Under the pieces are notes generated by a model. The model did not search any database and had not been told where the DNA came from. It saw only the letters and a program-made list of their open reading frames with translations. Shown one piece after another: positions 1-32,157 of a DNA stretch of 32,157 nucleotides. How positions within the stretch are numbered: the first letter of the stretch is position 1; each line of letters opens with the position of its first letter. Made by a program: the position numbers and the translations under genes. The stretch covers positions 1-32,157 of the forward strand of contig CAZVTX010000003.1 in the NCBI GenBank assembly GCA_964629395.1. The letters run 5' to 3'. The stretch is from an uncultured archaeon. Its GTDB lineage: Archaea; Asgardarchaeota; Lokiarchaeia; Sigyniarchaeales; SOKP01.

Positions 1-168
1 ACCATTAAGAGAAACTCCATTTCCCGCATCGAAGAGTGCTAATTCTCCTGAATGTTTGTCCTCAATTATATATTGATTACAATCCAAAACTAATATTTCG
101 GGGAAATAATAAAGACCATTTATTACTTTTTTACCTTTTTTAACACTACCACTTTGCGAAAAAAACAT
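1..168 (-). CDS. Partial CDS (first 56 codons; continues past the window start), possibly a metallo-beta-lactamase-fold hydrolase
   Basis: Not in the ORF track because it is truncated. A reverse-strand ATG at 168..166 opens MFFSQSGSVKKGKKVINGLYYFPEILVLDCNQYIIEDKHSGELALFDAGNGVSLNG with no stop down to position 1. The N.Y.I.D....ALFDAG strand pattern resembles the start of MBL-fold proteins. The diagnostic HxHxDH motif would lie outside the window. Confidence 0.45.
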   Translation of the reverse strand, partial: MFFSQSGSVKKGKKVINGLYYFPEILVLDCNQYIIEDKHSGELALFDAGNGVSLNG

Positions 169-234
169 ATTTGTTTAAAACAAATTGTTATTTTAATACT
201 TAATTATTATATTAAAAATTCCCGAAAAAATATA

Positions 235-618
235 ATGACTCACAATCAATCTAATATTGAAGAATTAAAATCTAAAATTAAAATAGGAATTAAATTTTGG
301 TTAGAATTTGAGAAGGATGGAAGTCAAAAGAATATAATGGGCTCTGGTTGGGCAAAATTATTAAAAGTTATTAAAGAAAATGAAGATGGTTCATTAATTA
401 GAGCAGCTGAAATATGCGGGTATTCTTATAAATATGCTTGGAATATATTAAAAAGAATTGAGACACGCACGGGTATGCCCGTAGTTGAAACTAAAAAGGG
501 AGGCAAAGGCGGGGGCGGCTCAATTAAATTAAATGAATGGGGTAATTTTTTACTTCAATATTATGAAAAGATTGCCGAAGAAATAAATAAAATTTGTAAA
601 AATATTAATAAAATGTAA
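235..618 (+). CDS. ModE N-terminal-domain-like winged-HTH regulator (COG2005-type, no molybdate-binding Mop domains)
   Basis: ORF track 154..618. The 154..234 extension overlaps the divergent minus-strand start at 168, so the ATG at 235 (MTHNQ...) is preferred. GSLIRAAEICGYSYKYAWNILKRIETRTGMPVVETKKGGKGGGGSIKLNEWG matches the ModE-N signature (HTH followed by GG.GGGG...L...G). Confidence 0.8.
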   Translation: MTHNQSNIEELKSKIKIGIKFWLEFEKDGSQKNIMGSGWAKLLKVIKENEDGSLIRAAEICGYSYKYAWNILKRIETRTGMPVVETKKGGKGGGGSIKLNEWGNFLLQYYEKIAEEINKICKNINKM

Positions 619-745
619 AAATTCAATTAAAGATTGGAGGAAGCATAAATTTTAATTCTTTTTTAAATTAGAAATATATAATCCGATTGATTTTTATGGA
701 AATTTCTTTCATAGTAAAAATTAAAATAAAATATCTTGGTGTAAT

Positions 746-1177
746 ATGGGGGAAATAAGCATAAAAGATTTCGGAAAGATTAAAATTTCCGAAATTATGA
801 GCCGTGAACCTCTTTTTTTTGTAACCCCCGAAGATAAAATTAGCAAAACAGAATTATTAATGTTAAAAAAGAAAGTTGGCGGGCTTCCTGTTGTAAGCTC
901 TGAAGACCATAAAAGGGTAATTGGAATTATAACTCAGAGAGATATACGTCTCGCTAGATTTGCAATGTCTCTTGAAAATCCGTACACCATTGTAAGGGAT
1001 TTAATGACCCCGGAGCCACATGTAGTTAAAGAGTCCACAACGATTAAAGAGTTGTTAGAAATTATGTTTAAATATAGGATTGGACGATTACCCGTTGTTG
1101 ATGATAATAATGAACTCATTGGTATTGTTTTACAGAGCGATATTTTGAAAAAATTATTTGAATTCTTAAACGAATAG
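746..1177 (+). CDS. CBS-domain pair protein
   Basis: 143 aa with two CBS-like repeats: GGLPVVSSEDHKRVIGIITQRDI and IGRLPVVDDNNELIGIVLQSDIL. Confidence 0.85.
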   Translation: MGEISIKDFGKIKISEIMSREPLFFVTPEDKISKTELLMLKKKVGGLPVVSSEDHKRVIGIITQRDIRLARFAMSLENPYTIVRDLMTPEPHVVKESTTIKELLEIMFKYRIGRLPVVDDNNELIGIVLQSDILKKLFEFLNE

Positions 1178-1306
1178 GAAGCTTCTAAAAAATTTTGATC
1201 TTAATAAAAATAAATTTAATTAAGAGAAATTTATAATAATAATATTTATAGAATCAAAAAATTGTCATAACAATTATATTTATAGTATTAAAAAAATTGA
1301 TTGCTT

Positions 1307-2842
1307 ATGGATGAACCTGTTCCGGGAACACCGATTATTTTAGATATTGGAAGTGCCTATGCAAAAGTAGGATTTGCAGGTGATCCTAAACCGAGATTCG
1401 TCTTTCCTGTCATCACAGGCACCGAAAAATATAAAGCAGTCATGGCAGATGTGAGCACACGGTCTATATATGTTGGATATGATGCTATGAAAATGCGTGG
1501 TGTATTGAAAGTTAAGTACCCCATTCAAAGGGGTGCAATAATGGATTGGAACGATTATTATGAAATCCTAAATTATATTTTTTATTCATTACTGAGAGTT
1601 GAAGATTTATCTCAGCATCCGGTCTTATATGTTGAACCACCATTTTTTCAGCGTGAAACTAAAGAATATATTGCAAGGGTTCTTTTTGAAACCCATAGAA
1701 TTAAGAGTTTGATGATGGTTCCATCGCCTCTATTATCAATTTTTTCAGTAGGTTTAACAACAGGATTAGTTATTGAGAGTGGTGATGGAACTACTTGGAT
1801 TGTTCCTATTATTAATGGAAGAATATATTATCAAGCGGTTCAAAGGCTTTATTTAGCAGGTATGGATGTAAATCATCATCTAAAAGCAATCTTAATGCGA
1901 GAGGGAATAAGTATTCAATCCTCTGCTTTAGATGAAATTTTAAAAGAAATTAAAGAAAAGAACTGTTATTTTGTTTTAGACCCTCAAAATCCCCCGAAAG
2001 GTTTAGATAATTTTAATTATCCTATGCCTGATGGTACAACTGTAGCAATTCCAAATCATATTTTATATGAAGCACCCGAAGTTATGTTTCAGCCATCTTT
2101 AATTGGAGCTAATACAATGAATATACCCCAAGCCGTAATTTATTGTTTACAAATGATGAGTAATGAGTATTGGAGTGATATGTTATCTCATATTGTTTTA
2201 GCGGGGGGTAATCTTTCTTATAGTGGTTTTGAAGAGCGATTAAAACAGGATTTAAAAAAATTATTACCCCAATTAGGTCCAATACCTAAACCTCAGCCCC
2301 CTCCTGGGGAACAACAAAGTAAACCAAAATTACAAGCAATAGGAGGGAGTCAAAAAACTCAAGACACTTGTCCTAAGTGTGGAAATTATGTAGATCTCTC
2401 AAAAGGACAAGAATTTTGTCCTCACTGTGGTGCGCCAATGAAGGTAGTAGAAATTTCAATAGATTTAGGTGCAACGGATAAAAAACCAAAAAAACGCAAA
2501 TTTGAAGGTAAATGTCCTTTTTGTAAAAAAGAAATTCCTGATAGTAGTTCAATTTTTTGTCCTTATTGCGGGAAAAGTCTTGAAGCATTAGATGTTCCTG
2601 AAATTGATGAAAATATAATTGAACAAGCACCAATTGCTCAAGAATTTGCAGGATTTTATGAAGAAGCTGAAGGGTATGAATTAATTAAATTTTATATCCC
2701 TGAAAACTTACAATTTGCTATTTTTAATGGTGCTTCTATATTAGCAAGTTTACCTTCCTTTCAAAAATTATTTATATCTCAATCGGAATTTCAATCAGAT
2801 CCAAACCTTCTATATAGAGATATTAGTGAAATTTTAGGATAA
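1307..2842 (+). CDS. Actin-family ATPase (Asgard actin/Arp-like) with an internal double zinc-ribbon insert
   Basis: The ORF opens at TTG 1301, and the first ATG is at 1307. It is collinear with eukaryotic actin. ILDIGSAYAKVGFAGDPKPRFVFP aligns with [24 protein letters not shown] (phosphate-1). VIESGDGTTWIVPI aligns with VMDSGDGVTHTVPI (phosphate-2). IVLAGGNLSYSGFEERL aligns with TVLSGGTTMYPGIADRM (adenosine motif). The C-terminal FNGASILASLPSFQKLFISQSEF aligns with [22 protein letters not shown]. Confidence 0.9.
   Translation: MDEPVPGTPIILDIGSAYAKVGFAGDPKPRFVFPVITGTEKYKAVMADVSTRSIYVGYDAMKMRGVLKVKYPIQRGAIMDWNDYYEILNYIFYSLLRVEDLSQHPVLYVEPPFFQRETKEYIARVLFETHRIKSLMMVPSPLLSIFSVGLTTGLVIESGDGTTWIVPIINGRIYYQAVQRLYLAGMDVNHHLKAILMREGISIQSSALDEILKEIKEKNCYFVLDPQNPPKGLDNFNYPMPDGTTVAIPNHILYEAPEVMFQPSLIGANTMNIPQAVIYCLQMMSNEYWSDMLSHIVLAGGNLSYSGFEERLKQDLKKLLPQLGPIPKPQPPPGEQQSKPKLQAIGGSQKTQDTCPKCGNYVDLSKGQEFCPHCGAPMKVVEISIDLGATDKKPKKRKFEGKCPFCKKEIPDSSSIFCPYCGKSLEALDVPEIDENIIEQAPIAQEFAGFYEEAEGYELIKFYIPENLQFAIFNGASILASLPSFQKLFISQSEFQSDPNLLYRDISEILG
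2276..2680 (+). other. Insert within the actin-fold CDS: Pro/Gln/Lys-rich linker plus two CPxCG...CPxCG zinc ribbons
   Basis: PIPKPQPPPGEQQSKPK, then CPKCGNYVDLSKGQEFCPHCG, then KKPKKRKFEG, then CPFCKKEIPDSSSIFCPYCG (Cys codons span 2369..2569). It sits between the segments that align to actin ...ITALAPSTM and KIKIIAPPERKY. Confidence 0.8.
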
Positions 2843-2970
2843 AAATTTTATATAAAAATAAATAATTACTTTCCTAATTTTTAATTAATACTCTAAAATT
2901 TCGATAATTTTTAATTTTAAGAGGAATTTTAAGAATTAGTTGAATTTATACAAGTCGAGGTCAATTTAAA

Positions 2971-4098
2971 GTGAAAAATAACCCCCGAAAATTAACATTT
3001 ATCATATTAATACTTATAATTTCTTTAAGTATAATTCCTTTCGTTCATGCCAAACCCCGTAAAAATTTTTTAACTGATTATATCATTAATCGTCAATTAA
3101 ATGATGAGGGTTTTTCCAATTCAATAAAAGAAAATGATACAATCTCTTATGAAGCAACCGTTTATGGATTAGAAATTTTATCTTATTATAACCTTTATAC
3201 TATTCCTGGTTGGTTTGGTGAAGTAACTACAAATGTAAATACAACTGTAATGGGGGATAATTTAGAAAAAGAGCTTAAGAGTGCATTAAATCAAAATCCG
3301 ATTGATCTTTATGATATATATTTCCTATTAAAAGCATTGGATTTATTAAATCGCTCAATTAGTTCAACAATTAAAAAAAATGTTGAAGGATTTTTAACAG
3401 AAATAGAGCAAACAAGTGGTGGTTTTTCTCCTAACAATGCTACAAATAATATTGATGTAATTGCAACTTGTTTTGCGATCTTAACTTATGACTTGATCGG
3501 AAAAGATGTCCCTGATAAAGATAACCATATCGGATGGATAAAATCCTGTCAAAATTCTGATGGAGGATATGGGGGTAATAGTACATTATCATCCTCAATT
3601 TATAGCACTTATTGTGCCGTGTTGGCAATTATCACATTAGAAAATGTGGATTTATTGGATAATAAAGATAAAACGGTAGAATATTTACAAAATTTTTATG
3701 TGGATGACGAAAATGATGCTTTTAATTATGGAGGATATAAACCTGATGAACATTCTAAATATGCGTTAATAAGCTCAACTTATTTCTGTACGCGAATTAT
3801 TTATTTATTAGATAAAAAAGAATTACATAATGAAACCACCTCAAATTGGATAATTCAACGACAAAACTTTAAAGATGGCGGGTTTGCGGATAATACCGAT
3901 GGTAATAAACAAAAAGTATCTTCGGTTGTGAATTCTTATTATGCATTTGCAATTTTAAAATATACTAATAACCTTAATCTATTAGAAGAAGATGTTTGGG
4001 TTGTTGAATTTAATTGGATTATTTTAATCATTGTTTTATCCGTAATTGGAGTTGCAATCGCCGTCATTATTATTCTTTGGAGAAGACGGAAAATCTGA
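2971..4098 (+). CDS. Secreted, C-terminally membrane-anchored protein with prenyltransferase/squalene-oxidase-type (alpha/alpha toroid) repeats
   Basis: GTG start preceded by GAGGT. There is an N-terminal signal-like segment (KLTFIILILIISLSIIPFVHA), a C-terminal TM plus basic tail (WIILIIVLSVIGVAIAVIIILWRRRKI), and five spaced repeats: NDEGFSN, TSGGFSP, SDGGYGG, NYGGYKP, KDGGFAD. Confidence 0.7.
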   Translation: MKNNPRKLTFIILILIISLSIIPFVHAKPRKNFLTDYIINRQLNDEGFSNSIKENDTISYEATVYGLEILSYYNLYTIPGWFGEVTTNVNTTVMGDNLEKELKSALNQNPIDLYDIYFLLKALDLLNRSISSTIKKNVEGFLTEIEQTSGGFSPNNATNNIDVIATCFAILTYDLIGKDVPDKDNHIGWIKSCQNSDGGYGGNSTLSSSIYSTYCAVLAIITLENVDLLDNKDKTVEYLQNFYVDDENDAFNYGGYKPDEHSKYALISSTYFCTRIIYLLDKKELHNETTSNWIIQRQNFKDGGFADNTDGNKQKVSSVVNSYYAFAILKYTNNLNLLEEDVWVVEFNWIILIIVLSVIGVAIAVIIILWRRRKI

Positions 4099-4156
4099 AT
4101 TAAAATCCAAATTTTTTCAAAATAATTTTTAATCTTTATTACCTTTAGGGAACAAT

Positions 4157-5014
4157 ATGAAAAAAATTTTAGACGGTAAAAAATTAGCCGAGAAACTTAA
4201 TTTAGAACTTAAAGAAAAAATTTCGGAAATTTATAATAAAATAGGTAAAAGACCAAAATTAGCTACTATTCTAGTAGGTGATAATCCCGCATCAAAAGTA
4301 TATGTAAATATAAAACATAGAACTTGCAAAGAAGTTGGGATTGAATCATTATCTATAGAACTTAATGAAAACATCACTAAACAAAAACTTATAGAAGAAA
4401 TTGAAAAACTCAATAAAAATCCTGATATCCATGGGATCCTTCTCCAATTACCATTACCTAAAAATTTGGCACCTTATACTTCAGAGATTTTAGAAAAAAT
4501 TGATTATAATAAGGATGTCGATGGGTTCCATCCAATTAATAGAGGAAAATTATTTGATTATAATGAAGAATTAGCTCCATGTACACCCAAGGGAATTATT
4601 GCTTTATTAGAACATTATAATATAGATCTTAAAGGTAAAGAAGTGGTTGTAATAAATCGATCTAACTTAGTCGGAAAACCGTTAATTTTTATGCTGTTAA
4701 AAAGAAATGCAACGGTAACAGTTTGCCACACATCCACAGTTAATATTGAAAAACATATTGGTAGAGCCGATATCTTAATAGTTGCAGTTGGCGTACCCAA
4801 ATGGAAGAAAATCTCGAAAAATACGATAAAAAAAGGCGTTATTATAATTGATGTCGGTATTAATAAAATAAACGGAAAATTATGCGGTGATGTTGATTTT
4901 GATGAAGTATATGAGAAATGTAGTTATATTACGCCGGTTCCTGGAGGTATCGGCCCCTTAACGGTAAGCTTTTTACTTCAAAATACATTTACCGTTTTTA
5001 ATAAAAATTTATAA
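4157..5014 (+). CDS. folD: Bifunctional 5,10-methylene-tetrahydrofolate dehydrogenase/cyclohydrolase
   Basis: 285 aa. The strings ILDGKKLAEKL...PKLATILVGDNPASKVYVNIKHRTCKEVGI, HGILLQLPLP, DVDGFHPIN, VVVINRSNLVGKP and ITPVPGGIGPLTV are the standard FolD layout. Confidence 0.92.
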   Translation: MKKILDGKKLAEKLNLELKEKISEIYNKIGKRPKLATILVGDNPASKVYVNIKHRTCKEVGIESLSIELNENITKQKLIEEIEKLNKNPDIHGILLQLPLPKNLAPYTSEILEKIDYNKDVDGFHPINRGKLFDYNEELAPCTPKGIIALLEHYNIDLKGKEVVVINRSNLVGKPLIFMLLKRNATVTVCHTSTVNIEKHIGRADILIVAVGVPKWKKISKNTIKKGVIIIDVGINKINGKLCGDVDFDEVYEKCSYITPVPGGIGPLTVSFLLQNTFTVFNKNL

Positions 5015-5142
5015 TTGCCGGATCAAAAATATAATCTAAAAATAAAAATAAATAAAATAATTTATACTATATACGAAATATTTAGTTTTATTTAAAAAAC
5101 AAATACAATTCATTTCTAAAAACATAGAATACATGGATAATT

Positions 5143-5598
5143 ATGGCGATCTTTGAGGTAGGAATTAACATAGGCAATAGGAATTTATTAGATATTCAGT
5201 ATTATTCAGCATCAAATAATCAAGGATTAGATTCTAATTTAAGAGCGGGGTTTTTATCCGCACTAGAGAGTTTTACAACCGAAGTTTTCGGAGATAATAT
5301 TAATGTCGTTAGCTTGGCTTCTTTTAAACTTGTTTGCCACAGTCAAACGATCTCATTTGGGGATGAGCCAGATAAAAAAGACCTTTTATTATGTTATGCA
5401 ATTATAGAAAAAGATACGGATGTAGATATAGTCAATGAACATTTGAAAATTATTACCGAGCATTTCTTAAATCGATTTTCTTCATATGATATTTTAACAA
5501 AGAAGAAAAAATATTTTAGAAAATTTGAAGAGAGAGTAAATGATATTTTAGGGGATTTACGGCTTAAAATACAAGATAGATTTCGTGCTATATTTTAA
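5143..5598 (+). CDS. Small longin-like (beta-beta-alpha-beta-beta-beta-alpha) domain protein, function unknown
   Basis: 151 aa. The apparent secondary-structure pattern is strand IFEVGINIG, strand LLDIQYY, helix LRAGFLSALESFTTEVFG, strands INVVSLASFKLVCHS and LLLCYAIIEKD, helix DIVNEHLKIITEHFLNRF. It shares the F(L/F)SA(L/I)xSFxxE helix with the N-terminus of the 6829..7782 product. It lies 22 nt upstream of the GTPase gene. Confidence 0.55.
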   Translation: MAIFEVGINIGNRNLLDIQYYSASNNQGLDSNLRAGFLSALESFTTEVFGDNINVVSLASFKLVCHSQTISFGDEPDKKDLLLCYAIIEKDTDVDIVNEHLKIITEHFLNRFSSYDILTKKKKYFRKFEERVNDILGDLRLKIQDRFRAIF

Positions 5599-5607
5599 TT
5601 TATTTTT

Positions 5608-5613
5608 GGAGGG
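5608..5613 (+). promoter_or_regulatory. Shine-Dalgarno-like GGAGGG, 7 nt upstream of the TTG start of the DRG-like gene
   Basis: ttggaGGGttgatttTTGagc. This shows SD-led initiation on a non-ATG codon in this genome. Confidence 0.5.
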
Positions 5614-5620
5614 TTGATTT

Positions 5621-6817
5621 TTGAGCTCAAATATCGGCCCAGAAGCTAAAGCTGCTTATCAAAGATATCTTGACGCAGGTTCTCTGGAAGAAAAAATTAA
5701 ACGATTGGAAGAATTCTTATCATTAGTTCCAAAACATAAGGCAACAGAAAAAATTGTTGCTTTAAATAGATCCAGATTAGCTAAATTAAAGAGAGAGCAG
5801 GAAGAACGTAGATTAAGAGTTAAAAAGAGTATCGGAAAAACATTAAGCCCTTTTTCGATAAAAAAAGAAGGTATACAATTAATTCTAATAAGTGACTATT
5901 ATTCTCCTGGTGCGGGTAAAACTTCTCTATTAAATTATTTAACAGGTGCTGCAAAGGAAAAAATTGGACGCTTTACTGCACTTCCGGAAATAGGTATATA
6001 TAAATATAAAAAAATTAGATTTCAAATTGTAGATATGCCCTCTCTAATGGAGGGTGCATCTCAAGGAGTAGGAAATGGTAAAGAGATTTTATCAGCTATA
6101 AGAAGTTGTGATTTAATATGTTTTATAATTGATCTTTCGAGAAATTATAAAACTCAAATGGAACATCTTTTAAAGGAGTTGAATCGTGCAGATATAAAAA
6201 TTAATACAAATCCTCCTCCAATTGAAATCCAAAAAACGGGCGCTAATAAAATTCAAGTATATTATTTAACTCCAGAAGCAAAAAATATTAAAAATATCGA
6301 TGAATTTACGGAAAAGGTAAGAGAAATTGTTTATGAAAATGGAATAAGGAATGGTATCGTTAAAATTTATGGCAAAATAAAATTAGGTGATATTGTTGAT
6401 GCTTTAACACCTTCAATGGTATATAAAAAAGCAATAATTATCGCTACTAAAGGAGATTTACCGCATACTGGAAAGCGTTTTGAAAATCTTAAAAAAGATT
6501 ATTCACACCTTTTTGAAGTAATAATCGGTTCAAGTGTTAAAAAACATAGTTTCCCGCAAAATTTCGGTGATATAATTCTGGACGTTTTGGAAAAAATTAA
6601 AGTTTATACAATGAATAATGGTGTTATTGCAGAAAAACCATTAATACTTGATAAAAGAGCTACTGTTAAAGATGTCGCTATTAAAATACACAAAAGTTTC
6701 TATGAAAAGTTTGACTATGCAATTATTATTCGGGAGAAAGATAAACAAAAACGAAAACGTGTTGGATTAGACTTCCAAATGCAAGAAGGAGATATTATTG
6801 AGATTCATATAAAATAA
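5621..6817 (+). CDS. DRG/Rbg-family (Obg-like TRAFAC) GTPase with C-terminal TGS domain; divergent G motifs
   Basis: TTG start. The N-terminal KHKATEKIVALNRSRLAKLKRE aligns with the DRG [22 protein letters not shown]. The P-loop is YSPGAGKTS. IVDMPSLMEGASQGVGNGKEILSAIRSCDLICFIIDL aligns with the DRG DLPGIIEGA...R...LI..V.D region. An S5D2L-like insert is present (IKINTNPPPIEIQKTG), G4 reads ATKGD, and there is a TGS-like tail (KVYTMNNG...LILDKRATVKDVAIKIHKSF...RVGLDFQMQEGDIIEI). Confidence 0.85.
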   Translation: MSSNIGPEAKAAYQRYLDAGSLEEKIKRLEEFLSLVPKHKATEKIVALNRSRLAKLKREQEERRLRVKKSIGKTLSPFSIKKEGIQLILISDYYSPGAGKTSLLNYLTGAAKEKIGRFTALPEIGIYKYKKIRFQIVDMPSLMEGASQGVGNGKEILSAIRSCDLICFIIDLSRNYKTQMEHLLKELNRADIKINTNPPPIEIQKTGANKIQVYYLTPEAKNIKNIDEFTEKVREIVYENGIRNGIVKIYGKIKLGDIVDALTPSMVYKKAIIIATKGDLPHTGKRFENLKKDYSHLFEVIIGSSVKKHSFPQNFGDIILDVLEKIKVYTMNNGVIAEKPLILDKRATVKDVAIKIHKSFYEKFDYAIIIREKDKQKRKRVGLDFQMQEGDIIEIHIK

Positions 6818-6828
6818 TTTGAAAATCT

Positions 6829-7782
6829 CTAATTTAAATAGTCATCAATATTATCACTCATCTTTAGAATATTTGATACAATTTCGGAGAGTTCATGCTC
6901 AGAGGTACTATCCTTATCGATTAATTTTTGAGCCATTTCCCTATATTCTTCCCATTTTTTACTTGCGGTGATATTTTTTAATTTTGTACTGAAAGAATAC
7001 AAATTTAAATATACATCCTTGAAATCTCCTTCCTTGATAGATTTCTCGCCCAATCTCTCAACTGCTTTATTAATATTTTCCTTTACGCTTTTTAAATAAT
7101 AATCCAACTTTAATTTTGTATCTTTTATCTCATCTTTTAACTGCTTAACTTCTTTTTGATAATGTAGAAAACCATTATCATCTTTTAATTCTTCGGACAG
7201 TTTTAAAATCTTTTCCGCAATTGCTAATTTTCTTAATAAATTCGTTGTTTTCTCAAGTCTCCTAATTAAGAAATCTCTCTCTTTAATTAAATTTTCTCTT
7301 TTTTGTTCCGGAAGCTCCCCTTTGTATTCCCACATCGTTTTTAGGAGCTCTCCGGGCTTCTCCAAAATGGATGTTCCCTCAACTAGTTTCTTTTTTGATA
7401 ATATTAATTCTGTTAATGGTTGGTCAAGTATTGAGAACTCATCTCTATTTCCGTCCCATTCCAAAAAAAGTTGCTGATGTTTTAACAATATTTTAATTAT
7501 TTTCGGGATTAATTTGTTAACGATCTTTACATCTTCTTGATCTACAATTAAAACTAAATCTGCCTTAATCTCAGGAATAGATGTTATTAATATTGTATAA
7601 TCTCCCAATCCAATATTTTTTAATTCTTTTGAACCTTCTAAAATCATTTCGGAAATAAAACTTTTTATTGCGGAGAAAAAAGAGCTGAACAATTCCATCT
7701 TTCCTTTACTGATATCTTGGAAATTCTTGTCATACATCAAAATACCGGATGTACTCTGGTAAATAAATATCGAATATAACAT
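6829..7782 (-). CDS. Longin-like N-terminal domain fused to a long helical/coiled-coil C-terminal region; function unknown
   Basis: The ORF opens at TTG 7785 and is immediately followed by ATG 7782. The N-terminal roughly 110 aa (LYSIFIYQSTSGILMY / MELFSSFFSAIKSFISEMI / DYTILITSIP / ADLVLIVDQED / KIVNKLIPKIIKILLKH) parallel the 5143..5598 product. The remaining roughly 190 aa are charged and heptad-like (IKERDFLIRRLEKTTNLLRKLAIAEKILKLSEEL, KEVKQLKDEIKDTKLKLDYYLKSVKENINKAVERL). No TM segment is present. Confidence 0.55.
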   Translation of the reverse strand: MLYSIFIYQSTSGILMYDKNFQDISKGKMELFSSFFSAIKSFISEMILEGSKELKNIGLGDYTILITSIPEIKADLVLIVDQEDVKIVNKLIPKIIKILLKHQQLFLEWDGNRDEFSILDQPLTELILSKKKLVEGTSILEKPGELLKTMWEYKGELPEQKRENLIKERDFLIRRLEKTTNLLRKLAIAEKILKLSEELKDDNGFLHYQKEVKQLKDEIKDTKLKLDYYLKSVKENINKAVERLGEKSIKEGDFKDVYLNLYSFSTKLKNITASKKWEEYREMAQKLIDKDSTSEHELSEIVSNILKMSDNIDDYLN

Positions 7783-7852
7783 CAATATACACCGTTGTCG
7801 ATATAGATTGGGATTATATATTTTCCATAATTGTTAATTGTTATTAAATTTG

Positions 7853-8524
7853 TCAGATCCGTTCCTTTATTTTGGCAATTATAAATGGAATCTCTTCAAT
7901 TTCTTTTTTGTAGTTCATTTTTAAATCGGGGATTCCCTCAGATATATTCTTAATAGATTCAAAAGTATATATTAAGTTTTCTAAATAATCAATTAAATCA
8001 CCTTTGAATATGACAATTTTATAATTTTCTCTTAAATAATAAGATATATCTGAAATTGAAAATCCCTCATTTGTTCTTAAATGAAATATAAGTCTTTCGA
8101 GGTTTATTCTACCACATTCACAAAAAGGATTATCCTTACAATTACAATTAAATATATCATTTGTCCATTTAAGAACCATGTCAATAAAATTCTTTGAAAA
8201 TTTTTTACGCTTTCTTACATATTCAGCATTCATTAAAGATAATACACTTGCACTGAAAAAATTATTAGAAAAATATTTCATATTTGTATTTCTTGAGAGA
8301 TCTGCAACAATTTCTTTAGAAATATAAACATTTTTTAATGGTTTTAAGTCAAGAGCTATTTCTAAAATAGATTTCTCTTTAGCTCTTAATTCGGATATAA
8401 GTTCTAAACTCTCATCTACAGTTAGAAAAGATTTAGCTATAGACCTTCCCAATTCCGTTATGATAATGTCTCCATTTTTTAGATTATCGATTAATTTTAA
8501 ATTTTTTAATTTAATTGAATACAT
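7853..8524 (-). CDS. Helicase-associated protein (possible detached C-terminal module of the upstream SF2 helicase) with a Cys cluster
   Basis: 223 aa. Its start overlaps the stop of the helicase gene by 14 nt (8511..8524), suggesting translational coupling. It contains CNCKDNPFCECG. The N-terminal part looks wHTH-like (IITELGRSIAKSFL). Confidence 0.6.
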   Translation of the reverse strand: MYSIKLKNLKLIDNLKNGDIIITELGRSIAKSFLTVDESLELISELRAKEKSILEIALDLKPLKNVYISKEIVADLSRNTNMKYFSNNFFSASVLSLMNAEYVRKRKKFSKNFIDMVLKWTNDIFNCNCKDNPFCECGRINLERLIFHLRTNEGFSISDISYYLRENYKIVIFKGDLIDYLENLIYTFESIKNISEGIPDLKMNYKKEIEEIPFIIAKIKERI

Positions 8525-10475
8525 CAGATTGATTTATTCCATTATCATACATCGAAATAAATGCTAATAATTCGGTCAGCGATTTGTTCTCATCAGGAGG
8601 GTGCTCAAAATCCTTTATTTTTCCGTTTAAAAGCTTGATTGCAATATTTTCCTCTGAAATCTTCATTTTAGGAGAATATATTTTACCGGGTTCAACTAAA
8701 AGATATGCTAAACCTTTTGTATGCTTTCTTAAACGTCCTGCGCGACCTAACATTTGTTCAAATTCTGCTACGGTTAACCAATTAATTCCCATAGCTAATG
8801 ATTCAAATATAACTTGACTTGCAGGAAAATCTACACCTGCCGCCAAAGCCGCAGTTGCTACAACTGCGGACAATTTTTGCTCTTGGAATTCCTGTTCAAT
8901 TACTTTTCTTTCATCCAAGGTTAACCCTGAATGATATGCTTTAACGCTAAGACCTTTATTTTGCAAATATAACGCTAAATTTTCGCATTTTTTACGGGAA
9001 TTTGTAAAAACGATCGATTGTCCCCGAAAGCCAAACTCAGATTTAATATAAAAAGCGGATCTAATTAAATTTACGATATAATTTTGTTTTATTCTCTCAT
9101 TTTTACATAAAATTAAATGCCTTTCAATAGGAACAGGTCTATTAGTATATTTTATAAGCTTACATCCTAATTTTCTAGCTAAAGTCCCAGGCTCTCCCAA
9201 AGTTGCACTTAAATATATATATTGAGCATCAGGATAAATCGATTTTAATCGAGCGATGAAGCCATCTAAAATGAATCCTCTATCCTTATCTATTAATGTT
9301 TGAATCTCATCGATAACAATCGTTTTTATCTTTCCTAAAAATGTATATTTACCATTTCTCAGGATATAATCAATTGCCTCATATGTTCCTATTATAATTT
9401 CAGCATTCATTAAATCTTCTAAATTATCTATATTGTTTTTCTCTAATAGTGATTCTCCTATTTTTTTAACTATATTTAAATTTAGAATTGAATATCTTTT
9501 TTCAAATTCTTCTGTTCTTAAATTTGCTAAGGCTACTATCGGAACTACATATAACATACGATCATTTCTATTTTTAAGGAGTTTAGAAACTCCCGCAAGT
9601 TCACCAATTAAAGTTTTACCTCCAGAAGTAGGTGCCATTATTAATTGATTTTCATGGTCTTTCAATAGACCATTCTCTATTGAAATTGCTTGAATAGGTA
9701 AAAGTTTTGAAATATTTACTTTTCTAAAAACTTGTTTAAAACTTTCGGGAATTTCCAAATTTTCAATAGAATAATTTAGATACTTATCGCTAACTTTTGA
9801 TTGTTTCTCTATATCATATAACGTAATATCACGATTTTCTGAAGGTTTAAAATCTGCTTTAAAAACACTAAGAACCTTTTGGACACTTTTAAATTTTAAA
9901 ATCATATGATTAAAAAAATTTTTCAATTTTGGCTTGACTTTATCGCTGTCAATTAGTCCCGTAAGTTGAATTTCCCGAAGCACATAGTCCAGTGCACATT
10001 TAGGACATAATATTCTATTATTTGAGGCTTTTATTTGATTATTCTCATCTAATATCGTGAAAACCTTCTCTTTAAGGCAAAATTCGCAAAAAATAAGATT
10101 AAGGATCTTTTTTTCATTAAATTGAAAATTCTTAAGCATCTCTAAAAGCGGATTAAAATCCTCCTTTTTAACCTTCTTTGAAAAGGAAATAAATTGATTT
10201 TGTTCTGATAAAATTAATTTTTTAAATAAATCTGGATTTAAAGGCTTTTCACTTCCATCATTTAATATTTTTATAAATTGAAGAGGTCTAAATCTATTCT
10301 TTAAATCTAATCCGATTAGTACCCAACCTCTTAAAAATGGTTTATCAACATACGATAGTGCTGCTTTTTTCTTCTTTAAGGTTTTAATATAAAAGAAATT
10401 CACATTATAAATTATTCCGCTTTTATCGTTCCGTTCACTATCTAAAACTATAAAGAAATTTTTCAATTTGGTCAA
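8511..10475 (-). CDS. Superfamily-2 DEAD/DEAH-box (Ski2/Hel308-like) helicase with an extra roughly 270-aa N-terminal region containing a Zn-ribbon-like pair
   Basis: TTG start; a TAA lies 6 codons upstream in frame. Helicase motifs: I APTSGGKT, Ia PIVALAN, II VIDEIQ, III LSATLG, V ATAALAAGVDFPA, VI QMLGRAGR. The N-terminal region has CEFC...CPKC. Confidence 0.88.
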   Translation of the reverse strand: MTKLKNFFIVLDSERNDKSGIIYNVNFFYIKTLKKKKAALSYVDKPFLRGWVLIGLDLKNRFRPLQFIKILNDGSEKPLNPDLFKKLILSEQNQFISFSKKVKKEDFNPLLEMLKNFQFNEKKILNLIFCEFCLKEKVFTILDENNQIKASNNRILCPKCALDYVLREIQLTGLIDSDKVKPKLKNFFNHMILKFKSVQKVLSVFKADFKPSENRDITLYDIEKQSKVSDKYLNYSIENLEIPESFKQVFRKVNISKLLPIQAISIENGLLKDHENQLIMAPTSGGKTLIGELAGVSKLLKNRNDRMLYVVPIVALANLRTEEFEKRYSILNLNIVKKIGESLLEKNNIDNLEDLMNAEIIIGTYEAIDYILRNGKYTFLGKIKTIVIDEIQTLIDKDRGFILDGFIARLKSIYPDAQYIYLSATLGEPGTLARKLGCKLIKYTNRPVPIERHLILCKNERIKQNYIVNLIRSAFYIKSEFGFRGQSIVFTNSRKKCENLALYLQNKGLSVKAYHSGLTLDERKVIEQEFQEQKLSAVVATAALAAGVDFPASQVIFESLAMGINWLTVAEFEQMLGRAGRLRKHTKGLAYLLVEPGKIYSPKMKISEENIAIKLLNGKIKDFEHPPDENKSLTELLAFISMYDNGINQSDVFN

Positions 10476-10538
10476 GGGAAAGCACTTCCATTACTGAAGC
10501 TTTTTCCAAAATAATAAAATATAATAAGATTTTTAGAA

Positions 10539-10700
10539 TTAAAAACCAAAAACCTGTTTAATTTTATCAAAAACATCTTTAATTTGTCTTAATTTCGTCT
10601 CATCACCTTGATTAAGAAAATGTTCTATCCATTGGGCTAAACCGCCTTGTCTAATCCAATCCAGAAAGTATTGTACCGCTTGTCTATCTGTTTCTGACAT
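10539..10700 (-). CDS. Possible small ORF (53 aa), hypothetical helical protein
   Basis: Below the ORF-track size cut-off. The reverse-strand ATG at 10700..10698 gives MSETDRQAVQYFLDWIRQGGLAQWIEHFLNQGDETKLRQIKDVFDKIKQVFGF*. Its composition is far less AT-biased than the surrounding spacer, and it is divergent from the 10819 gene. Confidence 0.3.
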   Translation of the reverse strand: MSETDRQAVQYFLDWIRQGGLAQWIEHFLNQGDETKLRQIKDVFDKIKQVFGF

Positions 10701-10818
10701 TTTTTTTCATTTAATTTAATTTTATTCTTAAAATTAATTCGTTAAATCTATATAAAAATTTAAATGCTCTATGTATATTTATTTCTTTATACCAATTAAA
10801 AATTTGTATTTCCATATT

Positions 10819-11769
10819 ATGCCAGATGTTTATATTAAAACACCAAATTTAGATTCCATCTTTGAAAAATGGAAAAATCAAGAAGTAAGAAGAAATAAAA
10901 AAAAGATGGAAAAAGAATTTGGTACGAAAGGTGCAGTATTTTCGCTAAATCAAATTAGTGCTGCTGAATTTGTTAAAAATACAAATAAGGAAGCTGCGAT
11001 ATATTTTGCAATCAAAAAATCAACCGCTCCAGCTAAAGGCAGCGAAATAAAGGCAATACCTGCTTCTAAAATAAATAGAGAAGTTTTTTATTCCTTTAAA
11101 GGACAAAAAGTAAATAAAGAAAATTGGAAGGATAAAGAAAAGGTGCCAATTTTTGAATCTATAAAACAAATTCCATGTGATTCATGTAAAGGAAAAGGTT
11201 TTACTCAACAGAAATGTAAATCTTGTAAAGGAACAGGAAAGGTTCAATTGAAAGGAACAGTATTAGTCGGAGAAAACAAAGAAAAAAAAACACACATTTT
11301 TGAGATTCCTTGCGCTGAATGCTATGGAACGGGCAATATACAAGCTAGATGCCGAGAATGCGGGGGTCATAAATATAATTTTCAGTATGAAATCCGTCCC
11401 GTGCCCTTTATTACTGTTGTCACAGGTATCCCCGTATTACATGCAAGCACAAGAAAGTATGAGAAAGAAATAGGAGAAGATCTTCATAAATTAATCAAGG
11501 AGGTAGAAGGCATCAAATTTAAAGATTTCAAAACATTAGAAGCTAAGGCTGAAGCATCATTAGGATATTTCAATAAAAATATAAAAAAAGCAATTTCACT
11601 AGCAAAAAGTGATTATACACAATTTCAAAAAGATAAAAATGCAGAGATAATTACACAAATTCATCTATTCCCGCTGATACAATTGATCTGTACAACAAAA
11701 AGAGGTTCTAATTTTGAGATCTATAGTATTGGCTCGCAAAATGGCTTTATAATTTATTCAACATTTTAA
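10819..11769 (+). CDS. Protein with a DnaJ cysteine-rich (CR)-type zinc-finger module (4x CxxCxG) but no J domain; function unknown
   Basis: ORF track 10771..11769. The first 16 codons are low-complexity, so the ATG at 10819 (MPDVYIKTP) is preferred. The motifs are CDSCKGKG, CKSCKGTG, CAECYGTG and CRECGGHK, arranged as two nested pairs as in the DnaJ CR domain. Confidence 0.7.
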   Translation: MPDVYIKTPNLDSIFEKWKNQEVRRNKKKMEKEFGTKGAVFSLNQISAAEFVKNTNKEAAIYFAIKKSTAPAKGSEIKAIPASKINREVFYSFKGQKVNKENWKDKEKVPIFESIKQIPCDSCKGKGFTQQKCKSCKGTGKVQLKGTVLVGENKEKKTHIFEIPCAECYGTGNIQARCRECGGHKYNFQYEIRPVPFITVVTGIPVLHASTRKYEKEIGEDLHKLIKEVEGIKFKDFKTLEAKAEASLGYFNKNIKKAISLAKSDYTQFQKDKNAEIITQIHLFPLIQLICTTKRGSNFEIYSIGSQNGFIIYSTF

Positions 11770-11777
11770 ATTGTAAA

Positions 11778-12827
11778 ATGAAAATTAAAGATTCAATTAA
11801 TCCGAAAAAAACAGAAAATCTAATTATTATTGAGATAATTCTAATCTTTTTTTTCTTATATTATGATCTTTTTTTTGATTTTATTGAAATCGATATTATC
11901 CCTAATTTATTAATCGTCCTTTTAAGTTTTTATATCTTTTTTACGGTAATATATTATATTTTTGAGAAAAAAAAAATTAAAGAATTTGATTTTAATACAG
12001 AATTTTATATTTATTCCCAAGTATTGATTTCTTTATTTCTTGGAATTATTTTATGTGTTTATTTTTTATCAAAAGGAAGTAAAGAAATAAGCTTATTTAT
12101 TATTTCATTAATTCCGTTAGGCTCTATTATTTTTATATTTATTATAAATAAAATATTTTTATTTCAAGCGGAGCGTTTTTTACGTCAACTTTTTAAAGAA
12201 GATATTTGGAATAAACTTGATGAGCAAACAAAAAGAGATTTTAAACAAGCTGAAGCAAGTATAAGAGCTGAGAATATCCCTAATGCTATTCTTAATATTA
12301 GTAGAGGGCTTGAAAGAGAATTAAAATTAACTATATTTCAGCCTTTTAAAATGAAAATTCAAGAAAATAAAGGTAAAAAAGATTATTTTAAGATATTACA
12401 ACCTTTTGAATCTATTATGGATCCAAGATATAGAACATATGAAAATTTTAAACTTTATTTAGAAGGGAAAAGACATCTAACTTTTGGAAATATTCCATTT
12501 TTTCTTTTAAATCTTACCGATAAGAAAATAAATAATTATACCATTTTATTTAAAGAATTTTCGGAATTCTTGAGAAATAAATTTAAAGAAAAATATAAAA
12601 ATATAAATAAAATTTCAAGAATTCTATTCAATCATAATTTTTTTACCGTTCCTGGGATAAAGATTTCAGATTTAAGAAATGAGGCGGCCCACCCACAGAA
12701 AAATATAGAAAATAAAGATCTTCCTAATAGAAGTGCTGAGATCCTTTCAATGGAAAATTATTTACGTTTACTTAAGATTGTGGCTTTTGATCCAAATCTA
12801 CTTAAATTAATTGTTGACTTAAAGTGA
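11778..12827 (+). CDS. Four-TM membrane protein with a C-terminal helical domain carrying an RNxxAH (HEPN-like Rx4H) motif
   Basis: It starts 8 nt after the preceding stop. Four hydrophobic segments lie in residues about 14-125. The soluble domain starts DEQTKRDFKQAEASIRAENIPNAILNISRGLERELKLTIF. It contains SDLRNEAAHPQ (R300..H305, nt 12675..12692), followed by a helix MENYLRLLKIVA. Confidence 0.5.
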   Translation: MKIKDSINPKKTENLIIIEIILIFFFLYYDLFFDFIEIDIIPNLLIVLLSFYIFFTVIYYIFEKKKIKEFDFNTEFYIYSQVLISLFLGIILCVYFLSKGSKEISLFIISLIPLGSIIFIFIINKIFLFQAERFLRQLFKEDIWNKLDEQTKRDFKQAEASIRAENIPNAILNISRGLERELKLTIFQPFKMKIQENKGKKDYFKILQPFESIMDPRYRTYENFKLYLEGKRHLTFGNIPFFLLNLTDKKINNYTILFKEFSEFLRNKFKEKYKNINKISRILFNHNFFTVPGIKISDLRNEAAHPQKNIENKDLPNRSAEILSMENYLRLLKIVAFDPNLLKLIVDLK

Positions 12828-12849
12828 ATTTTTGAAATTAAATCAAAAG

Positions 12850-12899
12850 ATATATAAGTTGAAACTTACTTATAATTATATAAGATTAAACTTATATAT
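12850..12899. repeat. Nested dyad-symmetric element built from TATAAG/CTTATA half-sites, in the spacer upstream of the ECF S-component gene
   Basis: The outer arms ATATATAAGTT (12850..12860) and AACTTATATAT (12889..12899) are perfect reverse complements. Inner palindromes are TAAGTTgaAACTTA (12855..12868) and CTTATAattaTATAAG (12869..12884). A direct ATCAAAA repeat flanks the element at 12842 and 12902. Confidence 0.55.
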
Positions 12900-12908
12900 T
12901 GATCAAAA

Positions 12909-13523
12909 ATGAATGAAAAATTTGATTCAAAAGAAAATAAATTTAAATCTAATTATAAACAATTTTTAGGTTATTTTTTACCGACAAATCCCGTTGTTAT
13001 TTCAATCACCGCAATCTTTGCTGCTTTAACATGTGTTCTTACAATGATAATATCTATTCCAATACCAGCCACGCAAGGTTATATCAATATCGGTGATGCT
13101 GCCGTTATGATAACAGGCTTATTATTTGGACCGATAATAGGCGGATTAGCGGGTGGAATAGGTTCAATGTTAGCGGATATATTTTTAGGATATACAATTT
13201 ATGCTCCAGCAACTCTAATTATAAAAGGATTAGAAGGATTTTTAGTAGGATTTATTTCGGATCCTAAAAATCGGGAGAAATTACATATTAGAGATTTTAT
13301 TGCAGTAATTATTGGTGGAATGGTCATGGTATTGGGATATTTTCTTTATGAGATTATCCTTTGGGGTGTTGAAATCGCTTTAATTGAAGTATTTCTAAAT
13401 GGTATCATTCAATTCGGTTTAGGTGCAACAATCGCAATAATTTTTACCTTAACGGCAAGAAAGAATATTACGGATAGTCTTAATCAAGTATTCGAGAAAG
13501 TATTTGTTGTAAACGATTCATAA
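12909..13523 (+). CDS. ECF-transporter S-component-like integral membrane protein (substrate unknown)
   Basis: 204 aa with about 5-6 TM segments. INIGDAAVMITGLLFGPIIGGLAGGIGSMLADIFLG is typical of ECF substrate-capture subunits. No EcfA/T genes are nearby. Confidence 0.65.
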   Translation: MNEKFDSKENKFKSNYKQFLGYFLPTNPVVISITAIFAALTCVLTMIISIPIPATQGYINIGDAAVMITGLLFGPIIGGLAGGIGSMLADIFLGYTIYAPATLIIKGLEGFLVGFISDPKNREKLHIRDFIAVIIGGMVMVLGYFLYEIILWGVEIALIEVFLNGIIQFGLGATIAIIFTLTARKNITDSLNQVFEKVFVVNDS

Positions 13524-14957
13524 TAATGTAATAAGAGTATTTAATGCATCAATTACCTTTTTCCCATTTTCCGTTATAAAATAAAAAACTTTTTTTCCTT
13601 CTTTTTTGCGAATTATAAGATTTTTTTGTTCTAATTCCTTTAAATGTTGATAGATTGCAGCTCGACTAATAGAACCAATTATTTCTTTTAATTTTGTTCC
13701 GTTAATCCCTTTTTTTTCCGCCATTCGAATTTGGGATAATATTTTTAATTTTGTACTTAAGATGGCACCCATACCAGCGGTTTTAGCTCTTGAAGATAAT
13801 GCCTCTAATACATAAGGTGCCTTTAATCCACTTCCGGTAATTATACAAACGACTTTATCATTTTTTATATCAATTAAATCCTCTTGGATTAAAGAATTTA
13901 TAGCTGCAATCGTCATGGCGGAGGCAGGTTCTGCAAAAATTCCTTCGTTATTAATTAATTCTTCTACTGAATTTAAAATTAGATTTTCAGGAATGGCAAT
14001 TGCAAAACCATTATTTGTTTTTAATATATCTAAGACTAAATCTTTATACATAGGTTTTTTAACTAATACTCCTAAAGCGATAGATTTTGAAAATCGCTGG
14101 TGTATTTCGACTACATTTCTCTCTTTTTCTATAAAATCATCAACAATTGGAGCTAATCCCTGAGGTTGAACGCTAGCAAATTTAGGAATTTTAGAAATAA
14201 TTTTACTATCTTTAAGTTCTTTAAATCCCTTCCAAAGACTTATTAATAAACCGCCACTTCCAGTAGGTATAATAATCCAATCAGGAAGGCCAATCTCATT
14301 AAATATTTCATATGAAATTGTTTTTTGGGCTTCAATTGTTAAAGGATTAAATTCAGGTGTACATTGATAAAATTCTTTTTTATATTTATCAGATAAGGCT
14401 TCATTTAAGCAATCATCAACGGTTTGCCCCTTAACAATTATTTCCGAATTATAGGCAATCATTTGAGCTTTCTTCCCGATATCAATATCGTCAGGAATAA
14501 TATTTACGCATCTCATTCCTTCTAAGGAGGAATATGCAGCTAATGACGCTCCTTGATTACCATTAGATGCACAAACTACACTATTAAACTCCCAGCTTCG
14601 AGCATGTGAAATTAATAAAGCAGCAGCCCTATCTTTAAAGGAATTAGTTGGATTCTTAGTCTCATCCTTAAAATATAACTTTTTTATACCTAATTTCTTA
14701 CCTAATTTTTTTGATGGTAAACATTTTGTTATCCCCTCTCCCATTGATACGAAAAAATCTTTATCAATTTTAGGGAAGGCAAAAGAAAAATCCCAAAAAG
14801 AAGTTAATTGATTTAATGCTCCAAAATTCTCTCTAAATGAGCTTACATTTGTTTTTACCAGAAGTAAGCCGCCACAATGAGAACATTTATAAATTATATT
14901 ATTCGCTTCTACAATTTTTCCGCATTTAATACATGAAAATTTTACGGGATATGAAAT
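13518..14957 (-). CDS. Threonine-synthase-like fold-type-II PLP enzyme with N-terminal Zn ribbon and C-terminal winged-HTH fusion; apparent ATT start
   Basis: The ORF track gives 13518..14744 (M at 14744). The same frame stays open upstream to a TAA at 14975..14973. That upstream stretch encodes SYPVKFSCIKCGKIVEANNIIYKCSHCGGLLLV, the Zn ribbon found at the N-terminus of archaeal ThrC. The PLP-lysine motif is KNPTNSFKDRAA; other motifs are GNQGASLAAY and IIPTGSGGLL. The last roughly 90 aa form a wHTH (LKILSQIRMAEKKGINGTKLKEIIGSISRAAIYQHLKELEQKNLIIRKKEGKKVFYFITENG). Confidence 0.8.
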   Translation of the reverse strand: MSYPVKFSCIKCGKIVEANNIIYKCSHCGGLLLVKTNVSSFRENFGALNQLTSFWDFSFAFPKIDKDFFVSMGEGITKCLPSKKLGKKLGIKKLYFKDETKNPTNSFKDRAAALLISHARSWEFNSVVCASNGNQGASLAAYSSLEGMRCVNIIPDDIDIGKKAQMIAYNSEIIVKGQTVDDCLNEALSDKYKKEFYQCTPEFNPLTIEAQKTISYEIFNEIGLPDWIIIPTGSGGLLISLWKGFKELKDSKIISKIPKFASVQPQGLAPIVDDFIEKERNVVEIHQRFSKSIALGVLVKKPMYKDLVLDILKTNNGFAIAIPENLILNSVEELINNEGIFAEPASAMTIAAINSLIQEDLIDIKNDKVVCIITGSGLKAPYVLEALSSRAKTAGMGAILSTKLKILSQIRMAEKKGINGTKLKEIIGSISRAAIYQHLKELEQKNLIIRKKEGKKVFYFITENGKKVIDALNTLITLL

Positions 14958-14966
14958 AGAACCGCG

Positions 14967-14974
14967 ACCTCCTT
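14967..14974 (-). promoter_or_regulatory. Strong Shine-Dalgarno AAGGAGGT, 9 nt upstream of an in-frame ATT (14957..14955)
   Basis: The reverse strand reads TAAGGAGGTCGCGGTTCTATTTCATAT. This is the best SD match I saw in the window. It is positioned where an initiation codon is needed for the ThrC-like Zn ribbon. Confidence 0.55.
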
Positions 14975-15094
14975 AATTTTTAAGAATTTTTAAAAAAATA
15001 AATTAGATATCTCAATAATAATAAATTTAATAATTCTTTAAGAATGTAATATATTTATCATTTAAAATCATAATATTTAGTGTATTAAAGGCAA

Positions 15095-15211
15095 ATGAAT
15101 ACCAAAATGAAAATATTTCTGGTTTTTGCGATAATTATAACCGCTATTTTGATATATGGAATTGTTCAGCTAATAATCGATACTGTAAACACATGGAATA
15201 AATATTATTAA
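15095..15211 (+). CDS. Possible 38-aa single-TM micro-ORF
   Basis: MNTKMKIFLVFAIIITAILIYGIVQLIIDTVNTWNKYY*. It is below the ORF-track cut-off. Only the hydrophobic core supports it. Confidence 0.2.
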   Translation: MNTKMKIFLVFAIIITAILIYGIVQLIIDTVNTWNKYY

Positions 15212-15258
15212 GTTTTTTCGCTATTTTTTCCTAAAATTTTTATTGAATTTGATTTATC

Positions 15259-16020
15259 ATGCAAGAATCAAAGATTTTAATATGCGGGCATCGGGGATAT
15301 AAAGGTAAGGAAATTGAAAACACTAAGGCAGCAATTTTAAGAGCAATCGAAGAAAAAATTGATCTCGTTGAAATCGATGTAAGAAAAACCCGAGATGAAG
15401 AACTTGTTTTATTTCATGATAGAAAAATCAATCGCTTATTAAATGGAAAGGGTTTACTTAAAAAATATACATTAAAGGAATTAAAGTCCTTTCAATATGA
15501 AGATGGTCAAAAAATACTAACCTTTAACGAATTTCTCGAATTAATAAAAGATAAAATTATCGGTTTAATCGATATTAAAGCCAGAAAAATCGAAAGAAAA
15601 CTAATAGAGCAAATTAATAAAAAACAAGTAGAAAATCAGGTGATTCTTCAAAGTCTATTCGGGAATATTCTAAAAAAATGTTATAAAATTGCCCCCAATT
15701 TAGAATATGCAAAATATTGTACTTATATAGGAAAATTAGGAAATTTTCTAGGTAAAAAATTTAAATTTCATAAAATAACCGCCCCCTTATTTTTTAAACT
15801 TCTCGTGAAGGGAAGCCCTGCAAAATATATAAATTTAGATGGCCCATTCATATATGATGAATTTATAGATTTGCTTAAACAGAAAAGTTATAAAATAATT
15901 TTAGGTGCCATGAAAACGGAAAAATATTTGAAAAATGTTTTTAAATGGAAAATAGATATAATAAATGCGGATAATCCTGAATTGGTTAAAGAATTTTTAA
16001 AGAATTATCCTAAATGTTAG
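15259..16020 (+). CDS. Glycerophosphodiester phosphodiesterase (GDPD family)
   Basis: ICGHRGYKGKEIENTKAAILRAIEEKIDLVEIDVRKTRDEELVLFHDRKI matches the GDPD HR...EN...A....G.D..E.DV..T.D...V..HD signature. Confidence 0.85.
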   Translation: MQESKILICGHRGYKGKEIENTKAAILRAIEEKIDLVEIDVRKTRDEELVLFHDRKINRLLNGKGLLKKYTLKELKSFQYEDGQKILTFNEFLELIKDKIIGLIDIKARKIERKLIEQINKKQVENQVILQSLFGNILKKCYKIAPNLEYAKYCTYIGKLGNFLGKKFKFHKITAPLFFKLLVKGSPAKYINLDGPFIYDEFIDLLKQKSYKIILGAMKTEKYLKNVFKWKIDIINADNPELVKEFLKNYPKC

Positions 16021-16161
16021 GAGATTTTAATTTGAAATTATAAATTTAAAAATTATTTATTGAATAAATTATTGCTTTCTAAAGCTTCTTTTTTATATAA
16101 AATAAAGATTATCTTTTTTACGAATAAATTAATACAAAAATTAGAGATTTGAAAATTTAAG

Positions 16162-18324
16162 GTGAGAAAAATTAGCTGTTCTTTAGATTCTTGCGATGCG
16201 GAAAATTTAATAGGGGAAAAGGAAGAAGATGAATCTTTTTTTGAAGAACATTTTTGGTTTTTTATAATTCCCTCCGCAATAATTTTAGCAGTTTCGATAT
16301 TTTTGGACTTTTTTACTGAACAAAATATTTTGAGTCAAATTCTCGCTTTTATTTCAATCTCTCTCTCTTCATACGGAATAATCTCGGAAGCAATTGAAGA
16401 TATTAAAAATAAGAAAATTACTGCAAATATACTTATTGTATTTGCCGCAATTGCCTCATTTTTTATTTTTCACGGACAAGAGGGAGCAACTGCAATCCTC
16501 CTATATGCTATTGCAGAATATTTAGAAGAAATCACTACCGATAAATCAAAAAGAGCACTAGCAGAACTTTTAGAGCTTGCTCCTAATGTTGCTTTGGTAA
16601 AAGAGGGCAAGAATTTTATTGAAAAGCCAACTGAGCAGGTAAAAATTGGCCAAATTATCGGCGTAAAACCAGGAATGAAAATTCCGTTGGATGGCAAAAT
16701 CATAAAAGGAAAAGCATATATAGATGAGAGTCCTATTACAGGTGAATCCGTTCCAGTCTTTAAGAAAGAAGGAGATGAGGTATTTGCCGCTAGTATTGTT
16801 ACAGACAATTTTATAGAAATTGAAGCAACTTCTACGATTAATAATACAATTGTAGCTCAAATTGCTAAAACGATTAAAGATGCCTTAGCTAATAAAAGTG
16901 ACCATGAGAAATTTATAGAACGATTTGCTAAATATTATACACCAATAATTCTTATTGTAGCTCTATTAATTATGACTTTACCTTCCATCTTATTTAATTT
17001 GGATTTTAATACTTGGTTTTATAGGGGGCTTGTATTATTAGTGGTATCATGTCCGTGTGCATTAACTTTATCAACACCTCTCGCAAATATTACAGCTCTT
17101 ACAAAAATGGCGCGAGAGGGCATTCTTGTAAAGGGAAATAAATTTATTGAAATGGCAGATAATATTGAGGTCATTGCTTTTGATAAAACGGGAACACTTA
17201 CGGAAGGAAATCTAAAAGTTTTTGAGGTTATCTCTTTTGATATTCCTGAAGATAAGATAATTGCAATTGCAGCAAGCTTGGAAAAACTTTCGGAACATCC
17301 TATTGCTAAGGCTATCGTGAAAAAAGCTGAAAAAATGAATTTAAATCTTTATAAAGTTGAAGATTTTGAGATTGTTAAAGGAAGAGGCATTAGCGGGACA
17401 ATAAATAATGAAAAATTTTATATCGGAAATCAAATATATTTGGAAAAATTCAATTATGAATTTCCTAAAGAAATATTAGAAAATATTGAAAAATCCGGAA
17501 CAATCCCCATAATTCTTGGAAATGAAACATCCTTATTAGGAATCATAACTATTAGAGATGTCCTTAGAATTAGTTCTCCTATTTTAATCAACGGTTTAAA
17601 AAATAGAGGGATAAAAGCCGTTATGATTTCAGGAGATAAGCAAGGTGTTTGCGATACAATAGGCGAGTGCTTAGATATTGATGAGACTTATGGAGAATTA
17701 CTACCTAATGAAAAATTAGATGAGATAAAAGAATTAAAGAAAAAATATAAAGGTGTGGCCATGGTCGGCGATGGTATCAATGATGCGCCTTCTTTAGCAT
17801 TAGCAGATTTAGGAATTGCTGTAGGGGCATCCGCTACAGATTTAACTCTAAAAACTGCTGATGTAATTATAATGAGTGATGATTTAAATAAGATTTTGAC
17901 TTATTTGGATATTTCCAATAAAACTAATAGGATCATTAAGCAAAATATATGGACATCAATAATTGTTAAAGTATCATTTGCGGTGTTAACTCTATTCGGA
18001 CTTATGACGTTATGGTTTGCCGTTGGAGTTGGAGATATGGGCGTCTCACTTCTCGTTTTGGCGAATGGAATGCGAATTTTCAGATATAAAAGTGATGAGA
18101 TGAAAATCTCAAAAAAAGAAATAATAAGTAACGCTACAATGATTATATGCGATAATTGCAGAACTAAAAATATAATCCCCCAACATCATGGAAGAGATAT
18201 GTTAATAAAGGATAATAAATTAGTCTGCTGGAGAAAAATGATAAACGGAAAACATTTAGCTCCTTGTAATGAAGAAATTCCTCTTAATTGCCCGTTATGT
18301 AATGAGCTTAGAAGAGTTGTGTAA
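16162..18324 (+). CDS. P1B-2-type heavy-metal (Zn2+/Cd2+/Pb2+) P-type ATPase with a C-terminal Cys/His-rich extension
   Basis: GTG start. Motifs: DKTGTLT, GDGINDAP, TGES, TM6 SCPCALTLSTP (CPCx4SxP), TM7 NIWTSIIVK (Nx7K), TM8 DMGVSLLVLAN (DxGx7N). There is no full HMA domain; only CSLDSC occurs near the N-terminus. The C-terminal tail is CDNC..HH..C..C..CPLC. Confidence 0.92.
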   Translation: MRKISCSLDSCDAENLIGEKEEDESFFEEHFWFFIIPSAIILAVSIFLDFFTEQNILSQILAFISISLSSYGIISEAIEDIKNKKITANILIVFAAIASFFIFHGQEGATAILLYAIAEYLEEITTDKSKRALAELLELAPNVALVKEGKNFIEKPTEQVKIGQIIGVKPGMKIPLDGKIIKGKAYIDESPITGESVPVFKKEGDEVFAASIVTDNFIEIEATSTINNTIVAQIAKTIKDALANKSDHEKFIERFAKYYTPIILIVALLIMTLPSILFNLDFNTWFYRGLVLLVVSCPCALTLSTPLANITALTKMAREGILVKGNKFIEMADNIEVIAFDKTGTLTEGNLKVFEVISFDIPEDKIIAIAASLEKLSEHPIAKAIVKKAEKMNLNLYKVEDFEIVKGRGISGTINNEKFYIGNQIYLEKFNYEFPKEILENIEKSGTIPIILGNETSLLGIITIRDVLRISSPILINGLKNRGIKAVMISGDKQGVCDTIGECLDIDETYGELLPNEKLDEIKELKKKYKGVAMVGDGINDAPSLALADLGIAVGASATDLTLKTADVIIMSDDLNKILTYLDISNKTNRIIKQNIWTSIIVKVSFAVLTLFGLMTLWFAVGVGDMGVSLLVLANGMRIFRYKSDEMKISKKEIISNATMIICDNCRTKNIIPQHHGRDMLIKDNKLVCWRKMINGKHLAPCNEEIPLNCPLCNELRRVV

Positions 18325-18349
18325 TAAAAAAAGATTAATTTTTAAAATT

Positions 18350-18820
18350 TTAAATTATATCATTTGAGGCAAAAGCGGCAACAATTTTACCGAAGAAAAG
18401 TGAATGCTCCGCCATGTTGCCTGATTTACATTCATGGACAATCTTACATTCATAACTTAACCATGAATCTTTAATCGTCGGAGGTTTAACTTTAGTTCCT
18501 TCAATAATTTCAAGATTATTTTCCTTAAATTTGTCCGTATATCTACCTGAGCTTGAGCCGGCACTCATAATTGCGTGCTCTATCTTATCTGAGGGGATAT
18601 TTAATGTAAATTCCGGAACCTCTTTTAATAATTCAAATGTATATCTGCTTGGAGCTACCGCAACAGTAATTATAGGTAGATGCCATAATTCTCCGATTGT
18701 TTTCCAATCTAAAGCCATTACATTTGGCTTCCCTTTTTTATTAATTGAAACTAAAAGTCCTGTTCTTTTATGAAAAATATCAGAATAATCATAAGGATGA
18801 ATTTCAACTCGTTTTGCCAT
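18350..18820 (-). CDS. Flavin reductase-like FMN-binding split-barrel protein
   Basis: 156 aa. GLLVSINKKGKPNVMALDW...ITVAVAPSRYTFELL...EFTLNIP...SGRYTDKF matches the flavin-reductase-domain layout. Confidence 0.75.
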   Translation of the reverse strand: MAKRVEIHPYDYSDIFHKRTGLLVSINKKGKPNVMALDWKTIGELWHLPIITVAVAPSRYTFELLKEVPEFTLNIPSDKIEHAIMSAGSSSGRYTDKFKENNLEIIEGTKVKPPTIKDSWLSYECKIVHECKSGNMAEHSLFFGKIVAAFASNDII

Positions 18821-18956
18821 ATTATATCTCCATATTATTTTAGATTAAGTTAAGTTTTTAATTAAATAAAGAATTCATTCAATTTAATATTAGCAAAAAG
18901 AAATTAATACAAAAGAAAAAAAAATTCAATAAAAAGATATATCATATAAATTTAAC

Positions 18957-19991
18957 CTATTGGACAACGGAAGGTGCTTTCTTCAATAATTCTTCTGCTT
19001 CTTTTACAATTCCTTCGATTATCTCCCGAATGGGTTTTATATCATCTATTAATCCGATACTTTGTCCTAATAATACTGCCCCTTCATCAATATTTCCGTC
19101 ATAAGTCATTTCATAATGTTTTTGATCCTCTATTAAATCCTCGATTGACATTGCCTTTTCTAAGGCAATTTTTTCATCCTTACTCTGAACTAAACCATGT
19201 GATAAAGCATATTTATTTTTCCAGAGTCTAATTGGACCAAGGAATCCCGTTACCAAAATTGTATCTTCTGCTTTAGCTTTTGGAGGAATTGCTTTATAAT
19301 TAGGGTGAAATTCGGATTCTTCAGAAGCAATAAATCTTGAACCCATAGCAATTGCTCCACAACCCATTGTTAAGGCTGCTGCTAAACCTAAACCAGTTGC
19401 AAAACCTCCGCAAGCGACTAATGGTTTATCTGGATATTTTCTTCTTACTTGCTGAAGTAAAACTAAAGTAGACACCTTTTCATATGATTGATGTCCGCCT
19501 CCTTCAGTTCCCGTACAGACTAATCCATCTACTCCTGCAGATACACATTTATCAACTAACCAGAGAGCAGGCCCAACATGAAAATGTTTAATATTAGAAA
19601 CTTCTTTTAATTTCTGAAAACTTTTTTGTTGTGGCAACATTCTCGGTGATCCTGCACTAGTTACCGCATAAACAACTTGCTCTCTAAGTTTTGGATTATT
19701 CATTATAAATTTTGAGATTTGTCTGCATAACATCGGGGCATCGGGTTGCATTCTCGCAGTCCGTACATTGAACCCAAAAGGTTTATCGGTGTGCTCAATG
19801 ACATATTCCATATTCTTTTTCATTTCTTCAATACTACTTTTACCATATAAATTCGTATGACTCAACATTCCGAGTCCGCCAGCTTCGGAGATAGCAACGC
19901 ACATTTTAGTGGTATAATAAGGACCCATAGGTGCCCCAATTATAGGATGCTTAATACCAAGCATCTCGGTTATATTAGTCTTAATAACCAT
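18957..19991 (-). CDS. Nitronate monooxygenase / 2-nitropropane dioxygenase-like (FabK-like) FMN TIM-barrel oxidoreductase
   Basis: 344 aa with ITEMLGIKHPIIGAPMG, VTSAGSP, GLVCTGTEGGGH and ACGGFATGLGLAAALTMGCGAIAMGSRF. Confidence 0.82.
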   Translation of the reverse strand: MVIKTNITEMLGIKHPIIGAPMGPYYTTKMCVAISEAGGLGMLSHTNLYGKSSIEEMKKNMEYVIEHTDKPFGFNVRTARMQPDAPMLCRQISKFIMNNPKLREQVVYAVTSAGSPRMLPQQKSFQKLKEVSNIKHFHVGPALWLVDKCVSAGVDGLVCTGTEGGGHQSYEKVSTLVLLQQVRRKYPDKPLVACGGFATGLGLAAALTMGCGAIAMGSRFIASEESEFHPNYKAIPPKAKAEDTILVTGFLGPIRLWKNKYALSHGLVQSKDEKIALEKAMSIEDLIEDQKHYEMTYDGNIDEGAVLLGQSIGLIDDIKPIREIIEGIVKEAEELLKKAPSVVQ

Positions 19992-20311
19992 CTTTTACTT
20001 ACCCTTCTTCATGTTTTTTTAAATTTAATTATATGAATATAATATTAATCATATCTAATACTATATGATTTTTAAAGTGAAGCATTGTTCACTCAGTTAA
20101 TATTGACAAAAAAGTAGAGGAAAACAATTTTCTAAAATCAATTAAATTCATTTTATGATAAATGGACTCTACAAGTTTTAATAACTAATAGCTATTCTAC
20201 AAAACCTAATTTTTTTTCTCTTTATTTTATTTTAACCAAATTATTTTAAAAAACTTGTTAAATATTTAAAGATTAAATGAAAATATAATCTAAAAAGTAA
20301 TTGAGTTAATA

Positions 20312-20992
20312 ATGTTGAACTCCACTAAATTAAAAGAATTAATTTTTGAAAGAGGAATTACAATAACAGAAGATAATGAAACTCATAAAAAAATAACAAA
20401 AAAGTCTTTTATAATAACAACAATTTATTCCATTTTATACGGCTGGTATGAGCACTTCATTGTTTACAATAATTTTAGATTATTGGATATAACCGGTGAA
20501 ATCGGGAATTGGGCAATGATGTATTTAGGAGTATTAATTCTGGTCGCAATTGTATCTAAATTTCGTATTGAGCAAATGGTAATGGGACTTTTTTATATGA
20601 CACTATTAGAAGATGTTTTTTCGCATTCAGGAAATATAATAACTTATGGAACGTTTCCTTTTCCGGCGGGCGATTGGTATGATGAATATATTGCTTCCTT
20701 TAGGGTTTTGGGTGGCTTAGGGCAACCAATTCCAATTTGGCCTTATGTCCCTATATTTTATGTATTCGGATTTCCGATAGTTTTTTTCTATTATCTTTGT
20801 GCTTATTTTAAGGACTCTAAATTTTCGAGAATTTTTGCATGGTTCGTAGGACCATTTTATCTTTCAATATTATTTGGAGCTTTAGGAAGCGATTTTCAAG
20901 CTATAATTATACTTATTACTTTTCCAATTATTTCCTATTTATATGCCTTATTTATTTTTGCGAATAATAACTGGAAATTTATTTTAGATTAA
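20312..20992 (+). CDS. Polytopic membrane protein, function unknown
   Basis: 226 aa with about 6 hydrophobic segments and no recognisable motif. It is co-oriented with, and 20 nt upstream of, the M28 peptidase gene. Confidence 0.6.
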   Translation: MLNSTKLKELIFERGITITEDNETHKKITKKSFIITTIYSILYGWYEHFIVYNNFRLLDITGEIGNWAMMYLGVLILVAIVSKFRIEQMVMGLFYMTLLEDVFSHSGNIITYGTFPFPAGDWYDEYIASFRVLGGLGQPIPIWPYVPIFYVFGFPIVFFYYLCAYFKDSKFSRIFAWFVGPFYLSILFGALGSDFQAIIILITFPIISYLYALFIFANNNWKFILD

Positions 20993-21012
20993 CATATTAG
21001 GTTTTTATTTCT

Positions 21013-22215
21013 ATGAGTAGATTCAAGACCGCAGAAGGAAAATATATGTATGAAGTGATTGAGAGGGTTTCTCAATATAAAAGGTTGTCAGGCACGGAAG
21101 GAAATGAAAAAGGATTTAATGAAATTTTAAAAATGATTAAAGAAAGCGATTTTAATCCCGAAATACAAGAATTTCAATGCTCAGATTTTCCTATTAAAGT
21201 TGCTTTTCGCATAAATGGCCTAATTTTGGCATTATTGTACACGCTAACATGGATTTCATTATTATTAAGAAATGGTTTTCTTGCATTATCGTTTTCGATA
21301 ATAGCATTTACTTATGCATTATTAAGTGAAAAAATTGCCTCGTATTCATTAGGAAGATTTAAAAACATTGGAAAAAAAATAAAATGTCATAATATTTATT
21401 GGTCAATAACCCCTAAAGAACGCCCAAAATATCATCTTATAATGTGCGGGCATATAGATTCCAAAAGTCAAACTTTTCCCGTAAAACTTAGGGCTTTCTT
21501 AATGATTGCGATGACAATAACTATGCTTATCTTTTCAATTCGGGCATTATTATTTTCAATTTATCTTTTAATTGGTTCTTTTCTGTGGATCAAAGATGTC
21601 GTAATTCCATCAATTTATTCTATGATTTGGACTTATTTCATTACTTTATCTATATTATTTAATGGTTATGGAAATAAATCTCCTGGTGCAAATGATAATT
21701 TAACGGGAACTGCTTGTGTTATTCAATTAGCAAGGTATTTCCAAAAAAATCCGTTAAAAAATACCGAATTAGTCTTTTTATTGACAGACGCCGAAGAAAT
21801 GGGTTTATACGGAGCTCAAGCATTTATTGATGAAAAAAATAAAGATTTTGCTCCTAAAAACACTTTTTTTATCGTATATGATACAATCGGGGATAAACCT
21901 CTCTTAAATCTTAAAAGCTTCGGAATACCACCAAAAATCGTTTCCAAAAGATTTCAAAAAATCGTGGCTCTGGCCAAAGAGAAGAATATGCTCCCTAAAC
22001 TAAAAAGTATGTATTTACCGATTGGAGCTGCCACTGACCACGTAATTTTTAAACGTTATGGATATGATGTATTAATAATTGCAAGTTTATGTAAAAAAGT
22101 TCATACTAAAAATGATACAATTGATTATATTTATGAAGAACCCCTGATACAAGCTTTAGAGGCGGGAAAAGCCATTGCGGAGCTTATTGATTCAGAAATA
22201 TGTTCAGAAAATTAA
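21013..22215 (+). CDS. Membrane-embedded M28-family metallopeptidase
   Basis: Zn ligand-type motifs are CGHIDSK, GANDNLTGTACVIQLAR, LLTDAEEMGLYGAQAF and AATDHVIF. Several TM segments are inserted between the first His motif and the GANDN motif. Confidence 0.8.
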   Translation: MSRFKTAEGKYMYEVIERVSQYKRLSGTEGNEKGFNEILKMIKESDFNPEIQEFQCSDFPIKVAFRINGLILALLYTLTWISLLLRNGFLALSFSIIAFTYALLSEKIASYSLGRFKNIGKKIKCHNIYWSITPKERPKYHLIMCGHIDSKSQTFPVKLRAFLMIAMTITMLIFSIRALLFSIYLLIGSFLWIKDVVIPSIYSMIWTYFITLSILFNGYGNKSPGANDNLTGTACVIQLARYFQKNPLKNTELVFLLTDAEEMGLYGAQAFIDEKNKDFAPKNTFFIVYDTIGDKPLLNLKSFGIPPKIVSKRFQKIVALAKEKNMLPKLKSMYLPIGAATDHVIFKRYGYDVLIIASLCKKVHTKNDTIDYIYEEPLIQALEAGKAIAELIDSEICSEN

Positions 22216-25200
22216 TCATTAAATATTTTTATAACAAATATAATTTCGGTGGTAAAATGCTTAAAGTAAAATATTATTTTTATGAGATTGCATCATCTTC
22301 ACTGGGAATTTCCTTAATATTTCTATTTGGGACGCTCTCTTTATTTCCTAAAGAGATTATGTTAATGGGCGATGGTCAAACTTGGTTTTATGCTCTCTCA
22401 ATCTTTACAATTGGGATTTGGTGCGGATTTATTTTCCTTTCTCTTTTAAGGTTTAAACATACACTCATTTTAATGCGAATTTCGGATGTCTTAATTTGTA
22501 TAATCGCAGCAATCTTAGTTTCAGTCTATTTATGGTTTACAAAGGACATGATGGAATCGTGGATCGTTCAAGGAGCATGGTTTTTAAGATATAACGGTGT
22601 CTTAGTCGGAATATTTTTAGGTCTCATTTCTTTTAAGACAATTGCGGGAATTTCATTTCTAATTAAAAAGTTAAATGAGTCAGAATCAGAATCAGAATCG
22701 GCGAAATCTCTGGCAAGATTAAGAACAGTTGTATTTTTAATTACCTTTTTGAGTTTCTCATTTTATATAATTGAGATCATAATGTATCGATATTTAACGC
22801 TCTTATATGTATTTATTACGATTTTTATTATTCAATTAATTTTATTACCTATTTCGGTGCTTTTGTTTGGTAATTTGAAATATAGGGAATTAGGTTTAAT
22901 TAATTTAAAGGATATAGATATTGCTAAGAATAATATAAATGTTAAAAAACGAAAATTAATTGAAAAGTTAAATAGAAGGTTAATTCATTCTAATACGGAT
23001 AAATCTGATTTTTGGTGGCTATTTTTTCCGCTATCATTTGCCGTAATTTTATCGATTTGTGTTATAGTACTGTATCCATTCAATTTAATGGTGAGTTTTT
23101 CTTTTCCATGGCAAAATAGCACAGTTTCTGCAACAATTCCATTAATACAATTATTAGGTTATTTGCAACTTTTAATTGTATTCTTTTCAATTATTTTTCT
23201 TACAGCAGGAAGCAGAGCGAAAAGAAAATATGAACCTTTTTTCAGAGGTAGAAAATTACATCATCTAAAAAGATCTACATTAGGATTTTTAGATGCGGGA
23301 AAATTTTTAGGTTTATGGCTCGTTATTAATCTATTGATTTATTTCTATGATTATCCTCTATTTTATCCGAAAATTGTTTCATTATATTTATTTTTCGGAC
23401 TAATTGGTGCATTAATATATTTTATAATTGGCCGTTCTGAAAAAAGCCGACAATTGCTATATCTTATTGCTATAATTGTATTAATAATAAACCTCGGTTT
23501 AATTTATCAAGATGGAATGTATAATTATGAAAATTATTATGACGGAGAATTTGAAATTACATTTCCTTTCAAATATCTTCATAGTTGGCAGAATTTATTA
23601 AGCGTTGGAATTTGTGTTGGAATTTTAATCTCTGATTTATTATTAAATTTTACTTTTCGATATACGGATGGTGGCGATTCAATTAATCGGAGTGCTTTAA
23701 TTATTAGTGCCTGTTTTCTTGGTGGCTTATTGAGCACTCCTGCATTCTGGCTTATTAATAATCCCGGAGGTGATCCACCGCTAACGGATCAAACTAATGA
23801 AATATTTTTTTGGTTCTGCCTTGGTTTGGCTTTAATTTTATTAATTGGTTATGGCATTAATCACATGATCTCGGATATAATATTTCCTCTTGTTAGAAAG
23901 ACAAAATTATCAAATGAAAATATCAATTCTGAGGAGAAGAATAAGACACGTAATATTTTAAAGGCAAAACGAAATCCAAAAGCATTAACTAATAATACTC
24001 CTAATCATCGGCAAAAAAAAGTAATTGCCATTTCTTTATCTATAATCGTTGTAATTGCAGCTTTAGGAGGAGTTCTTATTTATTTTTCCTTTCGTGAAAA
24101 TTATAAAAAACCAATTTTAATCTACTCTCCCGGAAATTATTATATTTGGCTTCAAAATGCGTCAGAGCGGGTCGGTAGGAAGACCGAGATTTGTCTTGAA
24201 TCGTCCCCTCGAATAGATGCAGTAGAATTGAAATTGGCAAAAAACGAATACGGTGCATTTCAATTAGTTTGGCATTTATTAGGAGAACCTATAAAGTCTT
24301 TAACTTATAATATTTCGGATTTTGTAAATAAAGATGATAATTCTCAAATTATAGGTGCCAATTACAGTAATCTACGACTTGAAGAATATATTATTGAGAA
24401 TGAATTTCCCGATGTCCTCTTACCTTTTAATAGAATTGATTTGACCCGTAAGCAAAACTATATCTTTTGGTTTTCAATTAAAACACCTTATAATATAAAA
24501 GCAGGAACATATGAAGGACAAATAGAATTTAAATTCAATGGAGATAAATCCGAAAAAATAAAAATAAATCTTAAAATATGGGATTTTGCCGTTCCTAAGA
24601 TGAGACATCTGAGAACAAATATCGGGGGTCACCATTATGAAGATGATATCGTTAATAATTATTTATATCATAGAATGAATGATTATGGGGTTCCGATCAG
24701 GGCAGCCTCTAATATTAACCAATTAGGCTCGCCAGGCGGGTATGTATGTTATTGGAATGATACATCAAAAGAATGGATTTTCAATTGGACTTGGTGGGAC
24801 AATAAAACACAATATAAATTAAATGGCGGGATGAATGCATTTACCGTCCAATATCCTTTAGGTATAGCTGATGGTAGAGTCCCATATATTAACGATGATG
24901 ATCGTATGTCAAAAATGAAAAAATGGTTAGAAGGAATGCAATCGCACATGATAGCAAAAGGATGGCTAAATTACTGCTATTATTATTTTATTGATGAATT
25001 TCAAATGTTTATTCCTGAAGAATATGATTCCAGGGCTGACTATTTTGCAGATCTTAAAATATTATTAAAAGCAATGAAAGAGGCCGCTCCAAAAATAAAA
25101 ATTATGACAACAACTCCGCCGACTGCTGAACTTGAAGATTTAAGAGATTATATAGATATTTATTGTCCTGTTAGTTATGACCGCGATAAAGAAAGATGGG

Positions 25201-25751
25201 ATGATCGCATTAAAGCAGGGAGAGAGTTTTGGATGTATGCGTGTGTAGGACCTATGGCTCCTTGGCCCAATTCCCACTTATATAATCGTCTTTATGAATG
25301 CAGAATTTTACTTTGGCAGTGCTGGCTTTATGGACTTCACGGATTTTTATATTGGTCCTCAACCGCTTATTATCACGGACAGTACGGAATTGGCTACAAT
25401 GGCTGGGGAGATGGTTGGTTCATTTATTATCGGAATGGAAATTATTATGACTCACTTCGATGGGAAAATTATCTTATGGCTCAACAAGATTTTGAATATC
25501 TCTGGCTTTTAAAAGCAACTATTGATTACCTAAAGGATAATCCCGAAATTATCTCCGAGAAAGATATCGAGAATTATGAAAATGAATTAGAGAATATAAT
25601 TAACACAGTAGTAGGAGAAAAATGGGTTTATTGTGATCACCCATCTATAGTTTACAATGCAAGGGAGCAAATCGGAAATATGCTGGATAATTTAAGCGAA
25701 AAAGTAAATCTAACAAATATCGGAGAGAAAAAGTGGACAGAATATATGTGA
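22200..25751 (+). CDS. Very large protein: about 600-aa polytopic membrane region plus about 550-aa extracytoplasmic DUF4091/GH123-like glycoside-hydrolase-type domain (tentative)
   Basis: The ATG at 22200 overlaps the M28 gene by 16 nt; an alternative ATG is at 22257. The N-terminal half has at least 14 hydrophobic segments. The C-terminal FWMYACVGPMAPWPNSHLYNRLYECRILLWQCWLYGLHGFLYWS and YYYFIDEF resemble the DUF4091 region as I recall it. Confidence 0.7.
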   Translation: MFRKLIIKYFYNKYNFGGKMLKVKYYFYEIASSSLGISLIFLFGTLSLFPKEIMLMGDGQTWFYALSIFTIGIWCGFIFLSLLRFKHTLILMRISDVLICIIAAILVSVYLWFTKDMMESWIVQGAWFLRYNGVLVGIFLGLISFKTIAGISFLIKKLNESESESESAKSLARLRTVVFLITFLSFSFYIIEIIMYRYLTLLYVFITIFIIQLILLPISVLLFGNLKYRELGLINLKDIDIAKNNINVKKRKLIEKLNRRLIHSNTDKSDFWWLFFPLSFAVILSICVIVLYPFNLMVSFSFPWQNSTVSATIPLIQLLGYLQLLIVFFSIIFLTAGSRAKRKYEPFFRGRKLHHLKRSTLGFLDAGKFLGLWLVINLLIYFYDYPLFYPKIVSLYLFFGLIGALIYFIIGRSEKSRQLLYLIAIIVLIINLGLIYQDGMYNYENYYDGEFEITFPFKYLHSWQNLLSVGICVGILISDLLLNFTFRYTDGGDSINRSALIISACFLGGLLSTPAFWLINNPGGDPPLTDQTNEIFFWFCLGLALILLIGYGINHMISDIIFPLVRKTKLSNENINSEEKNKTRNILKAKRNPKALTNNTPNHRQKKVIAISLSIIVVIAALGGVLIYFSFRENYKKPILIYSPGNYYIWLQNASERVGRKTEICLESSPRIDAVELKLAKNEYGAFQLVWHLLGEPIKSLTYNISDFVNKDDNSQIIGANYSNLRLEEYIIENEFPDVLLPFNRIDLTRKQNYIFWFSIKTPYNIKAGTYEGQIEFKFNGDKSEKIKINLKIWDFAVPKMRHLRTNIGGHHYEDDIVNNYLYHRMNDYGVPIRAASNINQLGSPGGYVCYWNDTSKEWIFNWTWWDNKTQYKLNGGMNAFTVQYPLGIADGRVPYINDDDRMSKMKKWLEGMQSHMIAKGWLNYCYYYFIDEFQMFIPEEYDSRADYFADLKILLKAMKEAAPKIKIMTTTPPTAELEDLRDYIDIYCPVSYDRDKERWDDRIKAGREFWMYACVGPMAPWPNSHLYNRLYECRILLWQCWLYGLHGFLYWSSTAYYHGQYGIGYNGWGDGWFIYYRNGNYYDSLRWENYLMAQQDFEYLWLLKATIDYLKDNPEIISEKDIENYENELENIINTVVGEKWVYCDHPSIVYNAREQIGNMLDNLSEKVNLTNIGEKKWTEYM

Positions 25752-25950
25752 AAGTTTTTAAAATAAGCTTTTATTGTTAAATAATTGAAATTTTCAAATT
25801 AATTTTTATTGAAAGAGAGATTTAATTATCAATTTAGAAAAATAAATTTCAAAATTAGATGTATTTATTTAATTATCTTTATATTATTAGTTAAAGAATA
25901 ATTAAGATATATAAAAATAGATTTTAAATAAAACAATAAAAATTAAAAGA

Positions 25951-26759
25951 ATGACTTTAGTTCAAGCTTCTATATGTGAAAATGGAGATACTATTATATT
26001 AATTGCAGATCGCATGCTTTCTTCTTCTATGGGTGAATTTATTCAATATGAAAAAGAAGGAGAGGCATCTAAAATATTTTTATTTGGAAATAATGCTATT
26101 GGATTTGCTGGAACTTTAGATGATATTATCCGAGTAAAAAATAAAATAGAAATAAAAAATAATATAGATGATTTTTTAGAATGTGTTTTAAAAGTAATGA
26201 AAAAAATCAAGGAAAATGAACTTGAAAGATTAATTTTAACTCAGACAATTTGGAAAACTCAGAAAGAATTTATAGAAAATATTCATATATGTCCAAATGA
26301 TTTAAAAAATTTTATTTTTGCAAAAAATGCAAAATTTTCACTTCAATTAAATTGTTTAATTGCGGGTTTTAATGATAACAATGAAGCTAAAATATATTCT
26401 TTAAATAATGAGTATGAAGTAAATGATGTTTCTGATTTATGTTATCATAGTATTGGATCAGGTACTCCTTTTTCAGTTATATTTTTCGATCAAGAAGGTT
26501 ATTCAAAAAAATCTTCTTTAAAAGAAGGATTATATTTTGCTTTCAGAGCTAAAAAAACTGCAGAATCTCATACAGGTGTTGGGCGTTAACTGATATTATA
26601 ATATTAAGAAAAGAAAAGCCTCCTATTGAAATTTTCGCTGATGATGAAATTATGCAAGTATTAAATAAATTATATGATGAAGAGAGAGAAAAAAAATTAA
26701 AACTAAGTAATGAAATTATTAAAAAAATAAATTTGGAGGATTTAATTAAAGATGTTTAA
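25951..26759 (+). pseudogene. Proteasome-beta/HslV-like Ntn-hydrolase gene without propeptide, reading frame interrupted (a -1 shift is needed near 26581..26589)
   Basis: Frame A (25951..26589) gives MTLVQASICENGDTIILIADRM...ASKIFLF.NNAIGFAGTLDD...SIGSGTPFS...AESHTGVGR*. It follows the proteasome-beta pattern: Thr right after Met, an Asp about 17 residues on, a Lys about 33-40 residues on, and G.AGD and GSG motifs. The expected final strands (TDIIILRKEKPPIEIF) and a C-terminal helix are encoded in the -1 frame. That frame is open from 26553 to a TAA at 26757..26759. Confidence 0.6.
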
Positions 26760-26895
26760 ATTAAAAAAAGAAGATTTATGGGATTTAAAAAGGAAAGAAA
26801 CTATTGAGAGATTAATTATTAAAGGAGAAGAATATAAAGATAAAAGCGTGGAAAAATGGAAAAAAAAAATCCAAGAATATATTGAGAAGAAATAA
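26752..26895 (+). CDS. Possible 47-aa Lys/Glu-rich small ORF
   Basis: MFKLKKEDLWDLKRKETIERLIIKGEEYKDKSVEKWKKKIQEYIEKK*. Its ATG overlaps the stop of the shifted Ntn-hydrolase frame (gATGTTTAA). Confidence 0.3.
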   Translation: MFKLKKEDLWDLKRKETIERLIIKGEEYKDKSVEKWKKKIQEYIEKK

Positions 26896-27054
26896 TTCTT
26901 TAATGGCTTTTAAGAAATTTTAAAATAAATTTTTAATAAAGGTTTATTTATAAAAAGATTACATTGATTTAATTAATAAAGCTATAATCTTTTTAAGCAC
27001 TTTTATAGTTTTAAATCTTCCTAAAAATGGGAAAAAAAATTAGGTAAATTAAAT

Positions 27055-27915
27055 TTATTTTTTTATTTTAAAAACAATAGCATTAGAGGGACAAATATCA
27101 ATACATCTATTACAATAATAGCATTCACTTTTGCCGGAATTTCTTTCAGCTTGATGTGTCGGGCAAATTTTCTCACATAAACCGCAATCCGTGCAAGCAT
27201 CTGTTCGCGTTAATTTTCCCAGACTAACATAGCCTACTAAAGAAGCCAACGCACCAAAAGGACAGAAAAGTCGGCACCAAGGACGATAAATGAAAAAACT
27301 TGCAATGAAAGTGATTCCAAGAAATATTGCGGGTACTAACAATAACATTAAACCTGGACTTGTAAATATTTTAAAACCTAAGAACGGATTTATTATTTGT
27401 AAAAGCGCTATACTCCAGAAGATTGCTCCTATTATCAAAATAATAAAAAAGACCCATCTTATTATAGTTGCGGTTCTATACGAAATATCTATTTTATATT
27501 TTATATCTTTTTGCTCTTTTATACTTGATTTAAACTTCAATTTTGAGGCAAGTTCCTGTAAGGCACCTAAAGGACATGCATATCCGCAGAATAGTCTTCC
27601 AAATACAACAACACTTAAAAGCAGTATTATTAAAATAATTATCATCGGCATTATTAAAGTTGTCGCTCCTCCTTTAGTGCTAACATTCAATAGAATGATT
27701 TGAATCGGCATAACGGGATTTGGTAATGCTCCTAATAAGATTCCTCCAAGTAAAAGCGAGATTGTATAAATGATTAGAGCAGATTTTTTACTCATTTTAT
27801 TCTTTATAATTAAGAATATCGCAATTGTGCTTATAACGATCCATATAATGAACATAGGTAAAGCAGCTGATGGATCAAATTGCATAATTTCTTGAGAGAT
27901 TATTTTAATCACCAA
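27055..27915 (-). CDS. Membrane-bound 4Fe-4S polyferredoxin (NapH/NosR/MauN-like)
   Basis: TTG at 27915, with an ATG alternative at 27885. It has about 6 TM segments, two CxxCP-type membrane-proximal motifs (CGYACPLGALQE, CRLFCPFGAL) and two ferredoxin motifs (CTDCGLCEKICP, CYYCNRCIDICP). Confidence 0.8.
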   Translation of the reverse strand: MVIKIISQEIMQFDPSAALPMFIIWIVISTIAIFLIIKNKMSKKSALIIYTISLLLGGILLGALPNPVMPIQIILLNVSTKGGATTLIMPMIIILIILLLSVVVFGRLFCGYACPLGALQELASKLKFKSSIKEQKDIKYKIDISYRTATIIRWVFFIILIIGAIFWSIALLQIINPFLGFKIFTSPGLMLLLVPAIFLGITFIASFFIYRPWCRLFCPFGALASLVGYVSLGKLTRTDACTDCGLCEKICPTHQAERNSGKSECYYCNRCIDICPSNAIVFKIKK

Positions 27916-28001
27916 TTTATTATTTTCTTGATAAATATATCTTTTAAAAGGGAATATTTATTTTCCTTTATATATAAAGTATATTTAAAAAGGAAAAGAA
28001 A

Positions 28002-28655
28002 ATGAAGTCAAAATCCGATATTGTCCAGGTAAAATTTAAGATTGAAATACCAAAAAATAAATGGTTGTCAAGATTTACATATTCTTTTCCTAATCTAAAT
28101 TTTAAAATTCTTTCCAAACTTTTATTAGATGAGAATACTGGGCTTACATTATTACAGATTATCGGATCTAATATAAGAAAATTTCTTTCAGAATTGAAAA
28201 CCGCTTCAGATTTAGTAGATTATCAAATATTATTTCAAAATGAAAATGATATTTTATTAAGCGTTAAAACAAAAGACCCTTGGATTCTCGGCGCTTTAAT
28301 TAAAACCCAATTACTTTTAATTTATCCTTTAATTGTTAAAGAAGGATTCCTTCAAATTAATGCAATTGCAGAGCGGAAGAAAATTGATAGTTTTCTTTCA
28401 GAATTAGAAAATAAAAATATTGATTTTCAAATAAGTAGTATTGGTTATTATTCAGATAATGCATTATTAACTAAAAGACAGGAAGAAATACTTGATCTTA
28501 TCTTAAGAAAAGGATATTTCGATATACCACGTAGAATTTCACTAACGAAATTAGCAAAAGAATTAAACATTTCAGCATCTGCACTTTCTGAAACAATTAG
28601 AAGGATTAGTAAGACCATATTAAATTTTTATAAGAAACAAAATAGAGTTTCATAA
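28002..28655 (+). CDS. HTH_10 (bacterio-opsin-activator-type) archaeal transcriptional regulator
   Basis: The C-terminal LTKRQEEILDLILRKGYFDIPRRISLTKLAKELNISASALSETIRRISKTIL matches the LT.RQ.E.L..A...GYF..PR...L.ELA..LGIS..A.SE.LRR HTH_10 pattern. Confidence 0.8.
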   Translation: MKSKSDIVQVKFKIEIPKNKWLSRFTYSFPNLNFKILSKLLLDENTGLTLLQIIGSNIRKFLSELKTASDLVDYQILFQNENDILLSVKTKDPWILGALIKTQLLLIYPLIVKEGFLQINAIAERKKIDSFLSELENKNIDFQISSIGYYSDNALLTKRQEEILDLILRKGYFDIPRRISLTKLAKELNISASALSETIRRISKTILNFYKKQNRVS

Positions 28656-28702
28656 AAAAGATTTAGGATTTTGTAAATTCCATCTAATAAATTCTCAATA
28701 AA

Positions 28703-29020
28703 TTAATCCTTTTTAGCGAGGCTCTCTAAATATTCATATCCTTCCAATAAATCTTCTTTACTAATTTTAGATTTTACACCTAAATCCGTGATAATATCTA
28801 TAAATTCTAATAAAGGAAGATTTGCTAGATATGCTGCTTTACTTATAGAATATTTTCCTTTAGCATAACCTTTTATAGCTAAATAAATATTCCCATTATT
28901 AATTAGTTCTCTAATCAGTTTAGATTGTTCTTCTTTTTTTATTTCTGAATATCTTTTAATAATTTCCTCTAAATTTTTATTAATTCTTACGGAAATAACT
29001 TTTCCCATTTCATTTATCAC
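28703..29020 (-). CDS. UPF0175-family (antitoxin-like HTH) small protein
   Basis: 105 aa. ISVRINKNLEEII...LAIKGYAKGKYSISKAAYLANLPLLEFIDIITDLGV resembles the UPF0175 pattern (LY..G.lS.gkAAelag....eF...L...gi). Confidence 0.55.
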   Translation of the reverse strand: MINEMGKVISVRINKNLEEIIKRYSEIKKEEQSKLIRELINNGNIYLAIKGYAKGKYSISKAAYLANLPLLEFIDIITDLGVKSKISKEDLLEGYEYLESLAKKD

Positions 29021-29113
29021 CTCGAATTTTCAATTTTATTTTTAAAGTGGATAATTATCTCTTTTTTATACCATTGAAAATTACATCACTTCTTTATCTT
29101 TAATAATAAAATA

Positions 29114-29404
29114 TTATAAAACTGATTCAAGATCATCAAATTCAATTAATTCATAAAGCGAATCTTTACCTGCTGTTTCTTTTTTAATTAATTTTCTGAA
29201 TTTATTCCCAACTTTAAAAATCATACCGTTATTTTGAGCATTTATAATCGCCTCAAGGAGTTCTCCTGTTGTAGGCAAGCTAATTGAATCATCACATTCA
29301 TCTTTAAGAACATCTCTAACATTTGTTTTATTGTATAAAACGCCTATTTTTAATTTATGAAATAAATCAACCATTCTTATGATCCAGTCTCTTTTTACGG
29401 GCAT
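29114..29404 (-). CDS. Hypothetical 96-aa protein with acidic C-terminus
   Basis: The ORF has coding-like composition. It is co-oriented with, and upstream of, the UPF0175 gene. No motif was recognised, and it is not PIN-like. Confidence 0.45.
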   Translation of the reverse strand: MPVKRDWIIRMVDLFHKLKIGVLYNKTNVRDVLKDECDDSISLPTTGELLEAIINAQNNGMIFKVGNKFRKLIKKETAGKDSLYELIEFDDLESVL

Positions 29405-29600
29405 ATATTAAAAATTGTCATCAATCATATAAAAATTTTAAGCGTATTAAATATTATATTTTTATGGATAGTACGATCTTTATTTATATTACATATTACT
29501 TTCTTTAGTATCAATATGTATTTTTTTAGAGAGCTATCGAAATATTTAAATATACTATTTATAATAATTATCTTAGGAAAAAATAAAATTATGAACATAA

Positions 29601-31688
29601 ATGAGGAATAAAAAAATGGCATTCGAAAAAAATGTGAAAAGCTTAGTTCATTTCATGGCTTTTCCGGGACCTAGATTAGGAATGTCTACAATGTTAGGAG
29701 AAGCGCCTGAGAAATATTTATTAGATTCTATCAAATTTATAAAAAGTTTAAAATATTTTGATGGAATAGAAGTAACCCACATTAAGGATCCTGAAATAAA
29801 AGCGAAATTCATAGAAGCAATTAAGGATTTTAAATTTATTACTTATTCTGCTGAACCAATTCAATTAATAAACGAGGATAACCTAATTGCGCCAACGGAT
29901 ATTAGTTCGATTGATGAATTAGAGCGTAAGAATGCCGTTAAGAGATTAAAATTTTACTTAAAGGAAGCATATGAATACGGAGCAAAACAATTTACCTTTT
30001 TAAGCGGTCGGGATCCTGGTACTGAAAATGGTCTAAAAGATCGAAGGGTTGCTTACGGTTCTTTGGTCAAATCGATAAATGAGTTATGCTTATATAATAA
30101 AGAAATTGCAAAAAAGCACAAGAAAAAGCCTATGTTAATGACTTTAGAAACTTTTGATCGTTTAGATGAACCAGGTTGTAAAAATCAATTAATTGGTCCT
30201 TCAGATGAGGCTCGCACTCTAGCTGTTGAGATAAGAAATGTTTATCGTCATCAGGAATTTGGGCTTCTCTACGATTTATCCCATATGTATTTATTAAAGA
30301 ACGGTTATTCTCATGAGACGGTTGATGTATTAAGAGTTATTGCGGATTTTTTAAATTGGGTTCATATTGCCAATAGTGTTTCGGATAAAAATGATCCTAA
30401 TTATGGCGATTTACATGTTTCTATGGATTATCCAAATGGGAATGTAACTCCCGAAGATTTAAAGGAATTCTTAAGAGTCCTTAATGATATTGAATATAAA
30501 GGTGGTATTGGTTTTGAATACATGCCCCGAGGGCGTCAATTAAGTGAATCAGTTATAAAAATTGCAATGGCGGGATTTGAAGAAGCCAGACAGCAAATTG
30601 ATGTTAATTATGCATTAGGCTCTTATAGATTTAAGACAAGGAGATTTTTACCGGAAAAAATCTTCTATATGATTACTGAATTAAAGAAAAATAATATTGA
30701 TGAGATTTTATTTAATGAATATCAAGAGCGTGTCAAAAGAGAACATCCATGGGATTCTAATTTGGTAATAATTGCTGCAGATCATCCCGCGAGAAGAGTT
30801 ACAAATGTTGGCAATGACCCTCTTGCAATGGGTGATAGACAGCAATATTTAGGGAGGATTATTCGCGTTCTTATGCTTGATGAGATTGATGGCGTAATGA
30901 CAACACCTGATATTATGGATGATTTAATACTCCTAAATTATATTCACAAGCAAAATGGAGGAAAGAGCTTTCTTGATAATAAAATCTTAATAGGTTGCAC
31001 TAATAGAGGAGGACTTCAAGGTTCGCAATATGAAATGGATGATTTAGTCACAGCATATACAGTAGAGGATATTCATAAATTAGGGCTCGATGGAGCTAAA
31101 ATGATGTTTCGATTAGATTTAAAAACAAATATGGCAAGATATAGCCAGAGAACTTTAGAAACATGCGCTAAAATGATAAGAGAATGCAATAAATATAATA
31201 TTCCCGCATTTTTAGAACCATTGACCGTAGAGCGCCAAAGAGATGGTAGTTATAGAGTAATACTTACTGCTGATGAGCTAATAAAGACAATCGGAATCGC
31301 AACGGCTTTAGGCGGGAGATCTTCAAATATATGGCTTAAGATTCCTTATGTTGATGATTTTGAACATGTTGTAAGAAGCACTTCAAACCCTATATTAATG
31401 CTCGGCGGTGCCAGTACTGGTAATCCTACTGATATACTGGAAAATTTTGAGAAAGGAATGGGAGCAGGTAAAAATGTGAAAGGATGCCTCGTAGGAAGGA
31501 ATCTTTTATATCCTGGTTACGATGACCCGAGAGCCGTCGGACTTGCAGTATCAAAAATAATTAAAGAGAATCTTAGTACGGAAGAGGCTGTTAAAATTCT
31601 TGCACAAAATCGCGGTAAAGAGATGGATTTATTAACGGCAACTATTATGAACATATCATATACCGCAGATGATATTGGATATTTATAA
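29601..31688 (+). CDS. Two-domain fusion: xylose-isomerase-like TIM-barrel (sugar-phosphate isomerase/epimerase family) plus DhnA/COG1830-type class I aldolase-like TIM barrel
   Basis: An alternative ATG is at 29616. The N-terminal half has LMTLETF, LLYDLSHMY, WVHIANS and IGFEYMP, the E / D..H / H / E metal-ligand spacing of the AP_endonuc_2 family. The C-terminal half has IIAADHPAR, IDGVMTTP, AKMMFRL, WLKIPY (candidate Schiff-base Lys), MLGGAS and CLVGRNLLYP (compare GRN(I/V)FQ of DhnA-type aldolases). Confidence 0.7.
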   Translation: MRNKKMAFEKNVKSLVHFMAFPGPRLGMSTMLGEAPEKYLLDSIKFIKSLKYFDGIEVTHIKDPEIKAKFIEAIKDFKFITYSAEPIQLINEDNLIAPTDISSIDELERKNAVKRLKFYLKEAYEYGAKQFTFLSGRDPGTENGLKDRRVAYGSLVKSINELCLYNKEIAKKHKKKPMLMTLETFDRLDEPGCKNQLIGPSDEARTLAVEIRNVYRHQEFGLLYDLSHMYLLKNGYSHETVDVLRVIADFLNWVHIANSVSDKNDPNYGDLHVSMDYPNGNVTPEDLKEFLRVLNDIEYKGGIGFEYMPRGRQLSESVIKIAMAGFEEARQQIDVNYALGSYRFKTRRFLPEKIFYMITELKKNNIDEILFNEYQERVKREHPWDSNLVIIAADHPARRVTNVGNDPLAMGDRQQYLGRIIRVLMLDEIDGVMTTPDIMDDLILLNYIHKQNGGKSFLDNKILIGCTNRGGLQGSQYEMDDLVTAYTVEDIHKLGLDGAKMMFRLDLKTNMARYSQRTLETCAKMIRECNKYNIPAFLEPLTVERQRDGSYRVILTADELIKTIGIATALGGRSSNIWLKIPYVDDFEHVVRSTSNPILMLGGASTGNPTDILENFEKGMGAGKNVKGCLVGRNLLYPGYDDPRAVGLAVSKIIKENLSTEEAVKILAQNRGKEMDLLTATIMNISYTADDIGYL

Positions 31689-31734
31689 TCTTTTTTATAC
31701 AATTATTTTTAACTTAGCAAAATATAGAAAATAT

Positions 31735-32157
31735 ATGAGATTTCTTTCTTTTCATTGTGATTATTTTTCATATAAAACGACTAAGAGAAGTCGCTCTAAA
31801 ATCTTTGAAGAATTAAATGAAAAAAACAGAGAAGGAAGACTTGAAGATGTTTTGGTCCTTTTTATAAGCGTAGAAAAAAAAGATGAGGAAAATCCCGCAC
31901 TTATAGCAAAAGCTATAATTGAAATTGAGAAGATCACAAATCAACTTAAAATAAATAAAATCGTAATTCTTTCTTTCGCCCATTTATTCGGAAAGTTGAG
32001 CTCACCCGAATTTGGACTTGAAACATTGAAAGATATGGAAAATATTTTGCAAACAAAAGGTTATATGACATTGAGGCCTCCTTTTGGCTGGTTTAACGAA
32101 CTTGAATTAAAGGCAAAAGGACATCCACTGTCCAGAATTTCCCGAAAAATTGAATAA
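31735..32157 (+). CDS. Free-standing archaeal ThrRS-type editing domain (tRNA-Thr-ED / DTD2-like trans-editing deacylase)
   Basis: The ORF track starts at 31669, but the homologous region begins at ATG 31735. MRFLSFHCDYFSYK...RLEDVLVLFISVEKKDEENP...FAHLFGKLSSP...PPFGWFNELELKAKGHPLSRISRKIE is collinear with the Pyrococcus ThrRS N-terminal editing domain as I recall it (MRVLLIHSDYIEYE...MEEVLVAFISVEKVDEKNP...FAHLSSELAKP...[25 protein letters not shown]). The stop codon is the last triplet of the window. Confidence 0.8.
   Translation: MRFLSFHCDYFSYKTTKRSRSKIFEELNEKNREGRLEDVLVLFISVEKKDEENPALIAKAIIEIEKITNQLKINKIVILSFAHLFGKLSSPEFGLETLKDMENILQTKGYMTLRPPFGWFNELELKAKGHPLSRISRKIE

Follow-up and report, generated by a model that had tools for sequence, protein, structure and literature searches.

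Glutamine 137 and histidine 161 of actin are the residues that activate the hydrolytic water. Our alignment shows them unchanged in actin, Arp1, Arp2, Arp3 and the lokiactin-type Asgard actin of PDB entry 9wc4 ('HC1 actin'), which is 60% identical to eukaryotic actin. Arp2 and Arp3 (in our alignment identical to 1k8k_B and 1k8k_A) carry 11 and 16 additional residues, respectively, in the alphaK/beta15 loop of subdomain 3. These inserts are short and contain no zinc ribbon. A search for work on the alphaK/beta15 insert of Arp3 found nothing relevant in the searchable literature. Among the eukaryotic nuclear Arps, Arp4, Arp5 and Arp8 have large insertions that contact DNA or nucleosomes, and these insertions are not known to contain zinc ribbons. 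The nuclear Arps use the actin fold as a scaffold whose loop insertions contact a non-actin partner, a principle similar to that of the protein described below.

The window analysed here is the whole stretch of 32,157 nucleotides, and one of its genes encodes an actin-fold protein interrupted by a long insert. Judged by its sequence, the encoded protein belongs to a clade of its own among the Asgard actin-related proteins, named Zn-ARP here. The gene and its main parts are as follows.

1307..2842, + strand: Zn-ARP gene, 511 codons plus stop, giving a product of 511 amino acids.
1307..2275, + strand: N-terminal part of the actin core, amino acids 1-323, comprising subdomains 1, 2 and 4 and most of subdomain 3, with the conserved D-loop (amino acids 36-52) and the MRGVLK motif.
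2276..2680, + strand: insert of 135 amino acids (324-458) within the subdomain-3 loop alphaK/beta15.
2681..2839, + strand: C-terminal part of the actin core, amino acids 459-511, containing the beta15 strand and the helix of the barbed-end cleft (FNGASILASLPSFQ).

Translation from the ATG at 1307 yields a product starting with MDEPVPGTP..., in agreement with the N-termini of homologues. The whole protein matched the Pfam family Actin at E=8.6e-71 (239 bits against a cutoff of 27), and the match was split in two, covering amino acids 9-321 and the C-terminus. Amino acids 459-511 form the second phmmer stretch matching actin and Arp1, with a conservation of 0.75. Searching the PDB with Zn-ARP gave actin and Arp1 matches at 1e-68 to 1e-73, with 9wc4 as the best match. 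The AlphaFold2 model, built on a 91-sequence alignment (an earlier alignment of 49 sequences gave poor confidence for subdomain 2), shows the four-subdomain actin fold with a core pLDDT above 90. A Foldseek search gave matches to actins at E~1e-30, their target TM-scores lying between 0.82 and 0.88. An affiliation with ParM, MreB, Hsp70 or crenactin was considered and rejected: at 30.5 bits MamK stayed far below its cutoff of 400, as did crenactin at 24.8 bits (cutoff 630), and the best-scoring families listed for the whole protein included neither Hsp70 nor ParM.

Comparison of core sequences over 370 columns revealed identities of 35% to actin, 36% to Arp1 and 38% to 9wc4; identity to Arp2 and Arp3 was 24-28%. 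The traits of conventional actins, namely about 58-60% identity to actin, presence of Q137 and H161 and lack of a large insertion, are not found in Zn-ARP. In a neighbour-joining tree, a rough method that does not fix the deep placement of the clade, the Zn-ARPs are monophyletic and lie outside actin, Arp1, Arp2, Arp3 and lokiactin-type actin. Arp1 (centractin) is among the top PDB matches (E=6e-71) and yet is no closer to Zn-ARP than actin is; it has no insert, keeps the catalytic residues and groups with P0161 rather than with the Zn-ARPs. Arp2 and Arp3 do not group with Zn-ARP either. Orthology to Arp1, Arp2 or Arp3 is therefore unsupported by both the identities and the tree. Zn-ARP shares the actin fold with the lokiactins and other Asgard actins, and it is probably a paralogue that arose from inside the Asgard actin radiation.

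Translation showed that nucleotides 2276..2680 correspond exactly to amino acids 324-458, and alignment with actin, Arp1, Arp2, Arp3 and 9wc4 placed this segment between actin residues ~322 and 328. The region equivalent to actin 305-340 has 170 residues in Zn-ARP compared with 36 in actin. Arp2 and Arp3 carry their shorter inserts in exactly this loop, so the insertion site has a precedent. Across the clade the inserted arm is 100-210 residues long, a feature absent from actin, Arp1 and 9wc4, and its parts occur in a fixed order: an LPxLGPIP exit motif, a proline-containing and charged stalk, ribbon 1 of the C4 type, a mostly basic linker, ribbon 2 of the same type and an acidic tail with an E-[FY] motif. 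The parts recognized in the window are given below.

2267..2290, + strand: exit motif L-P-Q-L-G-P-I-P, amino acids 321-328, the point at which helix alphaK ends and the chain departs from the actin fold.
2363..2431, + strand: predicted zinc ribbon 1, amino acids 353-375, DTCPKCG-x12-CPHCG, present in every clade member.
2432..2512, + strand: inter-ribbon linker, amino acids 376-402, a conserved V-x-I-x-I strand followed by a variable basic stretch (KKPKKRKF in the window).
2513..2572, + strand: predicted zinc ribbon 2, amino acids 403-422, CPFC-x11-CPYCG.
2573..2680, + strand: acidic tail, amino acids 423-458, with an A-x-E-F motif whose E446-F447 lie at 2642..2647.

Analysis of amino acids along the arm revealed strong conservation at particular positions. 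Within the exit motif, A1 shows no variation at G324 and I326 and almost none at L323 and P327, and the motif is kept in divergent Zn-ARP members. The four cysteines of ribbon 1 (C355, C358, C371 and C374) are invariant across 91 sequences, and those of ribbon 2 (C403, C406, C418 and C421 in the window) are invariant in A1. A subfamily of about 485-496 amino acids is without ribbon 2. The linker between the ribbons is net positive in 75% of members, and the basic stretch itself is poorly conserved (0.21). The acidic tail is net negative in 96% of members and has the E[FY] motif in 98%; A1 shows hardly any change at E446 and F447, and the motif is kept in divergent and single-ribbon members.

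Each predicted ribbon has two CxxC knuckles, and the insert searched alone exceeded the Pfam cutoffs of Zn_ribbon_3 (E=1.6e-14, 53.2 bits, cutoff 27) and of the double zinc ribbon family DZR (E=9.3e-13, 48.6 bits, cutoff 27.3), scores that chance would not give; zinc binding is predicted. An hhalign comparison of ribbon 1 with ribbon 2 gave a probability of 98.4%, and by this likeness ribbon 2 is a diverged duplicate of ribbon 1. The per-residue confidence of AlphaFold2 is moderate in each ribbon (pLDDT 76-80) and low in the linkers (44-55, with 44-47 for the linker between the ribbons), which suggests that the arm consists of two small folded modules on flexible tethers. No specific relative of the ribbons appeared: the best hits of a PDB sequence search reached a non-significant E=0.03 and were generic (rubrerythrin, Nop10, RpoP), and the Pfam matches listed for the insert were to generic ribbon families only. 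DZR and Zn_ribbon_3 have no assigned function, whereas placement in an actin fold and the context of stalk, linker and acidic tail are specific to the Zn-ARP clade.

These results bear on a preliminary description of this DNA, made from the sequence alone. It had assigned the core to the actin family and not to ParM or Hsp70, and the Pfam and PDB matches agree, with MamK and crenactin far below cutoff. It had also listed CPKCG-x12-CPHCG, KKPKKRKF, CPFC-x11-CPYCG and an acidic tail in an insert in subdomain 3, and had read two zinc ribbons there; translation confirmed the motifs, alignment the position, and DZR and Zn_ribbon_3 the ribbons. Its statement that canonical actins and known lokiactins have no zinc-ribbon module agrees with the alignment, where actin, Arp1 and the lokiactin-type 9wc4 lack the insert. 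No paper describing an Asgard actin, lokiactin or ARP with a zinc-ribbon insert was found in the searchable literature, and a mention elsewhere is possible.

Comparative analysis revealed the same architecture in more than 190 protein clusters, from at least 80 species-level Asgard genomes and independent assemblies. The homology search gave 381 matches, the best 120 of which were all full-length family members, and 122 genomic relatives were found. Sixty-eight further clusters each carry one or two ribbons, and none of the 68 is without a ribbon. All eight insert cysteines are invariant in the main family. From 31 independent sequence pairs, the insert as a whole has a dN/dS of 0.21 and its inter-ribbon linker one of 0.28, while ribbon 1, at 0.088, comes close to the 0.083 of the core. 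By these ratios the whole arm is under purifying selection. The conservation of the insert in orthologues, which the preliminary description had proposed to check, is borne out in this way. Rather than being peculiar to a single gene, the arm defines a large and old clade of Asgard actin-related proteins; the architecture itself stands as described.

On these data there is a negligible chance that misassembly or a chimeric contig produced the insert, or that it represents an intein, another selfish element or a decaying pseudogene; nothing but the unusual architecture speaks for such readings. Misassembly is excluded because the colinear architecture is conserved across the clusters, genomes and independent assemblies counted above, and a pseudogene is contradicted by the intact reading frame and the purifying selection on the insert. 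As for an intein, the 25 top-ranking Pfam matches of the insert include no homing-endonuclease, intein or intein-type family, the junctions LGPIP... and ...ELIKF show no splice motifs, and the insert is conserved as a piece of the mature product.

Unlike actin, Arp1, Arp2, Arp3 and 9wc4, Zn-ARP has lost both catalytic residues. In the window protein Q137 is replaced by S141 and H161 by W164, and among seven aligned Zn-ARPs all seven have serine or alanine in place of Q137 and tryptophan, threonine, phenylalanine or tyrosine in place of H161. Eight other pocket residues (D11, K18, G156, G158, K213, E214, G301 and G302) are kept. Substitutions were found at G15 (to alanine), D154 (to glutamic acid), T303 (to asparagine) and K336 (to glutamine), and the S14 position is occupied by glutamic acid or glutamine in divergent Zn-ARPs. 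The preliminary description had aligned the protein with actin across all nucleotide-binding motifs, which overstates the likeness in view of the substitutions at Q137, H161, D154 and G15. Its idea that the arm couples ATPase dynamics to a partner is doubtful in its ATPase part, because Q137 and H161 are both replaced in every member of the clade.

Across 91 sequences the conservation is 0.72 for the D-loop, 0.77 for subdomain 2 and 0.75 for the barbed-end cleft, with a core mean of 0.65. Zn-ARP and 9wc4 are alike in the D-loop and subdomain-2 motifs (G-x-P/E-K-Y-Q/K-x-x-M and MxxRGVLK) and in the cleft sequence. The interface motifs of Zn-ARP are conserved and actin-like.

One reading of this conservation, which also extends to the hydrophobic plug, is that Zn-ARP builds its own homopolymer as a second actin-like cytoskeleton. 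The ribbons and the basic linker would then bind DNA, in a ParM-like system of segregation or positioning with a built-in cargo adaptor. A linker that is net basic in 75% of members suits this reading, as do the closest weak matches of the ribbons, which are to nucleic-acid-associated proteins (RpoP, RpoM, Nop10 and NOB1). In L. ossiferum, which has three ARPs, the transcripts of the non-lokiactin actin homologues are several-fold below those of lokiactin (PMC9834061), which may argue against a homopolymer if one of those homologues is a Zn-ARP. The loss of Q137 and H161 further disfavours a dynamic, hydrolysis-driven polymer such as ParM. A role on DNA is opposed by the poor conservation of the basic stretch (0.21) and by the lack of a consistently adjacent DNA-related gene. 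On balance we consider a DNA-binding homopolymer rather unlikely.

The loss of catalytic residues, which several nuclear Arps likewise show, can also be read together with the large insertion as the mark of a non-cytoskeletal subunit of a chromatin or transcription complex, similar to nuclear Arp4, Arp5 and Arp8, with the ribbons docking on DNA or RNA polymerase. The ribbons have a generic likeness to those of the RNAP/TFIIB type, although these RNAP-type matches are below the family cutoffs, and one JGI annotation of Zn-ARP reads 'actin-related protein/RNA polymerase subunit RPABC4/Spt4'. Such a subunit is nevertheless improbable, since divergent lineages have no adjacent helicase or remodeller gene and the strongly conserved D-loop and cleft are better suited to actin-actin contacts.

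Overall, our analysis gives about an even chance to the reading that we prefer, in which Zn-ARP is a poorly hydrolysing actin-related protein that attaches to lokiactin and, by means of its zinc-ribbon arm, tethers it. Zn-ARP would bind nucleotide, hydrolyse it poorly and engage lokiactin filaments, or itself, through ordinary longitudinal actin-actin contacts. The exit point of the arm would correspond to actin K326/K328, which in F-actin are exposed on the outside of the filament. An arm at this position would then tether the filament to a second structure; in the light of F-actin and Arp2/3 structures, an arm at the alphaK/beta15 loop may be compatible with polymerisation. The best candidate for the second structure would be the cell envelope, reached through the membrane-anchored product of the neighbouring gene (described below), and nucleic acid or another cytoskeletal polymer would be the alternatives. 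Against a tether of this kind, zinc ribbons of generic type are no less often nucleic-acid binders than protein binders.

A precedent for the proposed role of the arm is found in Haloferax volcanii CdpC (HVO_0399, DUF7093), which anchors FtsZ1 to the membrane and has two CPXCG-related zinc ribbons, C3H and C4, with a disordered linker between them (bioRxiv 10.64898/2026.07.16.738847). In CdpC, linker-joined ribbons of the CPxCG type thus connect the membrane with a polymer of the cytoskeleton. CdpC is a small FtsZ-binding protein in its own right, whereas the Zn-ARP arm is an insert within an actin-fold protein. The likeness is one of design, and any homology would be hypothetical, since DUF7093 does not appear in the top 25 of 73 Pfam families hit by the insert.

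Apart from the cysteines, no feature of the arm is as widely conserved as the acidic-aromatic motif. Together with the conserved cleft and the opposite charges of linker and tail, it could indicate that the arm is mainly an intramolecular regulator, the E-[FY] tail folding into the protein's own cleft or onto the basic linker and the ribbons serving as a redox or zinc switch that gates entry into the filament. This seems to us unlikely. AlphaFold2 docks the tail without confidence (pLDDT below 50-66), two ribbons exceed what a switch needs, and ribbon 1 is constrained like the core beyond its cysteines (D353, T354, G359, L364 and P372). The constraint on these non-cysteine residues suggests an external interface.

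Coupling of the arm to a partner, as the preliminary description had suggested, is plausible, and the adjacent gene provides one concrete lead.

2971..4098, + strand: alpha/alpha-toroid neighbour gene, directly downstream of Zn-ARP, candidate functional partner.

The neighbour has a signal peptide, a prenyltransferase-like alpha/alpha toroid (Pfam Prenyltrans, E=9.4e-22), an MVEFN motif, a transmembrane helix and a C-terminal WRRRKI tail, and its product is predicted to be secreted and membrane-anchored. It lies directly 3' of Zn-ARP in those main-family loci that reach far enough to show it. The same arrangement was found in seven of seven divergent loci, which vary in their remaining neighbours and span 26% to 60% GC. 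Zn-ARP and the neighbour are probably separate transcription units, because the intergenic gaps (~128 nt) each hold their own TATA-like boxes. Part of the synteny may reflect inertia rather than function, since FolD is also kept beside the pair in several lineages. The cytoplasmic tail of the neighbour has only about six residues and, instead of being a docking site, may belong to a sorting signal that is cleaved off; the C-terminus had no match among the NCBIfam models of C-terminal sorting signals.

A more specific form of the tether hypothesis would make Zn-ARP the cytoplasmic half of a transmembrane linkage from lokiactin to the Asgard cell surface, with the core on or in the filaments and the arm gripping the toroid neighbour. 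We hold this form to be unlikely and offer it tentatively. If true, it would constitute an archaeal counterpart of MreB-RodZ or of actin-talin-integrin and could help to shape cell protrusions, and the site shared with Arp2 and Arp3 would reflect an old propensity of the loop to accept inserts that bind partners, in ARPs older than eukaryotes.

The Zn-ARP clade is abundant, strongly conserved and modular, its actin scaffold bearing a flexible arm with zinc ribbons and an acidic motif. This design and its membrane-spanning genomic companion provide a concrete and testable hypothesis for how the archaeal actin cytoskeleton could be linked to other structures. Whether or not they are kin to those of eukaryotes, actin-related proteins specialised by loop insertion and loss of catalysis arose in archaea too. 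Lokiarchaeia includes the cultured Lokiarchaeum ossiferum and Prometheoarchaeum syntrophicum, and the predictions could be tested directly if either carries Zn-ARP.

The Zn-ARP family is commonest in Lokiarchaeia-type genomes. Some MAGs with Zn-ARP are labelled Thor, Odin, Hod, Hermod or Heimdall. A wider taxonomic range was not accepted from these labels, the examined loci sharing synteny, 27-31% GC and 60-66% identity with the Loki-type loci. Members of the clade are already present in databases under automatic names, for example 'zinc ribbon domain-containing protein'. Some members are annotated as 'centractin' (JGI), and 'rod shape-determining protein' occurs on the single-ribbon subfamily.

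Translation of the gene for Zn-ARP (an Asgard actin-related protein, ARP, with a zinc-ribbon arm) agreed exactly with the insert motifs given in the preliminary description.

1307..2842, forward strand: Zn-ARP open reading frame, 511-amino-acid translation
2276..2680, forward strand: insert (arm), amino acids 324-458 of the translation

The first CPxCG pair is CPKCG, 12 residues and CPHCG (C355, C358, C371, C374); the second is CPFC, 11 residues and CPYCG (C403, C406, C418, C421), followed by the acidic tail. The basic stretch KKPKKRKF lies between both pairs. An in-frame TTG is found two codons 5' of the ATG; N-termini of homologues resemble the ATG form. The Pfam Actin profile matched the protein (E=8.6e-71) in two stretches on either side of the insert, while the insert alone matched Zn_ribbon_3 (1.6e-14) and DZR (9.3e-13), both above curated cutoffs. 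The top PDB sequence matches were the lokiactin-type 'HC1 actin' 9wc4 (1.1e-73), Arp1 (6e-71) and many actins (~4e-68). All of these also align over a second stretch, amino acids 460-498. Judged by sequence, the core is a member of the actin family, as had been proposed. MamK, crenactin and syringactin were rejected as identities of the core, their NCBIfam models scoring far below cutoffs.

Alignment with fungal actin, Arp1, Arp2, Arp3 and 9wc4 (the Arp2 and Arp3 sequences used are identical to 1k8k_B and 1k8k_A) revealed that the insert replaces actin 322-328, the loop between helix alphaK and strand beta15 (element names as used in the Arp3 literature). The segment corresponding to actin 305-340 spans 36 residues in actin, 9wc4 and, by inference, Arp1, 47 in Arp2, 52 in Arp3, 170 in the window protein and 133-246 in divergent Zn-ARP relatives; actin and 9wc4 lack the insert, as expected earlier for canonical actins and lokiactins. 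The site is precedented since the equivalent stretch is also longer in Arp2 and Arp3, whose extra residues occupy this very loop, whereas neither the insert's size nor its content has a precedent there. In F-actin, tropomyosin contacts K326 and K328, which lie exposed on the outer surface of the filament, and residues 322-325 contact subdomain 4 of the next subunit. Arp2 and Arp3 barbed ends accept actin subunits in spite of their inserts. An arm leaving at this loop would not necessarily block polymer contacts.

A total of 381 matches to the window protein at E<=1e-10 were found among 5.8 billion proteins. The best 120 of these are all 492-519 amino acids long (identity 60-77%, coverage 97-100%), and every one contains PF00022 and zinc-ribbon families. 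When one genome per species was scanned, 122 relatives were identified, and the 80 loci kept each contain a full-length gene (identity 60-67%). The zinc-ribbon architecture in the best 120 matches and the 80 loci answers the earlier question whether the insert is conserved in orthologues. Clustering at 50% reduces the family to a single representative, but the same design recurs in more distant members (39-49% identical). A profile built on these retrieved 68 further clusters, each with either two ribbons (four CxxC motifs) or a single one (two CxxC motifs); no ribbon-free member was found among these 68. The single-ribbon subfamily (479-496 amino acids) includes 'Sigynarchaeota'. In a 49-sequence alignment the eight insert cysteines are invariant, as are arm residues D353, G359, P372, D412, S415, P419 and G422.

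Nei-Gojobori analysis of 31 independent orthologue pairs gave a dN/dS of 0.083 for the core, 0.21 for the whole insert, 0.088 for ribbon 1, 0.31 for ribbon 2 and 0.135-0.28 for linkers and tail. Cross-genome conservation and these ratios exclude both misassembly and neutral decay.

Asgard ARPs as a group are already known. 'Asgardactins' comprise five clades (PMC8850707), and L. ossiferum has three ARPs besides lokiactin, the function of all being unknown (PMC9834061). No mention of the zinc-ribbon arm architecture was found in the literature searched on Asgard actins, ARPs and zinc; database names of Zn-ARPs are automatic only ('zinc ribbon domain-containing protein', 'rod shape-determining protein', 'centractin').

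The order of arm elements is constant over the whole clade.

Element 1: exit motif L-P-x-L-G-P-[IL]-P
Element 2: Pro/charged stalk of variable sequence, with a positive net charge in 66% of members
Element 3: short strand 'K-L-x-x-phi'
Element 4: ribbon 1, D-T-C-P-K-C-G-x(10-12)-F-C-P-x-C-G
Element 5: strand 'phi-x-I-x-I'
Element 6: linker of variable sequence, with a positive net charge in 75% of members
Element 7: ribbon 2, C-P-x-C-x-K-...-F-C-P-[YF]-C-G
Element 8: tail, net acidic in 96% of members; 98% have an E-[FY] motif

The E-[FY] motif is present even in the single-ribbon subfamily. Comparison with hhalign identified ribbon 2 as a copy of ribbon 1 that has diverged (probability 98.4%) and the lone ribbon as ribbon-1 type; sequence search found no significant PDB relative of the ribbons. 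An AlphaFold2 model of the window protein (91-sequence alignment, mean pLDDT 84.4) scored above 90 in the core, 62 in the D-loop, 76-80 in the ribbons, ~55 in the stalk, 44-47 in the inter-ribbon linker and 46-66 in the tail; against actin structures, the first such model reached target TM-scores of 0.82-0.88. The predicted picture is of two small folded modules carried by flexible tethers. The model gave no confident sign of the modules packing on the core.

Analysis of the core revealed that Q137 is replaced by S or A and H161 by W, T, F or Y in 7/7 aligned Zn-ARPs, whereas actin, Arp1, Arp2, Arp3 and 9wc4 retain both. In actin these residues position the hydrolytic water. E replaces D154 in all of them but one, a divergent member; G15 is replaced by A, C or S in most, and S14 by E or Q in divergent Zn-ARPs; D11, K18, G156, G158, K213, E214 and G301/G302 are unchanged. 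The clade has lost its catalytic residues, and Zn-ARP may bind nucleotide with poor hydrolysis. Actin-actin contact surfaces are conserved, exceeding the core mean of 0.65 in the D-loop (0.72), subdomain 2 (0.77) and both halves of the barbed-end cleft (0.75), and the D-loop and MRGVLK motifs of 9wc4 are similar to those of Zn-ARP. Zn-ARP may dock onto lokiactin or onto itself. The core is 35% identical to actin, 36% to Arp1, 38% to 9wc4, 28% to Arp2 and 24% to Arp3, while 9wc4 is 60% identical to actin. In a neighbour-joining tree, a rough method, all Zn-ARPs form one group apart from actin, Arp1, Arp2, Arp3 and 9wc4. The zinc-ribbon arm in the alphaK/beta15 loop defines the Zn-ARPs as an Asgard ARP clade that is distinct, abundant and old.

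The syntenic block of the main family comprises ModE-like HTH, CBS, Zn-ARP, PT-like, FolD, 150-aa unknown and DRG GTPase genes.

154..618, forward strand: small ModE-type HTH protein (TIGR00637 E=1.6e-16, below cutoff)
2971..4098, forward strand: PT-like gene (prenyltransferase-like protein)
4157..5014: FolD (methylene-THF dehydrogenase/cyclohydrolase)
5143..5598, forward strand: 151-aa protein without family match, 22 nt upstream of the GTPase gene
5621..6817, forward strand: DRG-type GTPase (MMR_HSR1 and TGS domains)

Main-family loci all have 27-35% GC and therefore represent one lineage, in which synteny alone is weak evidence. The divergent subfamilies are more informative about PT-like adjacency: they span 26% to 60% GC, their flanking genes differ, the identity of their Zn-ARPs to the window protein is 33-49%, and the PT-like gene or a split version is next in 7/7 loci with downstream sequence. 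The PT-like protein combines a signal peptide with a prenyltransferase-like alpha/alpha toroid (Pfam E=9.4e-22; ~1e-7 against protein prenyltransferase beta subunits) and a C-terminus of conserved 'MVEF[ND][YF]', one transmembrane helix and a constant 'W-R-[RK]-R-R-[IL]' tail, present even in the 60% GC lineage. The membrane-protein neighbour of Zn-ARP is constant. FolD is also retained in several lineages, and therefore inertia may explain part of the synteny; TATA-like boxes in the ~128-nt gaps on both sides of the Zn-ARP gene mean that co-transcription is not implied. The arm may serve as a tether, with the envelope as the most plausible target; rival readings are a DNA-binding homopolymer, a chromatin or transcription ARP, and an autoregulatory arm. 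H. volcanii CdpC offers a precedent for such a tether, one of its two zinc-ribbon domains binding the membrane by means of an amphipathic helix and the other FtsZ1 (bioRxiv 10.64898/2026.07.16.738847); the likeness is one of role rather than of demonstrated homology to the arm. The PT-like tail could be a docking site or else part of a cleaved sorting signal. The C-terminus (in the window and L001-L092, the related loci compared) looks like an archaeosortase or sortase-type signal; no NCBIfam C-terminal sorting model matched it.

The ModE-type gene lies upstream of Zn-ARP in most main-family loci and also occurs in the divergent locus L087. FolD follows the PT-like gene in most lineages; in single-ribbon loci MTD (F420-dependent methylene-H4MPT dehydrogenase) takes its place on the opposite strand (L088 6458..7297; L092 7861..8706), an in-place swap of analogous C1 enzymes. 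The 151-aa protein and DRG GTPase pair occurs in nearly all main-family loci reaching that far, and the former could be a DRG regulatory partner. One divergent subfamily has Vps4 and ESCRT-II genes 2.5-5 kb upstream of Zn-ARP (L085 1554..3779; L090 286..2487), with sugar-metabolism genes between. L041 (DATKTW010000100.1), labelled 'Candidatus Nanopelagicaceae bacterium', holds most of the Asgard block and is therefore probably mis-binned. Thor-, Odin-, Hod- and Hermodarchaeota-labelled MAGs (L005, L023, L002 and other JBHL* loci) share synteny with Loki-type loci at 27-31% GC and 60-66% identity, and these labels therefore look unreliable.

Three further window proteins were recorded.

10771..11766, forward strand: 332-aa protein, sole family match a DnaJ-type CXXCXGXG zinc-finger domain below cutoff; no J-domain match reported
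13521..14744, reverse strand: PLP-dependent enzyme (PALP, E=1.6e-62) that carries, as a C-terminal fusion, a winged-helix DNA-binding domain of HxlR, PadR or HTH_11 type
29601..31685, forward strand: 695-aa protein in which a xylose-isomerase-like TIM barrel (AP_endonuc_2) is fused to a Cgl0159-like domain (E=6.4e-70)

Follow-up and report, generated by a model that had tools for sequence, protein, structure and literature searches.

Does a longin-fold protein act as the partner of a DRG-class GTPase in Lokiarchaea? The question is raised by a locus in the window (the whole stretch of 32,157 nucleotides that was analysed), where a small gene, A, lies just upstream of a GTPase gene, G, and a further gene, B, converges on G from the other strand. 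Proteins with longin or roadblock folds repeatedly serve as platforms that bind GTPases, as in MglB, Ragulator, TRAPP, Mon1-Ccz1, FLCN/NPRL2 and SRX; for longins, the GTPases otherwise concerned are small Ras-superfamily members with roles in membrane traffic and nutrient signalling. In Asgard archaea, the longin and roadblock proteins have undergone a large expansion; most of them are uncharacterised, and few have an identified client. To our knowledge, there is no longin or roadblock partner for Obg/DRG GTPases, whose only known partners are the eukaryote-specific DFRPs. Our literature search likewise found no longin partner for an Obg/DRG GTPase and no work on an Asgard DRG, which bears out a remark of the initial annotation that no such partner was known. 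Obg-family GTPases have no known classical GAP or GEF (PMC8629797), and the use of longin and roadblock folds as GTPase-binding platforms has been described (PMC10933270; PMC12290439). The features of the locus are as follows.

4157..5014, plus strand: FolD, the upstream neighbour (Pfam THF_DHG_CYH domains)
5143..5598, plus strand: gene A, an ORF for a 151-aa protein with a predicted longin fold
5599..5620, plus strand: A–G spacer of 22 nt, with GGAGGG at 5608..5613
5621..6817, plus strand: gene G, 398-aa divergent DRG-family GTPase with a TTG start (ORF, Pfam)
6829..7785 (7782 from the likely start), minus strand: gene B, 317/318 aa, with a predicted N-terminal longin-like domain and a helical C-terminal domain
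7853..10475, minus strand: DEAD/Helicase_C helicase with DUF5814, the downstream block neighbour (ORFs, Pfam)

The ORF list agrees with the positions first given for A, G and B. The gap of 22 nt is correct, the GGAGGG precedes the TTG codon that starts G by 7 nt, and 11 nt separate the stop of G (6815..6817) from the minus-strand stop of B (6829..6831). The true start of B is likely the ATG at 7782; its homologues begin MLY or MIY. The genome had been taken to be Asgard, and the close homologues indeed all come from MAGs of Promethearchaeota (Lokiarchaeia).

What kind of GTPase is G? Pfam matches above threshold were obtained for MMR_HSR1 (5e-13) and TGS (1.5e-11), while MMR_HSR1_Xtn scored 32.9 bits, just under its cut-off of 35.2, and is present for all homologues in the precomputed listing. 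Residues 21-395 of G align to residues 10-373 of yeast Rbg1 (4a9a) with E 1.3e-30, and Rbg2 is also aligned end to end; matches to Obg cover the G domain only. The order of an N-terminal HTH, a G domain with an S5D2L-type insert and a C-terminal TGS is that of a DRG, so the assignment of G to this class, made before any search, holds. Across 121 family members, G1 reads [YF][HY][TV]PG[VA]GK[TS], lacking the first Gly, G3 reads [DE]MP[SA], with no Gly, G4 is TKGD, and switch I has FT. Thus, the canonical DRG motifs GxxxxGKS (G1), DxxG (G3) and NKxD (G4) are not found in these 121 proteins; the P-loop Lys, the switch-I Thr and the Asp residues of G3 and G4 are all retained. Because G1, G3 and G4 depart from the canonical forms, G is, judged from its sequence, a divergent branch and untypical for a DRG, a variant specific to its clade whose switch II is non-canonical. 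Nothing resembling a DFRP gene was seen in the window.

Gene A has no sequence match in Pfam, NCBIfam or the PDB. Its AF2 model has a pLDDT of 77.7, lower in the tail, and a pTM of 0.77, with a predicted topology of E3-10, E13-19, H31-47, E54-58, E61-71, E79-89 and H94-111, followed by further helices. The model of B (pLDDT 81) shows a longin-like domain at about residues 1-130 (E3-10, E16-21, H27-49, E56-60, E63-70, E75-82 and H83-102, then further helices) and an all-helical domain at about 144-317. Both A and B 1-130 are thus predicted as beta-beta-alpha-beta-beta-beta-alpha(-alpha), a five-stranded sheet without an N-terminal helix, as in longins, and the shared strand and helix order that had been read from the letters alone is seen in both models. 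Foldseek placed A closest to the VAMP7 longin, AP sigma, Sec22b and Ykt6 (TM 0.55-0.65, E 1e-4), the best matches being the closed and the peptide-bound forms of VAMP7 (4b93, 4afi), with 140 of 151 residues aligned; matches to roadblock and LAMTOR proteins were weaker. Full-length B matched AP-1 sigma3 best (TM on target 0.73), followed by COPI zeta, TRAPP and Ykt6, with E from 4e-3 to 3e-2. Longin and sigma-adaptin domains are therefore the best solved-structure matches for A and for the N-terminus of B, as the proposal of a longin-like fold had led one to expect, at sequence identities of 6-17%.

Neither A nor B has a match in Pfam or NCBIfam, to a curated longin model or otherwise. Of 59 A-family representatives, 10 match Longin (PF13774) below threshold and 3 match Fuz_longin_1, the best with E ~5e-5; one individually scored Fuz_longin_1 match, P0497, gave 23.1 bits against a cut-off of 26.1. 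None of the 37 B-family members matches a Pfam longin model, and their C-terminal domain gave only noise in Pfam, such as CheZ and HEAT_ECM29. The longin evidence is thus weaker for B than for A, and the structure predictions support a longin fold for A and for the N-terminus of B.

Membership of A in the roadblock/MglB class was rejected, since A has longin topology and its best structural matches are longins. The longin GAPs of the FLCN/NPRL2/SMCR8 type are marked by a GP motif in the beta1–beta2 loop and an arginine finger (PMC12290439). The GP motif is absent from this loop in both proteins, A having G11-N12 and B having S13-G14-I15, and membership in the FLCN/NPRL2 type was rejected for that reason. 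Among the arginines of A, R34 and R146 are invariant in close orthologues and R111 is present in at least 90%. The C-terminus of A carries extra helices and a nearly invariant E-D-R-F motif; the helices and the DRF motif are kept across the A family, unlinked paralogues included. A is the slowest-evolving gene of its block, with a mean Kimura distance of 0.278 as compared with 0.39-0.87 for its neighbours, and by this measure purifying selection is strong on A as well as on G. The A proteins form a Lokiarchaeal longin family that has no annotation, is very strongly conserved and includes several paralogues.

How are A and B related? The initial annotation called them paralogous, with a near-identical amphipathic helix. 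The helices, GFLSALESFTTEVF in one and SFFSAIKSFISEMI in the other, share only 6 of 14 residues, so the helix is not near-identical. Direct BLASTP of A against B gave E 0.11, and shallow profiles compared with hhalign aligned 18 columns at 6% probability. A diverse A-family profile, built from a representative-sequence search, aligned with B over 73 columns at 79% probability (E 1.5e-5), and homology is visible only with such a profile. In hmmsearch against the window ORFs, the same profile found B at E 3e-5 and no other ORF. A and B are, on these profile comparisons, homologous at the domain level and only distant relatives; paralogy stands for the superfamily and falls for close paralogues.

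The adjacency of A and G was surveyed in related genomes. Of 80 Lokiarchaeal loci from GTDB species representatives, 79 have G downstream of A and on its strand, the 80th being cut by a contig end. This survey used an alignment of close A proteins, and the orthologues that it yielded were all 58-66% identical to A; deeper lineages were sampled by individual look-ups. The order is still present in L117 and L125, where A is 51-52% and the helicase 48-49% identical, and in every metagenome contig fetched through B that had room for it. Altogether, the adjacency is kept in more than 110 independent Lokiarchaeal loci. The gap from A to G has a median of 24 nt (IQR 21-36; 81 related loci), while those of other same-strand pairs are 166 nt (FolD to A) and 94 nt (the prenyltransferase-like gene to FolD). 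Most A–G gaps contain a purine-rich, SD-like motif. The start codon of G is TTG in 53 of 79 species, and that of A is ATG in 79 of 80. At L093, insertions part FolD from A and B from the helicase, and A–G–B is still contiguous; L077 is an exception, with an opposite-strand gene inserted between A and G.

A and G thus share a strand, a short conserved spacer and their co-occurrence, as operon pairs do, and the layout of a co-transcribed pair that had been noted in the window recurs across the Lokiarchaeal loci. The pair looks like a real two-gene transcription unit, and we infer that A and G are co-transcribed. We tentatively prefer the reading that this is a conserved Lokiarchaeial unit in which A may bind G as a stoichiometric partner.

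Does the adjacency require a partnership? Six genes, encoding an actin-Zn-ribbon protein, a prenyltransferase-like protein, FolD, A, G and the helicase, form a block of 10 kb that is syntenic in 80 of 80 species. Because the whole block is syntenic, the conserved adjacency of A and G discriminates poorly and is weaker evidence than it first looks. A slowly rearranging block could by itself keep A and G adjacent, and perhaps co-transcribed, with A being one of many Asgard longin paralogues that has another partner, such as a small Arf/Rab/Rag-like GTPase or a cytoskeletal or membrane protein, and G working alone on the ribosome, as is assumed for archaeal DRGs. Seven more distant A-family members (32-53% identical) were looked up, and none adjoins any GTPase; one of these is a paralogue in an assembly that also has the A–G pair. 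Gelsolin and profilin genes lie near two A paralogues. No longin–GTPase fusion was found among the multidomain members examined of 140 A-family representatives, the fusions there being to TIR, PRTase-CE with TPR, wHTH and a TFIIB Zn-ribbon. For A–G, then, a linkage that goes beyond background synteny, extends to paralogues or takes the form of a fusion was not found. Furthermore, the DRF motif is common to the unlinked paralogues, so its target is unlikely to be specific to G. Most Asgard eukaryotic-signature genes, including about 130 roadblock/longin asCOGs, lie outside conserved neighbourhoods (Liu et al., 10.1101/2020.10.19.343400), which also favours A and G as mere neighbours.

Rate covariation was examined by a mirror-tree analysis of Kimura distance matrices for the six block proteins in 61 taxa, with partial correlations that took the other four proteins into account. 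The value for A–G was 0.09, that is, no excess covariation, with higher values for the actin-Zn-ribbon protein with the prenyltransferase-like protein (0.58) and with A (0.48), and for G with the helicase (0.41). The outcome lends no support to co-evolution of A and G; since the test is a weak one, we did not take the A–G score as a refutation. It is counted against the partnership together with the block synteny, the unlinked paralogues, the fusion search, the insertion at L077 and the missing GP motif of A.

Several observations speak against mere adjacency. The spacing from A to G is specifically tight relative to the other same-strand pairs of the block, the SD-like motif and weak start of G are typical for an internal gene of an operon, and A–G stays intact where insertions break its flanks, as in L093. 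These points, with the conserved order, the longin fold and the purifying selection, are counted for the partnership, as is the atypical and strictly conserved switch II of G, which would fit a modified cycle. Mere adjacency is nonetheless a real possibility in its own right, and the partnership of A and G is, from sequence comparison, plausible in a similarly guarded sense.

What is the part of B? In the window, A and B bracket the GTPase, as the initial annotation had stated. This does not extend to the clade, where B is beside G at 17 of 74 scorable species loci and absent from the other 57, which keep A–G. In a three-part module, A and B would each be a regulator dedicated to G, for example a GEF-like and a GAP-like one, or would form a longin heterodimer like Mon1-Ccz1 or NPRL2-NPRL3. 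Most longin GEFs and GAPs of eukaryotes are heterodimers, the two proteins here are predicted longin folds and distantly homologous, B converges on G in 32 metagenome loci as well as in the 17 species loci, and the trio outlasts the flanking insertions in L093. However, close B orthologues (57-58% identical; L101, L103 and L106) lie in unrelated neighbourhoods without a GTPase, and so do more distant ones (35-41% identical). B is on the opposite strand and therefore cannot be co-transcribed with G, and its longin evidence is the weaker (Foldseek E ~4e-3; Pfam 0/37). A module that includes B, as first suggested, is consequently quite improbable. B is a separate protein of a longin and a helical domain that adjoins G in one subclade and is not obligatory to the A–G pair.

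The structural matches of A allow another reading, in which A is an autoinhibited SNARE-like or adaptor-like longin that acts in membrane or cytoskeleton processes and is not a GTPase partner, its longin groove being covered by its own C-terminal helices, the arrangement found in closed VAMP7 or Ykt6. VAMP7, Sec22b, Ykt6, AP sigma and COPI zeta are indeed the top Foldseek matches (VAMP7 at TM 0.59-0.65 for A; AP-1 sigma3 for B), and closed or peptide-bound VAMP7 covers nearly all of A. The family-wide conservation of the C-terminal helices and DRF motif, the actin-family gene retained in the block, and the gelsolin and profilin genes near A paralogues would be in keeping with such a role. A SNARE motif, however, spans about 60 aa, and the C-terminal helical region of A has only about 30. 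A lacks a transmembrane segment, and for A and B alike there is no SNARE motif, membrane anchor or nearby gene for an adaptor large subunit. The TM scores are moderate (0.55-0.65), the tail of A has low pLDDT, and the cytoskeletal neighbours may be a coincidence. We consider this reading very improbable, and return to A as the candidate partner of G.

How does the pair compare with known GTPase systems? A DFRP domain wraps around the TGS and G domains as an extended or disordered segment. Gene product A differs in being a compact longin fold, as predicted, and has no DFRP similarity (no Pfam match). G has the same full DRG architecture as the GTPases of the DRG–DFRP pairs (Rbg1–Tma46 and Rbg2–Gir2; DRG1–DFRP1 and DRG2–DFRP2), although it differs from canonical DRGs in the G1, G3 and G4 motifs. 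In eukaryotes, a DRG depends on a small partner of its own, which stabilises it and stimulates its GTPase activity and is not a classical GAP (PMC8629797); a DFRP-like role is the kind that, by analogy, we would propose for A. In bacterial and archaeal MglB–MglA, and in the Asgard LAMTOR1-like/Rab-like/DENN operon (Liu et al., 10.1101/2020.10.19.343400), a small longin/roadblock-class gene likewise adjoins a GTPase gene on the same strand in a lineage-conserved manner. There, however, the GTPase is of the small Ras superfamily, whereas G is a 398-aa translation-factor-type DRG, and the topology of A is longin, without an N-terminal helix, and not roadblock. The fold of A and B is also shared with FLCN–FNIP, NPRL2–NPRL3, C9orf72–SMCR8, Mon1–Ccz1, TRAPP and their Asgard look-alikes (PMC12290439); NPRL2/NPRL3, TRAPP and Mon1–Ccz1 chains are among the Foldseek matches, and two longin proteins at one locus recall these heterodimers. 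Their clients, however, are Rag, Arf or Rab and not a DRG, A and B lack the GP motif of the GAP longins, and B is not a constant neighbour of G.

The proposed scheme for the A–G unit is as follows. A promoter in the spacer upstream of A, which in the window is 128 nt, AT-rich and promoter-sized, would drive transcription of A and G, and G would be translated from its weak TTG start behind the SD-like motif about 7 nt upstream. G keeps the nucleotide-binding residues (P-loop Lys/Thr, switch-I Thr, G3 Asp and TKxD), but its switch-II glycine is replaced, with DMPS in place of DxxG. Our best guess is that A would bind G as a stoichiometric partner, and that bound A may act by stabilising or localising G or by tuning its GTPase cycle. 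Such binding and regulation are purely hypothetical, drawn by analogy with the DFRP proteins of eukaryotic DRGs and with the longin/roadblock platforms of small GTPases. A stronger claim, and a rather unlikely one, is that a DRG-class GTPase of the translation-factor type has A as its dedicated longin-fold subunit, the DMPS switch II being an adaptation to a partner-dependent cycle.

Our results suggest that A–G may be a new GTPase–partner pair, with B only an occasional bystander. If so, G would be the first Obg/DRG GTPase that uses a longin platform, otherwise tied to small Ras-superfamily GTPases, and the archaeal lineage nearest to eukaryotes would have, in A, a functional equivalent of the DFRP partners of eukaryotes. 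Through a conserved longin–DRG operon, one orphan Asgard longin would gain a concrete, testable client, and the longin platform would be tied to the translation machinery, not to membrane traffic. Should the link be spurious, the conserved longin family A and the DRG variant G would still be useful.

A minor observation concerns the helicase of the block, which is here two overlapping ORFs (7853..8524 and 8511..10475) and, in the relatives looked up, a single protein of 851-892 aa.

The three open reading frames lie where the initial annotation had placed them, with the following neighbours:

5143..5598, + strand: protein A, predicted longin fold, 151 aa, ATG start
5621..6817, + strand: GTPase G, DRG type, 398 aa, TTG start
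6829..7785, − strand: protein B, 318 aa counted from TTG
Upstream: CBS protein, actin-family protein with C-terminal zinc ribbons, prenyltransferase-like membrane protein (Pren), FolD
Downstream: DEAD-box helicase with DUF5814

The 22-nt spacer between A and G, the GGAGGG within it (5608..5613, 7 nt ahead of the TTG) and the 11 nt between the stop codons of G and B were all confirmed. The window is AT-rich, with a GC content of 26-34%. The ATG at 7782, from which B had initially been read, is probably the true start, since homologues of B begin with MLY or MIY. Every close homologue of the three proteins is from a Promethearchaeota (Lokiarchaeia) MAG, and therefore the description of the genome as Asgard-like is correct.

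Neither A nor B has a sequence match in Pfam, NCBIfam, or the PDB. The AF2 model of A, built with 41 orthologues (pLDDT 77.7, pTM 0.77), has the topology β1 β2 α1 β3 β4 β5 α2, followed by three more helices. The top Foldseek match to this model in the PDB is the VAMP7 longin domain (E 1.3e-4, TM 0.59-0.65), and the next are AP sigma subunits, Sec22b, Ykt6, and NPRL2/3, with roadblock/LAMTOR proteins lower-scoring. Searched with a profile, 1.84 billion representatives yielded only 140 clusters for the A family, and sub-threshold matches among 59 full-length representatives are to Pfam Longin (10/59) and Fuz_longin_1 (3/59). In the model of B (pLDDT 81), residues 3-129 follow the strand and helix order of A, and residues 144-317 form an all-helical domain. 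The best Foldseek match for B is AP-1 sigma3 (TM on target 0.73), with COPI zeta, TRAPP subunits, and Ykt6 also found, all with weak E-values. The models and structural matches thus support the proposed longin-like fold firmly for A and moderately for the N-terminal region of B.

A and B had been described as paralogues sharing a near-identical amphipathic helix. This helix is identical at 6 of 14 positions, so the similarity was overstated. Close paralogy is not supported by BLASTP of A against B (E 0.11), and alignment of shallow profiles covers the shared helix only. However, hhalign of a diverse A-family profile with B gives an alignment of 73 columns, from β2 to β5, with 79% probability and E 1.5e-5, and B is the sole match of the A-family HMM among the ORFs of the window (E 3e-5). 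These profile matches suggest that the two proteins are related, but only distantly.

In Pfam, G exceeds the thresholds for MMR_HSR1 and TGS and falls slightly short of that for the DRG-specific MMR_HSR1_Xtn. Among solved structures, yeast Rbg1 residues 10-373 align with residues 21-395 of G (E 1.3e-30), and Rbg2 does likewise, whereas the match to Obg proteins is confined to the G domain; therefore, the DRG-type label is right. The motifs are unusual throughout the 121 G-family members. G1 is [YF][HY][TV]PG[VA]GK[TS], in which the first glycine is missing, G3 is [DE]MP[SA] in place of DxxG, and G4 is TKGD in place of NKxD. The Lys/Thr of the P-loop, Thr119 in switch I, and the aspartates of G3 and G4 are essentially invariant. 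G is thus a divergent DRG branch. In Ras-like switches, the glycine of DxxG is the source of switch II flexibility. Its replacement throughout the family suggests that G goes through a modified cycle and is not an inactive enzyme.

Related loci were collected in a genome scan with one genome per GTDB species, and the best 80 of 121 relatives were kept. The gene order actin–zinc ribbon, Pren, FolD, A, G, helicase is found in all 80 of these loci. The adjacency of A and G noted in the window is likewise kept, as G lies downstream of A in 79/80, and the remaining locus stops at a contig edge. The median A→G gap is 24 nt (IQR 21-36), while the medians are 166 nt for FolD→A and 94 nt for Pren→FolD. 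Most of the A–G gaps contain a purine-rich SD-like motif, and G starts with TTG in 53/79 species and A with ATG in 79/80. The tight gap, the SD-like motif, and this pattern of start codons are what would be expected of a two-gene operon whose promoter lies ahead of A. The pair is kept in a more divergent lineage (L117, L125), in which A is 51-52% and the helicase 48-49% identical. It is also kept in L093 despite insertions that break both flanks: an IS605 OrfB/TnpB-type gene (6954..8141) separates FolD from A, and two genes separate B from the helicase. Only in L077 is the pair interrupted, by an opposite-strand gene for a 235-aa secreted or membrane protein (5516..6223). The operon-like arrangement behind the suggested co-transcription is widely kept. 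Within the block, A evolves most slowly: its mean Kimura distance is 0.278, compared with 0.43 for FolD and 0.39 for G. A longin-fold protein and a divergent DRG are thus paired in an operon-like unit that is well conserved.

B does not share this conservation. Of the same 80 loci (best 80 of 121 relatives), 17 have B between G and the helicase, 57 lack it there, and 6 are not scorable. When metagenomes were scanned with the B family, B converged on G in 32 contigs, and 15 contigs had no G nearby. Three of these 15 (L101, L103, L106) carry close B orthologues, 57-58% identical, and in L103 the genes checked alongside B encode an acetyl-CoA transferase, a glycosylase, and an M48 peptidase, and none of them a GTPase. 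Furthermore, the opposite orientation of B rules out a transcript shared with G. B does not belong to a fixed module; the initial observation was real but overstated the role of B as well as the helix similarity.

In bacteria, a roadblock or longin protein next to a small GTPase is well known, for example MglB–MglA. In Asgard archaea, the LAMTOR1-like/Rab-like/DENN operon places a longin/roadblock protein beside a small GTPase, and about 130 roadblock/longin clusters in Asgard genomes lie mostly outside conserved neighbourhoods (10.1101/2020.10.19.343400). The known partners of DRGs are DFRPs, which are uncertain in archaea, and Obg-family GTPases have no known GAP or GEF (PMC8629797). The initial annotation knew of no longin-type partner for an Obg/DRG GTPase, and our literature search likewise found no report of one. 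If true, a partnership of A with G would be the longin/roadblock–GTPase theme in a new form.

We regard this partnership as possible, at somewhat less than an even chance, and that A and G are neighbours only is roughly level with it. Synteny extends over all 10 kb of the block, even to genes without a plausible tie to a GTPase, and therefore adjacency adds little beyond the tight A→G spacing, which itself speaks against mere neighbours. In look-ups of seven remoter members of the A family (32-53% identical), none adjoins a GTPase; these include Lokiarch_47780, a Lokiarchaeum ossiferum protein, and a paralogue whose assembly also contains an A–G locus. The additional domains in longer family members are TIR, PRTase-CE, wHTH, or Zn-ribbon, and none is a GTPase. 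Distance-matrix covariation of A and G gives a partial correlation of 0.09, lower than several unrelated pairs. Longin GAPs have a GP motif (PMC12290439), whereas A does not. The most conserved feature of the broad A family is a C-terminal D-R-F motif, with R146 in at least 90% of members. The extended form, [ED]-D-R-F..F, is kept family-wide, has low pLDDT in the model of A, and may be a docking or fold-back motif. Since unlinked paralogues also have it, the motif is unlikely to have a G-specific target.

The A-type longin is also an N-terminal module in P0362, P0364, P0431, and P0483, where the fusion partners include TPR plus PRTase-CE, a TIR domain, a TFIIB-type zinc ribbon, and a winged helix. 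Among these, the fusions to TIR and PRTase-CE resemble effectors of conflict systems or of signalling, in which the longin would serve as sensor or adaptor. The closest paralogue group (Lokiarch_47780, P0361) is 46-53% identical to A. The same three genes lie near it in L084, L085, and L095, encoding a cyclase, whose relative position varies, a histone deacetylase, and a ~736-738-aa protein without any Pfam domain; L095 also has a profilin gene close by. The L. ossiferum paralogue P0516 is convergent with a gelsolin-domain gene and overlaps its end (L088, 5001..6273).

The actin-family protein at 1301..2842 (+) (Pfam Actin, 9e-71) carries double zinc ribbons fused to its C-terminus, and its gene heads the block in all 80 species loci (best 80 of 121 relatives); the distances of this protein and of A covary, with a partial r of 0.48. 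In loci L004-L083, several MAGs titled Hodarchaeota, Hermodarchaeota, Thorarchaeota, or Odinarchaeota share the block in the same order at 60-66% identity and resemble the Promethearchaeota-titled ones in both respects, so the phylum labels may be unreliable. The DEAD/Helicase_C helicase and DUF5814 are split over two ORFs with a 14-nt overlap (7853..8524 and 8511..10475, −), whereas they form a single 851-892-aa protein in the relatives looked up, which suggests a frameshift, either a genuine or programmed one or an error of the assembly. Beside the helicase, 10771..11769 (+) encodes a protein of 332 aa whose match to the DnaJ_CXXCXGXG zinc finger is below threshold. The helicase has the same neighbour in L002 and L091, and thus the syntenic block reaches further.

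Follow-up and report, generated by a model that had tools for sequence, protein, structure and literature searches.

A Lokiarchaeial membrane protein, probably a distant relative of the AbiD/AbiF RNA-cutting enzymes, and its separate zinc-finger neighbour

Two genes lie side by side on the forward strand of a Lokiarchaeial (Promethearchaeia) contig, raising the question of whether they operate as a unit and what each of them encodes. The window, by which is meant the whole analysed stretch of 32,157 nucleotides, has a GC content of 29.0%. The upstream gene (hereafter the zinc-finger gene) specifies a protein with a DnaJ-type zinc finger, and the downstream gene (the TM gene) a protein with four predicted transmembrane (TM) helices followed by a HEPN-like domain (Table 1). 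A sequence-only reading of this DNA had proposed that the pair constitutes a two-gene module; ORF calling confirms that both reading frames are present, 8 nt apart. The explanation favoured here, with moderate confidence, is that these are two independent genes and that the TM protein is a membrane-anchored, divergent Abi2-like HEPN protein.

Table 1. Features of the zinc-finger and TM genes and their flanks (positions in the window)
Feature	Position	Strand	Details
53-aa gene	10539..10700	-	Divergent from the zinc-finger gene and its constant neighbour (tblastn)
Zinc-finger gene, longest ORF	10771..11769	+	332 aa
Zinc-finger gene, likely true extent	10819..11769	+	316 aa; homologues start at MPDV
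DnaJ-CR-type zinc-finger insert	11176..11373	+	CDSCKGKG, CKSCKGTG, CAECYGTG, CRECGGHK (regex)
TM gene	11778..12827	+	349 aa; 4-TM anchor and C-terminal Abi2-like HEPN-type domain
Four predicted TM helices	11814..12167	+	Residues about 13-130 (hydropathy, model)
All-helical C-terminal domain, putative divergent Abi_2 (AbiD/AbiF) HEPN relative	12168..12824	+	Residues 131-349 (model, hhalign)
ERELK motif	12312..12326	+	E179 invariant family-wide; aligns with invariant E87 of Abi_2 (alignments)
HLTFGN motif	12474..12491	+	T235/G237 nearly invariant; aligns with LTFG of Abi_2 (G162 invariant)
RNEAAH (Rx4H) motif	12675..12692	+	Predicted catalytic site; R300, N301, H305 invariant
Double palindrome TATAAGTT-N-AACTTATA	12850..12899	.	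Two copies; fold z=-3.98

The longest ORF of the zinc-finger gene probably extends beyond its true start, which is likely to be M17 (nt 10819), because the alignment with homologues, themselves of 316-320 aa, begins at MPDV. The Pfam model DnaJ_CXXCXGXG matches the protein beneath its cut-off (E=3.7e-6; 27.5 bits against 32.7), and a profile of the zinc-finger family matches the zinc-finger region of Ydj1/MAS5 in the PDB (1nlt_A, E=1.1e-4) as well as that of DNAJA2. These matches bear out the earlier claim of a DnaJ-CR-type finger without a J domain; the accompanying description of four exact CxxCxGxG motifs holds for three, whereas the fourth, CRECGGHK, is a variant. All eight cysteines of the finger are invariant across 31 homologues. 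In common with the CR domain of DnaJ and Ydj1, and with DnaJ-like zinc-finger proteins that stand alone, the protein carries its four Cys motifs at DnaJ-type spacing. It differs from DnaJ, however, in lacking a J domain, a G/F region and recognisable DnaJ C-terminal domains, in the CxxCxGxK form of its fourth motif, and in its gene linkage, which is with a DUF5814 helicase and a gene of 53 aa instead of chaperone genes. The regions that flank the finger (120 aa N-terminal and 130 aa C-terminal) match nothing known. The protein bears a DnaJ-type zinc finger and yet is no DnaJ (Hsp40); it may be described as a core Lokiarchaeial protein in which such a finger has been inserted into an otherwise unknown fold.

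Relatives of the zinc-finger protein are encoded in at least 119 species genomes, and the gene belongs to the Lokiarchaeial core, as a rule with no TM gene beside it. Its conserved partners are the divergently transcribed 53-aa gene and the helicase. At zinc-finger loci the DUF5814 helicase is found in 80 of 84 cases and the 53-aa gene in all 84 (tblastn, 51-81% identity), whilst the TM gene is present at none of the 80 species-level loci examined. The 53-aa ORF is itself called as a gene in three loci (L001, L002 and L003), and its product has no sequence relative among PDB sequences. The zinc-finger gene, the 53-aa gene and the helicase together make up a strongly conserved Lokiarchaeial cluster, perhaps a better target for cell biology than the TM gene.

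The distribution of the TM gene is much narrower, being confined to 18 clusters in a small subclade, and it is here that the proposed module can be weighed. In that subclade the pair might be a true functional module, for example a toxin with its antitoxin or chaperone, in which the zinc-finger protein controls or folds the membrane HEPN protein. The 8-nt spacer makes co-transcription of the two genes probable in the window, and six of the nine informative TM-gene loci (the window, L001, L087, L088, L104 and L105) have the zinc-finger gene immediately before the TM gene in the same orientation; in L088 the pair is intact despite replacement of the upstream helicase and 53-aa genes. Against this, the zinc-finger gene stands without the TM gene in 80 of 80 species loci, with about 60% identity throughout. 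Moreover, two of the nine TM-gene loci (L086 and L106) have no zinc-finger gene, the TM gene there adjoining the 53-aa gene, and in a further one (L085) a gene on the opposite strand intervenes. In L001, L087 and L088 the two genes are 43 to about 130 nt apart, which leaves space for a separate promoter, and the adjacency is also what one insertion event in a syntenic region would produce. A functional module is accordingly judged improbable, and the conserved co-occurrence that the sequence-only reading implied is not found. Under the preferred explanation of two independent genes, the TM gene would have been inserted, probably once, into a variable slot between the zinc-finger and ECF transporter genes in one subclade, where it would encode a lineage-specific accessory membrane protein.

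The flanks of the pair, which had been taken as signs of an autonomous unit, lead to a similar view. The AT-rich spacer at 10476..10770 is not empty, as it contains the minus-strand 53-aa gene that is kept at all 84 loci. The dyad noted within 12828..12908 is real, with arms at 12850-12868 and 12881-12899, but the same double palindrome lies upstream of the gene for the ECF S component at many Lokiarchaeial loci, irrespective of which gene precedes it. It is thus an operator- or promoter-like element of that downstream gene and not a boundary of the pair. With a gene in one flank and a dyad that belongs to the ECF gene in the other, the flanks mark no autonomous unit.

The anatomy of the TM protein agrees with its initial description as four N-terminal TM helices followed by an all-helical domain of roughly 210 aa, the domain measuring 219 aa. 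Hydropathy places hydrophobic segments at residues of about 13-36, 40-64, 78-100 and 104-130, and an AlphaFold model has long helices at 13-32, 41-69, 74-99 and 104-138. The charges of the N-terminus (+3) and of loop 1 (-3) suggest an N-in/C-in topology, which would put the C-terminal domain in the cytoplasm. Modelled separately, residues 131-349 give an all-helical domain with a pLDDT of 93.8 and a pTM of 0.90, in which two long helices (37-66 and 127-154 in domain numbering) have an insert between them and the RNEAAH motif sits in a helix at 166-174.

Direct scans of the TM protein and its close homologues against Pfam, NCBIfam and PADLOC return nothing. The close homologues number 18, all from Promethearchaeia, and SDLRNEAAHPQ is invariant in every one of them, LRNEAAH occupying residues 299-305 (nt 12672..12692). 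A profile search of 1.8 billion representatives added 35 remote relatives, and a third search with the remote alignment brought almost no additions, its candidates being restricted by the word index. In a 23-sequence alignment, whose relatives are 20-27% identical, the sole invariant residues are E179, R300, N301 and H305, with E181, P189, T235 and G237 near-invariant. The motif on which the HEPN reading was first based is therefore conserved, its R, N and H being unchanged in the 18 close and 23 remote sequences. HEPN domains are defined by an Rx4-6H motif with a polar residue (N/D/H) directly after the arginine and by a second conserved acidic residue upstream, typically within Ex3[KR] (PMC3710099). 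The domain has the first as R300-N-E-A-A-H305 and, in the Loki clade, the second as ERELK (Ex3K), which includes E179. A histidine-kinase H-box was considered as another identity for the motif and set aside, since order and spacing do not fit.

AbiD, AbiD1 and AbiF, which make up the Pfam family Abi_2 (PF07751), are HEPN RNases of abortive-infection or type III toxin-antitoxin systems, and several lines of evidence point to this family as the nearest to the domain. The only Pfam families matched by more than one family member are Abi_2, HEPN_RiboL-PSP, HEPN_MAE_28990 and HEPN_Apea, with three members each. All of these HEPN matches fall below curated cut-offs and several span little beyond the motif; the best relative scores 20.1 bits against the Abi_2 cut-off of 25.6, and the window protein itself is unmatched. 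The domains of two relatives, P0144 and P0160, nevertheless cover nearly the whole Abi_2 model, that of P0144 aligning with positions 44-180 of 184 (E=8.3e-4). When the family was compared by hhalign with an Abi_2 alignment built from phiC2 AbiF and 10 plasmid ‘Abi family protein’ genes, a probability of 74% and P=2.8e-5 were obtained, and the E, LTFG and RNxxAH motifs aligned colinearly. A 43-sequence version gave 75% and P=2.5e-5. Controls with a reversed alignment (P=0.3), an unrelated alignment (P=0.69) and 30 column shuffles (best P=0.076) were all far weaker. The value of 74% is a moderate one, falling to 39% once the Loki clade is omitted, and the confidently aligned core comprises 16 columns only. 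In this alignment R300, N301 and H305 correspond to R202, N203 and H207 of phiC2 AbiF. PMC12373285 gives phiC2 AbiF as 99.88% identical to C. difficile AbiFCd, whose R202/H207 align structurally with R210/H215 of PbAbiF, and cites PbAbiF R210A+H215A as inactive.

Structural comparison yields no such link. The fold expected of HEPN proteins is an up-down bundle of four helices made of two alpha-hairpins, often with helices 2 and 3 parted by an insert, and with the motif on helix 4. Foldseek searches of the PDB with the full-length model return helical and TM noise only, and the domain-only model finds nothing at E<1 in the PDB or BFVD. The best HEPN-related matches are 2q00_B (E=1.8) and a Csx1-Crn2 chain (E=8.6), whilst the solved AbiF structure 8vz6, although present in the PDB searched, is absent from the 53 matches with E<=10. 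Foldseek is weak on all-helical domains and the missing 8vz6 match is thus not decisive. PDB sequence searches with the family profiles A1 and A2 gave noise only (designed TM proteins, colicin E1). A match of profile A4 to designed armadillo repeats (E=1.3e-6) was rejected as a repeat-summed artefact, as the repeats carry ‘LRNIASGG’ and the best single i-E is 0.18. Measured by the refuting condition that the sequence-only reading had named, the lack of a HEPN-fold match, structural evidence is missing, and the support comes from sequence profiles.

These results allow a different account, in which the helical C-terminal domain has no kinship with HEPN and its E...RNxxAH residues arose by convergence, perhaps to serve in binding or in catalysis of another kind. 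The want of a significant Foldseek match to any HEPN structure, the sub-threshold Pfam matches, several of which extend little past the motif, and the short hhalign core all speak for it. It is nonetheless considered unlikely, given the colinearity of three separate motifs with Abi_2, the nearly full-length alignment of the P0144 and P0160 domains, an hhalign P value far below that of any shuffle, and fusions and neighbourhoods among the relatives that are of the same kinds as those of known HEPN effectors. The HEPN-like reading of the LRNEAAH domain thus holds at the level of sequence, where the invariant Rx4H and E179 are joined by the Pfam and hhalign signals, and on this footing the TM gene probably encodes a membrane-anchored RNA-cutting enzyme, distant kin of the bacterial AbiD/AbiF anti-virus proteins.

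The remote relatives indicate the company that the domain keeps elsewhere. In matches of 250 aa or more it is always C-terminal. One relative joins it to a retron-type RT (PADLOC RT_III-A, 2.8e-82) and another to a type I restriction R subunit, the latter in a Heimdallarchaeote hsdM-hsdS-hsdR operon beside TniQ and an integrase; others are fused to ABC-type ATPases (DndD/PbeC/PtuA-like), a receiver domain or TPRs. A further relative is flanked by Mu-transposase/IstB genes and has Peptidase_S8 and Trypco2 next to it. The domain occupies the place of effector domains in these defence-type fusions. Scans of viral contigs yielded zero relatives, a tblastn search of plasmids with one remote domain zero matches, and a metagenome scan four loci only.

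The surroundings of the TM gene itself are of another kind. Its neighbours in the window include a THF dehydrogenase, a DRG-type GTPase, a helicase, an ECF S component, a PALP enzyme, a GDPD and a P-type ATPase, in an order largely common to Lokiarchaeia. The association with defence islands that the sequence-only reading had named as a check is not borne out, the setting being housekeeping or metabolic with no enrichment of defence or mobility genes. Such a conserved setting is as compatible with an RNase of regulatory or housekeeping function as with one of defence. The TM protein may therefore be a HEPN RNase outside conflict and defence, engaged in membrane-associated RNA processing or decay in this subclade, a reading regarded as possible though the less probable one. 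The gene holds its place within conserved synteny, among metabolic and housekeeping neighbours, protein identities of 48-58% across the subclade suggest long vertical inheritance, no copy occurs on the viral contigs scanned, and membrane-associated HEPN proteins have been proposed to carry out stimulus-dependent RNA degradation (PMC3710099). Conversely, the distribution is narrow (18 clusters, with absence from 80 species loci), the GC content of the gene (22.3%) is below that of its surroundings (29.0% across the window), the contents of the slot differ between genomes, and distant relatives reside in defence or mobile contexts. Within the subclade, the gene appears to be vertically inherited.

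The mechanism proposed for the Abi2-like TM protein is modelled on what is established for HEPN RNases. Its four N-terminal helices would anchor a cytoplasm-facing domain of the Abi2 (AbiD/AbiF)-like HEPN branch, which would dimerise. R300, N301 and H305, aided by E179, would make up the active site of a metal-independent endoribonuclease, and RNA of the cytoplasm would be cleaved there, at the membrane. This activity would probably be restrained until virus attack, stress or some other cue linked to the membrane or envelope released it; growth might then stop or RNA decay locally, much as with abortive-infection effectors that consist of a single protein. Should the protein prove to be an active RNase, its domain would represent an Abi2-like HEPN effector family that is unmodelled by Pfam, NCBIfam and PADLOC. 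Since the family spans Asgard archaea and metagenomic proteins with retron-type RT, ABC-type ATPase and receiver-domain fusions, a profile of it would improve the annotation of archaeal defence systems. The 4-TM version offers a compact test case for the control of a HEPN nuclease by membrane tethering.

Amongst known systems, the Abi_2 proteins resemble the TM protein in being all-helical and in the colinear order of an acidic residue in an early helix (IExAxRT in Abi_2, lEREl in the TM-protein family), LTFG and RNxxAH. A further likeness is that relatives occur inside R-M systems or as fusions with their components, which has been described for Abi2 too (PMC3710099). The TM protein differs in scoring below the Pfam cut-off, in having four TM helices where the Abi family has an N-terminal YYR and LYxFD region, and in the lack of a Foldseek match between its domain and 8vz6. 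Its gene is archaeal and part of a core region of the chromosome instead of a plasmid or prophage. Unlike abiF, it has no upstream abiF RNA motif but an ORF 8 nt away; no abiF-type RNA (RF03085) is detected at E<=10 in 10400..13000, and no Rfam family reaches its gathering score in the whole window. Weak Rfam matches to snoRNA and psbA families (E>0.4) were dismissed as chance.

An architectural parallel is provided by the bacterial membrane-associated HEPN proteins described by Anantharaman et al. 2013, which include fusions of a TM helix with HEPN domains of the Abi2/Swt1 family and are proposed to degrade RNA at the inner face of the membrane in response to stimuli (PMC3710099). In both, the membrane tethers a HEPN domain that is predicted to be cytoplasmic and catalytically intact. 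The bacterial proteins, however, possess one or two TM helices and extra N-terminal helical or Zn-ribbon domains, whereas the TM protein has four TM helices, no extracytoplasmic domain and a more divergent HEPN-type domain.

Two eukaryotic membrane-anchored HEPN RNases, the KEN domain of Ire1 and C6orf70/ERMARD (DUF4209), invite a last comparison. No KEN or DUF4209 signal appears in any Pfam scan of the TM protein and its relatives; the TM protein has neither a kinase nor a lumenal sensor domain, and its nearest family is the prokaryotic Abi_2. It is conceivable, but at present very improbable, that the protein is an Asgard membrane-resident HEPN RNase which, on perceiving a signal from membrane or envelope through its conserved 4-TM module, sets off RNA decay in its vicinity; it would then be a prokaryotic functional counterpart and possibly an evolutionary forerunner of Ire1/ERMARD, with a domain that constitutes a new effector family common to retron-type RTs, type I restriction enzymes and ABC-ATPase systems. 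The resemblance to Ire1 and ERMARD, which is one of analogy only, lies in the architecture of a membrane anchor joined to a putative cytosolic HEPN RNase and in the Asgard host.

The protein encoded by the TM gene carries four transmembrane helices inside residues 13-138 followed by an all-helical domain (residues 131-349), an arrangement read earlier from the sequence and supported by hydropathy and by an AlphaFold model (pLDDT 84). The charges of its N-terminus (+3) and first loop (-3) suggest an N-in/C-in topology, and hence a cytoplasmic domain. Close homologues amount to just 18 clusters, each at least 48% identical, and those with a named source are all Promethearchaeota or Promethearchaeia. 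Conservation among these clusters lies in the C-terminal domain, where ERELK, HLTFGNIPFFLLNLTD and SDLRNEAAHPQ are invariant; the membrane part varies. The best-conserved part of the variable membrane region is the GFQNxFYxFSQ..F..FLG stretch at the start of TM3 (residues 76-89; F76, Q81, F87 and G89 invariant), a possible sensing or oligomerisation site.

Direct searches of Pfam, NCBIfam, PADLOC and PDB sequences with the TM protein returned no match. Searching 1.8 billion representative proteins with a domain profile retrieved 35 of them at E<=1e-3, and in every full-length relative (250-1100 aa) the domain is C-terminal. Across the alignment of remote relatives (20-27% identity) the sole invariant residues are E179, R300, N301 and H305, with E181, P189, T235 and G237 near-invariant. 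The invariant set matches the published HEPN signature, an Rx4-6H motif with a polar residue following the arginine and a second conserved acidic residue, often in Ex3[KR] (PMC3710099); the acidic element is ERELK in the close Lokiarchaeial homologues. When each member was scanned against Pfam, the only families matching more than one were Abi_2, HEPN_RiboL-PSP, HEPN_MAE_28990 and HEPN_Apea, all below threshold, one member spanning positions 44-180 of the 184 in the Abi_2 model (E=8.3e-4) and a second positions 41-178 (E=0.11).

The domain family was compared by hhalign with an Abi_2 alignment that combines the AbiF of the C. difficile phage phiC2 with ten plasmid-borne genes whose annotation reads 'Abi family protein', and in which the E of IExAxRT, the G of LTFG and the R, N and H of VRNxCAH are invariant. 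The family including remote relatives (A4) scored a probability of 74% (P=2.8e-5), a 43-sequence version 75% (P=2.5e-5) and a set of the remote members alone 39% (P=3e-4); the controls gave 0.2% (P=0.3) for reversed Abi_2, 0.1% (P=0.69) for the zinc-finger alignment and at most 0.7% (best P=0.076) for 30 column shuffles. When the alignment threshold is relaxed, the matched elements fall in colinear order: E179 with E87, LTFG with LTFG and R300/N301/H305 with R202/N203/H207. On structural alignment, AbiFCd residues R202 and H207 correspond to R210 and H215 in PbAbiF, and a PbAbiF R210A+H215A variant is reported inactive (PMC12373285). A confident domain-only model (pLDDT 93.8, pTM 0.90) gave nothing at E<1 in Foldseek searches of PDB and BFVD, a method weak on all-helical domains, and 8vz6, a solved Abi family protein contained in the PDB copy searched, was not among the matches. 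The HEPN-like RNxxAH domain proposed by the sequence-only reading stands on motif invariance and profile similarity, and a HEPN-fold match was not obtained. We consider it probable that this is a divergent Abi2-like HEPN domain.

In its relatives, the domain follows a retron-type reverse transcriptase (PADLOC RT_III-A, 2.8e-82), a type I restriction R subunit, DndD/PbeC/PtuA-like ABC ATPases, a receiver domain, TPRs (in a Lokiarchaeote), another multi-TM region or coiled coils. The R-subunit fusion, from a Heimdallarchaeote MAG, lies inside an hsdM-hsdS-hsdR operon that has a TniQ-like gene on one side and a phage-type integrase on the other. On either side of the gene for P0145, a remote relative, stands a Mu-transposase/IstB gene pair, and Peptidase_S8, Trypco2, RadC and a Toprim primase-like gene accompany it, in what looks like the cargo of a composite mobile element. 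Such domain positions and neighbourhoods are typical of conflict-system effector domains.

Features of the window and of related loci
Feature	Position	Strand	Remarks
Actin-family protein	1301..2842	+	Pfam Actin, 8.8e-71; double zinc-ribbon extension at C-terminus
Helicase ORF	7853..8524	-	overlaps next ORF
Helicase ORF	8511..10475	-
53-aa ORF (MSETDRQAVQYFLDWIRQGG...)	10539..10700	-	divergent from zinc-finger gene
Zinc-finger ORF	10771..11769	+	ORF call; probable start M17 at 10819
TM-protein ORF	11778..12827	+	ORF call
TM3 stretch	12003..12044	+	conserved stretch of TM protein
Dyad	12850..12899		19-nt arms, z=-3.98
Type I R-M operon	L100 1653-9294		MDVR01000143.1, Heimdallarchaeota MAG; HsdM, HsdS, HSDR_N, R subunit ending in Abi2-like domain
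P0145 surroundings	L102 1-11296		ENA contig of 2.25 Mb
Glyco_hydro_4 gene	L085 2962-4458; L086 7080-8576; L087 6202-7698; L088 6131-7600		directly 3' of TM gene; absent after it in window and L001

The zinc-finger gene ends 8 nt before the TM gene, as first described. Its product does contain a DnaJ-CR-type finger without a J domain: Pfam DnaJ_CXXCXGXG matches below its curated cut-off (E=3.7e-6), and a 31-homologue profile searched against PDB matched the finger regions of Ydj1/MAS5 (E=1.1e-4) and DNAJA2 and nothing beyond them. Three of the four motifs have the exact CxxCxGxG form claimed for all (CDSCKGKG, CKSCKGTG, CAECYGTG); the fourth is a variant, CRECGGHK. Identity of about 60% is held over more than 120 clusters, with all eight cysteines and many non-finger residues invariant. 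The homologues measure 316-320 aa and their alignment begins at MPDV, so translation probably starts at M17.

The two genes had been read as a candidate module, an idea that their distribution leaves unsupported. Of the species-representative genomes scanned, 119 encode a zinc-finger relative, and none of the 80 loci kept has the TM gene within 5 kb. Among nine informative TM-gene loci, the zinc-finger gene lies immediately 5' in the window, L001, L087, L088, L104 and L105, an opposite-strand gene intervenes in L085, and L086 and L106 have no zinc-finger gene, the TM gene standing beside the 53-aa gene. A zinc-finger/TM-protein partnership specific to a subclade seems quite improbable. What is constant is a trio of the zinc-finger gene, the 53-aa minus-strand gene (84/84 loci, 51-81% identity) and the DUF5814 helicase (80/84). 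The genes usually run THF dehydrogenase, 151-aa gene, DRG-type GTPase, helicase(-), 53-aa(-), zinc finger(+), ECF S component, PALP(-), and the slot 3' of the zinc-finger gene varies in content. The simplest account is a single insertion into this syntenic region followed by vertical descent. The helicase (DEAD/Helicase_C/DUF5814), one protein of ~888 aa in its relatives, is split in the window (654 aa + 223 aa), which may reflect a frameshift or a sequencing error, or mark a pseudogene.

Neither flank marks a unit boundary. The supposed 5' AT-rich spacer holds the conserved 53-aa gene, whose product matches in Pfam only ADDT and DALR_2, weakly and below cut-off, and has no sequence relative in PDB. 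The 3' dyad is real, and is a double palindrome, TATAAGTT-N2-4-AACTTATA, found 10-40 nt 5' of an ECF riboflavin-type S-component gene in many Lokiarchaeial genomes (L001, L003, L009, L016, L019, L024, L034, L040, L044, L061, L065, L067, L073 and L086), also where the TM gene is absent. It belongs to the transporter gene and is probably an operator for some regulator.

Source-named homologues are all labelled Promethearchaeota, Promethearchaeia or another Asgard group, and the window is therefore Lokiarchaeial. Its GC content is 29.0%, against 31.1% for the zinc-finger gene and 22.3% for the TM gene (TM part 16.7%, domain 25.6%). The TM protein's narrow distribution, this low GC (22.3% vs 29%), the variable slot and the relatives of defence type speak for a conflict role; its stable syntenic position and housekeeping neighbours speak for a regulatory one. 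Established HEPN biochemistry (PMC3710099) suggests that the cytoplasmic domain would dimerise and cut RNA metal-free via H305, R300 and N301, assisted by E179; the four-TM module would tether it to the membrane, possibly also gating its activity. The outcome may be an abortive-infection-like arrest or regulated RNA decay.

In contrast to AbiF, the TM gene has no AbiF-type RNA partner that could be found in the window. Computational work had already described membrane-associated HEPN proteins from bacteria, among them Abi2/Swt1-family domains with a TM helix fused to them (PMC3710099); the TM protein differs in being archaeal, in having four TM helices and in coming from a family that current models do not cover.

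Follow-up and report, generated by a model that had tools for sequence, protein, structure and literature searches.

The gene at 13518..14957 on the reverse strand of the window, i.e. the whole 32,157-nt stretch of archaeal DNA analysed here, encodes a threonine synthase (ThrC)-like enzyme fused to a winged helix-turn-helix (wHTH), and we consider it likely that the product acts as a one-component transcription factor in the homeostasis of vitamin B6 rather than as the threonine synthase of the cell. The sensor would be the ThrC-derived, fold-type II PLP domain, with PLP or another B6 vitamer as its most likely ligand and the retained cofactor site (Lys112 in the clade of the window) as the place where the ligand binds. 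A flexible linker connects this domain to the C-terminal winged helix, which, presumably as a dimer, is predicted to recognize an 18-bp palindrome in front of the adjacent gene for an ECF-type S component. Both copies of the palindrome would overlap the expected archaeal TATA/BRE core promoter of this S gene, and with B6 in ample supply the ligand-bound protein may block TBP/TFB and so turn the importer off. We infer DNA binding, PLP as the effector, and repression rather than activation.

The open frame of the fusion gene (13518-14969, reverse strand; 483 codons, with the stop codon at 13518-13520) begins after an in-frame TAA, and ATG, GTG or TTG codons do not occur between this TAA and the Met at 14744. 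Homologues have their N-terminus about 8-12 residues ahead of the first Cys, and the probable start codon, as read from the sequence, is an ATT at 14957-14955 that is preceded by AAGGAGG. An N-terminal zinc ribbon with four Cys (14874..14933, reverse strand; residues 13-32 of protein P0121, the Cys being residues 13, 16, 29 and 32) is modelled as three short strands with pLDDT >90 and is also found in unfused Asgard ThrC proteins. The PLP domain (13833..14750, reverse strand) is recognized by Pfam as PALP (residues 74-379, E 6e-63), and in Foldseek it matches the ThrC structures 6cgq, 6nmx and 2zsj with a TMt of 0.8. The PLP lysine, K112 of SFKDR, is encoded at 14636-14634, and GNQG and TGSGG are likewise present; the ThrC-like core of the original prediction, made up of the zinc ribbon, the PLP lysine and these two motifs, is thus found in full within the frame.

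A flexible linker (13758..13820, reverse strand; residues about 384-404, with pLDDT <50 in the full-length model) leads to the wHTH and its terminal helix (13521..13760, reverse strand; residues 404-483), and a recognition helix with the motif YQHL lies within the wHTH at about 13626-13664 on the same strand. That the C-terminal 90 or so residues (13521-13790, the last 90 codons) form a wHTH had been proposed originally, and Pfam, AlphaFold2 and Foldseek agree on it. Residues 425-480 match an HxlR-type wHTH (28 bits; cut-off 20.8) and give sub-cut-off matches to HTH_11, PadR, HTH_45, TrmB and MarR; residues 401-483 are modelled with pLDDT 93 as helix-helix-helix-strand-strand-helix; and the tail resembles DNA binders of the ArsR/SmtB, MarR and PadR-like types at TM 0.7-0.85, the MepR-DNA complex 4lll being among the matches. 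The fold model and the matches to DNA binders therefore indicate a winged helix and argue against the non-DNA-binding helical extension that had been named as an alternative. Across 40 Asgard homologues, conservation of the tail equals that of the core, with a mean column identity of 77%, and YQHL is invariant, a motif that is shared by 232 of the 241 family members collected. The tail is predicted to bind DNA in a sequence-specific manner, with the co-evolving palindrome described below as candidate operator.

K112 and the residues of the PLP site do not vary among the 40 homologues aligned, the catalytic core is 58-65% identical between Asgard classes, and all motif-matching members of the window's clade (110/110) have Lys at the Schiff-base position. 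Such conservation is unusually high for a mere sensor and would also fit a working enzyme, and the zinc ribbon, too, is kept as in true ThrC. One reading of this is that the Lys-retaining clade consists of bifunctional trigger enzymes, which catalyse a PLP reaction other than threonine synthesis and in addition regulate transcription; we regard this as unlikely. RbkR, BirA and PutA are enzymes that double as transcription regulators. RbkR, which is listed as bifunctional (PMC8305020), provides an archaeal precedent for an enzyme-regulator. Spelled out, and no less doubtful for that, the trigger enzyme would carry out PLP chemistry on some amino compound and take formation of the external aldimine as its signal; on the same improbable premise, cofactor supply and metabolite would be integrated in one polypeptide, and the Arg-type clade would represent the last stage of the same lineage, a pseudoenzyme. 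However, the sister clade (Bathyarchaeia, Odin and Freya) has Arg at the Schiff-base position in 113 of 120 members, Met in one and Lys in none, yet its gene context and operator type are alike, and catalysis is therefore dispensable for the role that the two clades share. Moreover, the three substrate-phosphate positions of ThrC are replaced, and the gene context yields no candidate reaction.

The proposed target of the B6 regulator is the S-component gene (12909..13523, forward strand), which is convergent with the fusion gene and overlaps its 3' end by 6 nt. Its product belongs to PF07155 (127 bits; cut-off 26.7) and is a distant homologue of PdxU2/HmpT, its sole PDB sequence match being the HmpT structure 4hzu, chain S (E 1e-20); it misses every cut-off in NCBIfam, which assigns it no substrate. 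HmpT was originally predicted to carry the thiamine precursor hydroxymethylpyrimidine, and in Bathyarchaeia an AIR-synthase (AIRS)-like gene with weak similarity to ThiL lies 3' of the S gene. These observations, together with the missed NCBIfam cut-offs, would suit a regulator of a pyrimidine/thiamine-precursor or other micronutrient importer instead of one of vitamin B6, but we hold this to be very unlikely. The AIRS-like protein misses the ThiL cut-off and has no NCBIfam assignment. HmpT has been found to bind pyridoxamine (PMC4860826), and HmpT/PdxU2 are S components of the neighbour's kind (PMC4860826, PMC9997740). In three lineages, pdxS/pdxT adjoin the fusion gene and carry the palindrome described below, as does a distal operon of an S gene and pdxS. 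Finally, within one taxonomic family PdxS is confined to a genus that has neither the fusion gene nor the S gene, i.e. PdxS and the fusion/S-gene module are complementary. Hence we favour vitamin B6, and the S component is inferred from its sequence relatives to carry a B6 vitamer.

Gene linkage extends well beyond the window. Of 43 Asgard-centred loci, 31 have an S gene next to the fusion gene, in arrangements that are convergent, co-directional or divergent; among the species loci of Bathyarchaeia the count is 67 of 80. These loci, like our genome counts, are drawn from related genomes and are not independent samples. In three genomes (G007, G041 and G097) it is pdxS or pdxST that adjoins the fusion gene, while both the S gene and pdxS are missing nearby in 9 of the 43 loci. 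In the source genome of the window PdxS was not found; a Phos_pyr_kin kinase and two EcfT genes are present. A link to vitamin B6, be it through uptake or through pdxST, was absent from the proposals originally made for this protein.

The protein might also be what its annotation says, an ordinary threonine synthase with an accessory winged helix that has no regulatory importance. It passes TIGR00260, if marginally (173.4 bits; cut-off 167.1), it aligns end to end with NF004170, and its top PDB matches are ThrC. We nevertheless find this highly improbable. The contacts to the substrate phosphate, which we take from the Thermus thermophilus ThrC complex, are presumably made by the Arg of NPxRxEGQKT, the second Thr of STGNT and the Asn residues of GNAGN. 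These three motifs are common to the ThrC of four solved structures and to eight ThrC proteins of Asgard archaea that lack the fusion, whereas all fused members have NPL(T/V/I/A)xEAQK, SNGN(Q/L/M) and GSGG instead, the window protein reading NPLTIEAQKT, SNGNQ and GSGGL. The orthologues in genus g2 fall below the TIGR00260 cut-off, with G008 and G049 at 145-156 bits. Furthermore, the fusion gene occurs where the threonine pathway is not found: homoserine dehydrogenase, the TIGR02535 kinase and thrB were not detected in the genera g2 and g4 (99-100% complete), which keep the fusion gene, and neither were homoserine dehydrogenase and homoserine kinase in G008, G049 and G040, which carry it. Across the loci examined, thr genes never lie beside the fusion gene; B6 genes do instead.

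In the source genome itself homoserine dehydrogenase and the TIGR02535 kinase are present and the fusion protein is the only TIGR00260 match, because of which we considered it as the housekeeping ThrC of this organism; the idea was dropped after the phyletic scans and in view of a thrC at the end of a contig. This separate, canonical thrC, for which a check had been recommended at the outset, lies at C154:8012-8314 and is interrupted by the contig end. Taken together, these findings make it very unlikely that the fusion gene supplies the threonine synthase of the cell. A metabolite-sensing regulator, with MocR/GabR as the parallel, had been suggested originally, and gene context, the conserved operator and phyletic patterns support that general idea well; the ligands put forward with it, O-phosphohomoserine and threonine, are a poor fit because the fusion protein does not keep the phosphate-binding residues of ThrC and its gene does not track the threonine pathway.

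The candidate operator of the proposed B6 regulator is an 18-bp palindrome, TATAAGTT-N2-AACTTATA, in the promoters of S genes and pdxS. Two operator-like dyads lie 12-56 nt upstream of the ATG of the S gene in the window: dyad A (12853..12870), an imperfect copy, and dyad B (12879..12896), TATAAG-N6-CTTATA, which ends 12 nt upstream of the ATG. When the 3.58-Mb genome was scanned with a PWM built exclusively from other genomes, dyad B ranked first (score 21.1) and dyad A third (18.2). Dyad B is the sole exact match to the pattern in the genome, where about one chance occurrence of the exact 12 bases is expected; enrichment of the exact pattern, in the window or the genome, is not significant by itself, and the case for an operator rests on position, on the rank given by the independent PWM and on conservation. 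Dyads precede S genes across taxonomic families, and Bathyarchaeia share the AGTT-N2-AACT core in a cognate palindrome that is found in 57 of 66 spacers. Related dyads lie upstream of adjacent and distal pdxS genes where the genome has the fusion gene, those of family f8 being too divergent for PWM scoring. Conversely, the 12 promoters that were scored from genomes without the fusion gene all reached 1.6 or less, and in two complete g5 genomes that have lost the fusion gene the S gene is kept and the dyad is absent. The half-sites contain TATA, and part of the dyad signal could for this reason be ordinary archaeal promoter; that the palindromes are nothing but promoter TATA elements, with an adjacency devoid of regulatory meaning, is scarcely credible, for although divergent pairs need two opposed TATA boxes and the window shows no enrichment of the exact pattern, conservation reaches past TATA (AAGTT-N2-AACTT), tandem dyads occur in non-divergent layouts, and the genome-wide ranks and the absence from S/pdxS promoters of genomes without the fusion gene stand against it. 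Dyads scoring >4, as might be expected under autoregulation, were not present upstream of the fusion gene (14950-15260). A further PWM match, C14:10621, lies inside the coding region of PTH2 and was taken as a chance occurrence.

The fusion protein resembles the bacterial regulators MocR, GabR and PdxR in that the fold of a PLP enzyme serves as effector domain and is joined to a winged helix. PdxR regulons comprise pdxST and a pdxU-type importer, and the MocR family has been reported to be absent from Archaea (PMC5320631). The regulon content that we deduce is alike, and by comparison the operators, too, would be repeated boxes. In MocR, however, a GntR-type wHTH is N-terminal to a fold-type I aminotransferase domain, whereas the fusion protein is of fold type II, with an N-terminal zinc ribbon and a C-terminal ArsR/PadR/MarR-like (HxlR/PadR-like) wHTH. 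It is an invention independent of MocR/PdxR, an analogue and not a member of that family, and the fusion family is best read as a putative archaeal functional analogue of PdxR. With class I ThrC (TIGR00260; NF004170/PRK05638, PRK08197) it shares the fold, the zinc ribbon, the PLP lysine and the cofactor site; unlike class I ThrC, its substrate-phosphate residues are replaced, it does not track the threonine pathway and it has a sister clade devoid of the lysine. RbkR, for riboflavin, and ThiR, for thiamine, are archaeal vitamin regulators that combine a domain from the metabolism of their vitamin with a DNA-binding domain and act on genes for its synthesis or uptake, and RbkR is a one-component regulator, as is proposed for the fusion protein. 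Both have folds unrelated to that of the fusion protein; the HTH of RbkR is N-terminal, and the proposed sensor of the fusion protein derives from an enzyme that uses the cofactor, not from an enzyme of the vitamin pathway.

The architecture had initially not been recognized, but it proved to be common, with more than 1000 proteins in Asgard archaea and Bathyarchaeia, and to be catalogued as NF004170 (PRK05638, "threonine synthase"), a model that already includes the C-terminal domain. Residues 12-476 of the fusion protein align with positions 3-441 of the 442 in this profile at 316.8 bits, which is under the cut-off of 421, while other Asgard members pass it with 422-458 bits. The best 80 matches in a scan of genome contigs all come from Bathyarchaeia. 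A phylogeny, as advised originally, was built from the catalytic core and places the fused proteins in a single clan (100/100 support). Our search of the literature on ThrC-winged helix/HTH fusions and on archaeal B6 regulators did not find a description of the architecture, and an archaeal fusion survey has cysH-thrC as its only thrC fusion (PMC11237513). Most likely, the fusion proteins are a large family of archaeal regulators that NCBIfam annotates as threonine synthase, a widely used name that leads metabolic reconstructions of Asgard archaea to predict threonine prototrophy too often and that could now be corrected.

Regulation of the PdxST pathway has been called poorly characterized (preprint 10.1101/2025.11.07.685452). 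If our reading is true, the fusion family fills the gap in archaeal B6 regulation for Asgard archaea and Bathyarchaeia and shows that the fold of a PLP enzyme has become a DNA-binding sensor twice, independently, the Lys-type and Arg-type clades providing a natural gradation between an enzyme and a pseudoenzyme; the predicted operator renders the hypothesis directly testable. PdxS is encoded in 23 of 121 sampled Asgard genomes, and most genomes of the sample are without it but have the module of importer and regulator; this gene content suggests that Asgard archaea may be supplied with B6 by partner organisms, which bears on their cultivation and on syntrophy.

We followed up the original prediction, which described a threonine-synthase (ThrC)-like PLP enzyme with a C-terminal winged helix-turn-helix (wHTH), and this architecture is borne out by Pfam, AlphaFold2 and structure matches. 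Pfam places PALP at residues 74-379 of the fused protein and an HxlR-type winged helix, above cut-off, at residues 425-480. The full-length AlphaFold2 model (pLDDT 85) has a zinc ribbon and ThrC-like core, a disordered linker (384-404) and then three helices, a beta hairpin and a terminal helix; modelled by itself, the C-terminal domain reaches pLDDT 93 and resembles ArsR/SmtB, MarR and PadR-like DNA binders. Solved threonine synthases match the core, and the tail is absent from all of them. The architecture had been considered unrecognised and is instead common: the NCBIfam model NF004170 (PRK05638), which bears the name threonine synthase, aligns end to end including the tail (316.8 bits vs a cut-off of 421), 1263 of the 8000 candidates scored in a protein search were relatives, and 257 fused-gene loci occur in species-representative genomes, the best 80 of the 257 all being Bathyarchaeia. 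The best 120 of the 1263 relatives (55-97% identity) belong to Loki-, Thor-, Odin-, Heimdall-, Hod- and Hermodarchaeia, and starting another search from an Asgard protein above the NF004170 cut-off recovered relatives from Bathyarchaeia, Freyarchaeota and Odinarchaeia. About half of 121 sampled genomes of the phylum carry the full-length fused form, often accompanied by unfused paralogues. A literature search found no published work on this fused ThrC-like/wHTH family.

The fused gene occupies 483 open codons in a minus-strand frame (window 13518-14969), in which no ATG, GTG or TTG was seen upstream of Met 14744. The likely start is an ATT at window 14957-14955, 10 nt after an AAGGAGG; this spacing, and the 8-12 residues that precede the first Cys of the homologues, make translation of the zinc ribbon almost certain. 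In NCBI, a near-identical protein (P0001, 408 aa) is recorded from the internal Met onwards and hence lacks the ribbon.

Despite its annotation, the fused gene is very probably not the threonine synthase. Four solved and eight unfused Asgard ThrC proteins, the latter all zinc-ribbon-bearing, have in common STGNT, NPxRxEGQKT, GNAGN and TG(H/N)GLKDP, in place of which every fused protein has SNGN(Q/L/M), NPL(T/V/I/A)xEAQK, GSGG and TGSGLKA. In the T. thermophilus ThrC complex, the Arg, Thr and Asn that are replaced here lie around the O-phosphohomoserine phosphate. The fused proteins retain the PLP-site residues; the Schiff-base Lys is present in 110 of 110 motif-matching sequences of the window's clade (Lys-type), and in the sister Arg-type clade the position is Arg (113/120) or Met (1/120) and never Lys. 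In a phylogeny restricted to the catalytic core, the fused proteins form one clan (support 100/100), with the Lys-type proteins as one clade nested among Arg-type ones. The window's genome also carries a separate, canonical thrC, a class-II-like gene whose last ~100 codons lie at C154:8012-8314(-), where it runs off the contig end and is therefore missed by family-model scans of the assembly. It is of the type found in g3, a genus of the window's family that has homoserine dehydrogenase, a TIGR02535 kinase and this different class-II-like thrC, and no fused gene. Genera g2 and g4 of that family (99-100% complete) keep the fused gene; searches there recovered neither homoserine dehydrogenase nor TIGR02535 kinase nor thrB. 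The combination of pdxS, homoserine dehydrogenase, TIGR02535 kinase and class-II thrC in g3, most of which g2 and g4 are without, suggests that amino-acid and vitamin autonomy differs sharply between closely related Lokiarchaeial genera. In another genome (G030), a class-II-like thrC lies 1.3 kb from homoserine dehydrogenase.

The genomic context points to vitamin B6. The fused gene converges on a PF07155 ECF S-component gene (window 12909-13523(+)), overlapping it by 6 nt, and the sole PDB sequence match of the S protein is HmpT (4hzu chain S, E 1e-20). HmpT binds pyridoxamine (PMC4860826), and HmpT and PdxU, both PF07155, are among the few known prokaryotic B6 importers (PMC9997740). The S gene adjoins the fused gene in 31 of 43 loci (the window, one Lokiarchaeial and one Bathyarchaeial contig, and 40 Asgard loci from >20 GTDB families), in convergent, co-directional downstream or divergent upstream layouts, and lies directly downstream of it in 67 of 80 Bathyarchaeial species loci. 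Three lineages without a neighbouring S gene have pdxS or pdxST beside the fused gene: one operon of fused gene, pdxS and pdxT (G007), a fused gene divergent from pdxST (G041), and pdxS nearby on the same strand (G097). In G048, an S gene and pdxS are joined in a distal operon. PdxS occurs in only 23 of the 121 sampled genomes; none was found in the window's genome, and within its family PdxS is confined to g3, which also lacks the S gene. The window's genome encodes a Phos_pyr_kin kinase and two EcfT genes, which makes B6 uptake and salvage plausible. In three of five Bathyarchaeial contexts, the regulator and S gene are followed by an AIR-synthase-related gene (AIRS + AIRS_C; L081:6048-7067, L082:6280-7302, L083:6298-7218) scoring under all cut-offs of the HypE, ThiL and SelD models. 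In two Asgard families without B6 neighbours, the fused gene is paired divergently with a GINS (Sld5/Gins51-like) gene (L021:5477-6025, L026:5447-5992, L027:5465-5992, L041:3346-3912), followed by a ~690-aa gene.

The S genes are preceded by a conserved dyad, which often occurs as a tandem pair: TATAAGTT-N2-AACTTATA in Lokiarchaeia, TATAGG-N6-CCTATA in other Asgard families and CAAGT-N-ACTTG variants in Odinarchaeia. The window copies lie at 12853-12870 and 12879-12896, the second ending 12 nt before the S-gene ATG. When the whole window's genome (3.58 Mb) is scanned with a position weight matrix trained on other Lokiarchaeial genomes only, they take first place (21.1 bits) and third place (18.2 bits), and the unrelated background matches that come next reach 14.8 bits at most. 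Dyads of this kind lie between pdxST and the fused gene in G041 (18.8 bits) and upstream of the G007 operon (12.6 bits); two dyads precede each of the G097 pdxS and the G048 S-pdxS operon, and others lie upstream of distal pdxS genes in G038 and G076. In genomes that lack the fused gene, 12 pdxS promoters scored 1.6 or less. Two complete genomes of genus g5 have lost the fused gene and retain the S gene, at which there is no dyad. The Bathyarchaeial palindrome before the S gene is the cognate TATAGTT-N2-AACTATA; 57 of 66 Bathyarchaeial spacers contain the core that it shares with Asgard dyads, AGTT-N2-AACT, in parallel with the invariant A(I/V)YQHL of the recognition helix. One of the two g5 genomes (G071) has a 57-residue remnant similar to the fused gene's zinc-ribbon region (L105:2092-2262(-)) just downstream of the S gene.

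The simplest account is that the fused protein is a candidate one-component B6 regulator, whose ThrC-derived domain would bind the cofactor and whose winged helix would bind a palindrome overlapping the core promoters of genes for uptake or synthesis. We infer repression only from the operator position, and the retained cofactor site suggests PLP as the ligand. Binding of the cofactor may be non-covalent in the Arg-type clade, or that clade may favour a different vitamer; in view of its strong conservation, the Lys-type clade may have residual catalytic activity. The family would resemble bacterial PdxR in regulon content but differs in fold and domain order, and MocR is reported absent from Archaea (PMC5320631). 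It would belong among enzyme-derived cofactor-sensing regulators, a known kind, and it matters in practice, since its members are systematically annotated as threonine synthase.

Among operator-like sites in the window's genome, the second best (C85:6318-6335, equal to L061:3319-3336; 18.8 bits) stops 2 nt short of the ATG of a membrane protein gene (L061:3339-4244(+)), whose 302-aa product is weakly DMT-like with no Pfam match. A TIGR00295-like HD-domain hydrolase gene follows (L061:4279-4854(+)), and both genes may be further members of the regulon.
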